From NCBI GenBank assembly GCA_030390025.1, contig CM059438.1:35774001-35838000 (forward strand): a stretch of DNA of 64,000 nt. Direction: 5' to 3'. The stretch is from Squalus acanthias (lineage: Eukaryota). The notes beneath the pieces are model-generated. The model did not search any database. It was not told the DNA's origin and saw only the letters and a program-made list of their open reading frames with translations. Position 1 is the first letter of the stretch, and the number at the start of each line of letters is the position of its first letter. This document shows, piece by piece, positions 1-64,000 of the stretch. The translations under genes and the position numbers were made by a program.

Positions 1-714
1 TTGTTGCCAACTAGTCCCACTTCACTTTTTGCCTGAAAGGCAAAGTCACCTTATCTAGATGCAAGCTGGCGTGGGGCTGATTATTGGCAACAGTCATGGC
101 CAGGTGTAATCTGAAAATATCCAGGCTGTGTCAGTTTTAAAATCATCTCTCTTAATTGTGTTGACAGCTGCATGTCTACAGGCAATGCAAAATGTCAAAC
201 TCTCGCAATGTCAAGTGAAGGCAGAAAACAGACCTTTTGGAATCTAACTGGCAGGGACAACAGTCAGCATAGAAAAGCCTAGGTAATAGATATCAATTCC
301 AATTAGAACATTTAGCAGCGAGTTAATGCACCTCTACTAGGGATTAGTTCAGAACCTAGTTACGTTACTCGTATAAGCTCCTACTCCAAAGCAAAGCTGT
401 TGCATTGGAAATGGAGATGCAGCTCAGTAAAATATCTACAATATATTAAAAATGTTAAGTCTGCACACACTTATAAATTCCTATGGCCATTATTTAAAAA
501 AAATGTAAATTGCCCATGTGTAAACTGGTTATGCTTTAATTATATCAGCCAACCAGTGCAGCCTCAGTTTTGCATCTCATCAGCTTGAGCAGCAGAGATA
601 CACCTATGCTCCAACCAATTTTACTTCTGAAATTGCTGTAAACCTTGGTATTTAATTAAATATAAAATCAAAATTAGGATAGAATGCATGACTTTACATT
701 CTGAAACAAAAGCA

Positions 715-780
715 AAAGACTGCAGATGCTGGAAATCAAATAAAAAATGCTGAAAACACTCAGCAGGTCAGGCAGCATCT

Positions 781-825
<45 letters not shown>

Positions 826-950
826 AAAAATGAGAATTTCAGGTTGATGACCTTTCCTCAGAACTGGGTCACCAACCTGAAATGTTAACATCCATATATA
901 CACAGATGCTGCCTGACCAGCTGAGTGTTCCCAAAATGTTGTGTTTTTAA
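715..950. mobile_element. Head-to-head inverted pair of Penelope-type terminal repeats containing a (GA)n tract
   Basis: Outer arms 757-781/903-927 are 24/25 complementary; inner arms 836-852/867-883 are 16/17. Same family as 14416-14518 and 45450-45575. Confidence 0.65.
784..830 (+). repeat. (GA)n microsatellite followed by an A10 run
   Basis: Directly visible. Confidence 0.95.
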
Positions 951-989
951 ATTGAATTAAATTGTTGAATTATATATTTGTCTCCCTTT

Positions 990-1200
990 GCCCCATCTTG
1001 CCTGTGTCGGATCTTTTGAAAGAGCGATTGAATTAGTCCCACTCTGCCTATAGCCCTGTGAAGGTTTCCTTTTCAAGTATTTATCCAATTCCCTTTTGAA
1101 AGTTACTATTGTATCTGCTTCCACCAGCCTTTCAGGCAGCGCATTCCAGGTTATAACTCAGTGTAAAAAAAAAAAAAAAAATCCTCATCTCTCTGGTTCT
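990..1200 (-). mobile_element. CR1-like LINE 3' end fragment (subfamily B)
   Basis: Reverse complement resembles the 3' ends at 22800-23019 and 61170-61378. Confidence 0.7.
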
Positions 1201-2558
1201 ATTACCAATTACACGTATGGTAAATGCATCAAGAAGAAAAAAAATGAAACTGCAAAGCCTGTGCCCAAAAATGCTGACTTCACCTGTTACGCCATGATCG
1301 ACAGTGGTGTATTTAAAAGTAAAATTCTGTGCAGCCAAAAATCATGGGCACTATCCTAACTACCTTCAGCCCACCTCACATTTCCTAGGATCAAAAGCAA
1401 TTTGAAGAGAAGTTTAGATGTATTCTCACTTTCATTCAAATGCCCTTAAATTGCTTAAGCTTTGGATTCTTTAAGTACAGCTGGGGCTTAACCAGTAGCA
1501 CAGATAAGCCTGACCAGCCAAGACTGCACTCCCCATCAATGCATCATCTTTCAGGGTTACGTGGAACCCACTGGAAAAAAAATCCTGCCCCGAATGACAG
1601 CTCCAAGTCCTATTGATGAGCTAGGCACAATGGTCAAACAACAAAGCACTGCAGACCTGCCTGGTTCAGGTATTGGATTACCAACAATGGCAGAGTTGAC
1701 TCAACCAATCCTCCAATTCTAGGTGCGTCAACTAGACCCAAATCCCTGGTGCAAATCTTTGTCTTCACCCCCTGAGCAGTAATCTGGTGGAGCAGATGAA
1801 CGACCCTTTACAGAAGCCACCTGATTTTCAATCCAGCGATATCAATGGAAGCTAATTAGATATGCTTTTAGAAGGCTCTCCATCAAATGATAAATTGAAA
1901 TATACAAATTCATTTATTAGGACCTCGTGCAATCCAGCATAAACTTTAGACACTAAACAAAGCAGAAGTGCCATTTGGCAAAGTAAAAACACAGTAAACT
2001 TCAGAACAAAATTCCACATCAGGTTGAACAGTTTCTCGTAAGCAGAAAGTGAATCATGAAGGCAAACTCTTGGATTCTGCAACTCATTCAAAAAACCTTA
2101 AAAACGACTAGATCACCAATAGAGCACTTCAAATACAGCATTTGAGTTATCAGAAAAACATGAGAAATAGAAAACAGGGGCTAGCAAAAGTTCACTGCAA
2201 AACTGCAGGAGTTTGTAGTTTGTTTTTAGAAAGTTCAAGATGCTGCTTGAAAATTAAAAACGGTACGACTGTACATGTGAAAATACTTCTACAGACATTA
2301 GAATTGCAGTATCATGATCCTACTTGTTTTTCTAGACCGTCACGTGTCAGTATGAGGATATCTAAACTCAAGTGTTGGTGTTTAGTCTCCACATTCAAGT
2401 TGGGCATTGAATTTCAAACAGGGATCTCTTATTGCATTAGGTTTGTGAGCATGCTTTAACCATTTCCATTAATAAATTGAAATATTGAGAAAAAACAAAA
2501 TGAAAGTACTTAAAGTAACATAATTGGGAATACAAAAAAAAGCACAAAACGACATTAC

Positions 2559-2657
2559 CTTTAGTGTATCATAACCTTTCTGAAGATAGTTGGCACATCG
2601 GTCATGCTCTCCTACAGATGCATAAAACTTGCTCCACCAATCGATCGATTCATCCTT
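2559..2657 (-). CDS. MYOF: MYOF exon ~40: [33 protein letters not shown]
   Basis: 99 nt, phase 0-0, tag|AAG...AAG|gtaatg; conserved ferlin DWWSKFYAS motif. Confidence 0.95.
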
Positions 2658-3561
2658 CTACATACAAGAAACATTAAACCTCCTTAGCAAAATAACTTCA
2701 TTAAAAGACATGCAGTAATTACAGAACACTGAGCTCAAATAGTAATAGCTGCTGCCAGAGGAACTTGGGTCCCAACCTGCCCACAGACTGCTAAATGAGC
2801 TTTCACTATACTAGTTAATATGGATCTTCTTTACATCAGGGAGGGTCCCAGTCAGACTGCATGTGTAAGCCTTGGTTATGCGAAGTTGCCTTATAGGAGA
2901 GCAAATTTGCATATGCAAATCTTGTAAATTTATCTGTTGACTTCTGATCTGACTTTGCATTAGCATGGCTTCACAATTTAGTAAAATATTTTATAATGCA
3001 ACAAACCCAAATAGAATATTCTGTAGAGCTCACTTTAGAATGCAAGTATTTTCTCCCCCTGACCTTGTACGACTTAAGATATTAAAACATTTCTTCCCTT
3101 TATCCTTTCTATTCTGAAAAAGGTGATTCATGGTGGAATTATTTCCCAAGGGCAACAGCCTTTTAAGTCTCAACCAAAATCACTGTCCTTCATGTGAGGT
3201 GTGGACAGTGAATCTATTTGACCGTTACATTCAAAGCTCAATCTTTTCCTTGCCAGTATCATCATTTGCAAGCTTCCAGCAGGTTTCGTGGGATAGCCAA
3301 CAGCAGAAACTCTAATTATTTCCCCATTCCTTAGTCTTGGTAATGCATTCGCCCTCAGCTGGCCAAGCTCCAGGGATCCTGGTCTGTATAAACTTAGTGC
3401 CACACACGTATCCAGTAAAACATTGGGGTGGGGGGGGGTGGTGGAAGAGGGAAGAACAACCAATACATTGGATATTAGGGTTTACGATAATCCAATTTCT
3501 CCATTAATAAAACTTTAAAACACTCATCTACACTACAGAAAAAATTTACTTGACACTTGAT

Positions 3562-3905
3562 GGCCAAAATTTTGTTGAGGGAGGGAGAGAGCGTGCCCTG
3601 GATCCAGGAAGTAGGTATAAAGCCTCTTGGATGCAGCCATCCCTGCCTTTGTTTAATTGCCAGGTTTCACGAACTGTGAGAAACCCGTCCACAGGCAGTT
3701 AAAAACAAGATGGAGGAGAAAAGAGGCTTCCAGCCTCATTACAATATTTAAATTGTGGCAACGCCCCCGGCAGCAACTCGGTCGCCCGCCCCTCCTCCGG
3801 GGAAACTGGAAGTAGGCGGAATCAGGTCGGGATTCACATTTTTTTTACAATTTAACTGCCCCCACGCTCCAAATCCACCAGTTTTTGATGGGAAAATTCC
3901 GGCCA
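3562..3905. mobile_element. MITE-like non-autonomous DNA element
   Basis: Ends ggccaaaatttt / aaaattccggcc; internal sequence shared with 43365-43822. Confidence 0.6.
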
Positions 3906-3914
3906 AAGTCTCCA

Positions 3915-4290
3915 TTGCCAAGCCATACAGATCAGGAAGGTTCCAGTTTCAAGCTTGGTCTGTCCCAAGCTAGTTAATTTACCTGGGGTACCTTGGGTTA
4001 GGGAGACAAAAGAAAGACCAGCCAGGGTTTGTGCGTCTGCTTGCTATCCAGGAATTCCTAGTGCAAGCGCTCCTGTTTGAACCCTAGCCAAGGACGGGAT
4101 GGAGCACAAATGGCATCCCTAATCTAGACCATCTTTGTGATCAATGGATGTGCTCCAGAATCAGATAGCCTGCTGGCACTCACATGGGCAAGAAACCAGG
4201 TGACAACGGCCACCTTTGGGATGATCAGTGAGGAGGTCAAACACTCGGTAAAGGGGGAGGAAAGGAAATTGGGGGGGGAAAAAAAAAAAA
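3915..4290 (+). mobile_element. Ancient tRNA-derived SINE (AmnSINE2-like by recall), diverged copy
   Basis: Motifs agccatacagatcaggaaggttcc, gccagggtt and ttgctatccag are shared with about 11 other copies in the window. Confidence 0.6.
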
Positions 4291-4443
4291 CTGAATAGGC
4301 CAGAGGTGTCAATATTACCTCAAATATTGAGACAATGTCAAAATGTCCCCCTTAGTATTGGTTACATGAGAAAAATAAACTAATGCCTTTCCAGTTGCAC
4401 CTTGCATTTAACAAAGTAAAACATCAATCAAAATTAGACTTAC

Positions 4444-4452
4444 CTTTACAGT
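4444..4452 (-). CDS. MYOF: Candidate 9-nt MYOF microexon (TVK), exon ~39 position
   Basis: cag|ACT GTA AAG|gtaagt. Upstream CACTAAC branch point, pyrimidine tract and about 97 nt without AG. Phase 0-0. Confidence 0.7.
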
Positions 4453-5259
4453 CTGTTCACAGCATTGAATCGTTCATCAATACCACATCGAGAATGATGG
4501 AAAGCAAGTGGAGGAAAGAAAATGAAGTTAGTGATCAGAATAGTGAGAGCGCTTTTTACCAATCCAAATGGCTAACATGCATTTGTAGGTAGGAAAAAGT
4601 AATCAAAACAATTTTCTGTTGCAGGGGAGAGGGCTTCATTATGGATAAACCCACCATTCCCACCAAGAGAAGATTCCTAAAAGCATGAGTTTATTACATA
4701 CCTCTTCAGGAAGTCATCCAGCTAAAATTAGTTTCTAAACGTAGATTAATTTGCACTTTAACTACATGCTGAATCTTGTGTTAGGATTCAATGCAAAAAG
4801 GCTACAACAGATTAAAATTTCTGGTTTTGGTTAGTGTTGTATTTTTCCTCTCAAGTTGGATTTAAGTTGTTGGGAGAAATAAAACAAATGGACTATGTAG
4901 GTCTCTGCAAAAATGAAGGTATGTAATGAACAAGTATTGGTTAGTATCACCACTATTCAACTCCAAAAAAGGAAATTCTCTTACAATACAACCTTATGTA
5001 CTGATCATGCATGATGTTCTGTAAAGCTGTTAAATGACAGGGAATGAAACAGAAATCACCCGATTTATAGTTCAGTCATAAATCCAAAAGTTTCACATTT
5101 CCTTCATGGTATTTAGAGACACGATCCCTTTCTATCAGCCTACACAGTCTTCACTGAACTTTTTAAACCCACACAGCATTATTGACATGTGAAGACACAG
5201 TTCTTCATGCTATTTACTGTCTTACAATACAGTACAATTGCACAGCACGCAATACATAC

Positions 5260-5316
5260 CTGGGAAGAACGAAAGGCAGCCAGTCCTTCAGAATTTTTCA
5301 TATCAATGGGCACCAT
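5260..5316 (-). CDS. MYOF: Candidate 57-nt cassette exon MVPIDMKNSEGLAAFRSSQ
   Basis: aag|ATG...CAG|gtatgt, phase 0-0, no stop; pyrimidine tract set back from a weak AAG acceptor. Confidence 0.5.
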
Positions 5317-6765
5317 CTTTGATTTTTTCCAATAAGAAAAGATAGAGTTTAACAATGCTGTATAGTTTAAAGCTGGCCTTTGTCAGACTTTTGTGTGTCA
5401 TCGGTTTAACCCGTAGTCTGTGTAGGCTAGCATAGGAGATAGTGTCTTTATCGATTCAAAAGATTTTATCAACTGTATGCAAATGAGATTTGGGAGTAGA
5501 TTATTTTCATCTGTACATCAATAGAGAAACTTTTTTTTTTTGAAAAAGAAATCTTTTACCATCACAATCAAAAAGCGGTGTCTGCCAATAGCTAGCTTTC
5601 TGTGGAATTCTTAACAGTAGGGTCCTAAATCTAAACAAAGGAAACTACAAAAGGTATGAGGAGTGAGTTGGCTATCAGATTGGGGAGCTTCATTAAAAGG
5701 CATGATTGTGGATTGGCAATGGCTAACATTTATGGAACGAATGCATGAATTGCAACAGTTATACATTCCTTTCTGGCGCAAAAACACAAGAAAAAGTGGC
5801 CCAACCATGGCTAACAAAATAAATTAAAGGATAGTATTAGATCCAAAGAGGAGTCATATAAAGTTGCCAGAAAAAGTAGCAAGCTTGAGAATTGGGAGCA
5901 GTTTAGAATTCAGCAAAAAAGGACCAAGAGATTGATTACGAGGGGGGGATAAAGAGAATACGAGAGTAAACTTGCAAGGAACAAAAGCAGACTGTAAAAT
6001 CTTCTACAAGTATGTAAAAAGAAAGAGATTAGTGAAGACAAATGTACGTCCTTACAGTCAGAAATGGGAGAATTTATAATGGGGAACAAGGAAATGGCAG
6101 AACAATTAAACAAATACTTTGGTTCTGTCTTCACGGAAGAGGACAAATATTTTCCCAGAAATGCTAGGGAACCAAGGGTCTAGTGAGAAGGAGGAATTAA
6201 AAGAAGTTATTAGTAAAAAAAGTGCTGGAGAAATTAATGGGACTGAAAGCCGATAAATCCCCAGGGTCTGAATCTGCATCCCAGAGTACTAAAAAAGGAG
6301 GTAGCCATGGAAATAGTGGATGCATTGGTTGTCATCTTCCAAAATTCTAGATTATGGAACTGTTCCTGCAGATTGGAGGATGGCAAATGTAACCCCACTA
6401 TTTAAAAAAAGAGAAAACAGGGAACTACAGACCGGTTAGCCTAATATCAGTAGTAGGGAAAATGCTAGAGTCTATTATAAAGGATGTGATAATAGGACAC
6501 TTAGAAAATATCAACAGGATTAGACAAAGTCAACATGGATTAATGAAAGGGAAATCATGTTTGACAAACCTACTGGAGTTTTTGAGGATGTAACTGGTAG
6601 AATAGATAAGGGAGAACCAGTGGATGTGGTGTATTTGGATTTTCAGAAGGCCTTTGATAAAGTCCCACATAAGAGGTTAGTGTGCAAAATTAAAGCACAT
6701 GGGATTGGGGTAATATACTGGCATGGATTGAAAATTGGTTAACAGACAGGAAACAGTAGGAATAA

Positions 6766-6853
6766 TCATAGAAAGTTACAGCATGGAAGGAGGCCATTTC
6801 GGCCCATCGTGTCTGCGCCAGCCGACAAAGAGCTATCCAGCCTAAGCTGAAGA
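6766..6853 (-). mobile_element. Short LINE/SINE 3'-tail fragment nested antisense inside the CR1
   Basis: Interrupts ggaataa^aatggg of the host (uninterrupted in the 15137-16531 copy); resembles 23821-23900. Confidence 0.75.
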
Positions 6854-7598
6854 AATGGGTCTTTTTCGGGGTGGCAGGCGGTGACTAGTGGGATACCGCA
6901 GGGATCAGTGCTCGGGCCCCAGCTATTCACAATATATATCAATGATTTGGATGAGGGAACCAAATGTAACATTTCCAAGTTTGCTGACGACATGAAACTA
7001 GGTGGGATTGTGAGTTGTGAGGGAGGATGCAAAGAGGCTTCAAGGCGATTTAGACAAGTTGAGTGAGTGGGCAAATACATGGCAGATGCAGTATAACGTG
7101 GATAAATGTGAAGTTATCCACTTCGGTCGGAAAAACAGAAAGGTAGAGTATTATTTAAATGGCGATAGATTGGGAAATGTTGATGTACAAAAGGGACCTG
7201 GGTGTCCTTGTATACCAGTCACTGAAAGCAAACATGCAGGTGCAGCAAGCAGTTAGGAAGGCAAATGGTATGTTGGCCTTCATTGCAAGAGGATGGGAGT
7301 ACAGGAGCAAGGATGTCTTATTACAGTTATACAGGGCCTTGGTGAGACCACACCTGGAGTACTGTGTGCAGTTTTGGTCTCCTTACCCAAGAAAGGATAT
7401 ACTTGCCACAGGGGGACTGCAGCAAAGGTTCACCAGATTGATTCCTGGGATGGCAGGTCTGTCGTATGAGGAGAGATTGGGTCGACTAGGCCTGTTTTCA
7501 CTAGAGTTTAGAAGAATGAGAGGGGATCTCATTGAAATGTATAAAATTCTGACCGGGCTAGACAGACTGGATGCAGGGTGGATGTTTCCCCTGGCTGT

Positions 7599-7604
7599 GG
7601 GGGG

Positions 7605-7642
<38 letters not shown>
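7599..7642 (+). repeat. Poly-G tract (uninterrupted G run 7608-7642) within CR1
   Basis: Directly visible; other CR1 copies have only a short G run here. Confidence 0.9.
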
Positions 7643-7643
<1 letters not shown>

Positions 7644-8559
7644 GGGAGGAGGAGGGAAGAGGTCTAGACCAAGGTCAGTGTCTCAGGATATGGGGTAGGA
7701 CATTTTAGGACTGAGATGAGGAGAAATTTCTTCACTCGAGGGTGGTGAACCTGTGGAATTCTCTACCACAGAAGGCTGGAGGCCAAGTCACTGAATATAT
7801 TTAAGGAGATAGATAGATTTCTAGACACAAAAGGCATCAAGGGGTATGGGGAGAGAGAGGATCAGCCATGATCATATTGAATAGCGGAGCAGGCTCGAAG
7901 GGCCTACTCCTGCTCCTATTTTTCTATGTTTCTAACCATGGAGGCTCCATACTAGGGGTTTCATTTTACGATACATACCAGTATTAAAAATTTCATATGC
8001 CAACACAAAATTCAGAATTTTAGGTGAAGGTGTAACGCACAAAAAATTACAACTGCCTCCATTGTACAAAATGTGCAAATCCATACTGTGAAGAGCTTGT
8101 TACGATAAATCTCATAAGCTTCAGCTTTGAAGATTCTCCAGGCAAACCCCACACAGAAATAAACCAGATTTGAAGTAAAAACAGAAAGCTCAGAAGAGCA
8201 TTCTTATTGGAATATGTCCCGTATTAAAAAAAAACTTGCATTTTAGTACCTTTTACATAATGTTCAGAGCAGCATTGGATGCTAGAAGTTACTATATGAA
8301 GCAACAGAAAGGATTGAAAACAGAAATAAACCTTCAACAGTGGCAGCAACTCCAGTAAACATAGGTCATTGATTCTGAAGCAGGTTATTCGTTTTTTTTT
8401 TTTTTTAAATCGGTCATCATATTCAAGTGTATTCTGGGAACAAATAGCCTTTATTTGGGCTTTAAGCATTAGCCGATAATCCAGTTGTAGTTGTACTTGC
8501 TTGAGAAGGTCAAGATTGGACGACTTCTTCTCCCCCTGCCCCCCCCCCCCCCAAATCAC

Positions 8560-8740
8560 AGCAGAGGCAGATCCCGTCCGACATGGGCACTGTGCCAGCT
8601 TAATTCACTGGATAATTACATCAGGACGACAATTACTGCCCCGGCTGAGATAAGCAAACTCAGCACAAACCCAGGATTCTGTTAATATGTACGGCTCAAT
8701 ATTACTGGATGGAGTTCATTTATGCACTAGCTATTTGGAG
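8560..8740 (-). mobile_element. AmnSINE2-like SINE 5' fragment
   Basis: Reverse complement carries gtgctgagtttgcttatctcagccggg. Confidence 0.45.
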
Positions 8741-9152
8741 ACAAGTGAACTAACTTGAGACTCAGACCCAGTTACCTTGCATATCTACACTATAAAACAT
8801 TTGAAATGGGATTATTTGGTAGTGATTTGATGGATTGATAAGTAAAAGATGCAAGATGGGAGTTTATGTAGGACTGAAATTCATAAATATCCTTAGATTT
8901 ACGGTTTGTGAAGTGGTGATTTCCACACATTTCAATTAGTTTTCAGTGCAAATCCTAATAGATTAGAATTAGCAGGTTTCCCAACTTCACAATTGAGCCA
9001 GGTTTCACCAAAAGAGCTTACTTTAGTATTGCTAATGAAAGTGAAACCTGAATTTAAAGAATTGTCTTCTCTCCTTTTCCTCTTCACCTGTGATGCTGCT
9101 CAAGATTTCTTGGAGGAAAGTAGAATAGTTGGAATATTAAAAAGGAAGTTTC

Positions 9153-9530
9153 TCTGATGGCTTAGAAGTTAAGGTGCCACCTTTGAGCCATGGTCGTCCA
9201 GGAACATCCCAGAATTGATTTACTTTGAGTTAACCAATCTCAGCCAAGAGAGCACAAGTGGCCACAGCATGCTCAGGTTAGGAAAAGTAAACAAAATAGA
9301 CAGGTCTGTCACTTTCCAGTAATCTCTGCTGAAAGTGTTGTGCTGATGCTGGACAAGAACAGAATCAGACTCAGCTGCGATATCTTCCACAGTCCAATAG
9401 CCTGCCGACAAGATTCGGACACGAATCGCCACTTGGTAAGGATTAAAATCTCTACCCCCTTCAAACCGTGGACCCATATCCCAAGCTGCCAGTACTTTAA
9501 GAGTGGCCGGGGTGGGGGGGAGAAAGAGAG
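9153..9530 (+). mobile_element. AmnSINE2-like SINE, diverged
   Basis: Family motifs gagttaaccaatctcagcc and aatagcctgccgaca. Confidence 0.55.
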
Positions 9531-10235
9531 CTTGAATAGTTAAGATATATATAAAAAGTAAATAGTAAAAACCAAGAGAGAATGGGAAAGGGGAGCGAAT
9601 AAGAGACAGAATCAGATGTAAACTTAATTTAAAAAGCTATTTCAAGCATTCCTATTTTGACATGCAAGTAGCTTTATTGATGTAACATTCAAGGGGAAGG
9701 GAGGGATATTTGTCAGATCATGTGAGCAGAGAAAAAAATGGCTGGCCTAGGGATGTGAAGACTCCTAGAGCTACCGACAGTGTTAAATCTTTACCAATTA
9801 AAAGATATCATGGTCTGTTGCGCTTTTCATACTGTTTAAGTTTTTAATCTTTAGCATAGGAGGTTAATTTTCTTTGGGTGAAAAAGAGGGGGAACAACTA
9901 CCTGCAAAATTAATTGCAAACCAGAGTACATTCATAGACATAAAATAATATGTACAAGATTGCTAGACATGACATACTTTTATGAATTGGGACCCTGAGT
10001 GAATGCTGAAGTCAATTGTAACAAAGTGAGCTTACAATTCATTCTAATTTAGAGATCAAGCATTTCTAGCAGAAAGTGCTAGCTACTGGCAGACAGTTTA
10101 ACTACAAGACAATATATGTAGCAGATACTGGCACTCCCATAATTTCATGCAACATACAGTGGTAGAAAAAAAATCCAGTGTAACCACCTAAACCCTGAGT
10201 ATTGTCATCTCTTTGTATTCACTTTCCATACATAC

Positions 10236-10292
10236 ATGCAGTGCTGATGAAGTAGTCATTTTGACGACTGCTTTGGTCATACTGTCTACAAA
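10236..10292 (-). CDS. MYOF: MYOF exon 38a-like cassette FVDSMTKAVVKMTTSSALH
   Basis: ttctaactttcag|TTT...CAT|gtatgt, 57 nt, phase 0-0; resembles the recalled human exon 38a peptide CLSSMSTALSKMASPATVH. Confidence 0.85.
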
Positions 10293-10900
10293 CTGAAAGT
10301 TAGAACACATCGTGTGAGTTCCATCTAGTGTGGGTTTGAAAAGTTATACTCTTTACCCACGCCACTCACTCGACCAATATTAAAATGTCAAAACGTTTCA
10401 TCAGCCCTACACATTACAGTTTGCACAGATTACATAATGGGCCTAGCAACACAGCAAACATACAATCTGTAAAATAATAGAAATACATTATGCAATCCAT
10501 AGCATACAAAAACAAAATGTAATAGAATCCAGGCCACTGCATCAATAGAGACCAGACTCAGGTTTGTATTGAAAATGTCTCAAGAATTGGTATTCTAAAC
10601 TCTTATCCAAATTGGTCAACAATTTGCGGCATGATTTACCTCGAGCTTGCCAGTGTTTGGATTGAACAGTACTTCTTCGTGGATTATTAACCTTAAACAA
10701 ATCACATCCTGTAGCATGCCAATACATCATCTGTTCAATTCACAAACTGATTTTAATCCTGAGAGAGTTCTCGCCCCACAGAATATTTAAGTTACTTCTT
10801 TGGTTTTGTGAGGGGGAAAAAAAAGTGATCGCAGGAAGTTCACTTAAATACCAAAGCTTTGAATGATTTTTCCTGTCACTAAAAAGATGGAGCACATTAC

Positions 10901-10974
10901 CTGTGATTCCAGGAGAGGCTTTTGGTTGTCTTCCACATCAATGACACAATCGCGAGCGCTTGAAAGTAGAGATG
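10901..10974 (-). CDS. MYOF: MYOF exon ~38: (A)SLLSSARDCVIDVEDNQKPLLESQ
   Basis: 74 nt, phase 1-0, GT-AG. Confidence 0.9.
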
Positions 10975-11129
10975 CTGCATGAAATGAAGACTACATCAGC
11001 ATACTAGCAATTTTAGAAATTAATAAAGGGGTAATGCCATGAAAATGTATCCAGGCAAGACAGACAGTGAATACAATACATTCAAAAAAGTGTTTTTTTA
11101 AAAAATTGCATTTTAAGAACACAGCCCAC

Positions 11130-11226
11130 ATAACGACTGTACTTCAAAAGTAATCCATAGGTCTTAAAGCACTTTGGAACATGCCGAGTTTGTGAAAGGT
11201 GCTATATAAATCCAAGCTTGTTCTTT
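11130..11226 (+). mobile_element. SINE/L2-type 3' tail fragment
   Basis: aagcactttggaac...aaaggtgctatataaatccaag resembles the tails at 33610-33670 and 38720-38770. Confidence 0.55.
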
Positions 11227-11295
11227 ATACTGAAGCTAATTTTCCCATCAAGGTTGCAATTCCTTGAGGGAAAAAAAAAGTGTTTTGGAAAATAC

Positions 11296-11461
11296 CTTTT
11301 GATTGCATTCCACCAGTCTGCTTTGCAGCATATGGATCGATCCGATATTCTTGCAGAGAATGAATTGTACACTGTCCGACGACCGGCTTACGCCCAAACG
11401 GCCTGTGGTCAATGATCTTTATGACAATAGGAGGGGTGTACATTTCTTCTTTTGGAAGAAG
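11296..11461 (-). CDS. MYOF: MYOF exon ~37: [55 protein letters not shown]
   Basis: 166 nt, phase 0-1, GT-AG. Confidence 0.95.
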
Positions 11462-12663
11462 CTAGAACCAAGATCAGAAATAACAAGAGTATAGATAGTT
11501 TTCCAGGTCCATCCAGTTACATAAATTTTCATTCATTAATACGGTCACTTGCTACAGCCCAAATTTACTGACATTGACCATTTTCAAGCACCAGATTGAA
11601 AATTATGTTCAAAGTAAATTTTGATGGTAAATTACCTTTCCTAGGCCTTCAGTGACATCTTACCTGCAGAACACTTGTGCAGATTGGTGATCAATTTCAT
11701 CTTTTGAAATCTTCACGGATTTCCAAATCTCATCCCCACCCCCACCCCAGAATAAAAACCACCAGTTAAATAGATTGTGAATTATTTAACCCCCTTCCTG
11801 TTCTGTGTGGTAAACAACTATCACATTTATGAGATTCGAGATTTTAAACATTTCTCTTGAACCTTTCTAAACAATTAGAATTCCCAAGTTACTATGCCCA
11901 GCAAGCTAAATCGAGGAAAAGACCCTTTGTTTAAAGCTTGGATAGGGTGTGACATTCCTTGATCAGTTTAGTGAAAAAGTCAATCATTTTGTACCCATTT
12001 CAATAGTCTTGTTAAAAATGATCAAAAGTAGAAATTTTACCTCAATGGTTTTCAGCTGCCTCCCAAGAAGTACATTACCCAGGGGTATACTGGACATATG
12101 GCTAGAGACAGGTATTCTTGCAATGCCTAGTAACAGGTTAATCTTGCCAGAGTATATTTTATTATAACTAATAAAAAAGGCTCAAGTGCTGTCCATAGAA
12201 ACTGTTTTGTTGAACACTTAAAATATTAAAGTTGTGCTCATCGCATCATTTATGCCAAGTTTATACTGCACAAAATTACACCCATTGACATTAGATGTCG
12301 TTTTATTAGTGGCATACTGACAAATATGATAGTGGAAACCCCAAGCTTAAACCATTATAGAGTTAGCCTATTCCAGCTTGTGCATAGAACTGTGCCAGTG
12401 TGAAGTCCAAATCATTGAGAGTTTTGTGCTCATTCTAGAACGATGCAGGAGAAGTAGTGCAATCTATTGTAATTTTATATACAGGTGACAGTGCATCAAT
12501 ATTCTAATTAAATATTTCACAAATCTTATTGCGTTACCGGAATTCAGTTGGTCCACTATTCCTTTGCATTACATGCAGTAAAAAAGTCAAACAGTACCAA
12601 TTCAACTATTTAAGGGGGATCTACTGCATGGTGTCCTTGGTGATTTAGTATTCAAATACATAC

Positions 12664-12825
12664 CACTTTCATAAAGAGAACAGAGCTGGGAAAGTTTGGA
12701 CATTTCTTAAGACTCTTGATCACGGCTGATTCTAAATACTCGCCACCGCATTCCACAATGAGACTCGGGGAAGCAACAGCAGCCAGCTGGTAGCTCTTCA
12801 TGTTCCGCAATCCCCATGTTAGGAT
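12664..12825 (-). CDS. MYOF: MYOF exon ~36: [14 protein letters not shown]...[13 protein letters not shown]
   Basis: 162 nt, phase 0-0, GT-AG. Confidence 0.96.
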
Positions 12826-12961
12826 CTGTAACAACACTTCAGTTAAATAATCTGTTCAACACTTCAATTAGTGAACCCATTCGCTCAGCCTTTAGTTTGA
12901 ATGAGATGGTCTAACTAGTTATTTCAACAAATAGTCTACAAAATATAAACTTAAAACTAAT

Positions 12962-13663
12962 GGCCTGGATTTTGCTGCATTAATTTTATTACTGGGTAAA
13001 ACTGACAGCAACTTCCCATACATGTGCAGTTAAATGTGCAAATCCGGAAGTTCCAGTCAGTGATATCCTCCACAGGCTGTGCTGTTGCAGTCTTCATCGA
13101 TGGAATCTGCAGAGATCACCGTCACACCGTGAAATTGGGCAAATTACCCACTATTCTCACTTTAAAAACTACTGAAAAAGTTTGAAGCAGCCCCATCAGG
13201 AGTTACTGACTTTTTAAATGGCATAGTAAGTGATAATTACTGCTGAACAACCTCCGACAAGTGTGGCGTCTTCTACAAAGAAAATTAATGTTGGAGTTTT
13301 TTAAAATTTAATTTTAATATAGTTTTCTGGTTTTGCCCTCATGTATTTCCTTTAATCCCATGTGTATGTCCCAGTCTTTATTTTGTTTCCTGTGCAATGA
13401 TTTAAATGTAATTTATATTTTGTGTTTTTTAGTTCCTGCTTTGCTGTCTGCGTGCGTCAGTGAGGATTCTTCAATTCGATTGGTTGAACAGTTTCCCTGC
13501 TGCTTGTCCTGCTCACAGACCCCCTTGTAGAGGGCGATGAATTCAAATGGATGCCAGAAGAGAGGAAGTCTCCGCTGACCAAGGCCGCTAAAAGTCTGTG
13601 GGCAACTGTACGTGAGGTGAATGGTGGAAGCCATTCCTTTGCCGCTCACAGCAAAATCCGGGC
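12962..13663. mobile_element. About 700-bp MITE with terminal inverted repeats (PIF/Harbinger-like)
   Basis: Ends ggcctggattttgctg / cagcaaaatccgggc, flanked by aat on both sides (possible 3-bp TSD). Confidence 0.65.
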
Positions 13664-14027
13664 AATTGCCAATTTAGTAACAGAAAAAATTCTGTACATC
13701 AAAACACAATGATTAGTGAAATGTGTCCAGAAATGATTTCTGAACATTTGGAAATTTAAACACATCTCCTTTCGAGCAGCAAATGAACAATGTTGGCACA
13801 TATGAAAACTGTTCCAATACTTACAAAATTTTACATTGAATTAATCGCTGCCAATTTTGTCTCTAAAGTAGCAAGAGGTTCTGGACTTGAGTAGTACAAT
13901 ATTAAAAGATAAATGAAATATGCATTAGCAGCACATTAGTAAAATTAACAGTGACTTGTGCCTCTTGAAAAACCAAGCAAACACACCAATGCAGAGTAAA
14001 AAATGATACAGGAGAAATGAGACTCAC

Positions 14028-14129
14028 CTCAATTGCAGTAAGCTGCACTACTGGTCTGATGCCATGTGGCACCATGTACAGTACACCTGACCGGATTGGA
14101 GGAAGAATTGGCAAATTAGACCCATCAGG
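14028..14129 (-). CDS. MYOF: MYOF exon ~35: PDGSNLPILPPIRSGVLYMVPHGIRPVVQLTAIE
   Basis: 102 nt, phase 0-0, GT-AG. Confidence 0.96.
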
Positions 14130-14415
14130 CTGTTGGAATGAAAGAAAAAAAGTTCACAAAAAGTACAAACAGTACTATTAGAGTAAAAGAATTGCAGTGT
14201 TTAAGATTGCAGCTTTTAAAAATCATTTTGCCATAACAACAGTCATCAGATTATTTTAAAAACCAGTAATTCTCAGATTGAGGCCAAGAAAACAGGGCTG
14301 GGCGTAGAGACCCAAGAGCTGTGGGGCGGGGGCTGGGGGGAGGCCTGCTGAGGAAGGCAAGGAGCGAACAGCAGATAAGGACCGAAGCCAGTCAGGAGAT
14401 CTGGGAGGGACGAAG

Positions 14416-14518
14416 GAGTTCTGACAAAGGGTCATCAACCTGAAACGTTAACTCTGTTTCTCGCTCTACAGATGCTGCCTGACCTGCTGAGTATTTCCAG
14501 CATTTTCTGTTTTTATTA
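14416..14518 (+). mobile_element. Penelope-type terminal repeat with degenerate minimal hammerhead
   Basis: GAGTT-CTGACAA-AGG(8 nt)CCT-GAAA-CG-TT-AACTC followed by cagatgctgcctgacctgctgag. Confidence 0.65.
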
Positions 14519-14946
14519 TAGGATACCTGGAGGCTTCAGCTTAGATGGTCGAGGGGCTGTGAGGGAAAAGGCCAGCAGGCCAGGTAGTGAAGGTATTCCT
14601 GAATCTGCCAACAGATTTTAGAATGGCAAGGTAGAAATTGCCTGTTACTTGTAACTTGGTGGGCCATTTGTGCAGATAGAAGGGGGGTGGGTGGAAATGG
14701 CCAGAAATTTCCCATGTACCTAATTACTGATCAAACAGTATAAACACAACCAGTCAAAGCTCAGACACAAGTTTGCAGATGAAAAACAAGATATAAATAG
14801 GTAAGCAATATTTCTAGCTCATGAACACTGCAAAGACAAAGCCACAGGATGTATTTATTTCATGTGCAAAACACATTACAATCAGAGCTGGAGAAAAATG
14901 TCATCTTATTTAGCAGCAAAGTGTAAAGATACTCCAATATATTTAC

Positions 14947-15105
14947 TTTATCTTTCAATATTAGTTCAGCAGCAACAAGAAGCTCCCCACATTTCTTTGT
15001 TCCATTCATTATTGGGTACCAGATGAGCCAGGGTGTCATATCTGTCTCTGGATTCAGCTTCACCATCGGAGGACAGGTACATCTGCCCAAAAATTCATCT
15101 TTTCC
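14947..15105 (-). CDS. MYOF: MYOF exon ~34: GKDEFLGRCTCPPMVKLNPE...ELLVAAELILKDK
   Basis: 159 nt, phase 0-0, GT-AG. Confidence 0.96.
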
Positions 15106-15136
15106 CTGGGCAAACAACAAGTTAACAAATTTAACA

Positions 15137-16531
15137 GAAACATAGAAGATAGGAGTAGGCCATTCGGCCCCTCGAGCCTGCTCCGCCATTTAATGAGATC
15201 ATGGCTGATCATCCAAATTCAGTACCCTGTCCCTGCTTTCTCCCCATATCCCTTTAGCCTCAAGAAATATATCTAACTCCTTCTTGAATACATTTAATGA
15301 ATTGGCCTCAACTGCCTTGTGTGGTAGAGAATTCTACAGGTTCACCACTCTCTGGGTGAAGAAATTCCTCCTCATCTCAGTCCTAAATGGCTTACCCCTT
15401 ATCCTTAGACTGTGACCCCTGGTTCTGGACTCCCCTGCTATCGGGAACAGCATTCCTGCATCTAGTCTGTCTAGTCCTGTTAGAATTTTATAAGTTTCAA
15501 TGAGAGCCCCTCTCATTCTTCTAAACTTTAGCAAATATAAGCCTAATCGACCCAATCGCTCCTTATACGTCATTCCTGCCATTCCAGGTATCAGTCTGGT
15601 GAATCTTCGCTGCACTCTCTCCATGGCAAGAACATCCTTCCTCAGATAAGGCGACCAAAACTGCACACAATACTCAAGGTGTGGTCTCACCAAGGCCCTG
15701 TACAACTGCAGCAAGACATCCTTGCTCCTGTACTCGAATCCTCTCACTATGAAGGCCAACATACCATTTGCCTTCTTAACCACCTGTTGCAGCTGCATGC
15801 TTACCTTCAGTGACTGGTGCACAAGGAAACCCAGGTCTCGTTGCACTTCCCCTTTTCCCAATCTATTGACGTTCAGATAATAATCTGTCTTCCTGTTTTT
15901 GCCACCAAAGTGGATAATCTCGCATTTATCCACATTATACTGCATCTGCCCAATCCCCCAATCTGTCCAAATCATACTGGAGTTTCTCTGCATCCTCCTC
16001 ACAGCACACACACACCCACCCAGCTTTGTGTCATCTGCAAACTTGGAGATATTACATCTAGTTCCCTCATATATAGTGCGGTCCGAGCACCGATCCCTGC
16101 GGTACCCCACTAGTCACTGTCTGCCACTCGGAATAATACCCGTTTATTCCAACTCTTTGCTTTCTGTCTGCCAACCAGTTTTCTATCCAAGTCAGTACCT
16201 TACCCCCATGTGCTTTAACTTTGCACGCTAATCTCTTATGCGGAACCTTATCGAAAGCCTTCTGAAAGTCCAAATACACCACATCCACTGGTTCTCCCTT
16301 ATCTATTCTACCAGTTACATCCTCAAAAAATTCCAGTAGATTAGTCAAGCATGATTCACCTTTTGTAAATCCATGTTGACTTTGTCCGATCCGGTCACCG
16401 TTTTCTAAGTGCTCTGCTATTACATCTTTTATAATGGACTCTAGCATTTTCCCCACTACCGATGTCAGGCTTACCGGTTTATAATTCCCCGTTTTCTCTC
16501 TACCACCTTTTTAAAGATAGTGGGGTTACAT
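15137..16531 (-). mobile_element. 5'-truncated CR1-like LINE (subfamily A)
   Basis: RT ORFs 16067-16456 and 15334-16110 (QHGF, LDFQKAFDKVPH, GVPQGSVLGP, KFADDTKL); same 3' tail as 5615-7934. Confidence 0.95.
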
Positions 16532-16599
16532 CTTCCACTTTTCCTCTATTGACAGGCAAAAACACAATGCAACAGAACCAAAATTAAAGTAACACGTAC

Positions 16600-16781
16600 A
16601 ACTTGGTCTTCATCATATATCTCAATCATCACATTCGGTGGATTTTTAATGATGTTTTCAGGGCTGCCGTAGATATCAATATCATTGAAAATAAGGGTCT
16701 GGTCCCAGGTTGGGTTCAGAGTGGATTTGATGACTTCGGTTGTCTTGCTTTGATAAAGAAATGAAACATGAGCGTATGGAT
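16600..16781 (-). CDS. MYOF: MYOF exon ~33: (D)PYAHVSFLYQSKTTEVIKSTLNPTWDQTLIF...EIYDEDQV
   Basis: 182 nt, phase 1-0, GT-AG; C2-domain LNPTWDQT motif. Confidence 0.96.
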
Positions 16782-17277
16782 CTGCAAAAAATGAGATAGT
16801 TTTTAAACCTGAAAAAGCAAAAACACTTTAGGGGAGATTGTGCAGTCCAGTACTCCGAGCAAAGACCAGTGCGCATGGGGATTGAAGTTTGGAAAACCGG
16901 GGAAGAGGTGCAGCCGGTGATAATTGTAATTGATTGATTGGAAAATCACAACCCGTATCTCCGTTGCTTCCCAAGCTGCATGCCCTTAGAGTGCTAGATT
17001 GAAGAATCACCCCTATTGATGAGAAGCCAACATAAAAGCTGAAGGTTTTATCATATTCCATTAAATGTAAAAGTGCAGGTGGAACTCATGCAATAGAATG
17101 ACTGGAATCAAAATGAACAGCTACACAATTGAATCGATTCAGATTTCAAAACAAGAGCAATCTTGAATGATTTACAGCTATATTAATTATGCCTGCAATT
17201 GTCTGGAGCTTATTGCTGACCTTTTATACAAATGCTACACCCCTTCATTCACTGCCCCCTCATTGGAAGGCTGCCGA

Positions 17278-17545
17278 TTGCAGTTGAAGCACAACAATTG
17301 GTCTCCACACCTCTGGGCTAGGAAGAGTGCAGGGCAAGGGAGAACAAAAAAAACCCAAGGCTCTCGGTCCTGATTGCTATCCAGTGACTCGTGTTACCAG
17401 GTGCCTTTGTGCAGAAATCGAGTGAGGACAGGGTCATGCTTGGCTGGGATATCCCCCTCGCCTCAGCGGTTAAAAGGCTTGCTGACAATTCACTGTCCCA
17501 GCTCACATGAAGAATGGTCACTTAGGCCAGATACCACACACCAGC
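17278..17545 (+). mobile_element. AmnSINE2-like SINE, internal part
   Basis: Motifs cctgattgctatccagtgac and cacatgaagaatggtcactt. Confidence 0.6.
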
Positions 17546-19666
17546 ACACGACAACCTGGAAAACCCAGAAACTGACAACGCAAAACAGTCCCGAGCATAA
17601 ATCTGCGACATTTCTTTACAGACTGTAGCGAGGCACAGGCTTGTCATAACTTCAGCTGCAGGTGTATGCAACACTCCACTTATGTTGTTGTGCAAGATTG
17701 AGAAAAATTCAAGGATTGTCTTGAAATGGTTTATATAGTTACTATAATGACAAGAGGCACCCTTCCTCACCACAGACTGGAATTCCCACCCACAGCGTGT
17801 GGTGACATTCAATCCTGGAGGAGCAACAGTAGGTGGGAGCCGGATGTGCTACTGGGGCCTTTCTTTTGTCAGCTGCCAACACAAACAAGCAGATACTGCC
17901 TGCAAACGTGACCATTTGGTGAAAGACAAACAGTTGATGTGTATCATGAGTTAACACCTTCAGGACAGGAGAAAGTTAGATGGACTGAGGGGAAAAAGGA
18001 GAGAATTTGCAATTGCTACTGATTTGTGCAATGTTTCTCCTCACAATACAGCCTTCCCTCAAAAATATCCCAAACTAATTTATAACAAAAGATCTACAGC
18101 TGGCTAGTAACGGTTGGCCTCCAGCATATACTGTCAAATACTTGAGGAAGTTCATGACTTAACTAACTACTCAGTACAGAGGGGCTGCAGCCCACTAAAC
18201 ACTGCAACTTTGTGTGACCAGGGTAGGCTAGAATTTCTACTTGTTGATATTTATGGTTGCTTCCATCTCATTGGACATTGAAGAGCCGACATCTTTGGGC
18301 TCTGGCATTATCTACAGCTCTTAATCACCCTTATCTGTACAGCAGGTACTTGCTGAACATGACTATTTCCTGTACAAGCTCTCACAACCCAGTTCCAGAA
18401 GTTATTGTTTAGGTCATCTGCAGGTCAGCCTTCAATAACCGACTACAGTTCAAGGCATTTAACTCTTCTTTTGCCAACCACTTTTTGATGCAGCAATTTT
18501 TTTTTTTCAAACAGGAAAATTTGAAAGTTTGAGCAATCCCATATTATAAATGCACCTAGCAAATGAAACTAACCACTGCCACACAATTGCCTAGAATTGA
18601 GAGTCAGAGCACAAACTGAAATTTACAGCAGTACTGCATTTGCATTGGACCCCAGAGAAATGCAACAACTTAGAGTTGCAACAGTGACACTTGAGCCTAG
18701 ATATTCAAAACCTAAAACATGAGCGATTTTTCTCCCAGGTGTCAGACAGTCGCAAGGTACCTGCTGCACCTCAGAGCAAACGTCTGCTCAATTTTCCTGG
18801 CTTAGGCCATTTGCATGGCACAGGTCTGCCCTTGGCTGCACCTTACGCTGGGATTGACTGGTTGAAACAGGAGCATAATTCTACACCCAAGAGCCCGGTC
18901 ACCAGCATCCGGGCCTATTAGAGCAGCAGCAGCCAGAAGGCCCAAAAATTGCACTGGGGATCCAAAAGTTAGTTACATTCTGTCTCCTTTTATCTTTGAG
19001 ATGCTGCAGGACACCCTGCAAACACCACTTCCTGCCTCATTAGCATCCTTACAGTGCCCCTATAGCAGGTTATTTTGCAAAACCCTAGAAATCCCAGGGT
19101 GATTTAGTGGAGGCATGGACCGGAGGCAACAAGTCTCTGTGCCCATGTCCTCCTCCCGGGACCTGGGAACTGAGGGCACCCCACACTCACGACATAAACT
19201 TTATAATAGTATTTGTAAAGATCTAGCTGCATGTTAAAAGAGAACAGGGAAACAATTTCACTGAGGATTTAAACAAAACAATTACTTTTAAAAAGATCCT
19301 GAACTGAAGGATTGGAGACAAGTGATCAAAAAGTGTGGCAGAGCTGTGGTTGAACTCCTGCACTTTCCATTTTGAACTGGAGGTTTTACTACAGTAGATC
19401 AGCTACTCCTTTCTGTAGAATTAATTCTCAGAATTTACTTCGGATTTACACATTAGTGGTAGCACATCACTACTGTGGGATAGGCCCACAGCCTTTGAAC
19501 AGGTGGAGCTATGAACAGAATACCCACAAAAGAGGACAGGGTCAAGTTTTTTTTTATATACATCCAAGATATTTTTATGATGTAGGGAGCTCAGATACAG
19601 AACATGACAATATTTCTAACAGTTTGTTAAATAAACTTTACTGGATGAAGCTTGATAAGCACATAC

Positions 19667-19744
19667 CTGAAAAGCTGTCTTTGTCCATAGCAACTATGGC
19701 TCTTGCTTGATAAATATAGCAACGGAGGTGATAGATTAAAGGCC
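19667..19744 (-). CDS. MYOF: MYOF exon ~32: (R)[25 protein letters not shown]
   Basis: 78 nt, phase 1-1, GT-AG. Confidence 0.95.
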
Positions 19745-20464
19745 CTGGAACAAAAACACCAGCATTACCAAAAGGGTGCTCTAGTCTAGATTACGCTCCC
19801 AAACAAAGTGTCAGTGTGAAGTGTTAATCCAGCGTGAAGGCCCAAACGGATTCTGAAGTGAAGCAGAACAAAAGCTCCGCCTCTGGAGAGCCCCACCCTG
19901 CTTTACGCCACTGTCTGGTCAAGCCCCAACTCCAGATTCAGCCAGCATTTACATTAAAACTAATACTGGTACAAAGTGAAGTTGCTTCACACCAGCACAA
20001 CAGTTATAGTCTGACTGCATGCCCCAGTTACAAATTAAACACACACACACACAAACTTCAGTAGCCATTGCCAAAACATTGACTCGATGCCTCTCTCCAT
20101 CATCAACATATGTATATAAATTGAAGAGCAAAAGTAAATGGGAATAGCCTAGTGCTTAAAATACACATTTTTATTCAATATCTACCAGGGTAAATACAGC
20201 AGCTTTAAAACATCATTACAAATTGGGGGAAAAAAAAACCAGGAAGACAGACAGATTTCTGGGCAATGGTGTAGTGGAGGGAGGGAAGGAGGCGGCGACG
20301 GGAGAAGCACAAAAAACCACAGTATTCAGAAGTTAGTGCAAGACATTAGTTTTGGTGAATAAGTTCACAGGAAGATCAGCCTTTACTCCTCCACACAGCT
20401 ATTGGTGGAAGATAGAGTCTATGGCATTGTGGCAGGATGTTCAGAACTGTAGGATTTTACTTAC

Positions 20465-20555
20465 GGTCAAACACACAGGAGATCATGGGGGCACTTGCTC
20501 CGAACACAGATTCTGTAGTTGGTGATTTATCACCATCCGCGCCAGAAGCTGGAGC
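20465..20555 (-). CDS. MYOF: MYOF exon ~31: APASGADGDKSPTTESVFGASAPMISCVFD
   Basis: 91 nt, phase 0-1, aag acceptor, gtaagt donor; matches recalled VFGANTPIVSCNFD. Confidence 0.9.
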
Positions 20556-21076
20556 CTTAAAAAAAGACAGAACAAGCCACGAAAGATATCTTTAGGGTCA
20601 TTTATTTTCCCCAGACAGCTCCACTCCATAGCCACATCACACAAAGGAAGTGAAATTTTCATGCCAAACTTTGATAGCATTACATAATGCAAAAGCAAAT
20701 ATACACCCACAAATCCTGGAATACACCAGTTACAACTTCAGTGAACATTGCAAAATGTTGTTTGTGCTGAAATGGCTGTGAAGCAACACAATAATCCTTG
20801 TTGCACAGCTCGCCAGATCCTTAGAAAGCTGAATAAAATTTTTTGTTTGGAATAAAGTATTACATCTGACACCACACGGAATAAACCAAGTACAGAAAAT
20901 TGCATTGATTTAAAAAATTGTACAAATTAACAGATTAGAACAGTTAACCTTTGTGAGGAGGACAGTTCCTGATCTAGTGCTACCCCATCCAGTAATTTAA
21001 CTAACTACAAGAATATGCAAATTTCACAGACAGAGAAGGTGTTACCTAGTTTTAAAAAAGAAATCCCAATACTTAC

Positions 21077-21250
21077 AAGAGCGCCTTCGAGTTTGAAGAC
21101 TGCTGCAGCCCCAAGTCGCCCAGATGGGGACATTTTCCTTCTCCATCTTCTGCGTCTGTAAGTATCTGAATTCCGCTGCTTTAAGTGAAAGTTCCAGCCA
21201 ATCAGAGATGCATATTCCCACCCTTCGGAACCCTGGTCAGGTGATTTGCT
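21077..21250 (-). CDS. MYOF: MYOF exon ~30 (outer DysF C-terminal part): [19 protein letters not shown]...RRRRWRRKM...KLEGAL
   Basis: 174 nt, phase 0-0, GT-AG. Confidence 0.95.
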
Positions 21251-21647
21251 CTGCAAGTTGGAAGCAAGTCAAAGCCAACAGAAAATGCAAAATATCAGCA
21301 ACAGATAGTGACGTTTTAGATCAACAATATTTGCACGGTGCCGATAATCTGATGTTATTTTAGGTTTCATCACTAGAATTAACTTGGTTTCCGCAGCTAA
21401 AAGCACACATCCAGTAACGTAACTAACTACATGAATATACAAGTTTCACAGACAGAGGATTCAGAGGGGAAAGCAATCCAAATATAAATCATGGAACAAA
21501 AATGGATTTTTAGGAGAAATATTTCTACAATCCAAGAGCTTTAGGATCACACCCAAACCCTTTCCGCACGATAGGTAGCTTTGACATCGCTCTACTGCTT
21601 GTTGCAACTTTCAAACAACACAGTTTCTACAGACTGTCAGAACACAC

Positions 21648-21790
21648 CTTTGATAGCCGTTCAGTTTGCTGACTGTCTCTTTTGCGCCGTCGCACCCAGC
21701 GCCTGCGCCTGTGGGTATGATACATTTTCTCTGTTGAGACCCAGGATTTGGGTCTGTCATCTGGGGGTATTGTTATTCCGTACTCCCAAC
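21648..21790 (-). CDS. MYOF: MYOF exon ~29 (inner DysF): (G)[16 protein letters not shown]...[21 protein letters not shown]
   Basis: 143 nt, phase 1-0, GT-AG. Confidence 0.96.
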
Positions 21791-22394
21791 CTGCAGTGTA
21801 TAGAAGGGACAAAAAACAAAAAAAATTGAAAAAAAGACAAAATGGATACAAGATTTTAAAACTCAACAACTTTGAAACAGTAGCAAGTTACAAAAGTCAC
21901 ACACAATTTGGAAAGCAGAGTTATTCCATCATGTTTGTCATGGTATTAGGAGGGTGAAGGCAACTCTGCAGATTGTGTCCCCCACCGTTTTCAGGCGAGT
22001 ATAACAAAATGTGATGTGAACTTAATTATGAATGGTGTAGGAGATAAAACCCAAAGGTTATTGATTTGTCACAGCATGACAGACCATGACATATCCTGTG
22101 ATTTGTTATCCAACTTGAGAAGCAATTTTTTTTTTTTTAAATTCCACTTTTCTGGAAATTAGAAAAATCTGCAATTTGGTTGTTAAATTGTACCTTTTAA
22201 AACAAGAGAAACAAACTTGAGTGGGGTTCTGTACTGTAACAGCTGCAGCCGTTAAGATAGAGTTTGGTTTGAGCTATGCCAGTGCTGGCAGCTCTGATGT
22301 GCGCAGCCAGTGGCAGCTCCGGAGTAAACTTGCAGGATTTGCTATCTGCTGGTGGTCTTTCTGGCCTTAGTGAATCTGGCAAGTTTCCTTTGGG

Positions 22395-22620
22395 ACAGTT
22401 TCCCTCCAAGTTACACACCATCCTGACTTAGAAATATATCGCCGAGCCTTCATCGTCACTGGGTCAAAATCCTGGAACTCCCTCCCTAACAGCACTGTGG
22501 GAGTACCTTCACCACATGGACTGCAGCGGTTCAAGAAGGCAACTCACCTTCTCAAGGTCAATTAGGGATGGGCAATAAATGCTGGCCTTGCCAGCGACGC
22601 CCACATCCCAGAAACAAATT
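22395..22620 (+). mobile_element. LINE 3' end fragment (third non-LTR family)
   Basis: gggtcaaaatcctggaactccct...gggatgggcaataaatgctggccttgccag; inverse copies at 38881-39440. Confidence 0.7.
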
Positions 22621-22627
22621 TTAAAAA

Positions 22628-23019
22628 AAGACTAGAGAAGCTGGGATTGTTCTCCTTGGAGCAGAGAAGGTTAAGGGGAGATTTAATAGAGCTATTCAAA
22701 TGTCTCCACTGGCAGGAGGGTCAGTAACCAGAGGATAAATTGACAAAAGAATCAGAGGAGAGATGAGAACTGGTTTTTAAAAAAAAAAAAGAAAACGCAG
22801 CAAGTTATGATCTGGAATGCACTGCCTGAAAGGGTGTTGGAAGCAGATTCAATAGTAACTTTCAAAAGGGAATTGGATAAATACTTGAAAAGGAAAAATC
22901 TGCAGAGCTACAGGGAAAGAGCGGGGTGGGGGGCCGGAATTAATTGGACAGCTCTTTCAAAGAGCTGGCACAGGCACAATGGGCTAAATAGCCTCCTTCA
23001 GTGCTGTACCATTCTATGA
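22628..23019 (+). mobile_element. CR1-like LINE 3' fragment (subfamily B)
   Basis: Encodes LEKLGLFSLEQRRLRGDL and WNALPERV...FKRELDKYL. Confidence 0.85.
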
Positions 23020-23260
23020 AGCGCATGAGACAAGCCTGTGGCACTAGCAGGTCAACAAATATAAAAGCTACTGCCAGTGTGCCACACAGCCCTCACGGAT
23101 ACATTACAGTACTGCCAACGCACTACAGTTGATCCCACTTAAATATTTCTACCATTTAATAAAAACCATGATTCACAACCAAAATAGTGTTGAGTAGCAG
23201 TAGGTTAAAACAAATCCCACCAGAATTGTTGCATTAGCTCCCTTCAAGAAAAAGGATGTT

Positions 23261-23733
23261 ATTCACCAGGCTGATACCTGGGATGGCAGGAATGACGTAT
23301 GAGGAGAGATTGGGTCGATTGGGCTTATACTCGCTGGAGTTTAGAAGAATGAGGGGGGATCTCATTGAAACTTATAAAATTCTGAAAGGACTGGACAGAC
23401 TAGATGCAGGAAGGATGTTCCCGATGGTCGGGGAGTCCAGAACCAGGGGTCACAGTGTAAGGATAAGGGGTAAGCTATTTAGGACAGAAATGGAGGAATT
23501 TCTTCACCCAGAGAGTGGTGAACCTGTGGAATTCTCTGCCACAGAAGGCAGTAGAGGCCAATTCATTAAATATATTCAAGAAGGAGTTGGATATATTTCT
23601 TAAGGCTAAAGGGATCAAGGGATATGGGGAGAAAGCAGGGACAGGGTTCTGAATTTGGATGATCAGCCATGATCGCATTGATTGGCAGAGCAGGCTAGAG
23701 GGGCCGAATGGCCTACTCCTATGTTTCTATGTT
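23261..23733 (+). mobile_element. CR1-like LINE 3' fragment (subfamily A)
   Basis: FTRLIPGMAGMTYEERLGRLGLYSLEFRRMRGDLIE, nearly the same as the 15137-15600 copy. Confidence 0.92.
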
Positions 23734-23817
23734 ATTCAACAGCACTTTCTTGAATTCAGTTCGGTTCTGTAATTTTTGGGTAAATTTCCCCCATGACAAA
23801 TCATTAGAGTTAGGTAT

Positions 23818-25018
23818 GAATCTTAGAATAGTACAGCACAGGAGGCCATTCTGTCCATTGAGTCTGTGCCAGCTCTTTCGAAGAGCAGTCCAGTTAGTCC
23901 CACCCCCCGCTCTTTCCTCATATCCCTGCAATTTTTTTCCTTTAGAAGGCTACTATTGAATCTGTATCTATCACCCTATCAAGCAGTGCATTCCAAATCC
24001 TAATCACTCGTGTAAAAAACGTGTTCTCATGTCGCCTCTAGTTCTTTTGCCAATCACCTTAAATCTGTGCCCTCTGGTTATCAACCCTTCAGCCATTGGA
24101 AACAGTTTCTCCTTATTTACGCCATCTAAATCCTTCATGATTCTCTCAAATCTCCTCTTGGCCTTCTCTGCTCCAAGGACAACAACCCCAGCTTCTCTAG
24201 TCTATACATGTAACTGTAATCCCTCATCCCTGGAACCATTCTAATAAATCTCTTCTGTACCCTCTCCAAAGCCTTCACATCCTTCCTAAAGTGTGGTGCC
24301 CAGAATTAGACAATACTCCAGCTGGGGCCGAACTAGTGTTTTACACAGGTTTAGCATAACTTCCTGGCTTTTGTACTCTATGCCTCTATTTATAAAGCCC
24401 AGGATCCCATATGCTTTATTAACTGCTTTGTTAACCGGTCCTGCCACCTTCAAAAGATTTGTGCACAAACACCCCTAGGTGTCCCTTTTCTTCCACCCAC
24501 TTTAAAATTGTACCATTTAGCTTGTATTATCGCTCCTCATTCTTCCTACCAAAATGCACCACCTCACACTTTACTGCATTGAATTGCATCTGCCATGTGT
24601 CCACCCATTCCACCAGCTTGTTTATATCCTCTTGAAGTCTATAACTATCTTTCTCACTGGTTTACTACACTTCCAAGTTTCAGGTCACCTGCAAATTTCA
24701 AAATTGCACCCTGTACCCCCAAATGCAAGTCATTAAATGTACATCAAAAACAGCAGCAGTTCTAGTACTGATCCCTGGGGAACACCACTGTACACCTCCC
24801 TCCAGTCCAAAACCACAACAGTTTTTAATCCCTTAACCAATTTTGCATCCCTGCTGCTACTGCCCTTTTTATCCCATGGGCTTCAACTTTGCTAACAAGC
24901 CTAATATGTGGCACTTTATCAAATGCCTTTTGAATGTTGTGAATATGGACATCAACTACACTGCCCTCATCCACCCAATCTTAGCTCATCAAAAATCTCA
25001 ATCAAGTTAGTCAAACAC
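23818..25018 (-). mobile_element. CR1-like LINE (subfamily B), degenerate RT
   Basis: GFINRGIEYKS, LVRPQLEYC and remnants of GVPQGS and AFDKVPH on the minus strand. Confidence 0.88.
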
Positions 25019-26207
25019 ACATGGCAGAAGAATCATTTGTTAAATTTATCAGCTCCAAACCAATGATGCTTTAAGCAGTTTAACAGGTACAGCAAGATTC
25101 ATTAATCACTAGTTCCTGGGCTAGTGTGGGACAAGCACCCAATATTTCTATTTTGGGCACCAACACATCTCTATAATGCTGCATGTACCATTTTATATTT
25201 AGAAAAAGCTTAGCAAAGCAGAACATACCATAAAAAAACCTCAATACAGATTTAGGCCAACTCAAACATACAAGAGGCTGCTAAGGGTTTTTCATCAGAC
25301 CAAGATTACAGAGTTTTAAATCAATTTACAAACATTTCTTCACATCAGCATAATTGTGTCAGTAAGTACTTTCAATGCCTCATGGTTCCCATGTTACTTG
25401 AACTCCTTGTGAGCAGCCCTCCAAAAATTCCCACCAACAATCGGAGTTTGAGTTTTATAGTGGTTAGCTCTACACTCCGTATCCAAGACCACCTGCATTT
25501 TGTCCAGATGCAATGAATGGCAACAGAAGCATGCTCTGCCCAACCTTAGCCAGTCACAAAGACATCCTACACAATTACTTCACATAGCATTATCTAGTAA
25601 ACAGATCAAAGCATTTGGCTTACACCAAAACAGGCACAAATTGATCTTTTAAAGTTTGTCAGCAGTGTTAAAAGAAATGCAATGGTCATGTTGTTCAGCT
25701 GGTGCTTTGAAATCATGCACTTGCAAATTATTAAGTCTTAAAAAGTACAACATTTACACTGAACACATGAAACATACAGTGAAATACCGATACAGAATTG
25801 AGGATGCAGCATATTGAATAAAAGGATGGCACTTGACCCATCAATATGACTAATCAATAAATCAAATTTGAGAAGGAGCTAACATTAAAAGGTTATTATT
25901 GAGGGGTCTGAACTTTAAAGATATGGTTACATCCCAATATTTCCATTTTTGAAACTATTGCAAAGTGATGAAAGGAAATTATAAAGAGTGGGTTGAAAAT
26001 AAAATTCTTTAGATAGCTTGTTGCTACTTTAGATAGACACCAGTGGGAGATAAACTCTTTCTCCCCTTTTCTCTTCCCTCCTCTCACCTCAACCATTTAT
26101 TGCAAGTTAATTGGCAGAGAGGAAATTTATTTTAAAAATCCAGCCTGGAACAATTAAACAGGAAACATTTTCCCCACATACAACAGTAGGTTGAGATCAA
26201 AAATCAC

Positions 26208-26310
26208 CTTGCTCATCCACAGCTCGATTGACATCAAACTCCCACTCCTCCACCCAACGCCAGCCAGGTGGAATCTCAATCTCCTCTTTTGACGAAGACT
26301 TTTCACCATT
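26208..26310 (-). CDS. MYOF: MYOF exon ~28: [34 protein letters not shown]
   Basis: 103 nt, phase 0-1, GT-AG; DysF PPGW motif. Confidence 0.95.
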
Positions 26311-27268
26311 CTATTAAAGAAAACAAAAGCAAACTTTAAGGAACTCTTAACTAAACAGGATTAGAAACAGCTTTAGTTAGTAAACTGTATAGTCACAAAA
26401 GTTGACTTCAAGTTCGTGGTGTATAATTTCTTGAAAGCATGAAATAAGAAAACCATAATACAAAAAAGGTAAGCAAGAGCACAGAAAGACTTGCAGAAAT
26501 TTCATTAGGCTATCTGTCAGCAAATGGTTTCAGAGCTTGGTTCAAGTAGTGGCTAACTTGGCATTTAAATTTCAGCTTGCAAATGACCAAGCCGCAGGTA
26601 GCAACCCTGTCTGGGAGTACGAGCAACGTTGCCCCAAAGTCTGTCATTAGTATTCTGGGAAAATATTTTGAAGGAAAGAAAGAGTGTGTTCAGGTACACC
26701 TATAGCAGCATTTGTATTCTTGGTATGAACATCTCTTCTGGCCCAGTAACACTGCACAGGGTGGTGCAATAGCTTGTAAATCTGTAATAAATGTACGGGT
26801 CTATTCACAGTCTGCTAAAAACCAAACAGTCCCATTTTCAAACGATTGCAAGAGTTGAAGAGCTCATGGGATCGTTAAATCAACTACACCAGTGGCACAG
26901 GGGCCAGGTGAGCTTTATTTTAAAAAAATACACATGTGGGTTGCATGGTTTGTGCAGTGAGAGCTTACTCAATTGGGGTTTGAACTTCTACCCATGCCAG
27001 ACTAGCAGCATTTCCAGGTTCCCTACATAATTATAATGTAACACTCAAAATCCAATTCAAATTAAAGCAGATTAATAAGTTTGCGACCTTGAAATATTGC
27101 TTTAAATATTACCAAGTCTTATCCAACTATAGATGGAGAACACGCCATCACTGCAAGAGAACTCACAAACCACACTCTTGGTTGATAGCTTTCCCTCGAT
27201 TGTATGATTTATGTCACATACGATTGTAGTGCAATAAATGCAGACGCTGGAAATATTACAATACGCAC

Positions 27269-27383
27269 CAGATCAGTGTAAGGCTCCTCTGCTATTTTCC
27301 ATTCAGCTCCAGGATAGCTGGAGTGATTTTCATAAACTTCATCAATAAATTCTGTGTGACCAGCATCAGCTTCCGTTAGCAAA
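27269..27383 (-). CDS. MYOF: MYOF exon ~27: (S)LLTEADAGHTEFIDEVYENHSSYPGAEWKIAEEPYTDL
   Basis: 115 nt, phase 2-0, GT-AG. Confidence 0.95.
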
Positions 27384-27501
27384 CTATTCGCAAAAATAAA
27401 AAAAGAGCCAAGTTATGGTATATTTTATTCTATAGGAAATGCAAGTATTTTTCTTGACACTATTGATCTTGCCTCTCCTCTTCCCTTCATTTGGTCTAAA
27501 G

Positions 27502-27560
27502 CAGGGGTTCTCAACAGCGGGTCTGCAAGAGGGTTTCAGGGGGGTCTGGCATAATCCGGG
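27502..27560 (+). mobile_element. hAT-like terminal inverted repeat, one end only
   Basis: caggggttctcaac start typical of hAT/Charlie ends; partner end not found. Confidence 0.35.
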
Positions 27561-28659
27561 ATTTAAAAAAAAATACACCATCGCGTAAAGGTGGGATCGA
27601 ACAGAGAAAACTGGCAGCTCTGGTCCAGACTCGGACCTCTTTCTCCACCCGCCCCCTCGAATGTCTGTGACGACAGTGGCAGCTGAACCCAGGCCCCCGC
27701 TTGCTGAGAAGGGAGACACACAGCTGGTCTCTGTCCTCCGCTCTCCTCTCGCCAGGTCCCGCTGTATATGGGTAGACTCTAAAGGGCTTGCCCACCGCTC
27801 CCATTCCCCAATGGAAGTGAATGAGCGCACAGCTGCCTCTGGTCCCAGTAGTGGCACTGGTGGGGTAGCATTGGCATCATTCCTCCCCTCCGACAGATTA
27901 TTCATCCAGACCAAGGGAAAGTGGGAGTGGTGGAGGTGAGAAGAGGAAAATAAAATTCCCAATAGGGCTGGAAAAGTCAATTAAGAACGAGTGCTACAGG
28001 GAGGTTTTAAAGTTACCAGAAGCAAGAGAGTTTCCTAAAGATACAGGAAAAAAAAAAACTAGATCTTGCCCAAATCAAATGTTTCAAACTTCAAGCAAAA
28101 GGAAATCAATCCTGAACAAATGCAGCAACAAAATCAGAAGGAAACCATGGAGGACTGGAGGAGAGATGTTATAAACTGGGGAAGAGGCCTGGTTTGTCAG
28201 TTCAAAGCTGGACAGCAAGTCAGCCTCTGGCTAGTTGAGGAATTTTCCACTCCTCTTCGAGGTTGCAGAAGAGAGTCCAACAATAAATTAATAACTTGGT
28301 CAGACTTTAGAAGCAGTGATCTAGATTCATTATTCTGTTTTCCAGTTATAAAAGATTCCTTTAGAATTGAACCCTTACATTTTTAATCTATGGAAAAATA
28401 GTTTCAGTTCAGTTTTGACAAAGGCTAAAAATCATCTCAGGTGGGGTGGGTGGGTGAGTGGTCATTGCACTTGGTTCTAATCAGCACTAGTAAGTGTAGA
28501 ATACAGTAGAGGTAGTATTTTAAATTAGTTTTTTTCAAAATCAGAAGTTGATAAAAAAAATGTATCCTTCCTAAACATCTATGAAGTACTCATTAAATGG
28601 GAAGCATACTAATTGAGCCTCAATATTTCTGTTCTATGCCACCCACATTCTGTCCCACA

Positions 28660-28990
28660 CCAACTCCTACTTGCCCATTACCCCACCCGCCTCCACTGGC
28701 TCCCTGTCCTCCTAATGCACAGAATTCAAAATCTTCATTTACAAATCTTCCCACTGCCCCGGCTCACCAACCTCCTCCAACAGTATGTTCAGTCCAATGT
28801 CCCTCCTTCCCTCCCTCTGCTGCATCACCATAGCAGAGTTGTCAGCCATCTCAGCCTCATTCTTGAACAGCTTATAGGGGTTCAGAAAGGGAGTTCCAAT
28901 CTCTCCCTTCCTTTAAAAGCTTCCTCAAAAAATCGCTCTTCAAAATCTCTCTTCAATTATGCCATCAGTCATCTCTCCTAAATCAGCTAC
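28660..28990 (+). mobile_element. L2-like LINE 3' remnant
   Basis: LHWLPV...RIQ motif typical of L2 ORF2 C-termini; degenerate. Confidence 0.5.
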
Positions 28991-29602
28991 TATCGTTGCC
29001 CATCCACTTCTCCTGATCAGCTTGGCACATTTAATGTTAAATACACTGGATAAATACAAGTTATTACTCAATGCTGGATCAGAAACACCAATGCCACCTC
29101 TCGAACTGTATCTTGTGTGGTTTGCTGCCACCAGCTGGCAGTGCACTGGCATAACCAGAATGGTTTCAAATTAGTTTAGTCAAGCACACTTCTAGTACAA
29201 TTGATGATTAAAACATGGTCAGTGAATGCCCCCTTCTGGGCAGAAGAGTTAAGTGCAGTAGCGAGAGGCAGCTTCCCATAAATGGGAAAAAGTACTGTGG
29301 GGGAGAAAAACCACAATGAGTATTTGGCCATGTTGGACAGGGGAGGGGAAACTTAACTGATCACCCCTCCCTGAGCAGCAGCAGGTTAAAAAAGGAAATA
29401 GCGAAGGAAGATTAAACAGGGTAAGCATCTGAATATGTAGCTATCATACACCGACCCATAGAGTGGCCAAAGATACAGGTGCACAGGAGAGTAAAATATT
29501 CGAACATTGCTTTTCTTCAGAAAATTATTTTTCTAATTTAGGCCACACAAAGTATGAGAGTTATTGGAGCCAATAAATATTTAGAGTAAAAAAATGTCTG
29601 AC

Positions 29603-29766
29603 CTTCTTTCAGGATCAACGAACCAGTCGCCTTCCCATTCCCACCCTCTCGGGGGCATGAAGCTTTCCCTCTTCAGTTTTATTTTGCCAGTTACATCAGA
29701 AAACTTGTAGCGACCCACAAGCCCACCAGTGCCCCATTTGCCCAGTATCTGTGCTTGGTTTTCATA
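29603..29766 (-). CDS. MYOF: MYOF exon ~26: [54 protein letters not shown]
   Basis: 164 nt, phase 0-2, GT-AG. Confidence 0.96.
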
Positions 29767-30590
29767 CTATATTCAAAGAAGAAAGATTAACAGGCATAAA
29801 AAGTGGGTAAAGGAACATTAAATGCCTACCCCTAATTTGAGACAATTGCCAAGTGTAAATTTAAGATGTGTATAATAAGGAGAGCAATTATTCATTAATA
29901 GAGAGGAAGTAACTTAATCATTGAAAAAAAATGTATCAGTGTCTGGTTAAGCACAAACATTAAATATATCTTACACAAAAACAAAATGATTAAGCACCAG
30001 GACAAATTGGTGTCCAAGAGCTAAAACTACGTGGCACTGGTGGCCAAAATTAATTAAAAAAGATATATAAAAAAAAGTGAGCGAGCTGCTCCCAGGCCTC
30101 TGCCAATGGTGCACCCGACATGAGAGCACAACCAAGACCACAGTTAAATCTATCTTTTGATTTTCCTTCCCTCACTGCGAGGAGATGACATGAATACTGC
30201 CCAAGACAAAAGGTCCAAAATGGAGAACGGTGGGCTTCAATGCGAAGGAAGAAACATATTGGGAGTGACTGTCTACCACACCACTTGGATTAAAAATGTT
30301 GTATAGCGCAACTTCAGTAGGGCCGAGTTAACTCCTCTCAACTGGCCAATGTGACGTAGGAATGTGGAATCCCATTGGCGTTCAATGCACAACATTGAAA
30401 ATTGCTGTTGTATAATGGTAGAGAATTTAGTAACTAAAGGTCTGGAATCCTGCCCATTGAGGAGGGGAAAGTCATGTGCCACAGTACTGGACAGGTATTT
30501 CTATTCTACATTTACAATTTCCTATCTGCATCTTTGTATTAACTCATTCTGCTGCAAAGGAATTAAAAAAAACATGCGCTTCTGGTTTAC

Positions 30591-30713
30591 CAATTCAGAG
30601 AATACACTGAAGTTTCCTTCCGAAAAGCTGTTGAATTTGCTCTCAACAGCCGAGAGTCCAAGCCAAAAGCGGACACGTAACTGAGTTGGAATTTTGCTCT
30701 TGCCTTGCACGTA
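30591..30713 (-). CDS. MYOF: MYOF exon ~25: YVQGKSKIPTQLRVRFWLGLSAVESKFNSFSEGNFSVFSEL
   Basis: 123 nt, phase 0-0, GT-AG. Confidence 0.93.
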
Positions 30714-30859
30714 CTAGAAGAACAGAAGTAAAGGTTAGCCTGTCCGAACATTTGCATTAAAACCAAACATTCTGAATCGTCAATGTACTAATTATCTGGT
30801 ACCGTATTGTGATCGCTAATTAAGATTTATTTAAATTAATCATAATCTTCAAAAATCCT

Positions 30860-31160
30860 ACCTCAGTGGTCAATGACACTGTGGTATGGTAGTGACCTAC
30901 ACAAACCAGGTTTGGTCTTTGCGGAGTTAACTTATTTCAGGTTGGGTGGCAGTGGGGCACTACATTTGGTGGCAGAACCCCTTAGCTTAGGCCAGGATTT
31001 GGGGAGGGGGGTGGGGAAGACAGAACTAAAAAGAAATGTAAATTGGACAATGTTTCTGCTCAAGATTTATCCAGTAACTCTTGCTGGAAATCTTCATGTA
31101 TGCAAGTTGGGCAAGGACAGGATGAACTTGGTGGTGATGTCCCCCACTGTCACTAACCTG
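30860..31160 (+). mobile_element. AmnSINE2-like SINE, diverged
   Basis: Motifs ggtctttgcggagttaacttatttcag and gcagtggggcactaca. Confidence 0.5.
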
Positions 31161-32112
31161 CAGATACTCCTTATCCAACCTCAAGGAATAGCTACTTGGT
31201 TCAGAGGCTGCCAGGTGCCTGTAGAATTGGGCCCAGCGCATGTCACTGTCGTCAGGGGAAATAAAGGGGTCTATGGAACTGGGCCTATCACAATCACTCA
31301 CCTGGAATTTCCATCCAGTTCTCCCAATCTCCTAATATAGCTTCAGCGGGAGATTGGCAGAAACTCTAGAAAACCAGCGCAAGTGATCGTTTACACCGTT
31401 TCAACAGGGTTTCCACTGTAATTATGACAGGAGAACTTTGCCATCTGAAGCCAATCGGTTAGAATTTCCGCAAAGTACAAGAGGAGCAATTTTGAGGGAT
31501 CTATGCAGAAAACAGCTAGAATATTTTGGCCTTGATAATAAATTGTTGGCTTTTGTAAAAATGACTCAATAAAAAACTAAAATAGCATTTGGGTTCTAAC
31601 AGTTGCTAAGTGACCAGTTTTAACAAGTTTTTTCAGAACCATTTAGTAACTGGATGGAACAGATACTGAATTAATAATGGACTGTCTCCTCATTGTGCAA
31701 TTTAGCACAGGAGAAACCCAATTGTTAAAATTGATTTGGTTGTTAATGAACAAGTTACTTGAATATATTTCTTGAAACCAAATTGACTAGCACCAGATAA
31801 TACGAGGCTTAATCCAGCTGTGCAGTTTAAACATGTGTACAATGAACTACAACAAGAGCAACAATTGAGTTAGAAAATAAGTAAAACAGTATCCCAGGTA
31901 GCAAGACCAAAAAAGCCAATGAGAATATTTGTGCCTAATATGTCAATATCTATTATCCATACAGGGCAAATATCAAACATACACGATACCATAGTATTAA
32001 TTTATGTAAGGCTTTGCAAAACAAAAGCCAAATAAATGATTTCTGCATTCTTTATGAAGAGTATTAAATAAACAGAGTTATCAATAATGCCAAGTGCCAG
32101 ACTCAAATCTAC

Positions 32113-32268
32113 CTTCAGAAATATGGTCTGTGTCTTTCCACAGTATCTGCCACAGGCTTCTTCGCTGGTAGTCGAGTAAAGTACCTCATGAGCCGGGATT
32201 CGTGCATATGCAACTCGTTTCTCATCGCATATCATCCAGATGATCACGTCAGGCATGCTATTTTGTGG
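32113..32268 (-). CDS. MYOF: MYOF exon ~24 (FerB): PQNSMPDVIIWM...CGKTQTIFLK
   Basis: 156 nt, phase 0-0, GT-AG. Confidence 0.96.
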
Positions 32269-32352
32269 CTGTTAGGGCAAAAAAAAAAAGGCTTTGCCAT
32301 GGTAACAGGCTCTTTCCGACTAAGCCAAGTATAGAAGTTAATCTAGCAAATT

Positions 32353-32680
32353 CAGGCTCCCCTGGTGGGTTAGTGGATGAATACACTGCATAGTCGATGA
32401 GAATCTGTACTGAACGAAGAAGGTCCCAAGTTCAAACCCTGGCCTGTGCGGAGTTAACACCCAGCTAGGGCAGAGATTGGGCTTCGACAATTGCCCAGAG
32501 TTACTCGGATTAAGGGCAGGAAGAAACAAAATCAGCAAAGTGCGTGCGTATGGATGCTAGATGCGCAGCTATGATACATCCTGGCAGTCAAATAATCAGC
32601 TTTATACTCTAGGCTCATGCATGAAGAATGACCATTTGGAAAGTTGCCAGCACCTGTGAAACTGTATTCGGAATGAGGGG
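32353..32680 (+). mobile_element. AmnSINE2-like SINE with recognisable head
   Basis: ggctcccctggtgggttagtgg (A-box-like) and gaaggtcccaagttcaaaccctggcctgtg (B-box-like). Confidence 0.6.
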
Positions 32681-33394
32681 AGGTGAAAAAGACAAAATGG
32701 GCGAATGCCAACTATTATACCACACATGTAATGACTCATTACTTGCGACTTTAATCTTGCATACAAGATCAAAATTCTATTCAAACAGTATCCATTGTAT
32801 TCAGCGCATTACTTCCAATCTCTAAGGGTACAGTTACACTACAATATCTGGAGTACAAGTACACCACAATAGCAGGTGAAGCGGTTTCACTTCACACCAA
32901 CATTATAGTAACGTAAATCAATCAGATTTAACGTGGGGTGAAATGGAGCAAGACGGCTCCAACACTAAATTGCTTCACAGCAACATTACTGTTACAGTAT
33001 AAATGCACCTTGCAATGATAAGAAAAATGTACAGGAGAGACTATGAAATGTGTAGAGCAGGATAAGAGTTTGCCCCTAATGTATTTTTAATTTTCTATTC
33101 AACACTGAAACAACTCAACTGCAAAGACTAGTGCTCAAAATCTAAAGATTATGGATTTTGAATGTCATCCGTCATCAATCTCATGTTTTCTGGTGCCTTT
33201 CACAATACAGCAACATTTTTTTTTTTTTTTTTTTTTTAAGAACAGAAGTTTATACAAGGCAATTTAAAAGGTTATTAAAAACATATCAAATGCTATAAAA
33301 TGTTAGTTTTAGCTCCCTCACCAGCACCTCTCTTGACCCCTCCATTACCTCCGATTTGTCACACAGCTTGTCTGACATCCGGTAGTGGAAGCGC

Positions 33395-33670
33395 AGCAAC
33401 TTCCTCCGATTTTGGCCTCCTGCGAACCCTTGATTTTAATCACTCCACCATTGTCGGCCGTGCCTTCAGCTGCCTGGGCCCCAAGCTCGAGAATTCCCTC
33501 CCTAAACCCCCCTCTCCCCCTTTAAGACGCTCCTTAAAACCTACCTCTTTGATCAAGCTTTTAGTCACCTGTCCTTATATGGCACAGTCAAATTTTGTTT
33601 GATAACACTCCTGTGAAGCACCTTGGGACGTTTAACTACGTTAAAAGGCGCTATATAAATGACAGCTGTT
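33395..33670 (+). mobile_element. L2-like LINE 3' end
   Basis: GRAFSCLGPKLENSLP and tttaagacgctccttaaaacctacctcttt; tail gtgaagcaccttgggacg...gcgctatataaat. Confidence 0.7.
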
Positions 33671-33829
33671 TTAAAATACTGTTATGTTAGTTTCCTCTAA
33701 GTATAGATATTGCCCAAAAAAAAAAAATCACAAAGCTCCTTTTAAATGAACGGACTAAAATGAACACTCATGCAGATAGGTAGATGGAACAGAATACAAG
33801 GTTTAGCCATTGCAAGTTTGACCACTAAC

Positions 33830-34022
33830 CTCTTCAGCCAATGACTGAAGTCTGTCTAGCCAGTCTTCAATATCAATGATTGTCTCTTTCAGATCCTCTG
33901 CCTCCATCCGCATGCGTTTTGCAGCTTCAAGAATACCTTCCAGAGTGGTTTTACGAAGCTTTAGGATTTGCAGATCAAGTTGTGTTACGTTAGGTTTACC
34001 TTCAATCTTCGGCAGAGGTTGG
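33830..34022 (-). CDS. MYOF: MYOF exon ~23 (FerA): (S)QPLPKIEGKPNVTQLDLQI...IEDWLDRLQSLAEE
   Basis: 193 nt, phase 2-0, GT-AG. Confidence 0.96.
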
Positions 34023-35287
34023 CTGAAATCAGAGGGCAGATTCAAGGACAAGACTTGCAGCAGAGGGATCACCAACCTCAACCAACTAACTGGTTTGCTA
34101 AAAAATTAACTGAATTTAAAGTAGTGAGGAGGGAATAGCTAGTACTCTATGCTTGAATAGAGAATGAAGAATGCAGTGAAAACCAAAGGTAACAATCCTG
34201 TTGCAGGTCTATGACTTGTTCAATAACTTTCAACCAGATCTTTCATTAGCAGCTAAACCAAAGAAATCTATTTGAGTGTTAATAAACTATATAGCGCTCC
34301 CATGAACAATATCAACCAAGGTGTTTGAAGCATAACAATGGGCTCTGGAAAATCTCCACCTTGCTTTTTGGTACTGCAGAATAGAATTTCTCCAAGTCTT
34401 TCTATACTCCCATCAAGTACAAGAGTCAAGTTTGAGAGATGTCTGGACTGATATTTTCAACTGCTTATCCCAACAGATCATTTCAACGACTGCAATCTAA
34501 TTTATTAATATGCACTGTCTGAACCATAACACTTAATCTACTGGTGCTGTAAATATTAAAGCGGCATAGATTGGGGAATAAAATGAAAACAGGTTTATAA
34601 AAAGTTTCACTGTTGCTCAACCAGCCACAAGATAGGACATTTCATCTCAGGATACTTGCTAGAATGTCTCCTGTTGGAGGATAATGCACTAGTATTTACA
34701 GCAACTATGGAGAAACTTGTAACCAGCTGTGTCCCAGCTACCCAGTTGTTGTTTTTTTTTTTTAATTCTCAGGTTGGGAAACACCAGCAAGGCTGTATTT
34801 ATATAGTCACATTCCCATCCCCTTCTTACTTCATAGCAATTGTTTAGGCAACTGAATGGCTTCAGAGGTCATCAGAGGTCATCAAGAGTTAACCATGTAG
34901 CGTTGGACTAGGCCGTTAGTGGACCAGTTGGGGTTTGTTTATATGAAAAAAAAACCAATCTAGCAGCTTTCACGGTCAATTTCTCTGGTGCCAGCCCATA
35001 ACTTAACAGATATATTTAAGTCAATTTCACAATTTACCATGGTTGGAGCTGAACACAATCTTTGGGTTGCTAGTCTAGTATCATAGCCACTGCACTACCA
35101 CATCCAATTGTGCTGGAGCAGCAATGATGGCGAAGTTTACTTCAGATAAATATGCAAGATATTACAAGGATCTGTCCATTCATACAATCCAGTTGTATCA
35201 ATATCCCATCAGGAGACTGCACAGCTCGCAAAGTATCTTGTACAGGAAATAGTTTTACAATGCTGGGTACGATTGTTTTTTTTTTAC

Positions 35288-35394
35288 CTGCAATCTTCTA
35301 TGACTTGTTCAATAACTTTCAACCAGATCTCAGCCAGGCGTTCTTCACCAAATTTGGCCTGAATAGCACTCTTCAGCATCTTTAAGCTATCTTC
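35288..35394 (-). CDS. MYOF: MYOF exon ~22: EDSLKMLKSAIQAKFGEERLAEIWLKVIEQVIEDC
   Basis: 107 nt, phase 0-2, GT-AG. Confidence 0.94.
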
Positions 35395-35644
35395 CTGGAA
35401 GAATGAATAAAAAGATTTTTTTAAAAAAGAGAAAATGGACTTTTATTTTTAGTCAACCACTGTAGGCAGAGTTGCAGTAAAGTGCCAGCTTTAAAATGCT
35501 GTGTTTATGTTGGTGAACTGCCTCCTGAAGCAATGCTTCAACAACGACCCCCAGTTTTACTGGAATGGTAACTGCTCCCTTTAAATTACAGGCAGTTTCT
35601 ACTGCAACTGGATCAATTTTAAGACAACTCTGCATGTAAAAGTT

Positions 35645-35830
35645 NNNNNNNNNNNNNNNNNNNNNNNNNNNNNNNNNNNNNNNNNNNNNNNNNNNNNNNN
35701 NNNNNNNNNNNNNNNNNNNNNNNNNNNNNNNNNNNNNNNNNNNNNNNNNNNNNNNNNNNNNNNNNNNNNNNNNNNNNNNNNNNNNNNNNNNNNNNNNNNN
35801 NNNNNNNNNNNNNNNNNNNNNNNNNNNNNN
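35645..35830. other. Assembly gap (186 N)
   Basis: Run of N; flanking exons join in frame, so no core exon appears to be missing. Confidence 0.99.
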
Positions 35831-36646
35831 GGCCTTCACCAATGGCGAGGGAAGGTCAGCACACATCAGTGACTGCAGATCTCCTTTACTGCCCTATGCA
35901 GAGCCAAGAAAGACCACTTCAAATCATTCAACCTACTAGCAACCATCTTTTGGCCACCTTCACCTCTGACAGCAAACTGCTTTGAGGCAGCATTCCCATT
36001 GATGGTGCATGTGGTCTTCAGAAGAGCGGCTTTGTTTATATTTGCGGTTGGTTGCTGACTTTAGGGGTACCGTCAATGGGAAATTGAATATGAATGGGCG
36101 ATAACATATGCTGATCGGGTTATCAACCACTTGTGCGAAAATCCTTCTCTTACTTCAAAATGAAAATAGAAGGGAGTCAAGTGAATATGTTGATGGCAGA
36201 GAGGATCACTATAATGAAGTCATTTTTTCAGTGATCTAGAAGGAAATGGATGGTTGTGCCCCATCAAAATTGACAGGACTGATACGGAGCTGGCATGCCC
36301 TAATTGGTGGGCAGGACTGACAACTTAATAAAAAAAGTACACAAGGTGAAAATAAAATCAGTTACTGTCAGTTGATCAGGGATAGCTGGATACGTCACAA
36401 ATTAAAAGATGCAGCATCGAACATCTGATGGTATTGTGATTTGGTTGACCTCTACAGACATTGCAACTTAACTGAAAAAATAAAAAGCAAAGCAATTTAT
36501 TTGCAGTAGGAGGCAACTTTAGCTGGAAAAACCCACCAGGAACTTCTTGTCGTTTATTCTACACAAAATGTATCAAGATGAAAAGACTTCATGGTAAAAA
36601 TCAGGGGAGGAGACAGGTGGAAAGAATAAAAAAGGGAAATGCTTAC

Positions 36647-36771
36647 CACTCTGCGAATCATTTTTAGGATGATGTTCACCGAATCCAACCGATGACTAAT
36701 ATCTTCCCAGTAAGAGGTCAGCGTCACCACAGGTTTTGTGTTGGCCCACGGTAGAAAATAGTAATAATTAC
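36647..36771 (-). CDS. MYOF: MYOF exon ~21: (G)NYYYFLPWANTKPVVTLTSYWEDISHRLDSVNIILKMIRRV
   Basis: 125 nt, phase 1-0, GT-AG. Confidence 0.96.
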
Positions 36772-37116
36772 CTGACAGAAACAAAGATAATCGTGACTTA
36801 GCAGATAGAATGACGACCTTGTTCGTGTCTTCTAAAGAGTGTTCCTTGCTGTCTTCATAGAAATTGCAGCACAGAAGGGAGAGATTCAGCCCGCTGTGCC
36901 ATTGCTGGCTATCTACTCTAATCCCATTTACCTGCCCTTTTTCCTTTTACATTCTTCCTTATTGAACACTTCGCTTTTAAACAACATCTTAGCCTCAGTA
37001 ACCACTTGTGGCAGATATAAAACCCAGACTGCTATTGGCTTTTTAGACCTGCACTCCCACCTTCAAAAATCTATGCATTTGAAGCCCGAGATCTCAACAG
37101 TCTTGCCATTTAGAGC

Positions 37117-37344
37117 AGGAGTGCGCAAGCTTTGGTCTTTGAGCCACATGGGGGTTTCCATGGAACCTTGGGGGCCAAATATAAAAAGTTTAAATCAAAT
37201 GTTCCAATTTAGGAAGTATCCATCAGTAAGACAATAGTAAAACCTAAAAACAAAAAAGTTTTCTAAACCTCCAGACCCACAAAATTTGAACAAACTAGGA
37301 AATAACATTGTACGTGACCAGAGGCTGCAGATTGGACACCCCAG
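37117..37344. mobile_element. Possible hAT-type MITE
   Basis: Imperfect ends caggagtgcgcaa / ttggacaccccag; no clear TSD. Confidence 0.35.
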
Positions 37345-37484
37345 ATTGGCTTCCTTTCACTATGGTTTTGCTCACTATGTACCACTTCTCATTTCTGGAG
37401 GCACACCACTACCCACATCTCATCAACTGGAAATACATCCTTTGACCCCCTATCCTCAGTTTTGTGTCCTTTAGCCATGCATAT

Positions 37485-37745
37485 ATTTTCTCCCCTCTGA
37501 TGGGCATGGAATCCTTGCTGGGTTACGGCTCCACAGGATCAGCTGTCCAGTGGTAACCCGACCAGGTGTCATTATATGAGCCTTGATGGCCAGTGTCAGC
37601 AGACTAATGCTATACTTGCAGGAGTTACTGGATAGCATTCAGGAACCCTGGTCAATTTTCCCCTTGGCCCATGGGTGAAGATGTCAATTACCCGCCACCA
37701 CTTAGAATCAGCTAGCGGTATGGATTGCAATCAAACAGAACCATT
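37485..37745 (-). mobile_element. AmnSINE2-like SINE
   Basis: actggatagc...aggaaccctgg is the reverse complement of the family core. Confidence 0.55.
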
Positions 37746-37829
37746 TTGTACAGCCGTAACTGCTGGAAATAGATGATCACAAGATGCGCAAAGTCCAATT
37801 ATTGTTTTGATCTGGTTACCACAAATGAA

Positions 37830-38145
37830 GTGCTTGGTGCCAGAGGGCAGAGCCATGAGAAATCATTTGATAAGCTTGGGCTCTTCAGTCTTGAAAGGGG
37901 CTCAGTGGGGACCCTGTGGAGGTGTAGAAGTTACTTGACTGAAATCGAGAAACTAAACCCAAAACAATATTTATATAGACACGCCAGGGCCGCAGGACAA
38001 TTGGGGGGGGGGGTGTCACAGGTTCAGGGCTGCGAAGGGCAGATAGCAGGAAGTATTTCCTTACACAGATGAAGAATGGCTGGAGCAGGTTGCCAAGAGG
38101 CTTTGAGGTCAGGACCCTGAACTTGAGAAAGTTAAATGCCATTGT
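37830..38145 (+). mobile_element. Highly diverged CR1-like 3' remnant
   Basis: KLGLFSLER motif. Confidence 0.45.
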
Positions 38146-38361
38146 GGAAGGACAAGACCGGATGGCTGAGGGGCCTTCAGCAGATCCTGCGACAAAATAT
38201 TTGTGGGATTATGTTGCATTACTGTAGTAAACTGGCCAGTGTTTCAAATGAACAAATCTCTTCAATTCAGTATTACTAGCTTATTTAGCATATTAACCAA
38301 CTTGCCGTAGAACAGGGAAATACATTTCAGCAAATGTATTTTTAAAAACCAACAATTGACT

Positions 38362-38770
38362 CATTTGGTAGCACTCACTTCTGAGTCAGAAGGCAATTCA
38401 AGTCCCACTCCAAAGGACTGGAGCACATAATCTAAGCTGATATTGCAGTGCAGTAATGAGGGAGTGCTGCATTGTCAAAGGTGTTGCTTTCTGTAGCTGC
38501 AAAACCAAGGCCCCGGTCTCTTCACGTGGCTGCAAAAAATCCCATGCCGCTATTCGAAGAGCGGGGAATTGCTGAGTCCTGGCCACCACTTACTCCTCAA
38601 TCAAAACCTCCAAAAACAGATGAAGTCATTTATCTCAAAGCTGTCTTCAGGAGTTTGCTGTGGACAATTTGGCTGCTATGTTTGCCCATAAAACAGTGGA
38701 CTACTTGAAAAGCAATTAATTTGCGGTGAAGAGCATTGGAACTTCCGGCACTATACAACTGCAAGTTGTT
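38362..38770 (+). mobile_element. DeuSINE (SacSINE1-like) tRNA-derived SINE
   Basis: ggtagcact...ctgagtcagaagg...ttcaagtcccactcca head, gagggagtgctgca and aatcccatg...tattcgaagag core, L2-type tail. Confidence 0.75.
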
Positions 38771-38880
38771 TCCATTAAGCAATGTGCTTCTTGTAGGATA
38801 TGTGACTGATCACCTTAAATTGTTCTCGGCAATAGCGACAGACTAAATTAATAGTGCTTCATCCAAGTACAAAAACAAAA

Positions 38881-39440
38881 ATTCATGCGACGTGGGAGTC
38901 ACTGGCAAGGCCGCCATTTATTGCCAGTCCCCAATTGCCCACGAGAGGGTGTCTGCTTGAACCGTGGCAGTTTGTGTGGTGAAGGTACTCTCAATGCAAG
39001 TTTTTCCTTTACTCATCCTTGGGATATGGGCATTGCTGGCAAGGCCAGCATTCATCACCCATCCCTAATTGCTGTTAAGGTTGTGGGTGGGCCTTCTTGA
39101 ACTGCTGCAGTCCGTGTGGTGAGGACACTTTCACAATGCTAGGAGGTAGGGAGTTCCAGGATTTTGACCCAGAGACAATGAAGGAATGGCGATGCACGTC
39201 TAAGTCAGGATATAGTGTGTGACATGGAGAGGAATTTGAAGGTGATGGTGTACCCATACACCTGCTGCCCTTGTCCTTCTAGGTGGTGGAGGCCACTGGT
39301 TTGGGAGGTGCTGCCGAAGAAGCCTTGGCGAGTTGCTGCAGCGCATCCTGTAGATGGTACACACTCCACCACCGGCGTACCGTGGCTGCAGAGTGGATGT
39401 TTAAGCTGGTGGATGGGGTGCCGATCAAGTAGACTGCTTT
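38881..39440 (-). mobile_element. Two tandem LINE 3' ends, same family as 22395-22620
   Basis: ctggcaaggcc...catt tail occurs twice, near 38900 and 39035. Confidence 0.7.
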
Positions 39441-39760
39441 ATCGGCACTACACAGCTCAAAATGTTCTACAGATACAACCTGAAGTTTGGAAGGACAATC
39501 CATTAATGTACTGCTGGGTATTTTTACACACTTCAAGTGATCAAAGTACAAAAATTTAGTGGCCATTATGTTTAACAGAATTCATAATGAGAAGACAATG
39601 CTTTGCTATAAAATAATTACGGTCAAAATTAATTTGCAAAGAATACACATCTTTGCTTAAAAAAATAATTCGAGATGATTCATTTGAAGATTAGCACAGA
39701 TGTGTTTTATAATGAAAATATTAGTCTCGACTGCCATGGATTCACAGTACTGATACTCAC

Positions 39761-39938
39761 CATCAAACACTGCTCGACTGTATTGAGTGGTAGAAGCTAA
39801 AGGCCTGCATGTTTTGTCAAATTTGTTGCCATAATTGCCAATGCTGACTTCAAACTGGATGGCGTCTCCAATTTCTCGCTGCATTGTTGCAGCATAAAAA
39901 ACAGCAGAAAGACTATACTTGCGCCGGCGTTGATATTT
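39761..39938 (-). CDS. MYOF: MYOF exon ~20: [19 protein letters not shown]...[11 protein letters not shown]
   Basis: 178 nt, phase 0-1, GT-AG. Confidence 0.97.
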
Positions 39939-40444
39939 CTGGAATAGGAATAGGAGGATTCGGATTAGCTTCACCCAAGACCCACAAATAATTTTTAAAA
40001 CTTCTCTGAAAAAGATAGTATAAATGAAATGCAATTTCACTTGCAAAGCCCACATCTATTATTCAAATGGGTGTCTCCAGCACCAAAAATATAGTAGCCC
40101 CTACCCCAGTTTGCCACCGAATTGTGCAGCAGTGGGACAAAAAACCAAGAAGCTTTAATAGTTTTGTATGTCTGTTATGTGGATTCAGCTGCAGCATGAC
40201 TGCAAGGAGTTTTGATTTCTGGATTATATATTCCAAGTTATCATCATGTTATTGAATGATGCGTTCTATGGTGAACCTACACATACACCCCAAAAGGCAA
40301 AATCTCTCTTCACAAGGCCAGCGAAACTGCTCTTCAAGATAGCCATGAAATCGTTATAGCAATTTTCTCCCCCACTAGATTAAACCGCCAGCTTTGCATT
40401 TCCTTAACCTTGTAGTAATAATCAAGTAAGGAAATTGAGAGAGC

Positions 40445-40710
40445 ACACACAATGGTCATGGGAGACTCCAATTTATCAGGGCTAAATTAGGAGGATTATA
40501 ATGGGAGTAAAAGGAGAGAAAACAGTTTCTGAACATGATAATGGAGTATTACATGACTTAAATGATTAAGGAACCTATTCTGGAGGTGGGGGGGGGGGGG
40601 GGTGGGGGAGGAAAGAGAAGGAGGCTATATTAGACTGGTTGTACAATATTCAGGCAATACTTGAGCAGGTTACCTTGGAAATAGTGATCACAATATGAAG
40701 TATAATATCA
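40445..40710 (+). mobile_element. Degenerate CR1 APE-endonuclease fragment
   Basis: VMGDSN (GDFN-like) and LGNSDHNM (SDH motif) remnants. Confidence 0.55.
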
Positions 40711-41233
40711 GACTTGCACTATTGAGAGAGGAGTCTCACATCAATTATCAAATTTTCCTAAAGTGGATTTTGAGGGAATGAGGGGACTGGGATGAACAGA
40801 CTTCTAGAACAGAAGATAAATGGATCACTTTCAGGAATACACTATTGTCAATACCAAGTAACCATTTACCACTTGGAAAGCAGGAGAGAGAAAAACACAA
40901 CGTAGGCATCAAGGCAAATACTGCAAGGACAAAAAAAAAGCCTTCCTCAAGTACAAAGGCATGCATAGACCAGAGAACAAGGATGAGCACAAGAATAAGG
41001 TTAGGTCCCATCACATGCAGGTGGTTAGTGTAACTGCCTGAAGCTGGAAAATCTGCATTTGTGGATTTATATTGGATTATGGAGTGGAACCAGGGTATGG
41101 AACGCAAGTTCACGTGGGTCTTCTAGTCAAACGCCCAGTTCTTTATCACTGCAGCTATTAAACTGCTTTAAAAAGTCACAGGTTTACAGAGAATAACCAG
41201 TTAACTGAACACTAAGCGTGCTGTCCGACTGAC

Positions 41234-41347
41234 CTGAACCACCAAAACATCATCGCTAGGTATGTCCTCCAACTTCTTCTCTGGATTGCCATCAAGCTTG
41301 GTGATTAGTTCAACTAGTAGTCTACCACGATATGCAACTCCCTCACC
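41234..41347 (-). CDS. MYOF: MYOF exon ~19: [38 protein letters not shown]
   Basis: 114 nt, phase 0-0, GT-AG. Confidence 0.95.
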
Positions 41348-42049
41348 CTAAAAGCAAAAAAATATTAGCACCAGTTTAAAAAAAAAAGTATTTTTCAGCT
41401 TCAAATTCTAAGCAATCTAGAAATTCACAACCAAGTTGATTAGTATTATAAATTAATTTTTCCTCCATCATCTCCTGATCAACAGGATGATAGGCAGTCT
41501 GCTCCCTGGCCTCAGGTCAGTATTTAGAGGAATCGTCAGTGGTTTCTGCTCTGACACCTGGAGTGCATCAAGATTGCCTGCTTGTTGTAAGGCAATGCAG
41601 GCACTGATTCACATTACAAGGCTGCAGGCTGAGCAGCTTGATTATGTAGTTGCTGCAAGTAGTGATGCTCAAACTGTTCAGTGATCTGCAGCTGGATACA
41701 ACACTGTTGAAAGAAACATCTGCGCCATCTCATCTATAACCAGTTACGTTCCTGATGCAGATCAGAACTCTCCTCACTCACTCAATACAAGTGCCTGACA
41801 TATATGTCTGGATTGGTTAGAAAACTTCAACAGAATGCAAGAAAATTAGCAAAATGTACTTGAAATTCACCATCAGAATACTCAAGTGTGGTTCCTGGTG
41901 ATCAAAGCACCAACAGATCCAATCTATGGCCACTTGAATCAAATTCACCATCCCACCATAAATCAAAGTCACAGGCTACATCCAGGATTTTAAAACTTTT
42001 ATCGCTCCTGGCCTGAAGATGTTGATTTCTGCAGTGGTACAGCTCTGCA

Positions 42050-42400
42050 GGTGATAGTCACCTCCTGAGACATCACTGAAGCAGACATTTCATGCAGTCA
42101 GCCTAGGGAGCATTAGCAAGCTGGTTGAGCCTGGGGGTGGGGCGTGGGTAAGAGGTGGTGAAGTCACAGTTCAACTTGTAGGTCTTCAGACATACAGCCA
42201 CACTTCCCACCCAGCATGGTGCACTGGACAACAATCAGGCCCAGGAACCCTGGCTGATTTCTCTTGCGAAGTCCAGGGTCCCAGAGGCCGACTGTAGCAT
42301 CCCTGGAGTAGAGAAGGAAAATCCGGCGATCTGACAGAGACCAGCTAAGTCAAAGACTGCGCACCTTCTACCCTCTGACTCAGTTACAAGTTTCATTTAC
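42050..42400 (-). mobile_element. AmnSINE2-like SINE
   Basis: aggaaccctggctgattt is the reverse complement of the family core. Confidence 0.5.
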
Positions 42401-43364
42401 CAGCTGGGTTAACACCGTAGTACTTATTCTTGCATTTCTAATCAGCAAAACGGTAACTTTTGACCATCACTTAGCCATTGCTTCATTTGTGGCGTTGGGT
42501 AGAAATGCTCATGACAGGGTCAAGGGAACAGGAGGTGGGTCTCATGGACAAGATGAGCTCAGAGAAAGAGGAGAGAGATAGGAGAAAAACAAACTCGAAA
42601 AAGACAGGTTCATGGTTGGGTAAGGGAGTAGCAGAGTGGCTTTGATCTTAGTGACAAAGAAGCCCATTATTTCCTTGCACTTGGAGGGGAGTGAGGAGAG
42701 GGCAGGGGGTGAGGAGTTTAAGGAGATGGCTGGTAGTGGGGAAGAGAGTCAGAGGGTTATCTTGGCTCTCCAGGCTGATCTGGAGTAGTGGGCAGTTTTG
42801 GCAGAAGGGAGGCCAGATATTGCTCATTGTGGTCCAACTAGATTTGGTGAATGATGGCTAAACCAGCTGTATGCGTCAGATATGCAGCCCTTAAACTTGA
42901 GGGACTGAAGATGGTGCATACCAGGATGAACTGACAAGGATGGGAGAGTAAAGGTTTTGTTGGGGACAAGGGCATCAAAGGGTGGAGGTGGAATGGTTAA
43001 GCAGATCAGTGGCTGTGGTGAATGGAGGGCCAAAGGCATCCTCGGCTCTGACTTATACTTGCGTCATTAAAATGTATTAAAAGAAACAGAAAATACAGAG
43101 CAGGTCTCAGTGGGGATAAAGTTCTAAAGAACGCAGGAAAAATTGCAACACCACCAGTAGAATTACTATTTCCTGCAGTGCACGAAATTCTGGTTGCAAC
43201 CTGGGATACAAAGAGCATGGGACATGGCCAGTTTTACGGGCAGAGATTAATCTGGGCCATAAAAGAGAGAGAATACTTTGGTATATTGTAGTTACGCACG
43301 TAACTCACTTGCGCTCAAAATTCCTGATCTTAAGATACGTAATTGGTTTGGGTCCAAATTACAA

Positions 43365-43822
43365 GGCTGGAATTTTAAGGAGGAAGGCGGGTTGGGGGCT
43401 TCGAGGCCGTTGGGAAGCCGGGTTTCCCGCAAGCCCTGCCGACTTTAACGAAGATAGTGGCCGGCCTCAGCATCATTGCTTGGGGGGGGGGGGGGGGGGG
43501 GGGGGGGGTGTCCTGGTTGCAGCGGGTGGGTTAGCTCGGGACCCTGGATCCAGGAGGCAAGAGTAAAGGCACTTGCTGCAACTGTCAGGTTTCACAAATT
43601 GTGTAAAACCTGTCCACATGCAGTTAAAAAAAAAAAAAGGCTTCCAGCCTCATTGTAATATTTAAACTGACATCTCGCTCCCTGGGAGCGGGTTGATTGC
43701 CCGCCCCGTTAAAACCAGAACTGGGCGGGTTGGAGGCAGGTTCCGGTCAAGAATCCGATTTTTAACAATTTAACTACCCCCACGCTCCAAACCCACCTGT
43801 TTTCTAGGTCAAAATCCCTCCC
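43365..43822. mobile_element. GC-rich MITE-like element with internal poly-G
   Basis: Starts ggctggaatttt; shares caggtttcac, aggcttccagcctcatt and ccccacgctccaaa with 3562-3905. Confidence 0.65.
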
Positions 43823-44133
43823 CACCCCACAAGTGTGTCTCTGCAAATATGGAGAAAACTCCAGGCCTACTTGTACAACATTAACGGCATGTGACAATTA
43901 GCAAGGTTTACTGCAAAAATATATCCCAGCGCCAATTTTTTTCCATTGCGTTATTTCAATAAGACTGCCATCAACGATGCCAAACAATGTGTGCCGATAC
44001 ACTTTCATGGTCAACCACCTACCAATTGAACTCAGACACATGGCAGTGATTTTCTTCGTACAAGGGATGAGATATTTACATTTTGTGGCTAATTTGGATA
44101 GTGAGCACCAAACAGATGGTATTTCTAACTAAC

Positions 44134-44258
44134 CTGCCCCTTGTTCAAGTCTTCATAAGGATCAGCAAAGCCCGTGAATTCCCTGGGGCTCCCATAAAAG
44201 TTTACATAACAAGGCCCAAAAGCTGGAAGAAATCCTACTTCTTCGTCTCCTGTTTCCC
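44134..44258 (-). CDS. MYOF: MYOF exon ~18: (G)[41 protein letters not shown]
   Basis: 125 nt, phase 1-0, GT-AG. Confidence 0.96.
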
Positions 44259-45449
44259 CTATCAAAACACAGAAGGTGATTAACAAAATATACATCACTG
44301 GTATTTTTAAAAACACAGGCTCTAATAATTGGTTAGTAAGTTAGTTTGTAAGCATACGCACAAGATGCATAATATGCGCTTGCAATTAAAGGAGTTTGGT
44401 TTATCGCAAGGGCCAAAAAGGTTTTTCCTGTTTATCATTTGAAATGAGTATTGTGATGCATTAATAATTCCCTGCTTCGGCAGTAGAGTTCAAGTTCTTT
44501 GAACAGAATGTTTTCTAGCGAGGAACTGTTGCTTTCATTTACCAGACTCACTTGGAGGCCCCACTGATTCGGATTGGCTATTGTTGCACGCCATTGTTGG
44601 GGCAGGTACCGGGTGGGAAGAGGAAAAGGAATATTCGTACAGTTTTATTTAGCACTGGATGGAAAAATACCCCCCCCCCCAAAAAAAGTCTGCAAATAAT
44701 CTCCTGAATCAGGCAACAAACCATTTATACTTCCTGCACAGTTACACAATTGTGCAAGCAAATCTTGCCTGCTAATTGCATCCATCATTTGCAGTTAATT
44801 GCATTTTATATCAGTTCACTCGACAAGATGATATTTTTCAGCCCCCATCGAGTAGACCGAGATGAGAAAATAAAAACCAGAAGCTGTAGTGATATGTCTT
44901 TTGTATAGTTGCTGTTGCTCCATGGTCCAAGTGTTACTTCCACTGGAAAAGCATGGAGTCACGGAAAGTCGATTGCTCGCTCTTTCCCTTTCAGCAGATG
45001 ATGTATAAAGGTCCGAGGCCCCAAGGGGAAAATCTGAAGCAAAATCTTGATCAACTTTAAAACCAAAAATGCTGCCATGGAATCATCTAACCAGAACCCA
45101 TGCATCCCATTTCAAGTCAACATAAACCAAGTTTAACAGAAAGCATGTAGCCATACTGAACTGGACAAGGACAGTTTTCAAAGCAAGAGACTTGTAATGC
45201 TACCACAGAATTCAGTAAACTACAAACTAGCATCAGAGTTAGACACAATTTCTTTTAAATTCCTTTAATAAAAAGTTTTAAAACCCAAATTAAGAGGAAA
45301 TTGCACGTTGTCCAAACTCTTCCACACATTACGTCAAGTTGCATTTCAGAGTATTAAGAAAAAAGTCTCCACCAAGAGTCACAATAAAATTGTAGCTGTC
45401 TTTACCCAAGAATGCAAAGGACTATAGAACTGCTATAATTAGCACTTTT

Positions 45450-45575
45450 GTCTGACAAAAGGTCTTCGACCTGAAACGTTAACTCTGTTTCTCTCTCCAC
45501 AGATGCTGCCTGGCCTGCTGAGTTTTTCCAGCGTTTTCTGTTATTTCGGATTTCCAGCATCCGCAGTATTTTGCT
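45450..45575 (+). mobile_element. Penelope-type terminal repeat with degenerate hammerhead
   Basis: CTGACAA-A-AGGTC-TTC-GACCT-GAAA-CG-TT-AAC followed by cagatgctgcctggcctgctgag. Confidence 0.65.
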
Positions 45576-46954
45576 ACCATAATTAACACTTGTTGGCCAT
45601 GCATTATGTGCTGAATTCTACCTGGAAAGTGCATAGGGAAGAGGTAGCAAGTCATTGAGAGGCAAATCAGCATGGGTCTGCTGCCAGTGGAAACTAAGGG
45701 AGGGAGAAGAGCAAGAATATGTGGCAAAATAGGAGAGATGATGCAATCAGATGCACAAGAGACAATAAGCACACAGAACTTGTGATGACAGATAGAGGAA
45801 TGTGTTATGGTGGTTATAGCTGGGGGGGAAATGGGCAGATTCAGTATTTTCTAAACATCACTGGGAACTCTCATTTAATGGTTACTTCAGGAAGGTGTCC
45901 AAATGAACCCATAGGACCAAGAGTTATTCACAATGACAGAAAAATAGCTTGGGCAAACACATACACAATAGAAATTTCAGTACAAGGAGGTCAAATGTGC
46001 CCGTAAGTGCTAGCTCCATATCAGAGTCATCTACTGTAATCCCATGCTCTTGTTTTTCCCCTCCATAAAAGACAACTTACAGCTCACATCTGTTGTTAAG
46101 ATCAAACCAATACGACACTGTCAAAACTCCCTTCAATTGCTCAAACACTGGGCAGCACAGTTGTAGCTGGCATAGACCACCTCAGGACTGTTCCCTTTGA
46201 GGGCACTAAAGGGTCATCAAAAAGGTGCTAAAGTTGGGGAAAACTTAACTAACTTATGATGGGGAGAGTTGAAGTTGATGCACCATTCTCAAGTCTCTCA
46301 CGTCTAAATGCCGTACAGTGCACACGCACAGAGGTGGGACTAGAGTAATGGACCCAGAGATAGGATAATAGACAGATTAAAATGAAAAATTCTAAACAAA
46401 ATGAAATGAGGAAAGAAAACAATGTGCTTATTCATGCCCAGGAAACAACATTGACAATCATAATTCTTTGAAACTGCACCCAACAAATGATCAAATAGTA
46501 ACCAGTAATTGTGTCTAATCTTAAGCGGTCACAAATATATATTTTTTAGTCATGATTTAACAGTTTGTTTCTGTGGAACAACAAGTCTTTTAGCACAACA
46601 ATGCAAAAAGCCGATTTGGTGTACAAGGTGCTTGCAAGCAATTTAAAGTAGCTTTCAGCCAAAGCATGTAGGACCAATGTGCATTTTGGCAGCATCGTGG
46701 AATTCCACCCTGGATAATAGTGAGTGGCAGATAATGGATTTCATAAATTTAGTTTTGCTCAAATAATTGGGCAGGAAAAATGAAAGTACAATACAAATTT
46801 TAAAAATATAATTTTATTCATCAAATGGAAAGAATAGCAAGCTGCTATATGGTTATATCTCGTGCAAAACACGGTCCTATAAAAATTTCAGAAAATAATT
46901 GGGAAGCAGCTAAAGATCTATTTGAAACAACTATGTACTAGAATTACTGTGATG

Positions 46955-47310
46955 GACTTCAATTGGTCAGCGAGTAAATGCACCTTGTGGTATCAAACCA
47001 AGCTGTACAAACCAGGAAGGTCTCAAGTACAATCCATGGCCTGCGCTAAATTAACCAATCTCAGCTAGGAATCACAATTACCTTCAGTATCTTTGGGTCC
47101 AGAGAGGGGAGGAAAAAAAAAAAACTTGGCCAAGGATCCCACTCCTGATTGCTGCCCAGTAACCCCTGCTGGGAGCACATAGTTGTAGACAGGATCAGTT
47201 GGCACTGTACAGGCTCACCAAGGTACTGGAGGGCTGCCAACAACAAATAGCCATAACCTAGTTATGAGCCACTACATTCAGGAATGGGAGGGAAAGGACA
47301 GAAAACTGGA
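46955..47310 (+). mobile_element. AmnSINE2-like SINE, near full length
   Basis: gtaaatgcac...accaggaaggtctcaagtacaatccatggcctgcgc...ctcctgattgctgcccagtaacccctgctgg. Confidence 0.65.
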
Positions 47311-47394
47311 AAGTAGTTTGAGGGCGGGCGGGTAAAAACAAACTGTTGCCAGGCCGTTTTAGCAGTGCCATTTTCCATCCCAATCTGGCACTTA

Positions 47395-47715
47395 AGTCCA
47401 ACACCGGCATCTCCACATCATAAAATATTACCATTTAATGCACAGTTGGGCCTACATTGAAAACTTGTATACCTAGTATTACAGGTTGCAGAGCCTATAA
47501 AAAAAGCAAAAAGATTGCCAAGCCAGCTAAGAAGCTCAAGTCCAATAGCCATCACGTGTGAAAACATCCATTGCCAAAAGTCTCTGACTTCACCTGATGA
47601 AGGAGCAGCAGCTCCGAAAGCTTGTGATTTCAAATAAAACTGTTGGACTATAACCTGGTGTTGTGCGACTTCTCACTTTTGTCCACCCTAGTCCAACACC
47701 GGCATCTCCGCATCA
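47395..47715 (+). mobile_element. Penelope-like remnant bounded by 26-bp direct repeats
   Basis: agtccaacaccggcatctcc(a/g)catca at 47395-47420 and 47690-47715; contains a hammerhead. Confidence 0.6.
47590..47627 (+). ncRNA. Minimal type I hammerhead ribozyme motif
   Basis: TCAC-CTGATGA-A-GGAGC-AGCA-GCTCC-GAAA-GC-TT-GTGA: intact core boxes, 5-bp stem II, 4-bp stem I, palindromic AGCT at stem III. Confidence 0.7.
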
Positions 47716-47860
47716 AAGTCTCTGTATTATTGTATAATTTTTTCAAGTCAAATTCACCCAGTCAGTAATACATGTTTGTACATCAGCTTTATCCTTCCCC
47801 AGCCCACACTAAATCTCCCTTTTGGCAATGGAGGCTCAAAGATAGACCAAGAAATAAAAC

Positions 47861-47896
47861 CTTCATTTGCTGGAGAAGCCCCAATTCCCTCATCAT
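47861..47896 (-). CDS. MYOF: Candidate 36-nt cassette exon (D)DEGIGASPANE, exon-17 position
   Basis: ttctaac branch point, long pyrimidine tract, cag|AT...GAAG|gtttta; phase 1-1, no stop. Confidence 0.6.
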
Positions 47897-48223
47897 CTGG
47901 ATTGTAGGGAAACAAAAATAAGTTAGAACATTACAAAAAGTTAAATGTCATCAACCAGTCACTGAATGTTGTAGGTACTGCATACAACCAGCTTCACAAT
48001 TCACTTATACTACATCACCATGGAGCACCACTGTGTAATTAATTGCCAGGCCAGATTCGCCTTCCTCTTCCATACTGTGCTGTGGGTAGGTATCAAGTGA
48101 AACCATGCACCTTGTGAGGTTGGGGAGTGGGAGTGGGGGTGGGGAAGTGATGGTCATTTGCAGGCTGCTGTTGCACACCTCCATACCATCAGCTCGAGAG
48201 GTGGTGGTCTGGAAGTAAGTTAC

Positions 48224-48262
48224 CTGGTATACGCGCCACAGGCCTGCAGCTTCTGAGGGAGT
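48224..48262 (-). CDS. MYOF: Candidate 39-nt cassette exon (D)SLRSCRPVARIP, exon-17 position
   Basis: ttttcatctctttctag|AC...CCAG|gtaact; phase 1-1, no stop. Confidence 0.6.
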
Positions 48263-50092
48263 CTAGAAAGAGATGAAAACACTATGTCCTACCGATATTT
48301 ATTCTAGTAACCAGCTAACAAAAACCATAGAAGGTGCTTGGTTTCGGAGGGGAGGGGTGGAGACACGAATTTGATGCTAGAGTAAAAAAATATCCTGAAT
48401 GCCAAAAAATTCTATTCATTTGGCAACAGTTACTCCATACACTTCAAAATGGATGCTGCTAAACAAAGGTTCATTAGTATGACTGGGTACCTTACCCTTC
48501 AACTTCAAGATGCTGTAATGGCTAAAATAAAGATGCAACATGTTTACAATGCTTTATATATTAGTTAACACGATAATCTCTCAGTTGGAAGGTAAAAATG
48601 CAAGTTTAACCATAGACACCATATCGCAAAATGTAAAATGCTAGATACACAATTTTTCTTGAACGAGAGGTGCTCTACAGTAACTTTTTACCTGTACAAC
48701 AATTTGTTGCTAAATCTTAGGCAAAAGTAAATCTTCCAATCTTTCTACTTAAATAGCGGGCCATAAACAAAAGCCTGTATTATGGGAGCATTGACCAGTC
48801 AATCAGCAGGTCATCGTACAGTGTTTGATGCCAAGGTTCTAACAAAAGACTACCAGGCTTTGCAAGGTACATTTCTTTTTTTTTAAAACACAAAAAAGTT
48901 TTGAAAAGGTTGCTTGATGGAGGTACATTGGAAAAATAAATCTGCATCACAATGTCTGGACAACTTAAATGGTCTTAAAGAGCAGCATGTGAAATGCTCC
49001 ATTCCTCATTTTCTTCTAAAACCAGTAAGAAAGTGGAGCTTTGTGATGAAGTACAGAATTCTTGCAATCATGGTGGATCATTGGGCCCAAAGGAATGCCC
49101 GCAGTCCTGCACTTACTTTATTTTGCAAGACAGATTTCAAATGCAGCTCGAGGCATTTATGAATGACCTCCTGTTGACAATACTATAAATGAAATGGCTT
49201 TTTCAAACCAAGGGGAGGAGGAGAAGAGGAGCGGAGAAAAAAGAGGGCTGGAAAAAAAACCCAGAAAAGGAGGAACTGCAGCCATCACAGCCTACTTGTT
49301 GCTCCTCCAGTATATTATTCCCCCTTCTTTTTACTCAGTATTAAGAGTCCTGTACATGCATCTGCTGCAGCACTTTTAAGCCAGGGTTCAGCTTTTGGAA
49401 AAAAAGGTAGCAAAACAATTGGAAGACATGGACTGAAAATTCACTTGTGCTACACCAAAGAACAAGCAGCAACAGTCTGTTTTAGCAACCTACTGCGATT
49501 ATCATTTTGCTGCTACAGTACATTTATCACTACTAAAATTTTACACATACACCAACGGGTTTCCTAAGAAAACTGGCTATGCTTAACAAGTGCAGTCCTT
49601 TCACAAAAATCACAATCTGAAACACATTTGGAATTCCTGGAATATACAAAATAAATCAGCTATGTCAGGATCTACATGGCACACAAGCAGTCACTTGGCA
49701 AATTATTTTTGCATACTCCACAAAAGGTCGATTGTGCCATTATATAATATTCAGTAGGAGAATGCAGATTGGCATCTAAACCAAACACAATGCATATAGC
49801 ATTCAATAGTGGTGCACACAGCGACCACATGCATTTTCAGGCACATCTCGCTTGAGCATGCAAGAAATCCAACCAAGGCCGAACGACAGTTTGTATAAAT
49901 TCTAGCACATTACTGTCGCTCTAAGTATGGTCATCATTCATCAGGAACATCGCCACCACATCTGGCCCCCAAACACACTTGGATTAGAGATTAGAGCACA
50001 CCATCTTCTATCCAGAACTAACAGTGGAGGTTTCCAGCTGTAAATAATCCAGAATACCAGTAACGGCACATTGAGGAAAAAAAAACACCAAC

Positions 50093-50175
50093 CTTCAACT
50101 TCACCGCCAGATGAAGCGATCTTGGAAAGGAACAAATATGCTGTTCCAATAGCATCATTTCTGGTCATCCGATCC
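50093..50175 (-). CDS. MYOF: MYOF exon ~16: (W)DRMTRNDAIGTAYLFLSKIASSGGEVE
   Basis: 83 nt, phase 2-1, GT-AG. Confidence 0.95.
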
Positions 50176-50254
50176 CTGGAAGATATTGGGTCACATTTTT
50201 AAACATTACTGGCAGGAATTGAAGCACAGCCCGAAGCAGTACGCATCCAACATT

Positions 50255-50435
50255 CTCATGCTTGCACGAGCAGGAGGTGGGTCACTGGATAGCCAACAGG
50301 AAAAGGAACTCAGCCCAATTTTCTACCCCAAATCACTGCGCCAGCTGAGATCAGGTAATGCAGTCTACTGGTGACTGACCTTTGAGCCTGGTGTATGGCC
50401 CAGCTACTTGCCACTTCAATCAGCTGAGTGATCAG
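50255..50435 (-). mobile_element. AmnSINE2-like SINE fragment
   Basis: gtcactggatagc and cagctgagatcag reverse-complement motifs. Confidence 0.5.
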
Positions 50436-52154
50436 AAGGGCTCTGAAGAAATTACAGAAATAAAGTAGTTTTTACCTCCATGCCATGTTAATTGTGAGGG
50501 GTAATAAATATCAGCCACAGACTCATTACATCACCACTTTAAAGTTGTTGACAGAAGTGAAACAAACAGTGCTTGGCACTGAAATGGAAATTGCTTTATT
50601 TTTGTAATTTTTGCATTAATACAAAATTTTAAAGTTCATACAATCCAGAGATCGTTACATATGCAGTTCAGACAACAGGGTGGGGGTGAATGCTGTATAT
50701 TTACATTCCCATATAAAAGATAGAAACAAAGCTGCTTAAATTTGATAAAAAGATGGTAGTGATTAGCTGCACACACTGAATAAGTGATGAGAACTGCTCA
50801 AGTCAGTCAGATCTGGAGAACACAGAGCAGCCTAATGCATACTTGAACCAAGAAAGGGTTAACTATTTGTTCTGAAGCATTTCAGTTACTGCACACATAA
50901 TATGTTCCAGTTGAGAACCACACAGAGCAAGTGAGCACGAGTGCGAACCAAGTCCAAACATCATTTATTTCTATATACAAACTTCCCCTCAAATGATCAT
51001 TGCCTTCCCAGAACTTCACTTCAGTTAATTCTTTCATTGGTTGTGTTTTTGCTCATGTGGTTTTTAAAATTACTCAAAATAATCTTAAGCAATGCAAAAC
51101 TTGACACCTTTGAGCTGGCTTTCCAGAGTAAAAGTAGTCAGAATTGAGAGATGACGGCGGTGGATAGTATGGGAAGCTGAATAATTTGTCGGCAGAGCAA
51201 TTGAAGGGCACAAGAGATACTATTGAAGACATTTTGGGACTGGATCGATGGGCCATGTTTTTCCAGGTAATCTACTCCACCTTATGATTTCTGCATTGAA
51301 CTTATACCATTGTACTTCTAAAGGCAACTCTGGAGGACTTCCTACTGCAGTCCACTGAACCATATGAAACAAAGGGATTTCCTGAACAAGGACATAATTT
51401 AGCAAGTAAAGACATTACATGTCTTTTCTGTATACCAAGGAATGTCTAAAGGTCTTTCACCATTTAAATGATGCCTTGATTGTAACCCATGGTCCTGTTA
51501 TTTTTCCTATACATCAGCTTTATTGTTGCAGATATCAGTCATCATACTTTCCTCCCCACCCCACCACCAAACAGGAAGCAAACAATTTAGCAGATGCAAA
51601 TTTATTTTCTGTTGGTCACTGTAGGAAATTGCATCTGTGCTGCAAACAATTGAACATATGCACGCCATCACGTTGTAGCACTTCAGGGTTAGCTGCAAGC
51701 AACAAACGCAAAATACTGCGGATACAATACAAGTAGTACTGGATTCCTCAACTGTTCGTGCAGCCCAGCCCAGTACAAATTGTTACTGGCAGACAGACTC
51801 CAAACTAATCCTGCCAAAGAAACATGCATTACAACTAGCACCTAAGGAGCGAGCTTCAGTGGGTATTATGGCAAACCAATCCTTTATTAGCAAATTGGTG
51901 CATTTTATAACACACTAAATAGAAAGCAGAGTATTGTCACCTTCCCTTTATAAAGCAGTTTTCTGCCACACCTCTTCTTGGCTTCCCTGTACCATTCACC
52001 ATCAGCAGCTGAGAAAGGTGACCCAATCCCAAGCTTCTGGGAGCTCAAGTATTTCTAGAATATCTACACTTACACACTCACTGCTAGTTAAACCCACAAA
52101 AAAAGTGTCACTTAATAAAATTCAAAATATGAGGGATGTAAGCTTTGTACTCAC

Positions 52155-52198
52155 CAATCAAACACAGTCAAACTTATTCTTTCACACATAGATGGAAA
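52155..52198 (-). CDS. MYOF: MYOF exon ~15: FPSMCERISLTVFD(W)
   Basis: 44 nt, phase 0-2, GT-AG. Confidence 0.94.
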
Positions 52199-54316
52199 CT
52201 GCAGAAGAGAAAAAAGTTAGCTGTTATTTCATATATTCTTCAATTACTATTGCACTGCAAAAACCCAAAAGAGCAGTTACAAGAGATTGAATTTAATTAG
52301 CCCTGCTGGATTTCATTATTTACCAGGTAACTGGGTGAGTGAGCATATCTTGTGCAGCCATCTTAAATTCAGTTACATGCCCAACCATAGTTCAAGCTGT
52401 CTACCATCGACCTGCTAAGCATGTGGGCACAAGGTCAGCACCCCACCTACAATATGATAACCACCCTCAGCATATTCTTATCACTACTGGATGATAGCAT
52501 CTGAAGGACATTTACAAACACCCTACTTTCAGCAGAGACCTCTCACCCTCCCGACTAAGATGCGTAGCAGGTTTCTTTTCCCTCCCCACAGTGCACCACA
52601 ACACAGAAAAGGTCCCATCTGTAATACAGGTCACTGTGGAAAGTTTTCATTCCATACATGCACAACCTTTCTAAAGCAGCTCGCTACTTTTAACCACATC
52701 ACATTCTAGCAGATGACGGCACTTCAAGTTTGTACCCAACTCATGAAAATCTCAAATCCACAATTTGCCCATTGTCAACAGCTCTGTTGTCCCTTGTGGT
52801 GGCTCCCAAGACAACATGTCTGTTGCTATTCCATCAAGTTTTTCCTTAAAAAAAGACTTCAGCACCACACCTAGCATAGCCTCAAGTTATATACTGTACT
52901 GGACCATTTCACACTCACCCCTGTACTAATAGTTTGATATTAAATATACAGCTCCTTATTAATTTTGGGGGGAATGCACAATATATAATTTTCTCCTTTT
53001 GCCTCCTAAGTTTATGTACAAAGTACATATAAAGCCCTGCATCCCACCTGGACTCCAAGGTGTTGAAAAGCATAGATGATGCAGCTTTAAGCCAACTATT
53101 TGGCTTAGATGGCAAGTGCAGAACTAGAGGATACATGTTCAAATTTAGTGCTCAAGTGAGACTAGAGATTAAAAAGAACATCTCCTTTGAGTAGTTGCAT
53201 GTTTGAACCCAACTCAAGGAAAGACCAATTGATGCTGTATTGATTAGCATCTTCAGAAAAGGAACTGAAGATAAGCCAAGCCAAGAAGTCCATGCTACCA
53301 TTGCGCTAACAGAAGTAGGATGGGGTGTAGCTTCCACCCGCCGCTCTGACCTGCTGCCGAACATGTCCCAAATTATAGGACTAGCATTTAAATAACGGGG
53401 AGTGGGCCCCTCTGTTCTAGTAAACATCATGCCTCAGTAGTGGTGGAAACAAACAGGTCTCAAGAGCATCTACTGCACATTTCACCAATTTTTCAAACAA
53501 ATAATTTAAAAATCTTCCATCCTCACACTTTGTTGGCACCACTTGACTTCTTGTGGCTAGACTGGTTACATTCCCCCTCAATTGTTTCCACTATAAATGT
53601 CTATTTGCACATTTATAATGGACACTGCTTTGTAAACTGGTCATGCTGTAATTACACCCTCCTGCCATGGTGAAACTGCAGCACCTCCACTGGTTGGGGT
53701 GGGGGTGCATGTAATTAATTTGCGACAAGTTTACATAGGCAGTTTCTATTGTAAATGTGGACATGGAGATTTATGTTAAATTTAAAAATGGACAGAATGC
53801 ATAACTTTAAAATGGGGATTTAATTACATCTGCTTAATCTGGTTTAACTATCTCCACATTCTAACCCTATTTCACCCGAATACGACTCGACTCCCATGTT
53901 CAAAACCACGGGAGATAGATTAACATCTTATCAAAAATGTTATGTATGCACACACTTGTTTAATTACCTTGCTTGTCACCATTTTGTCATGCTTTTGTCA
54001 ACATTTAACACTGAAACTGCCCTTGTAAACATTGACTAATGATTTGGTTTCAGGCTTTGGCCACTAGGTGACTCTCTGGCACATCTCCCAACAATGTCTA
54101 GCTACTCAATCTGCCATGCGGTTTCTCAGCCAATCTACAAAAAATCTCGGACAAAAGATAAGCAATAGACCAATACAGCAAAAAAGGTAGATCGGAATGG
54201 GCAGTAAAAGAAGTGAATATGGCTACTCCTCTGACTTGCCATGACCAATGTCACAGGGCATCTACTAGTATATCAAAAACAATAATTGCAGTTAATGAAA
54301 CAGAAGCAGATCCTAC

Positions 54317-54385
54317 CTTGACTTGAAGGTTGACGGTTTGATTCCACTCAGGATTTGCATTTTTTTCTATTATCTTTGTACAAAG
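54317..54385 (-). CDS. MYOF: MYOF exon ~14: LCTKIIEKNANPEWNQTVNLQVK
   Basis: 69 nt, phase 0-0, GT-AG; only a 102-nt intron upstream. Confidence 0.95.
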
Positions 54386-54487
54386 CTACAACAGAACCAA
54401 GAGTCAGTGTGGCACATGTAGGGCAATGGGTAGGAAGCTAGAATTCCATGCTGAAGTCACAGGACATGGACACTGCCAGATTCTCAC

Positions 54488-54591
54488 CTTTTTCCCAGCA
54501 AAGCCAACTTCCACATATGGGTCCACGAGGTTTTTCTTGTCAGACCCTGCTCCAAATAATGACTTGACAGTTTCTGCAAAGGCATCATCCA
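54488..54591 (-). CDS. MYOF: MYOF exon ~13: (M)[34 protein letters not shown]
   Basis: 104 nt, phase 1-0, GT-AG. Confidence 0.96.
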
Positions 54592-54819
54592 CTAAAAAGA
54601 GGAACACAAGGACATGAGTTTGATCACAACTCGTCACTAATGTGTTTCAACAGTGCATTAATCTCAGCAGTTAAAGAAAGCCAGAAATAACTAATTGACA
54701 GATAGACATCTAAAAGAACAAGACAGATTAAACACCACACAATCTAGTTTAAATGCAGTGGATACCTTGCAACAGTAACAGGCACTAAAATAGGACCTAC
54801 AACACACTTACACATCCCA

Positions 54820-55460
54820 AAGCACATCACAAAGTTGATATGGCCAAACTGGAGTAAGGAGGGATAGGGAGAAAGATAGGGAAAGTGGTCAAAAGCAGTA
54901 TCGAAGAGGAAGCCTTTTTCAGTGATTGGGGTAAGGCACAAATGGGTGACATTTGGGAGATGGAATTAGATGATTTAAGGCTCAGCTCAGGACCAAAGAA
55001 AACACATGGCTCTACACCACAGGGTGACATCGAAGTAAACAATCAGAAAGTGGGATGGAACTGGGGCCTAGGGTGCAATGTTTGACATGAGCCAAACAGA
55101 ATGGTTTCAGTCTTCCCAACATTAAGCTGAAGATTGCAGCTCATCCACCTGCTTGACAATCATCAAGTCTGGATCGCACAACCAGAGTAAGGAAACCAGC
55201 AGGGGTAAAGTTGGGCATCAGCTGACCCTATGCTTACAGATAATGTCACTAAGCAGCAGCATACAGATGAGCAATAGGAGGGGTCCAACGATGGAACCCT
55301 GGGGCACACAGGTGACTGAACAAGCATGGGGTGCCTCACTGCAGGAAATGGGGTGTTAACATTGGGACAAGCAAGAATGGAACTATGGGAGGGCAGCGCC
55401 ACAGAGTTGGAGCACAAGAAGGGTGATGCAGCTGACTACCAAGATGATGAGGGAGAGAAT
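54820..55460 (-). mobile_element. Degenerate L2-like RT fragment
   Basis: Minus strand reads VPQGSIVGPLLLLICML near 55255-55310, with a downstream ADAQLY remnant. Confidence 0.55.
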
Positions 55461-55502
55461 AGGGACAGTAGATAGCACACAATTGCATAGGATATCATGT
55501 GC

Positions 55503-55804
55503 AACACGGTGGCATAGTGGTTAGCACTGTTGCCTCACAGCGCCAGAGACCCGGGTTCGAATCCGGCCTCGGGTAACTGTGTGGAGTTTGCACATTCTCC
55601 CCATGTCTGCGCGGGTTTCCTCCGGGTGCTCCGGTTTCCTCCCACAGTCCAAAGATGTGCGGGTTAGGTTGATTTGGCTATGATAAATTGACCCTTAGTG
55701 TTAGGGGGATTAAATACGTGGGGATAGGGTGGGATATGTGTCGGTGCAGGCTCGATGGGCCGAAATGGCCTCTATCTGAACTGTGGAGATTCTGTGATTC
55801 TGTG
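55503..55804 (+). mobile_element. HE1-type V-SINE (elasmobranch)
   Basis: A box tggcatagtgg, B box ggttcgaatcc, V-domain tgtgtggagtttgcacattctcccc...ccggtttcctcccacagtccaaagatgtgc, LINE-derived tail gatgggccgaaatggcct...(gattctgt)x2. Confidence 0.9.
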
Positions 55805-56579
55805 CATCTTTAACCAGGTTTCCTGGTCAAATGGAAAGCAGATTGAAAGTAATTGAATAGGAAGTGGCAGAAGAGGTGAACAGAAATTTGGGTGGTGCTA
55901 CACATTTAGAATCTAGGAGAGGAAGAGGTAGAAAATGAGCTAGTAGTTAATGATGAAAGCATGGCCTATTTGAATAGAAGGGGGGGTGGGGGGAGGAAGA
56001 GAAATGTCGAAGGAAGGTACCTGCTGACAATATCAGCTATCACTGGGTGTGGGGAAGAGGTACTCGAGTGGTCAAGGGGGCAAGAAAGCAGTTGGTGGGT
56101 CTAATAAGTGCTAGGGATGAAGACCTCTAATAAGTGCTAGAGATGGCGGTCAAGAGCAGGAAGATGGTGAGGTAGCCAAGCAGATAAAATTTGGTACACT
56201 ACAAAATCCAGCAGCTGTTTGTAACTTCTGTCATATGAGAGGACAGAGGGCACTAAGGAGATGTGTGCCATTTGTGCACTAAAGTCTGTGGCCCTCAGAT
56301 TTGAGGATACTAAGGCGGGCATTACATTAGGAAAAATCATAGGGCGAGAGACTACAAGCGAGAGACTACAAGCAATTTGCTTGGGAGGAAGGTAGTTATT
56401 GCACATGTACACAATAGCAACATTCACAAAACTAGAGATGGGGTGGGGGGTGGAGAGGAAGGAAAGAGGACAGTTGTTTGCAGATTTCAGAAATTTCTCA
56501 TTTCACAATGCAGTCCTCTTGAATGTTTAGGACCAGGAATATTGTTGCAAAATACTTCATGCCTGGTTTCAGAGTTGAT

Positions 56580-56855
56580 TCTTCTCACATCCTATTTCCT
56601 TGCTCACCTTGTCCAGTGGTTGCTTATGCTGGGGTTTGGTTCCACTGATACAAGCTGCAATCTAGCACCTTGTTCAAGTGGCAATTCTACACATGAGCTT
56701 GGACAAGGAGTGTCAATAGGCTAGGTCAACCGTGGAGGAAGTTAGGCAGCGCAGCCAAGCCCAACAATATCCTCAGCCTATGTCTGTACACATGCACTTT
56801 CAGCAGGAGTTCACTGGATAGCAACAGGGAGTTGGAATCCAGCTGATCTGTCAGC
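56580..56855 (-). mobile_element. AmnSINE2-like SINE
   Basis: cacatgcactttcagcaggagttcactggatagcaa. Confidence 0.55.
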
Positions 56856-57298
56856 TACTGATGAAAGCACGCAATTACAGGAAGCAACCAAACCTCAGGA
56901 GAATTCAAGGTTGCGTACCTGAGAGGTTGCATTCAACAGCTGTTTTACAAACACCACACAAGGCAAGGAGGAGAAAAAAGGTTCCAAGTTAGATTTCACT
57001 GCCACCCACACACAAAGCACAAGTTCAGTTACCTTTGAACTACTTAATGTGGATTCACTATAGTGGATCTATAGGATGGCTCCTGTTAAGAGAAACTTGG
57101 GATACTGAAAGCTATTAAATCTGTTAATCAACCCCACCAATAGTTAGTGGATTCAGAAACTGCATGAAATGAACGTGAAACAAAGTAAATCACTGAAGGC
57201 AGGATACTGCAGCTGAAGCAGGATTTTTCTTGTTGTAATATTTATTCCTAGTTACTAAAATTACTATATTCTTCTCTTCAAGCAGAAATGTAACTTAC

Positions 57299-57425
57299 TC
57301 TGTGGAATATCCTCTGCTCTGTAAATCTTCAAAAGGAATGTCACCCATCGAAGAGTGAGGCCTGCGGGGAGCAGCAGGTTGCTTTCAACATCATCGCGCT
57401 CTTCATTGGTCTCTTTTTTCTCAAT
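57299..57425 (-). CDS. MYOF: MYOF exon ~12: IEKKETNEERDDVESNLLLPAGLTLRWVTFLLKIYRAEDIPQ
   Basis: 127 nt, phase 0-1, GT-AG. Confidence 0.96.
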
Positions 57426-57879
57426 CTATTGAACAGAAGATATATTTTTTTTTTAAAAAGGCTGATGCATTAATAGTCAGATAGAAGCTGCAGTGAAGCA
57501 TAACATTACTTTGCTGTTCCTGCCTCTCACCAACTTCTTAATCTAGCCCATCATGTGAGGGGCTTTGGCAGAGAGATGTGACACCAACATTGCCCCTTGG
57601 TATGCAATGATAGTTTAGGTGCAGTTCAGAGCCTTCGTTCCCTGTAACCATTTCATTTTATTGCCACAAATCCACTTGACAGCTTGGTCCATCAGATCTT
57701 TTGTCACTGAAAGAGTGCCCTTTCTACCCCGGCCATTCTCAGTAGTGCTGGAGGATGGCATCCAGGCTGAAGTGGTCATCGATCAGGATTCCCAGGTATT
57801 GATATGAAACAATTGGATCAGATACCCTCCTAGTTCCCCACTAATACCTTGGAGATTCCCTTCAGCTGTGCAAAGCCTT

Positions 57880-58100
57880 CGTACTGCACTTTCCAAAACT
57901 TTGTGCACGCCAAGGTGGCCTTGGAACGAGATCACATGGTGTCCACCCATTCGCTTGAAGCCTTCTGCGACCATCGTAACCACTGGACACTCCATCTCAA
58001 ACAATGCAAACCATCACAATTTAACACTAAGTGTACTTTTAATTTGACTGGGCCACTTACATTAGTGCTGGCCCTCCTTTTGAAGGGGGCACTTGTAGTG
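57880..58100 (+). mobile_element. Possible L1/Tx1-like LINE 3' remnant
   Basis: KVALERDHMVSTHSLEAF resembles recalled Tx1-type ORF2 C-termini. Confidence 0.35.
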
Positions 58101-59181
58101 GTATTGTTCCTGTGCCACTTGATTGGACCAGATCCAGATCAAAAATAGTCCTTCGTACCACACTTGGGGGCACCCAACACCATATCCCACTGGCTATCCC
58201 ATTATTCAAACTGGTGAATGGCGCACACCAGATCGCGAGGAGAGTCTGGCAGCGTCACAATATCAAACAAGAATAAGCCCTGCAATTCTTCCACATACTC
58301 TCGAATAGACATGCCAAGGCCATCGCCGCTAATGTTAGTCAACACATCAGGTGATTAAGTTTTATTCACTTTCTGCACACATCCATCTTGAAGTACATCC
58401 CTAAATGCAATATACTGAATAGGAATTCCATAATTAGCATTACTAGCTGGAAGTGCTCAAAAACCATTACTACACCCCATTACTATAAAGTCATTGTAAC
58501 ATTAACCCTGAACATGCATGGATATCTCACCATCTTTAATATTGAATAAACCGGTTATTTTGTAGTTGGCAGCTTTCCCCCTGCCCGCTCCTGAAGTACC
58601 AAAAGGAACTTTCCAGTTAGATAGTTGAGAAAATGTGTTACTTTTCAGTTTTGGTTTCAAGCAATAAAGAACTTTGTTTTTCAAAAAAACAAGCTACTTC
58701 TACTGACTCCACCTTACCTTATATTAACTTATCCTCCATATAATAGATTAAAAAAAGCTATTTTACTCTTTCCTGAATCTCTATGCCCTCATCACCTATT
58801 CTCAGATAGGACCCATGCCATTCAAAACTGGCCTATTTGTGGTCCATTTTCAGTCAAGGCTCATGACATATTGTTGGGGTCGTATTGATTTTCTCATCTG
58901 TGGTTTTTTGCAGGCCAAACTGTCGGAATTCTCATTAGCAGTCACAGCAACACAAGAATGCCGTACAAAACACTCAGTAGTGATGCTCTAAGGGTCAAGA
59001 TTTGTATTCTAATGAACGCAGATATCAGCACGTGATCCTAAACATTACACGCAGCTCATCAGTGGCCTGGGGGACGCAATTGAACCATTTACAGAACAAG
59101 GGACCATGATACACAACCACTGGGGATAACCCTCATTTTGTTACGAGGATGAATTCATACACATTCCACAAAATAAATTAC

Positions 59182-59297
59182 CGGAGGCTCATCTCCTGTC
59201 GCCAAGACAAATAAGCTGACTTTCATGTATCCCTTGGATCCTGTACTTGTGTCTTCAGGATCATGAAGGAGTAGCCATTTCCTTAGAATAGCATGTC
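59182..59297 (-). CDS. MYOF: MYOF exon ~11: (G)[38 protein letters not shown]
   Basis: 116 nt, phase 1-0, GT-AG. Confidence 0.96.
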
Positions 59298-59487
59298 CTG
59301 TGGAAAGTAAAAACTCAGCTTAAATGACTTTATCCAACACCAGTCACACAACACTGCCTGACAATAGCTCCGAACTTAAAAGCAGAACATGCATTGGTTA
59401 CACTCAGCAGTTTGGGGAACATTTACCATTATGTATCTTTTATTCCATTTTGATTTAAACCATTCCATCCCCACAACCAGGTCACAA

Positions 59488-61378
59488 GATAGAGATCTGG
59501 CCCAGGTGGACTGGATCAAAAGATTGGAATGCCAAACAGTAAATGAGCAATGGGAGGCCTTTAAAGAAGAGAAGGTTCGGGTACAGACCAGACACATTCC
59601 CAGGAAGGGGAAAGGAAAGGCATCCAAAGCTAGAGTGCCCTGGATGACTAAAGATTAAAATGAAACAGGAACGGAGGCTTATGATAAACAGCAGGTTCAT
59701 AATTTCAGTCGAGAACCAAGCTGAATCGAAAAAGTAGAGAGAACAGAAAAAGGAAGCAAGAGAGTGTATGAGAATAGATTAGCAGGCAACATAAAAGGGA
59801 TCCCAAAAGTCTTTTATAAATATATATAGTAAAAGGAGATCTTGTACTGGAGGCAGAGGGCATGGCTGAGTTACTAAGAGATAAAGAGGAAGTACTTAAA
59901 AGGTTGGCAGTGCTCAAAGTAGAAATGTCGCCCGGTCTGGAAGTGACGTATCCTAGGTTGCTGAAGGAAGCATGGGTGGAAAGTGCAGAGGCTCTGTGCA
60001 CACACACACGGAGGATTTCAAATGTTAAACCCCGGTTCAAAAAAAGGGGGAGATAAACCCGGCAACTACAGGCCAATCAGCCAAATGCCAGTAATGGGGT
60101 CAAAACCAAACAGCATTTAGAAAAATATGGGTTAATAAAATGAAAGCCAGCACGGATTTGTTAAAGGCAAATCGTGTTTGACTAACTTGATTGAGCACTT
60201 TGATGATGTAACAGTACAATTGATGTGTATATGGACTTACATGAGGCATTTGATGAAGTACCACATAATAGACTAGTTAGCAAATTCAAAGCCCATGGGA
60301 TTAAAGGGGCAGTACTGCATGGATACAAATTTGGTTAAGGGACAGAAAGCAGGCAGTAGTGGTGAGCAGTTGTTTTTCAGACTGGAGGGAGATATACAGT
60401 GGTGTCCCCCAAGGGTCAGCGTTGGACCACTGCTCTTTGATTTATATTAATGACTGGGACTTGGGTATACAGGGCATAATTTCAAAGTTTGCAGATTACA
60501 CAAAATTCAGAAATGTAGTAAACAGTGAGGAGGATAGCAACAGACATCAGAAGGACAGACTGATGAAACAGGCAGACACATGGAATATGAAATTTAATGC
60601 AGGGAAATTTGAAGTGATTCATTTTGGTAGGAAGAATTAGGAGAGGCAATATAAACTAAATTGTACAACTTTAGAGGGGGTGCAGAAACAGACATCTGGG
60701 GGTGTACGTACACAAGTCTTTGAAGGGGTTAGGACAAGTCAACAAGTCTGTTAAAAAGGCATACATGATCCTTGGTTTTAAAAATAGAGGCATAGAGTAC
60801 AAAAGCAAAGAAGTTATGCTAAACCTTCATAAAACACTGGTTAGGCTCCAGCTGATGTATTATGGCCAATTCTGGGTACCACACTTTAGGAAAGGTGTCA
60901 AGGCCTTAGAGGGTGCAGAGGAGATTTACTAGAATGGTACCAGGGATGAGGGATTTCAGTTACATGGACAGACTAGAGAAACTGGGGTTGGTCTCCTTAG
61001 AGCAGAGAAGACGAAGGGGAGATTTGATAGGGGTGTTCAAAACCATGAAGGGTTTTGATGAGATTAAAAGGAGAAACTGTTTGCAGACAACCAAAGGATT
61101 TAAGTTGATTGGCAACAGAACCAGGAAGTGACATGAGTAAAGTTTTTATTTTCCCCTCCGTGAGTTGTGGTGTTCTGGAATACACTGCCTGAAAGGGTGG
61201 TGGAAGCAGATTCAACAATAGCTTTCAAAGCGAAATGGATAAATACTTGAAGTGGAAAAATTTGCAGGGCTATGGGGAAGAGAGCAGGGGAGTGGGACTA
61301 ATTGGCTAGCTCGTTCAAAGAGTCTGCACAGACATGATGGGCTGAATGACCTCCTTCAGTGCTGCATCATTATATGAT
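59488..61378 (+). mobile_element. CR1-like LINE (subfamily B), degenerate ORF2
   Basis: GVPQGS, KFADYTK, RGIEYKSKEV and LEKLGLVSLEQRR with many indels and stops. Confidence 0.92.
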
Positions 61379-62254
61379 GCAAAAAAAAAACCACCTTCGA
61401 TCCACTAGCATTACACAGAAAATCTAGAATTTGTACATTTGTAAGACACTCATTGGACTTCTGGTCATTTCCTCACTGCAGCAATAACTACAGGCCTCCA
61501 GTTGAGCAGCAACAGAAATCCCAATCTAGAATCACTTTTGGTTAAAACATCAAGACAAAGACCCCTTTGAAAGCTATTAAAAGGAAGCTGTTAAGAGTCC
61601 CTTATACAGTAGAGAACTCTGAAGAACCCCTCGCAGTCTTTGTGGCCTTCTCTTCAAAGAATGAATTTCAAATGAAGACATGTTCCTACTGGTTGTCCAC
61701 AAGGCACCTGTAAAAGTGGAAGCTGTAGCGACCACCAGACAGTCAGCCACTTGTCTGGAGTGTCCACACGTTTCTGTATCCCTCGACCTGGCCATTATAT
61801 AGTATGGGCACTGAATTCTGCTTACATAAACAACCTGACTCCTAACTATTGCAAGCAGGGGAGTGTGCACAGCTCCACTGGAAAGGACAGCTCCCTAGAA
61901 TGGCAGCCAGGACCAACACTGTTCATTTACACAGTGAACTACTTGGGCCTTGGGCCAGGCTCAGTTTTTTTCCCTGCTGGAGGAGATCCTGGTTAAAATG
62001 GGCACTTGTGAGTTATTGGCAATTCAGTTCAGTCCCGTGGGAGATGAAGACAGCTCCTATTATAAATGTAGCTCACGGCTATGAACATTGGATAAATCTT
62101 AGGCACAGGGTTTTCAGTCACAAGTTAGCCATGTAGCCAAGGGATGGGCTTTCATCAAAAACATGTGGCAAGCTGTGCCCATCACACTGCAAATCATGGT
62201 CCTGTTGCATCCTTCAATTCAGTGCAAAAGTGGCATAAAACTTTTCACCTTGTC

Positions 62255-62640
62255 AGTCTTGATCCTGGCTTCCCCCCCACCCAAGACACCAATCACTCTC
62301 CAGTACCTATCCAATTGGCCATTAATCATGTGAACCCAAATTTTGGCACAGTCCTTACCAGTTTAAGCAGGCTATTCAACCACACAGGGCATTACAGTTG
62401 AGCCCACCCAGTGTCAACACATGCACACTTCTAGCAGGAATCACTGGATAACAAATAGCGTTGAAACCATCGACAGCTTTTTTTCCTCCTTATTGCAGGA
62501 GCCACCCCCCCCCCCCACCCAGAGAACAATTAGAGCCTCTACCAACTCCCAACTATAATCAGCTAACTCAGCAGAGACCAGGGCTTGACCTTCCCACTCT
62601 GTACGGTGCGTCTACGAACTGGATAAACTCACTGGGGGCA
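62255..62640 (-). mobile_element. AmnSINE2-like SINE, near full length
   Basis: atcagctaactcagcagagaccaggg...gaccttcc is the reverse complement of the family head. Confidence 0.6.
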
Positions 62641-62913
62641 CCACAACCTTTTTGCTGCTGATATTCAACAATTTTCTCTTAAAAACGCAAGAGGAAACAG
62701 GAACAACACACCACTGAAGCAGAAGGTTGGAACATTACACACAAGCAATGGGAAGGATGATGTAACCACATTGAAATTACAGTAGCTGCATACCAAGCCT
62801 CAAAGGAAAAGGGGCCAGATGTAAATAGAATATCTTCTATAAATGTCTAGCAGTTTTGGGAAAGTGAAGAAAGCATATATTTCCCCAAAATATGTAAAAA
62901 CAATATTACCCAC

Positions 62914-62944
62914 CAGGTTCATCATACACATAGCCAATGTCCAG
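62914..62944 (-). CDS. MYOF: MYOF exon ~10: LDIGYVYDEP(G)
   Basis: 31 nt, phase 0-1, tttcag|CTG...CCTG|gtgggt; matches recalled IDVGFVYDEPG. Confidence 0.92.
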
Positions 62945-64000
62945 CTGAAAAACAAACAAAATGGTTAATTTTAAATGAGGTCTGACTCATCATTTTGCAG
63001 ACAGGCTCAAACAGCATGTGGCAAATGGGAATGAGTTAGTATCTGGGTATTGTGCACTGCAGACTGCATTAGCTGCCAGTCTAACTTTTTGCGTAGGTTT
63101 ACCCTACTTCTTTTAAATACTTATCATAGAGGTGACTATACTGCACAGTAGGTTAGCGCACTGTCCTTTCAGTGGTGGGAAGAGCATTGCCTCTCTAAGG
63201 ACTGCAAGGTTCCCAGTGACAGGGGTTGAAGTAGTCTCAAACGAGCATCGCCAAGACAAGACTGCCCAGAATTTAGCAGTGTCCGTCAGAAAGCTAGAAA
63301 GGCTATTAAAATGAATGGATAACGTATCTCAACAGTCAAACCTTGGAAACCCTGGTGTTTGGAATAAGCAGCAACATGTCCTTCACTAGATTTCAGAACA
63401 CAATCTGCTCGCCACTCAAATTCATTAAAAATTACAAAAAAAAGGCTGAATAAATGTTCAGCCAAATAGCCATGTCTCAAACTATAGATCAAACTCCTAA
63501 TTCCAGTTTCAAACAGGTTTAAAAAAGAAGTCTGAGGAGGAAACAAAGTACATGGACTGGACACAAAAATCTGCACCCTTCTCCAAAACAGCCCTGTGAA
63601 CCATGGTTTTCCATCATTTACCTCAACCAGTAGCTGGGGACCAGCTGAAGGAACAGAAAATACTTGCATGTACAGTAACGCTCGGATTTGCTCCTCCCGT
63701 CCCCTTGCAGGTGTGAAAGTAGGCCAGGGTGGGGGAGGCAGTCAGTGGTGTAAGAAGGGAACCACATTGCAATAGCAGAGACATCTGCAGGAGGGGGCAA
63801 TCAGGTGCCGTAGCAGTCATACTTTTCCTGACCCATAACCGAGTGAAACTACCTGCAGAGACCACTTTGGTCACCCATTGTCCCATATTAAAAGAAAAGT
63901 TTGTAATAACATGCAACAATTCAGGAATAGGAGATCAAGATAACCAGAGGCTTCCCCCCTCCCCCCCCCAGTTGTCAAAAAGTTAAAAGTAATTGTGCTG

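Follow-up and report, generated by a model that had tools for sequence, protein, structure and literature searches.

Three in-frame cassette exons probably extend the C2E loop of myoferlin in a shark

Which of the short in-frame units between two linker exons of a shark myoferlin gene are real exons, and what would they do to the protein? The question arises in a window of 64,000 nucleotides (the whole stretch of DNA that was analyzed), in which a myoferlin gene lies on the minus strand. The best matches of exon 11297-11461 in a homology search are myoferlins, two myoferlins map colinearly along the window by tblastn, and the encoded proteins are those of a shark, with 77-96% identity to Heptranchias myoferlin over most exons (tblastn). 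Between exon 10974-10901 and exon 2657-2559 lies an interval of 8,243 nt (2658-10900), which the original prediction had placed in the ferlin cleavage loop, a placement borne out here. Four cassettes that preserve the frame, and a NAGNAG acceptor, had been proposed within it, and the four units are indeed found at their places on the minus strand, each an AG..GT unit, stop-free in phase 0, of 57, 66, 57 and 9 nt (A, D, B and C, respectively; Table 1). We consider it probable that A, B and C are real in-frame cassettes that extend the C2E loop and likely tune cutting and slack, and that the 66-nt unit is likely intron. The interval also holds a LINE-type fragment of very high repeat depth, with RVT_1 hits on three of four scanned pieces, two of them at or above the curated cut-off.

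Table 1. Features of the myoferlin interval and its flanks, in window coordinates
Feature	Position	Strand	Remarks
Constitutive upstream exon ("exon 38" in the numbering of the original prediction)	10901..10974	-	74 nt, ends in phase 0; tblastn to myoferlins
Cassette A, 57 nt, 19 aa	10236..10292	-	Counterpart of the 19-aa alternative exon of bony vertebrates
Unit D, 66 nt	9022..9087	-	Likely ordinary intron
Broken LINE-type retroelement fragment	5650..7950, ends approximate	+	Antisense to myoferlin, intron filler; Pfam RVT_1
Cassette B, 57 nt, 19 aa	5260..5316	-	Seen only in chondrichthyans
Microexon C, 9 nt, 3 aa	4444..4452	-	Positional counterpart of the 9-12-nt microexon of bony vertebrates
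Tandem acceptor TAG/AAG	2655..2659	-	Sequence; first AG only in the X2 joint
Constitutive downstream exon ("exon 40"), DWWSKF motif	2559..2657	-	99 nt; tblastn; covered in all three RNA runs

The interval contains 263 stop-free AG..GT units of 9-99 nt with lengths divisible by three, so that the sequence alone proves little, and the four-unit pattern is not above chance. Splice matrices derived from the myoferlin gene itself (25 donors and 25 acceptors) placed C 1st among the 263 units, A 13th, B 37th and D 47th. Scores no lower than those of D at both sites were found for twelve units, D counted, where 24 control introns (38,617 bases) predict 11.95. On sequence alone, C is the only unit that stands out.

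Annotated myoferlins of 18 chondrichthyan species were then compared. The set of 57 records took in 15 of 17 and 15 of 20 members of two clusters, and 54 records were classified, three models without the end of the upstream exon having been dropped. A homology search with the A+B+C region, which was word-limited, returned two shark clusters only among four candidates. A is annotated in isoforms of 16 of the 18 species, C in 15 and B in 12, Callorhinchus among them each time; conservation across chondrichthyan records, proposed as a check on all four units, was thus found for these three and in no record for D. Six of the eight possible combinations of A, B and C are annotated among the 54 records (none in 13, C in 11, ABC in 9, AC in 8, A in 7 and BC in 6), in agreement with the several splice combinations predicted; the records are automated models, many with a common linker, and the tallies give presence, not frequency or independent counts. 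A, B and C all lie in phase 0 between the upstream linker exon and the DWWSKF exon, and they are optional without a change of frame, as seen in annotated isoforms and in sequencing run X2, where A and B are skipped and C is included. D fails in this respect. Of the four proposed cassettes, A, B and C therefore stand through their homologues, C and B also through RNA contigs, and D does not.

Four of 17 listed runs, none of which is registered as RNA, were examined (X1, X2, X5 and X13), and of these X13 is DNA-like. The spliced joint 10974/11296 is present in contigs of X1, X2 and X5 and absent from X13, and in intron pieces the former three show few differences from the window (5 in 846 and 6 in 1203); they are therefore RNA of the same or a very close species. 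One X2 contig joins 10901 to 2659 through the letters of C, an exon 38-C-exon 40 splice that skips A and B and uses the first NAGNAG acceptor. Contig ends were read as branch points, assuming 31-letter words; contigs drop rare forms, and 186 joints lay outside view. Two successive intron contigs of X1 meet at 5289, one ending and the other starting there, as predicted for splicing of exon 38 to B and for use of the B donor; the depth of the X1 bin over B is 25.7, whereas the two listed intron contigs account for about 16 (hand calculation). The use of B is thus indirectly observed in the RNA contigs of X1. X1 and X2 each have an intron contig with 17 letters beyond 4444, as predicted for splicing of exon 38 to C. 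A was not seen spliced in the three RNA runs; X5 crosses it unbroken, and X1 and X2 are without cover there, which gives no evidence against A. The junctions between exon 38 and exon 40, suggested earlier as a check, therefore yielded the form with C directly and B indirectly, and none with A or D. We hold the exon anatomy of the interval with high confidence.

The NAGNAG acceptor is present downstream as predicted, but its codon is not conserved as NAG (Val in a stingray), and only the first acceptor was seen in use; no use of the second was seen in the RNA contigs of X1, X2 and X5. A conserved switch at this acceptor was considered and set aside, both forms being found only in Callorhinchus UniRef/Ensembl-type models.

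The comparison of linkers indicates that A and C are old and jawed-vertebrate-wide. A counterpart of A, 19-20 aa long and at the same place, occurs in teleosts, bichir, lizard, turtle, birds and mammals. A is homologous to the alternative exon of mammalian myoferlin by length, place and a likeness graded through teleosts, the pairwise score alone being modest (maximum 38); we take this mammalian linker exon to be the one named exon 38a. A microexon of 9-12 nt lies at the place of C in bony vertebrates, and mammalian records occur with and without the A-type exon and the microexon: the former is present in mouse, lynx, langur, zebra and pig records, and the microexon, of 12 nt, is skipped in cat, seal and hamster records. 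Mammals thus have two cassettes here and not the single one that had been assumed. Both are optional, as in sharks, and belong to the same gene, interval and phase, with A matching in its 19 aa and pattern and C in its place; sharks differ in adding B between A and C and in having a C of 9 nt rather than 12. Neither of two matches among 50%-identity representatives contained a DWW motif, and lampreys and hagfish lie outside the comparison. The corresponding introns of two paralogues in the same genome yielded no A- or B-like exon, a test that is weak for diverged exons.

C has the features of a microexon, being very short, frame-preserving, spliced (the X2 joint) and conserved. It is preceded by a branch-like site at -79, a 97-nt AG-exclusion zone and UGC at -12. 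Neural microexons of the SRRM4 type are recognized by UGC near the acceptor, a long AG-free zone and neural-restricted inclusion. C carries the UGC and the long AG-free zone, yet it is included in most isoforms, which speaks against neural restriction.

B matches 15 of the 57 chondrichthyan records and none of 406 others, among which the best score (27) is at the level of shuffled sequence, and it is accompanied by C in all 15. It is identical to its Heptranchias counterpart at 16 of 19 residues, and measures 19 aa in Heptranchias, Heterodontus, Callorhinchus and the window but 16 aa in nine further sharks; its 3' half is conserved between Callorhinchus and sharks. No B was found in the 14 batoid records (five species), and B may therefore be dispensable. 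It is chondrichthyan-wide, and was likely either gained in the chondrichthyan line or lost in bony vertebrates. A and C are of known kinds, and B, among the 463 linkers compared, is an extra cassette limited to chondrichthyans. To this extent the predicted larger, lineage-specific splice code holds, but other lineages have extra exons of their own in the interval: 13 aa in Polypterus, about 10 aa in eels and bonefish (three elopomorphs and Albula) and 12 aa in Pelobates. Like B these are in-frame cassettes in the same loop, and Polypterus has records with three optional or short exons; unlike B, the Polypterus exon lies upstream of A and not downstream, and none of them bears sequence likeness to B. 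B is already contained in public automated gene models of other sharks. No paper on B was found by title in the open-licence literature searched (without supplements; subscription papers lie outside it), nor was one on ferlin splicing in sharks or MYOF microexons by title among the matches listed, nor one on myoferlin exon 38a or an exon-38 cleavage site.

B gave no sign of homology to the mammalian alternative exon (shuffle p 0.33-0.93 for B against A; 0 of 406 non-chondrichthyan linkers), though it may work like that exon while being no orthologue of it. A mutually exclusive tandem pair of A and B, both of 57 nt, was rejected, as the two occur together in nine records and show no significant likeness. 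The first codon of B as the start of a short transcript was rejected as well, the Met not being kept (Thr or Ile in several species). In a HMMER alignment B fell on the 3' half of human myoferlin's constitutive upstream exon. Against a profile of 69 such half-exons, the four 19-aa forms of B gave shuffle p values of 0.005-0.04 and the 16-aa form 0.11, a test that was made post hoc, after the HMMER match, and with four forms that are related to one another; A, D and the extra exons of other lineages gave 0.10-0.81. Pairwise protein and DNA tests of B against the half-exon were mostly not significant. The half-exon likeness is a hint only, and we think it unlikely that B arose long ago by tandem duplication of the 3' half of exon 38.

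The cassettes are inserted after residue 1442 of the 2061-aa mammalian form, whose numbering agrees with the solved chain after an apparent offset of 51 residues. In the cryo-EM work, residues 1395-1498 are a loop inserted between C2E strands 6 and 7, and the 'anchor loop' part of it, 1447-1498, wraps C2F and is proposed to couple C2E/C2F movement (PMC12264198). The cassettes lie inside the C2E loop just before the anchor, and not in a plain inter-domain linker. Combined, A, B and C add 0, 3, 19, 22 or 41 residues to this loop, which would likely change its protease exposure and its slack. A may supply an additional site at which cutting would release the C-terminal two-C2 module, as in the mammalian alternative exon; B would add a further flexible stretch, with the same role or as a longer tether; and C might fine-tune the spacing.

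The closest parallel for an effect on cutting is dysferlin exon 40a, likewise an optional in-frame exon just before the DWWSKF exon. According to PMC4230592 and PMC8650162, exon 40a is required for the calpain cutting by which a two-C2 membrane-anchored module is released, structure counts more than motif, and the cut site tolerates sequence change. It belongs to a paralogous gene, is the single cassette described there and is poorly conserved in sequence. Myoferlin is reported to be cut inside its alternative exon (PMC8650162, citing Piper 2017). However, constitutive cutting is already seen in the standard human myoferlin construct (PMC4230592), so that the cassettes would be no simple on/off switch; to judge from the 2061-aa mammalian records, that construct probably lacks A. 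Cutting can also be calpain-independent (PMC6770723). It appears more likely that A, B and C grade cutting than that they turn it on. Between tuning of cleavage on one side and a tether or binding role on the other, we see the balance as nearly even.

A role mainly in tether length or binding surface, and not through cleavage, is possible though we are doubtful of it as the whole explanation. A longer stretch between C2E and its anchor would alter the coupled membrane movement of C2E and C2F, or short helices in it would bind partners. In favor of such a role, the anchor loop wraps C2F and the two domains move together (PMC12264198). The residues of A and B are kept across about 18 species, unlike the sequence-tolerant dysferlin 40a, and A of the window has an amphipathic pattern (shuffle p 0.02) that A of mouse and teleosts is without. 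Against this, the mammalian precedent links an alternative exon at the same place to cleavage (PMC8650162), and the structure model is too weak to serve as evidence: in an AlphaFold model of the Heterodontus A+B+C fragment the mean pLDDT is 57.5 and that of the loop is below 50, with low-confidence helices over A and part of B.

The loop might also simply tolerate insertions, with exons coming and going near-neutrally and B having no specific job. The unrelated extra exons that bichir, eels and Pelobates have at this position would suit such an account, as would the shortening of B in several sharks and the batoid records in which it was not found, but the 3' half of B has been kept from Callorhinchus to sharks. 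In X13, moreover, the piece bearing B and C is the least diverged of the six listed (77/1816) and the piece bearing D the most (57/697), a coarse comparison made above exon level. We regard near-neutral turnover as unlikely, and grading of the loop by three cassettes remains the reading we prefer.

That D too is used, as a young, species-restricted or rare-tissue cassette, is very improbable, in spite of its open frame, length divisible by three and GTAAGC donor, of an X1 contig that starts exactly at its acceptor (9087), and of a sample of just three RNA runs whose contigs drop rare variants. D matches none of the 463 linkers (best score 24, against a mean best of 26 for shuffled D), its splice scores are at chance level and its AG-exclusion zone is 6 nt. 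Contigs of X2 and X5 cross it unbroken and an X1 contig crosses its donor; splicing of exon 38 to D predicts contig ends at 9094 and 9065, and those seen in X1 are 9087 and 9094. The depth of the X1 bin over D (8.7) is wholly explained by intron contigs, all four runs depart from the window at two letters within D, and D lies in the least conserved X13 piece mentioned above. On these grounds D was rejected as an exon, and is likely plain intron; it is single-copy in a genome search and so no obvious piece of a repeat.

The gain in knowledge is modest: no new mechanism emerges, and automated models of other sharks already contain the exons. Myoferlin's standard cut site lies, we assume, in exon 38. 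If B were indeed a copy from that exon, cartilaginous fishes would carry an optional second copy of the segment with the standard cut site, and together with the independent exons of bichir, eels and frog this would make the C2E anchor loop a recurrent, splice-tuned dial of mini-myoferlin release. The optional exon tied to the cutting of mammalian myoferlin goes back as far as the jawed vertebrates, and additional cassettes have arisen repeatedly in the surrounding loop; with these natural variants one can ask which properties render a ferlin loop cleavable.

In two of the RNA runs, X1 and X2, contigs covering 4444-5647 retain the intron 5' of microexon C and are then joined to exon 40, while positions 2711-3332 are without cover in the RNA contigs of either run. 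Because the upstream intron is retained, exon 40 is already joined and the stretch 2711-3332 is uncovered, these contigs likely represent a partly spliced intermediate from which the intron downstream of microexon C was removed first.

The acceptor of cassette B (5317-5360) is unusual, being purine-rich with a score of -4.4 and having its pyrimidine tract set back. The donor of this exon is very strong, and a GCATG motif lies 50 nt downstream. Together, the purine-rich acceptor, strong donor and GCATG could account for regulated inclusion of B.

At unit D, the 66-nt AG..GT unit in the same interval, one X1 contig stops at 9094 and the following one begins at 9087, which is exactly the D acceptor. 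This break may reflect a coverage gap or a variant within the last six intron bases. Inside D, the letters at positions 9022 and 9047 differ from the window in all four runs.

Additional features at the myoferlin locus
Feature	Position	Strand	Remark
Broken LINE-type reverse transcriptase fragment	5650-7950	+	Antisense to myoferlin
Short exon	47860-47896		About 13 codons

Since many myoferlin isoform pairs differ by 13 residues, the short exon is likely the other common optional exon of the gene. The LINE-type fragment encompasses a 48-nt G run (7599-7646), and further fragments resembling it are found in the window near 16070-16510 and 24138-24980.

Two ferlin paralogue loci in the genome, L004 (G000:C2:7078976) and L005 (G000:C17:56784136), one of which is presumably dysferlin-like, contain the same DWW exon, and at L005 the acceptor lies in a tandem AG context as well. 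In Polypterus, elopomorph fishes and Pelobates, unrelated extra exons occupy the same myoferlin interval (protein records P0277, P0279, P0199, P0201, P0202, P0044 and P0340).
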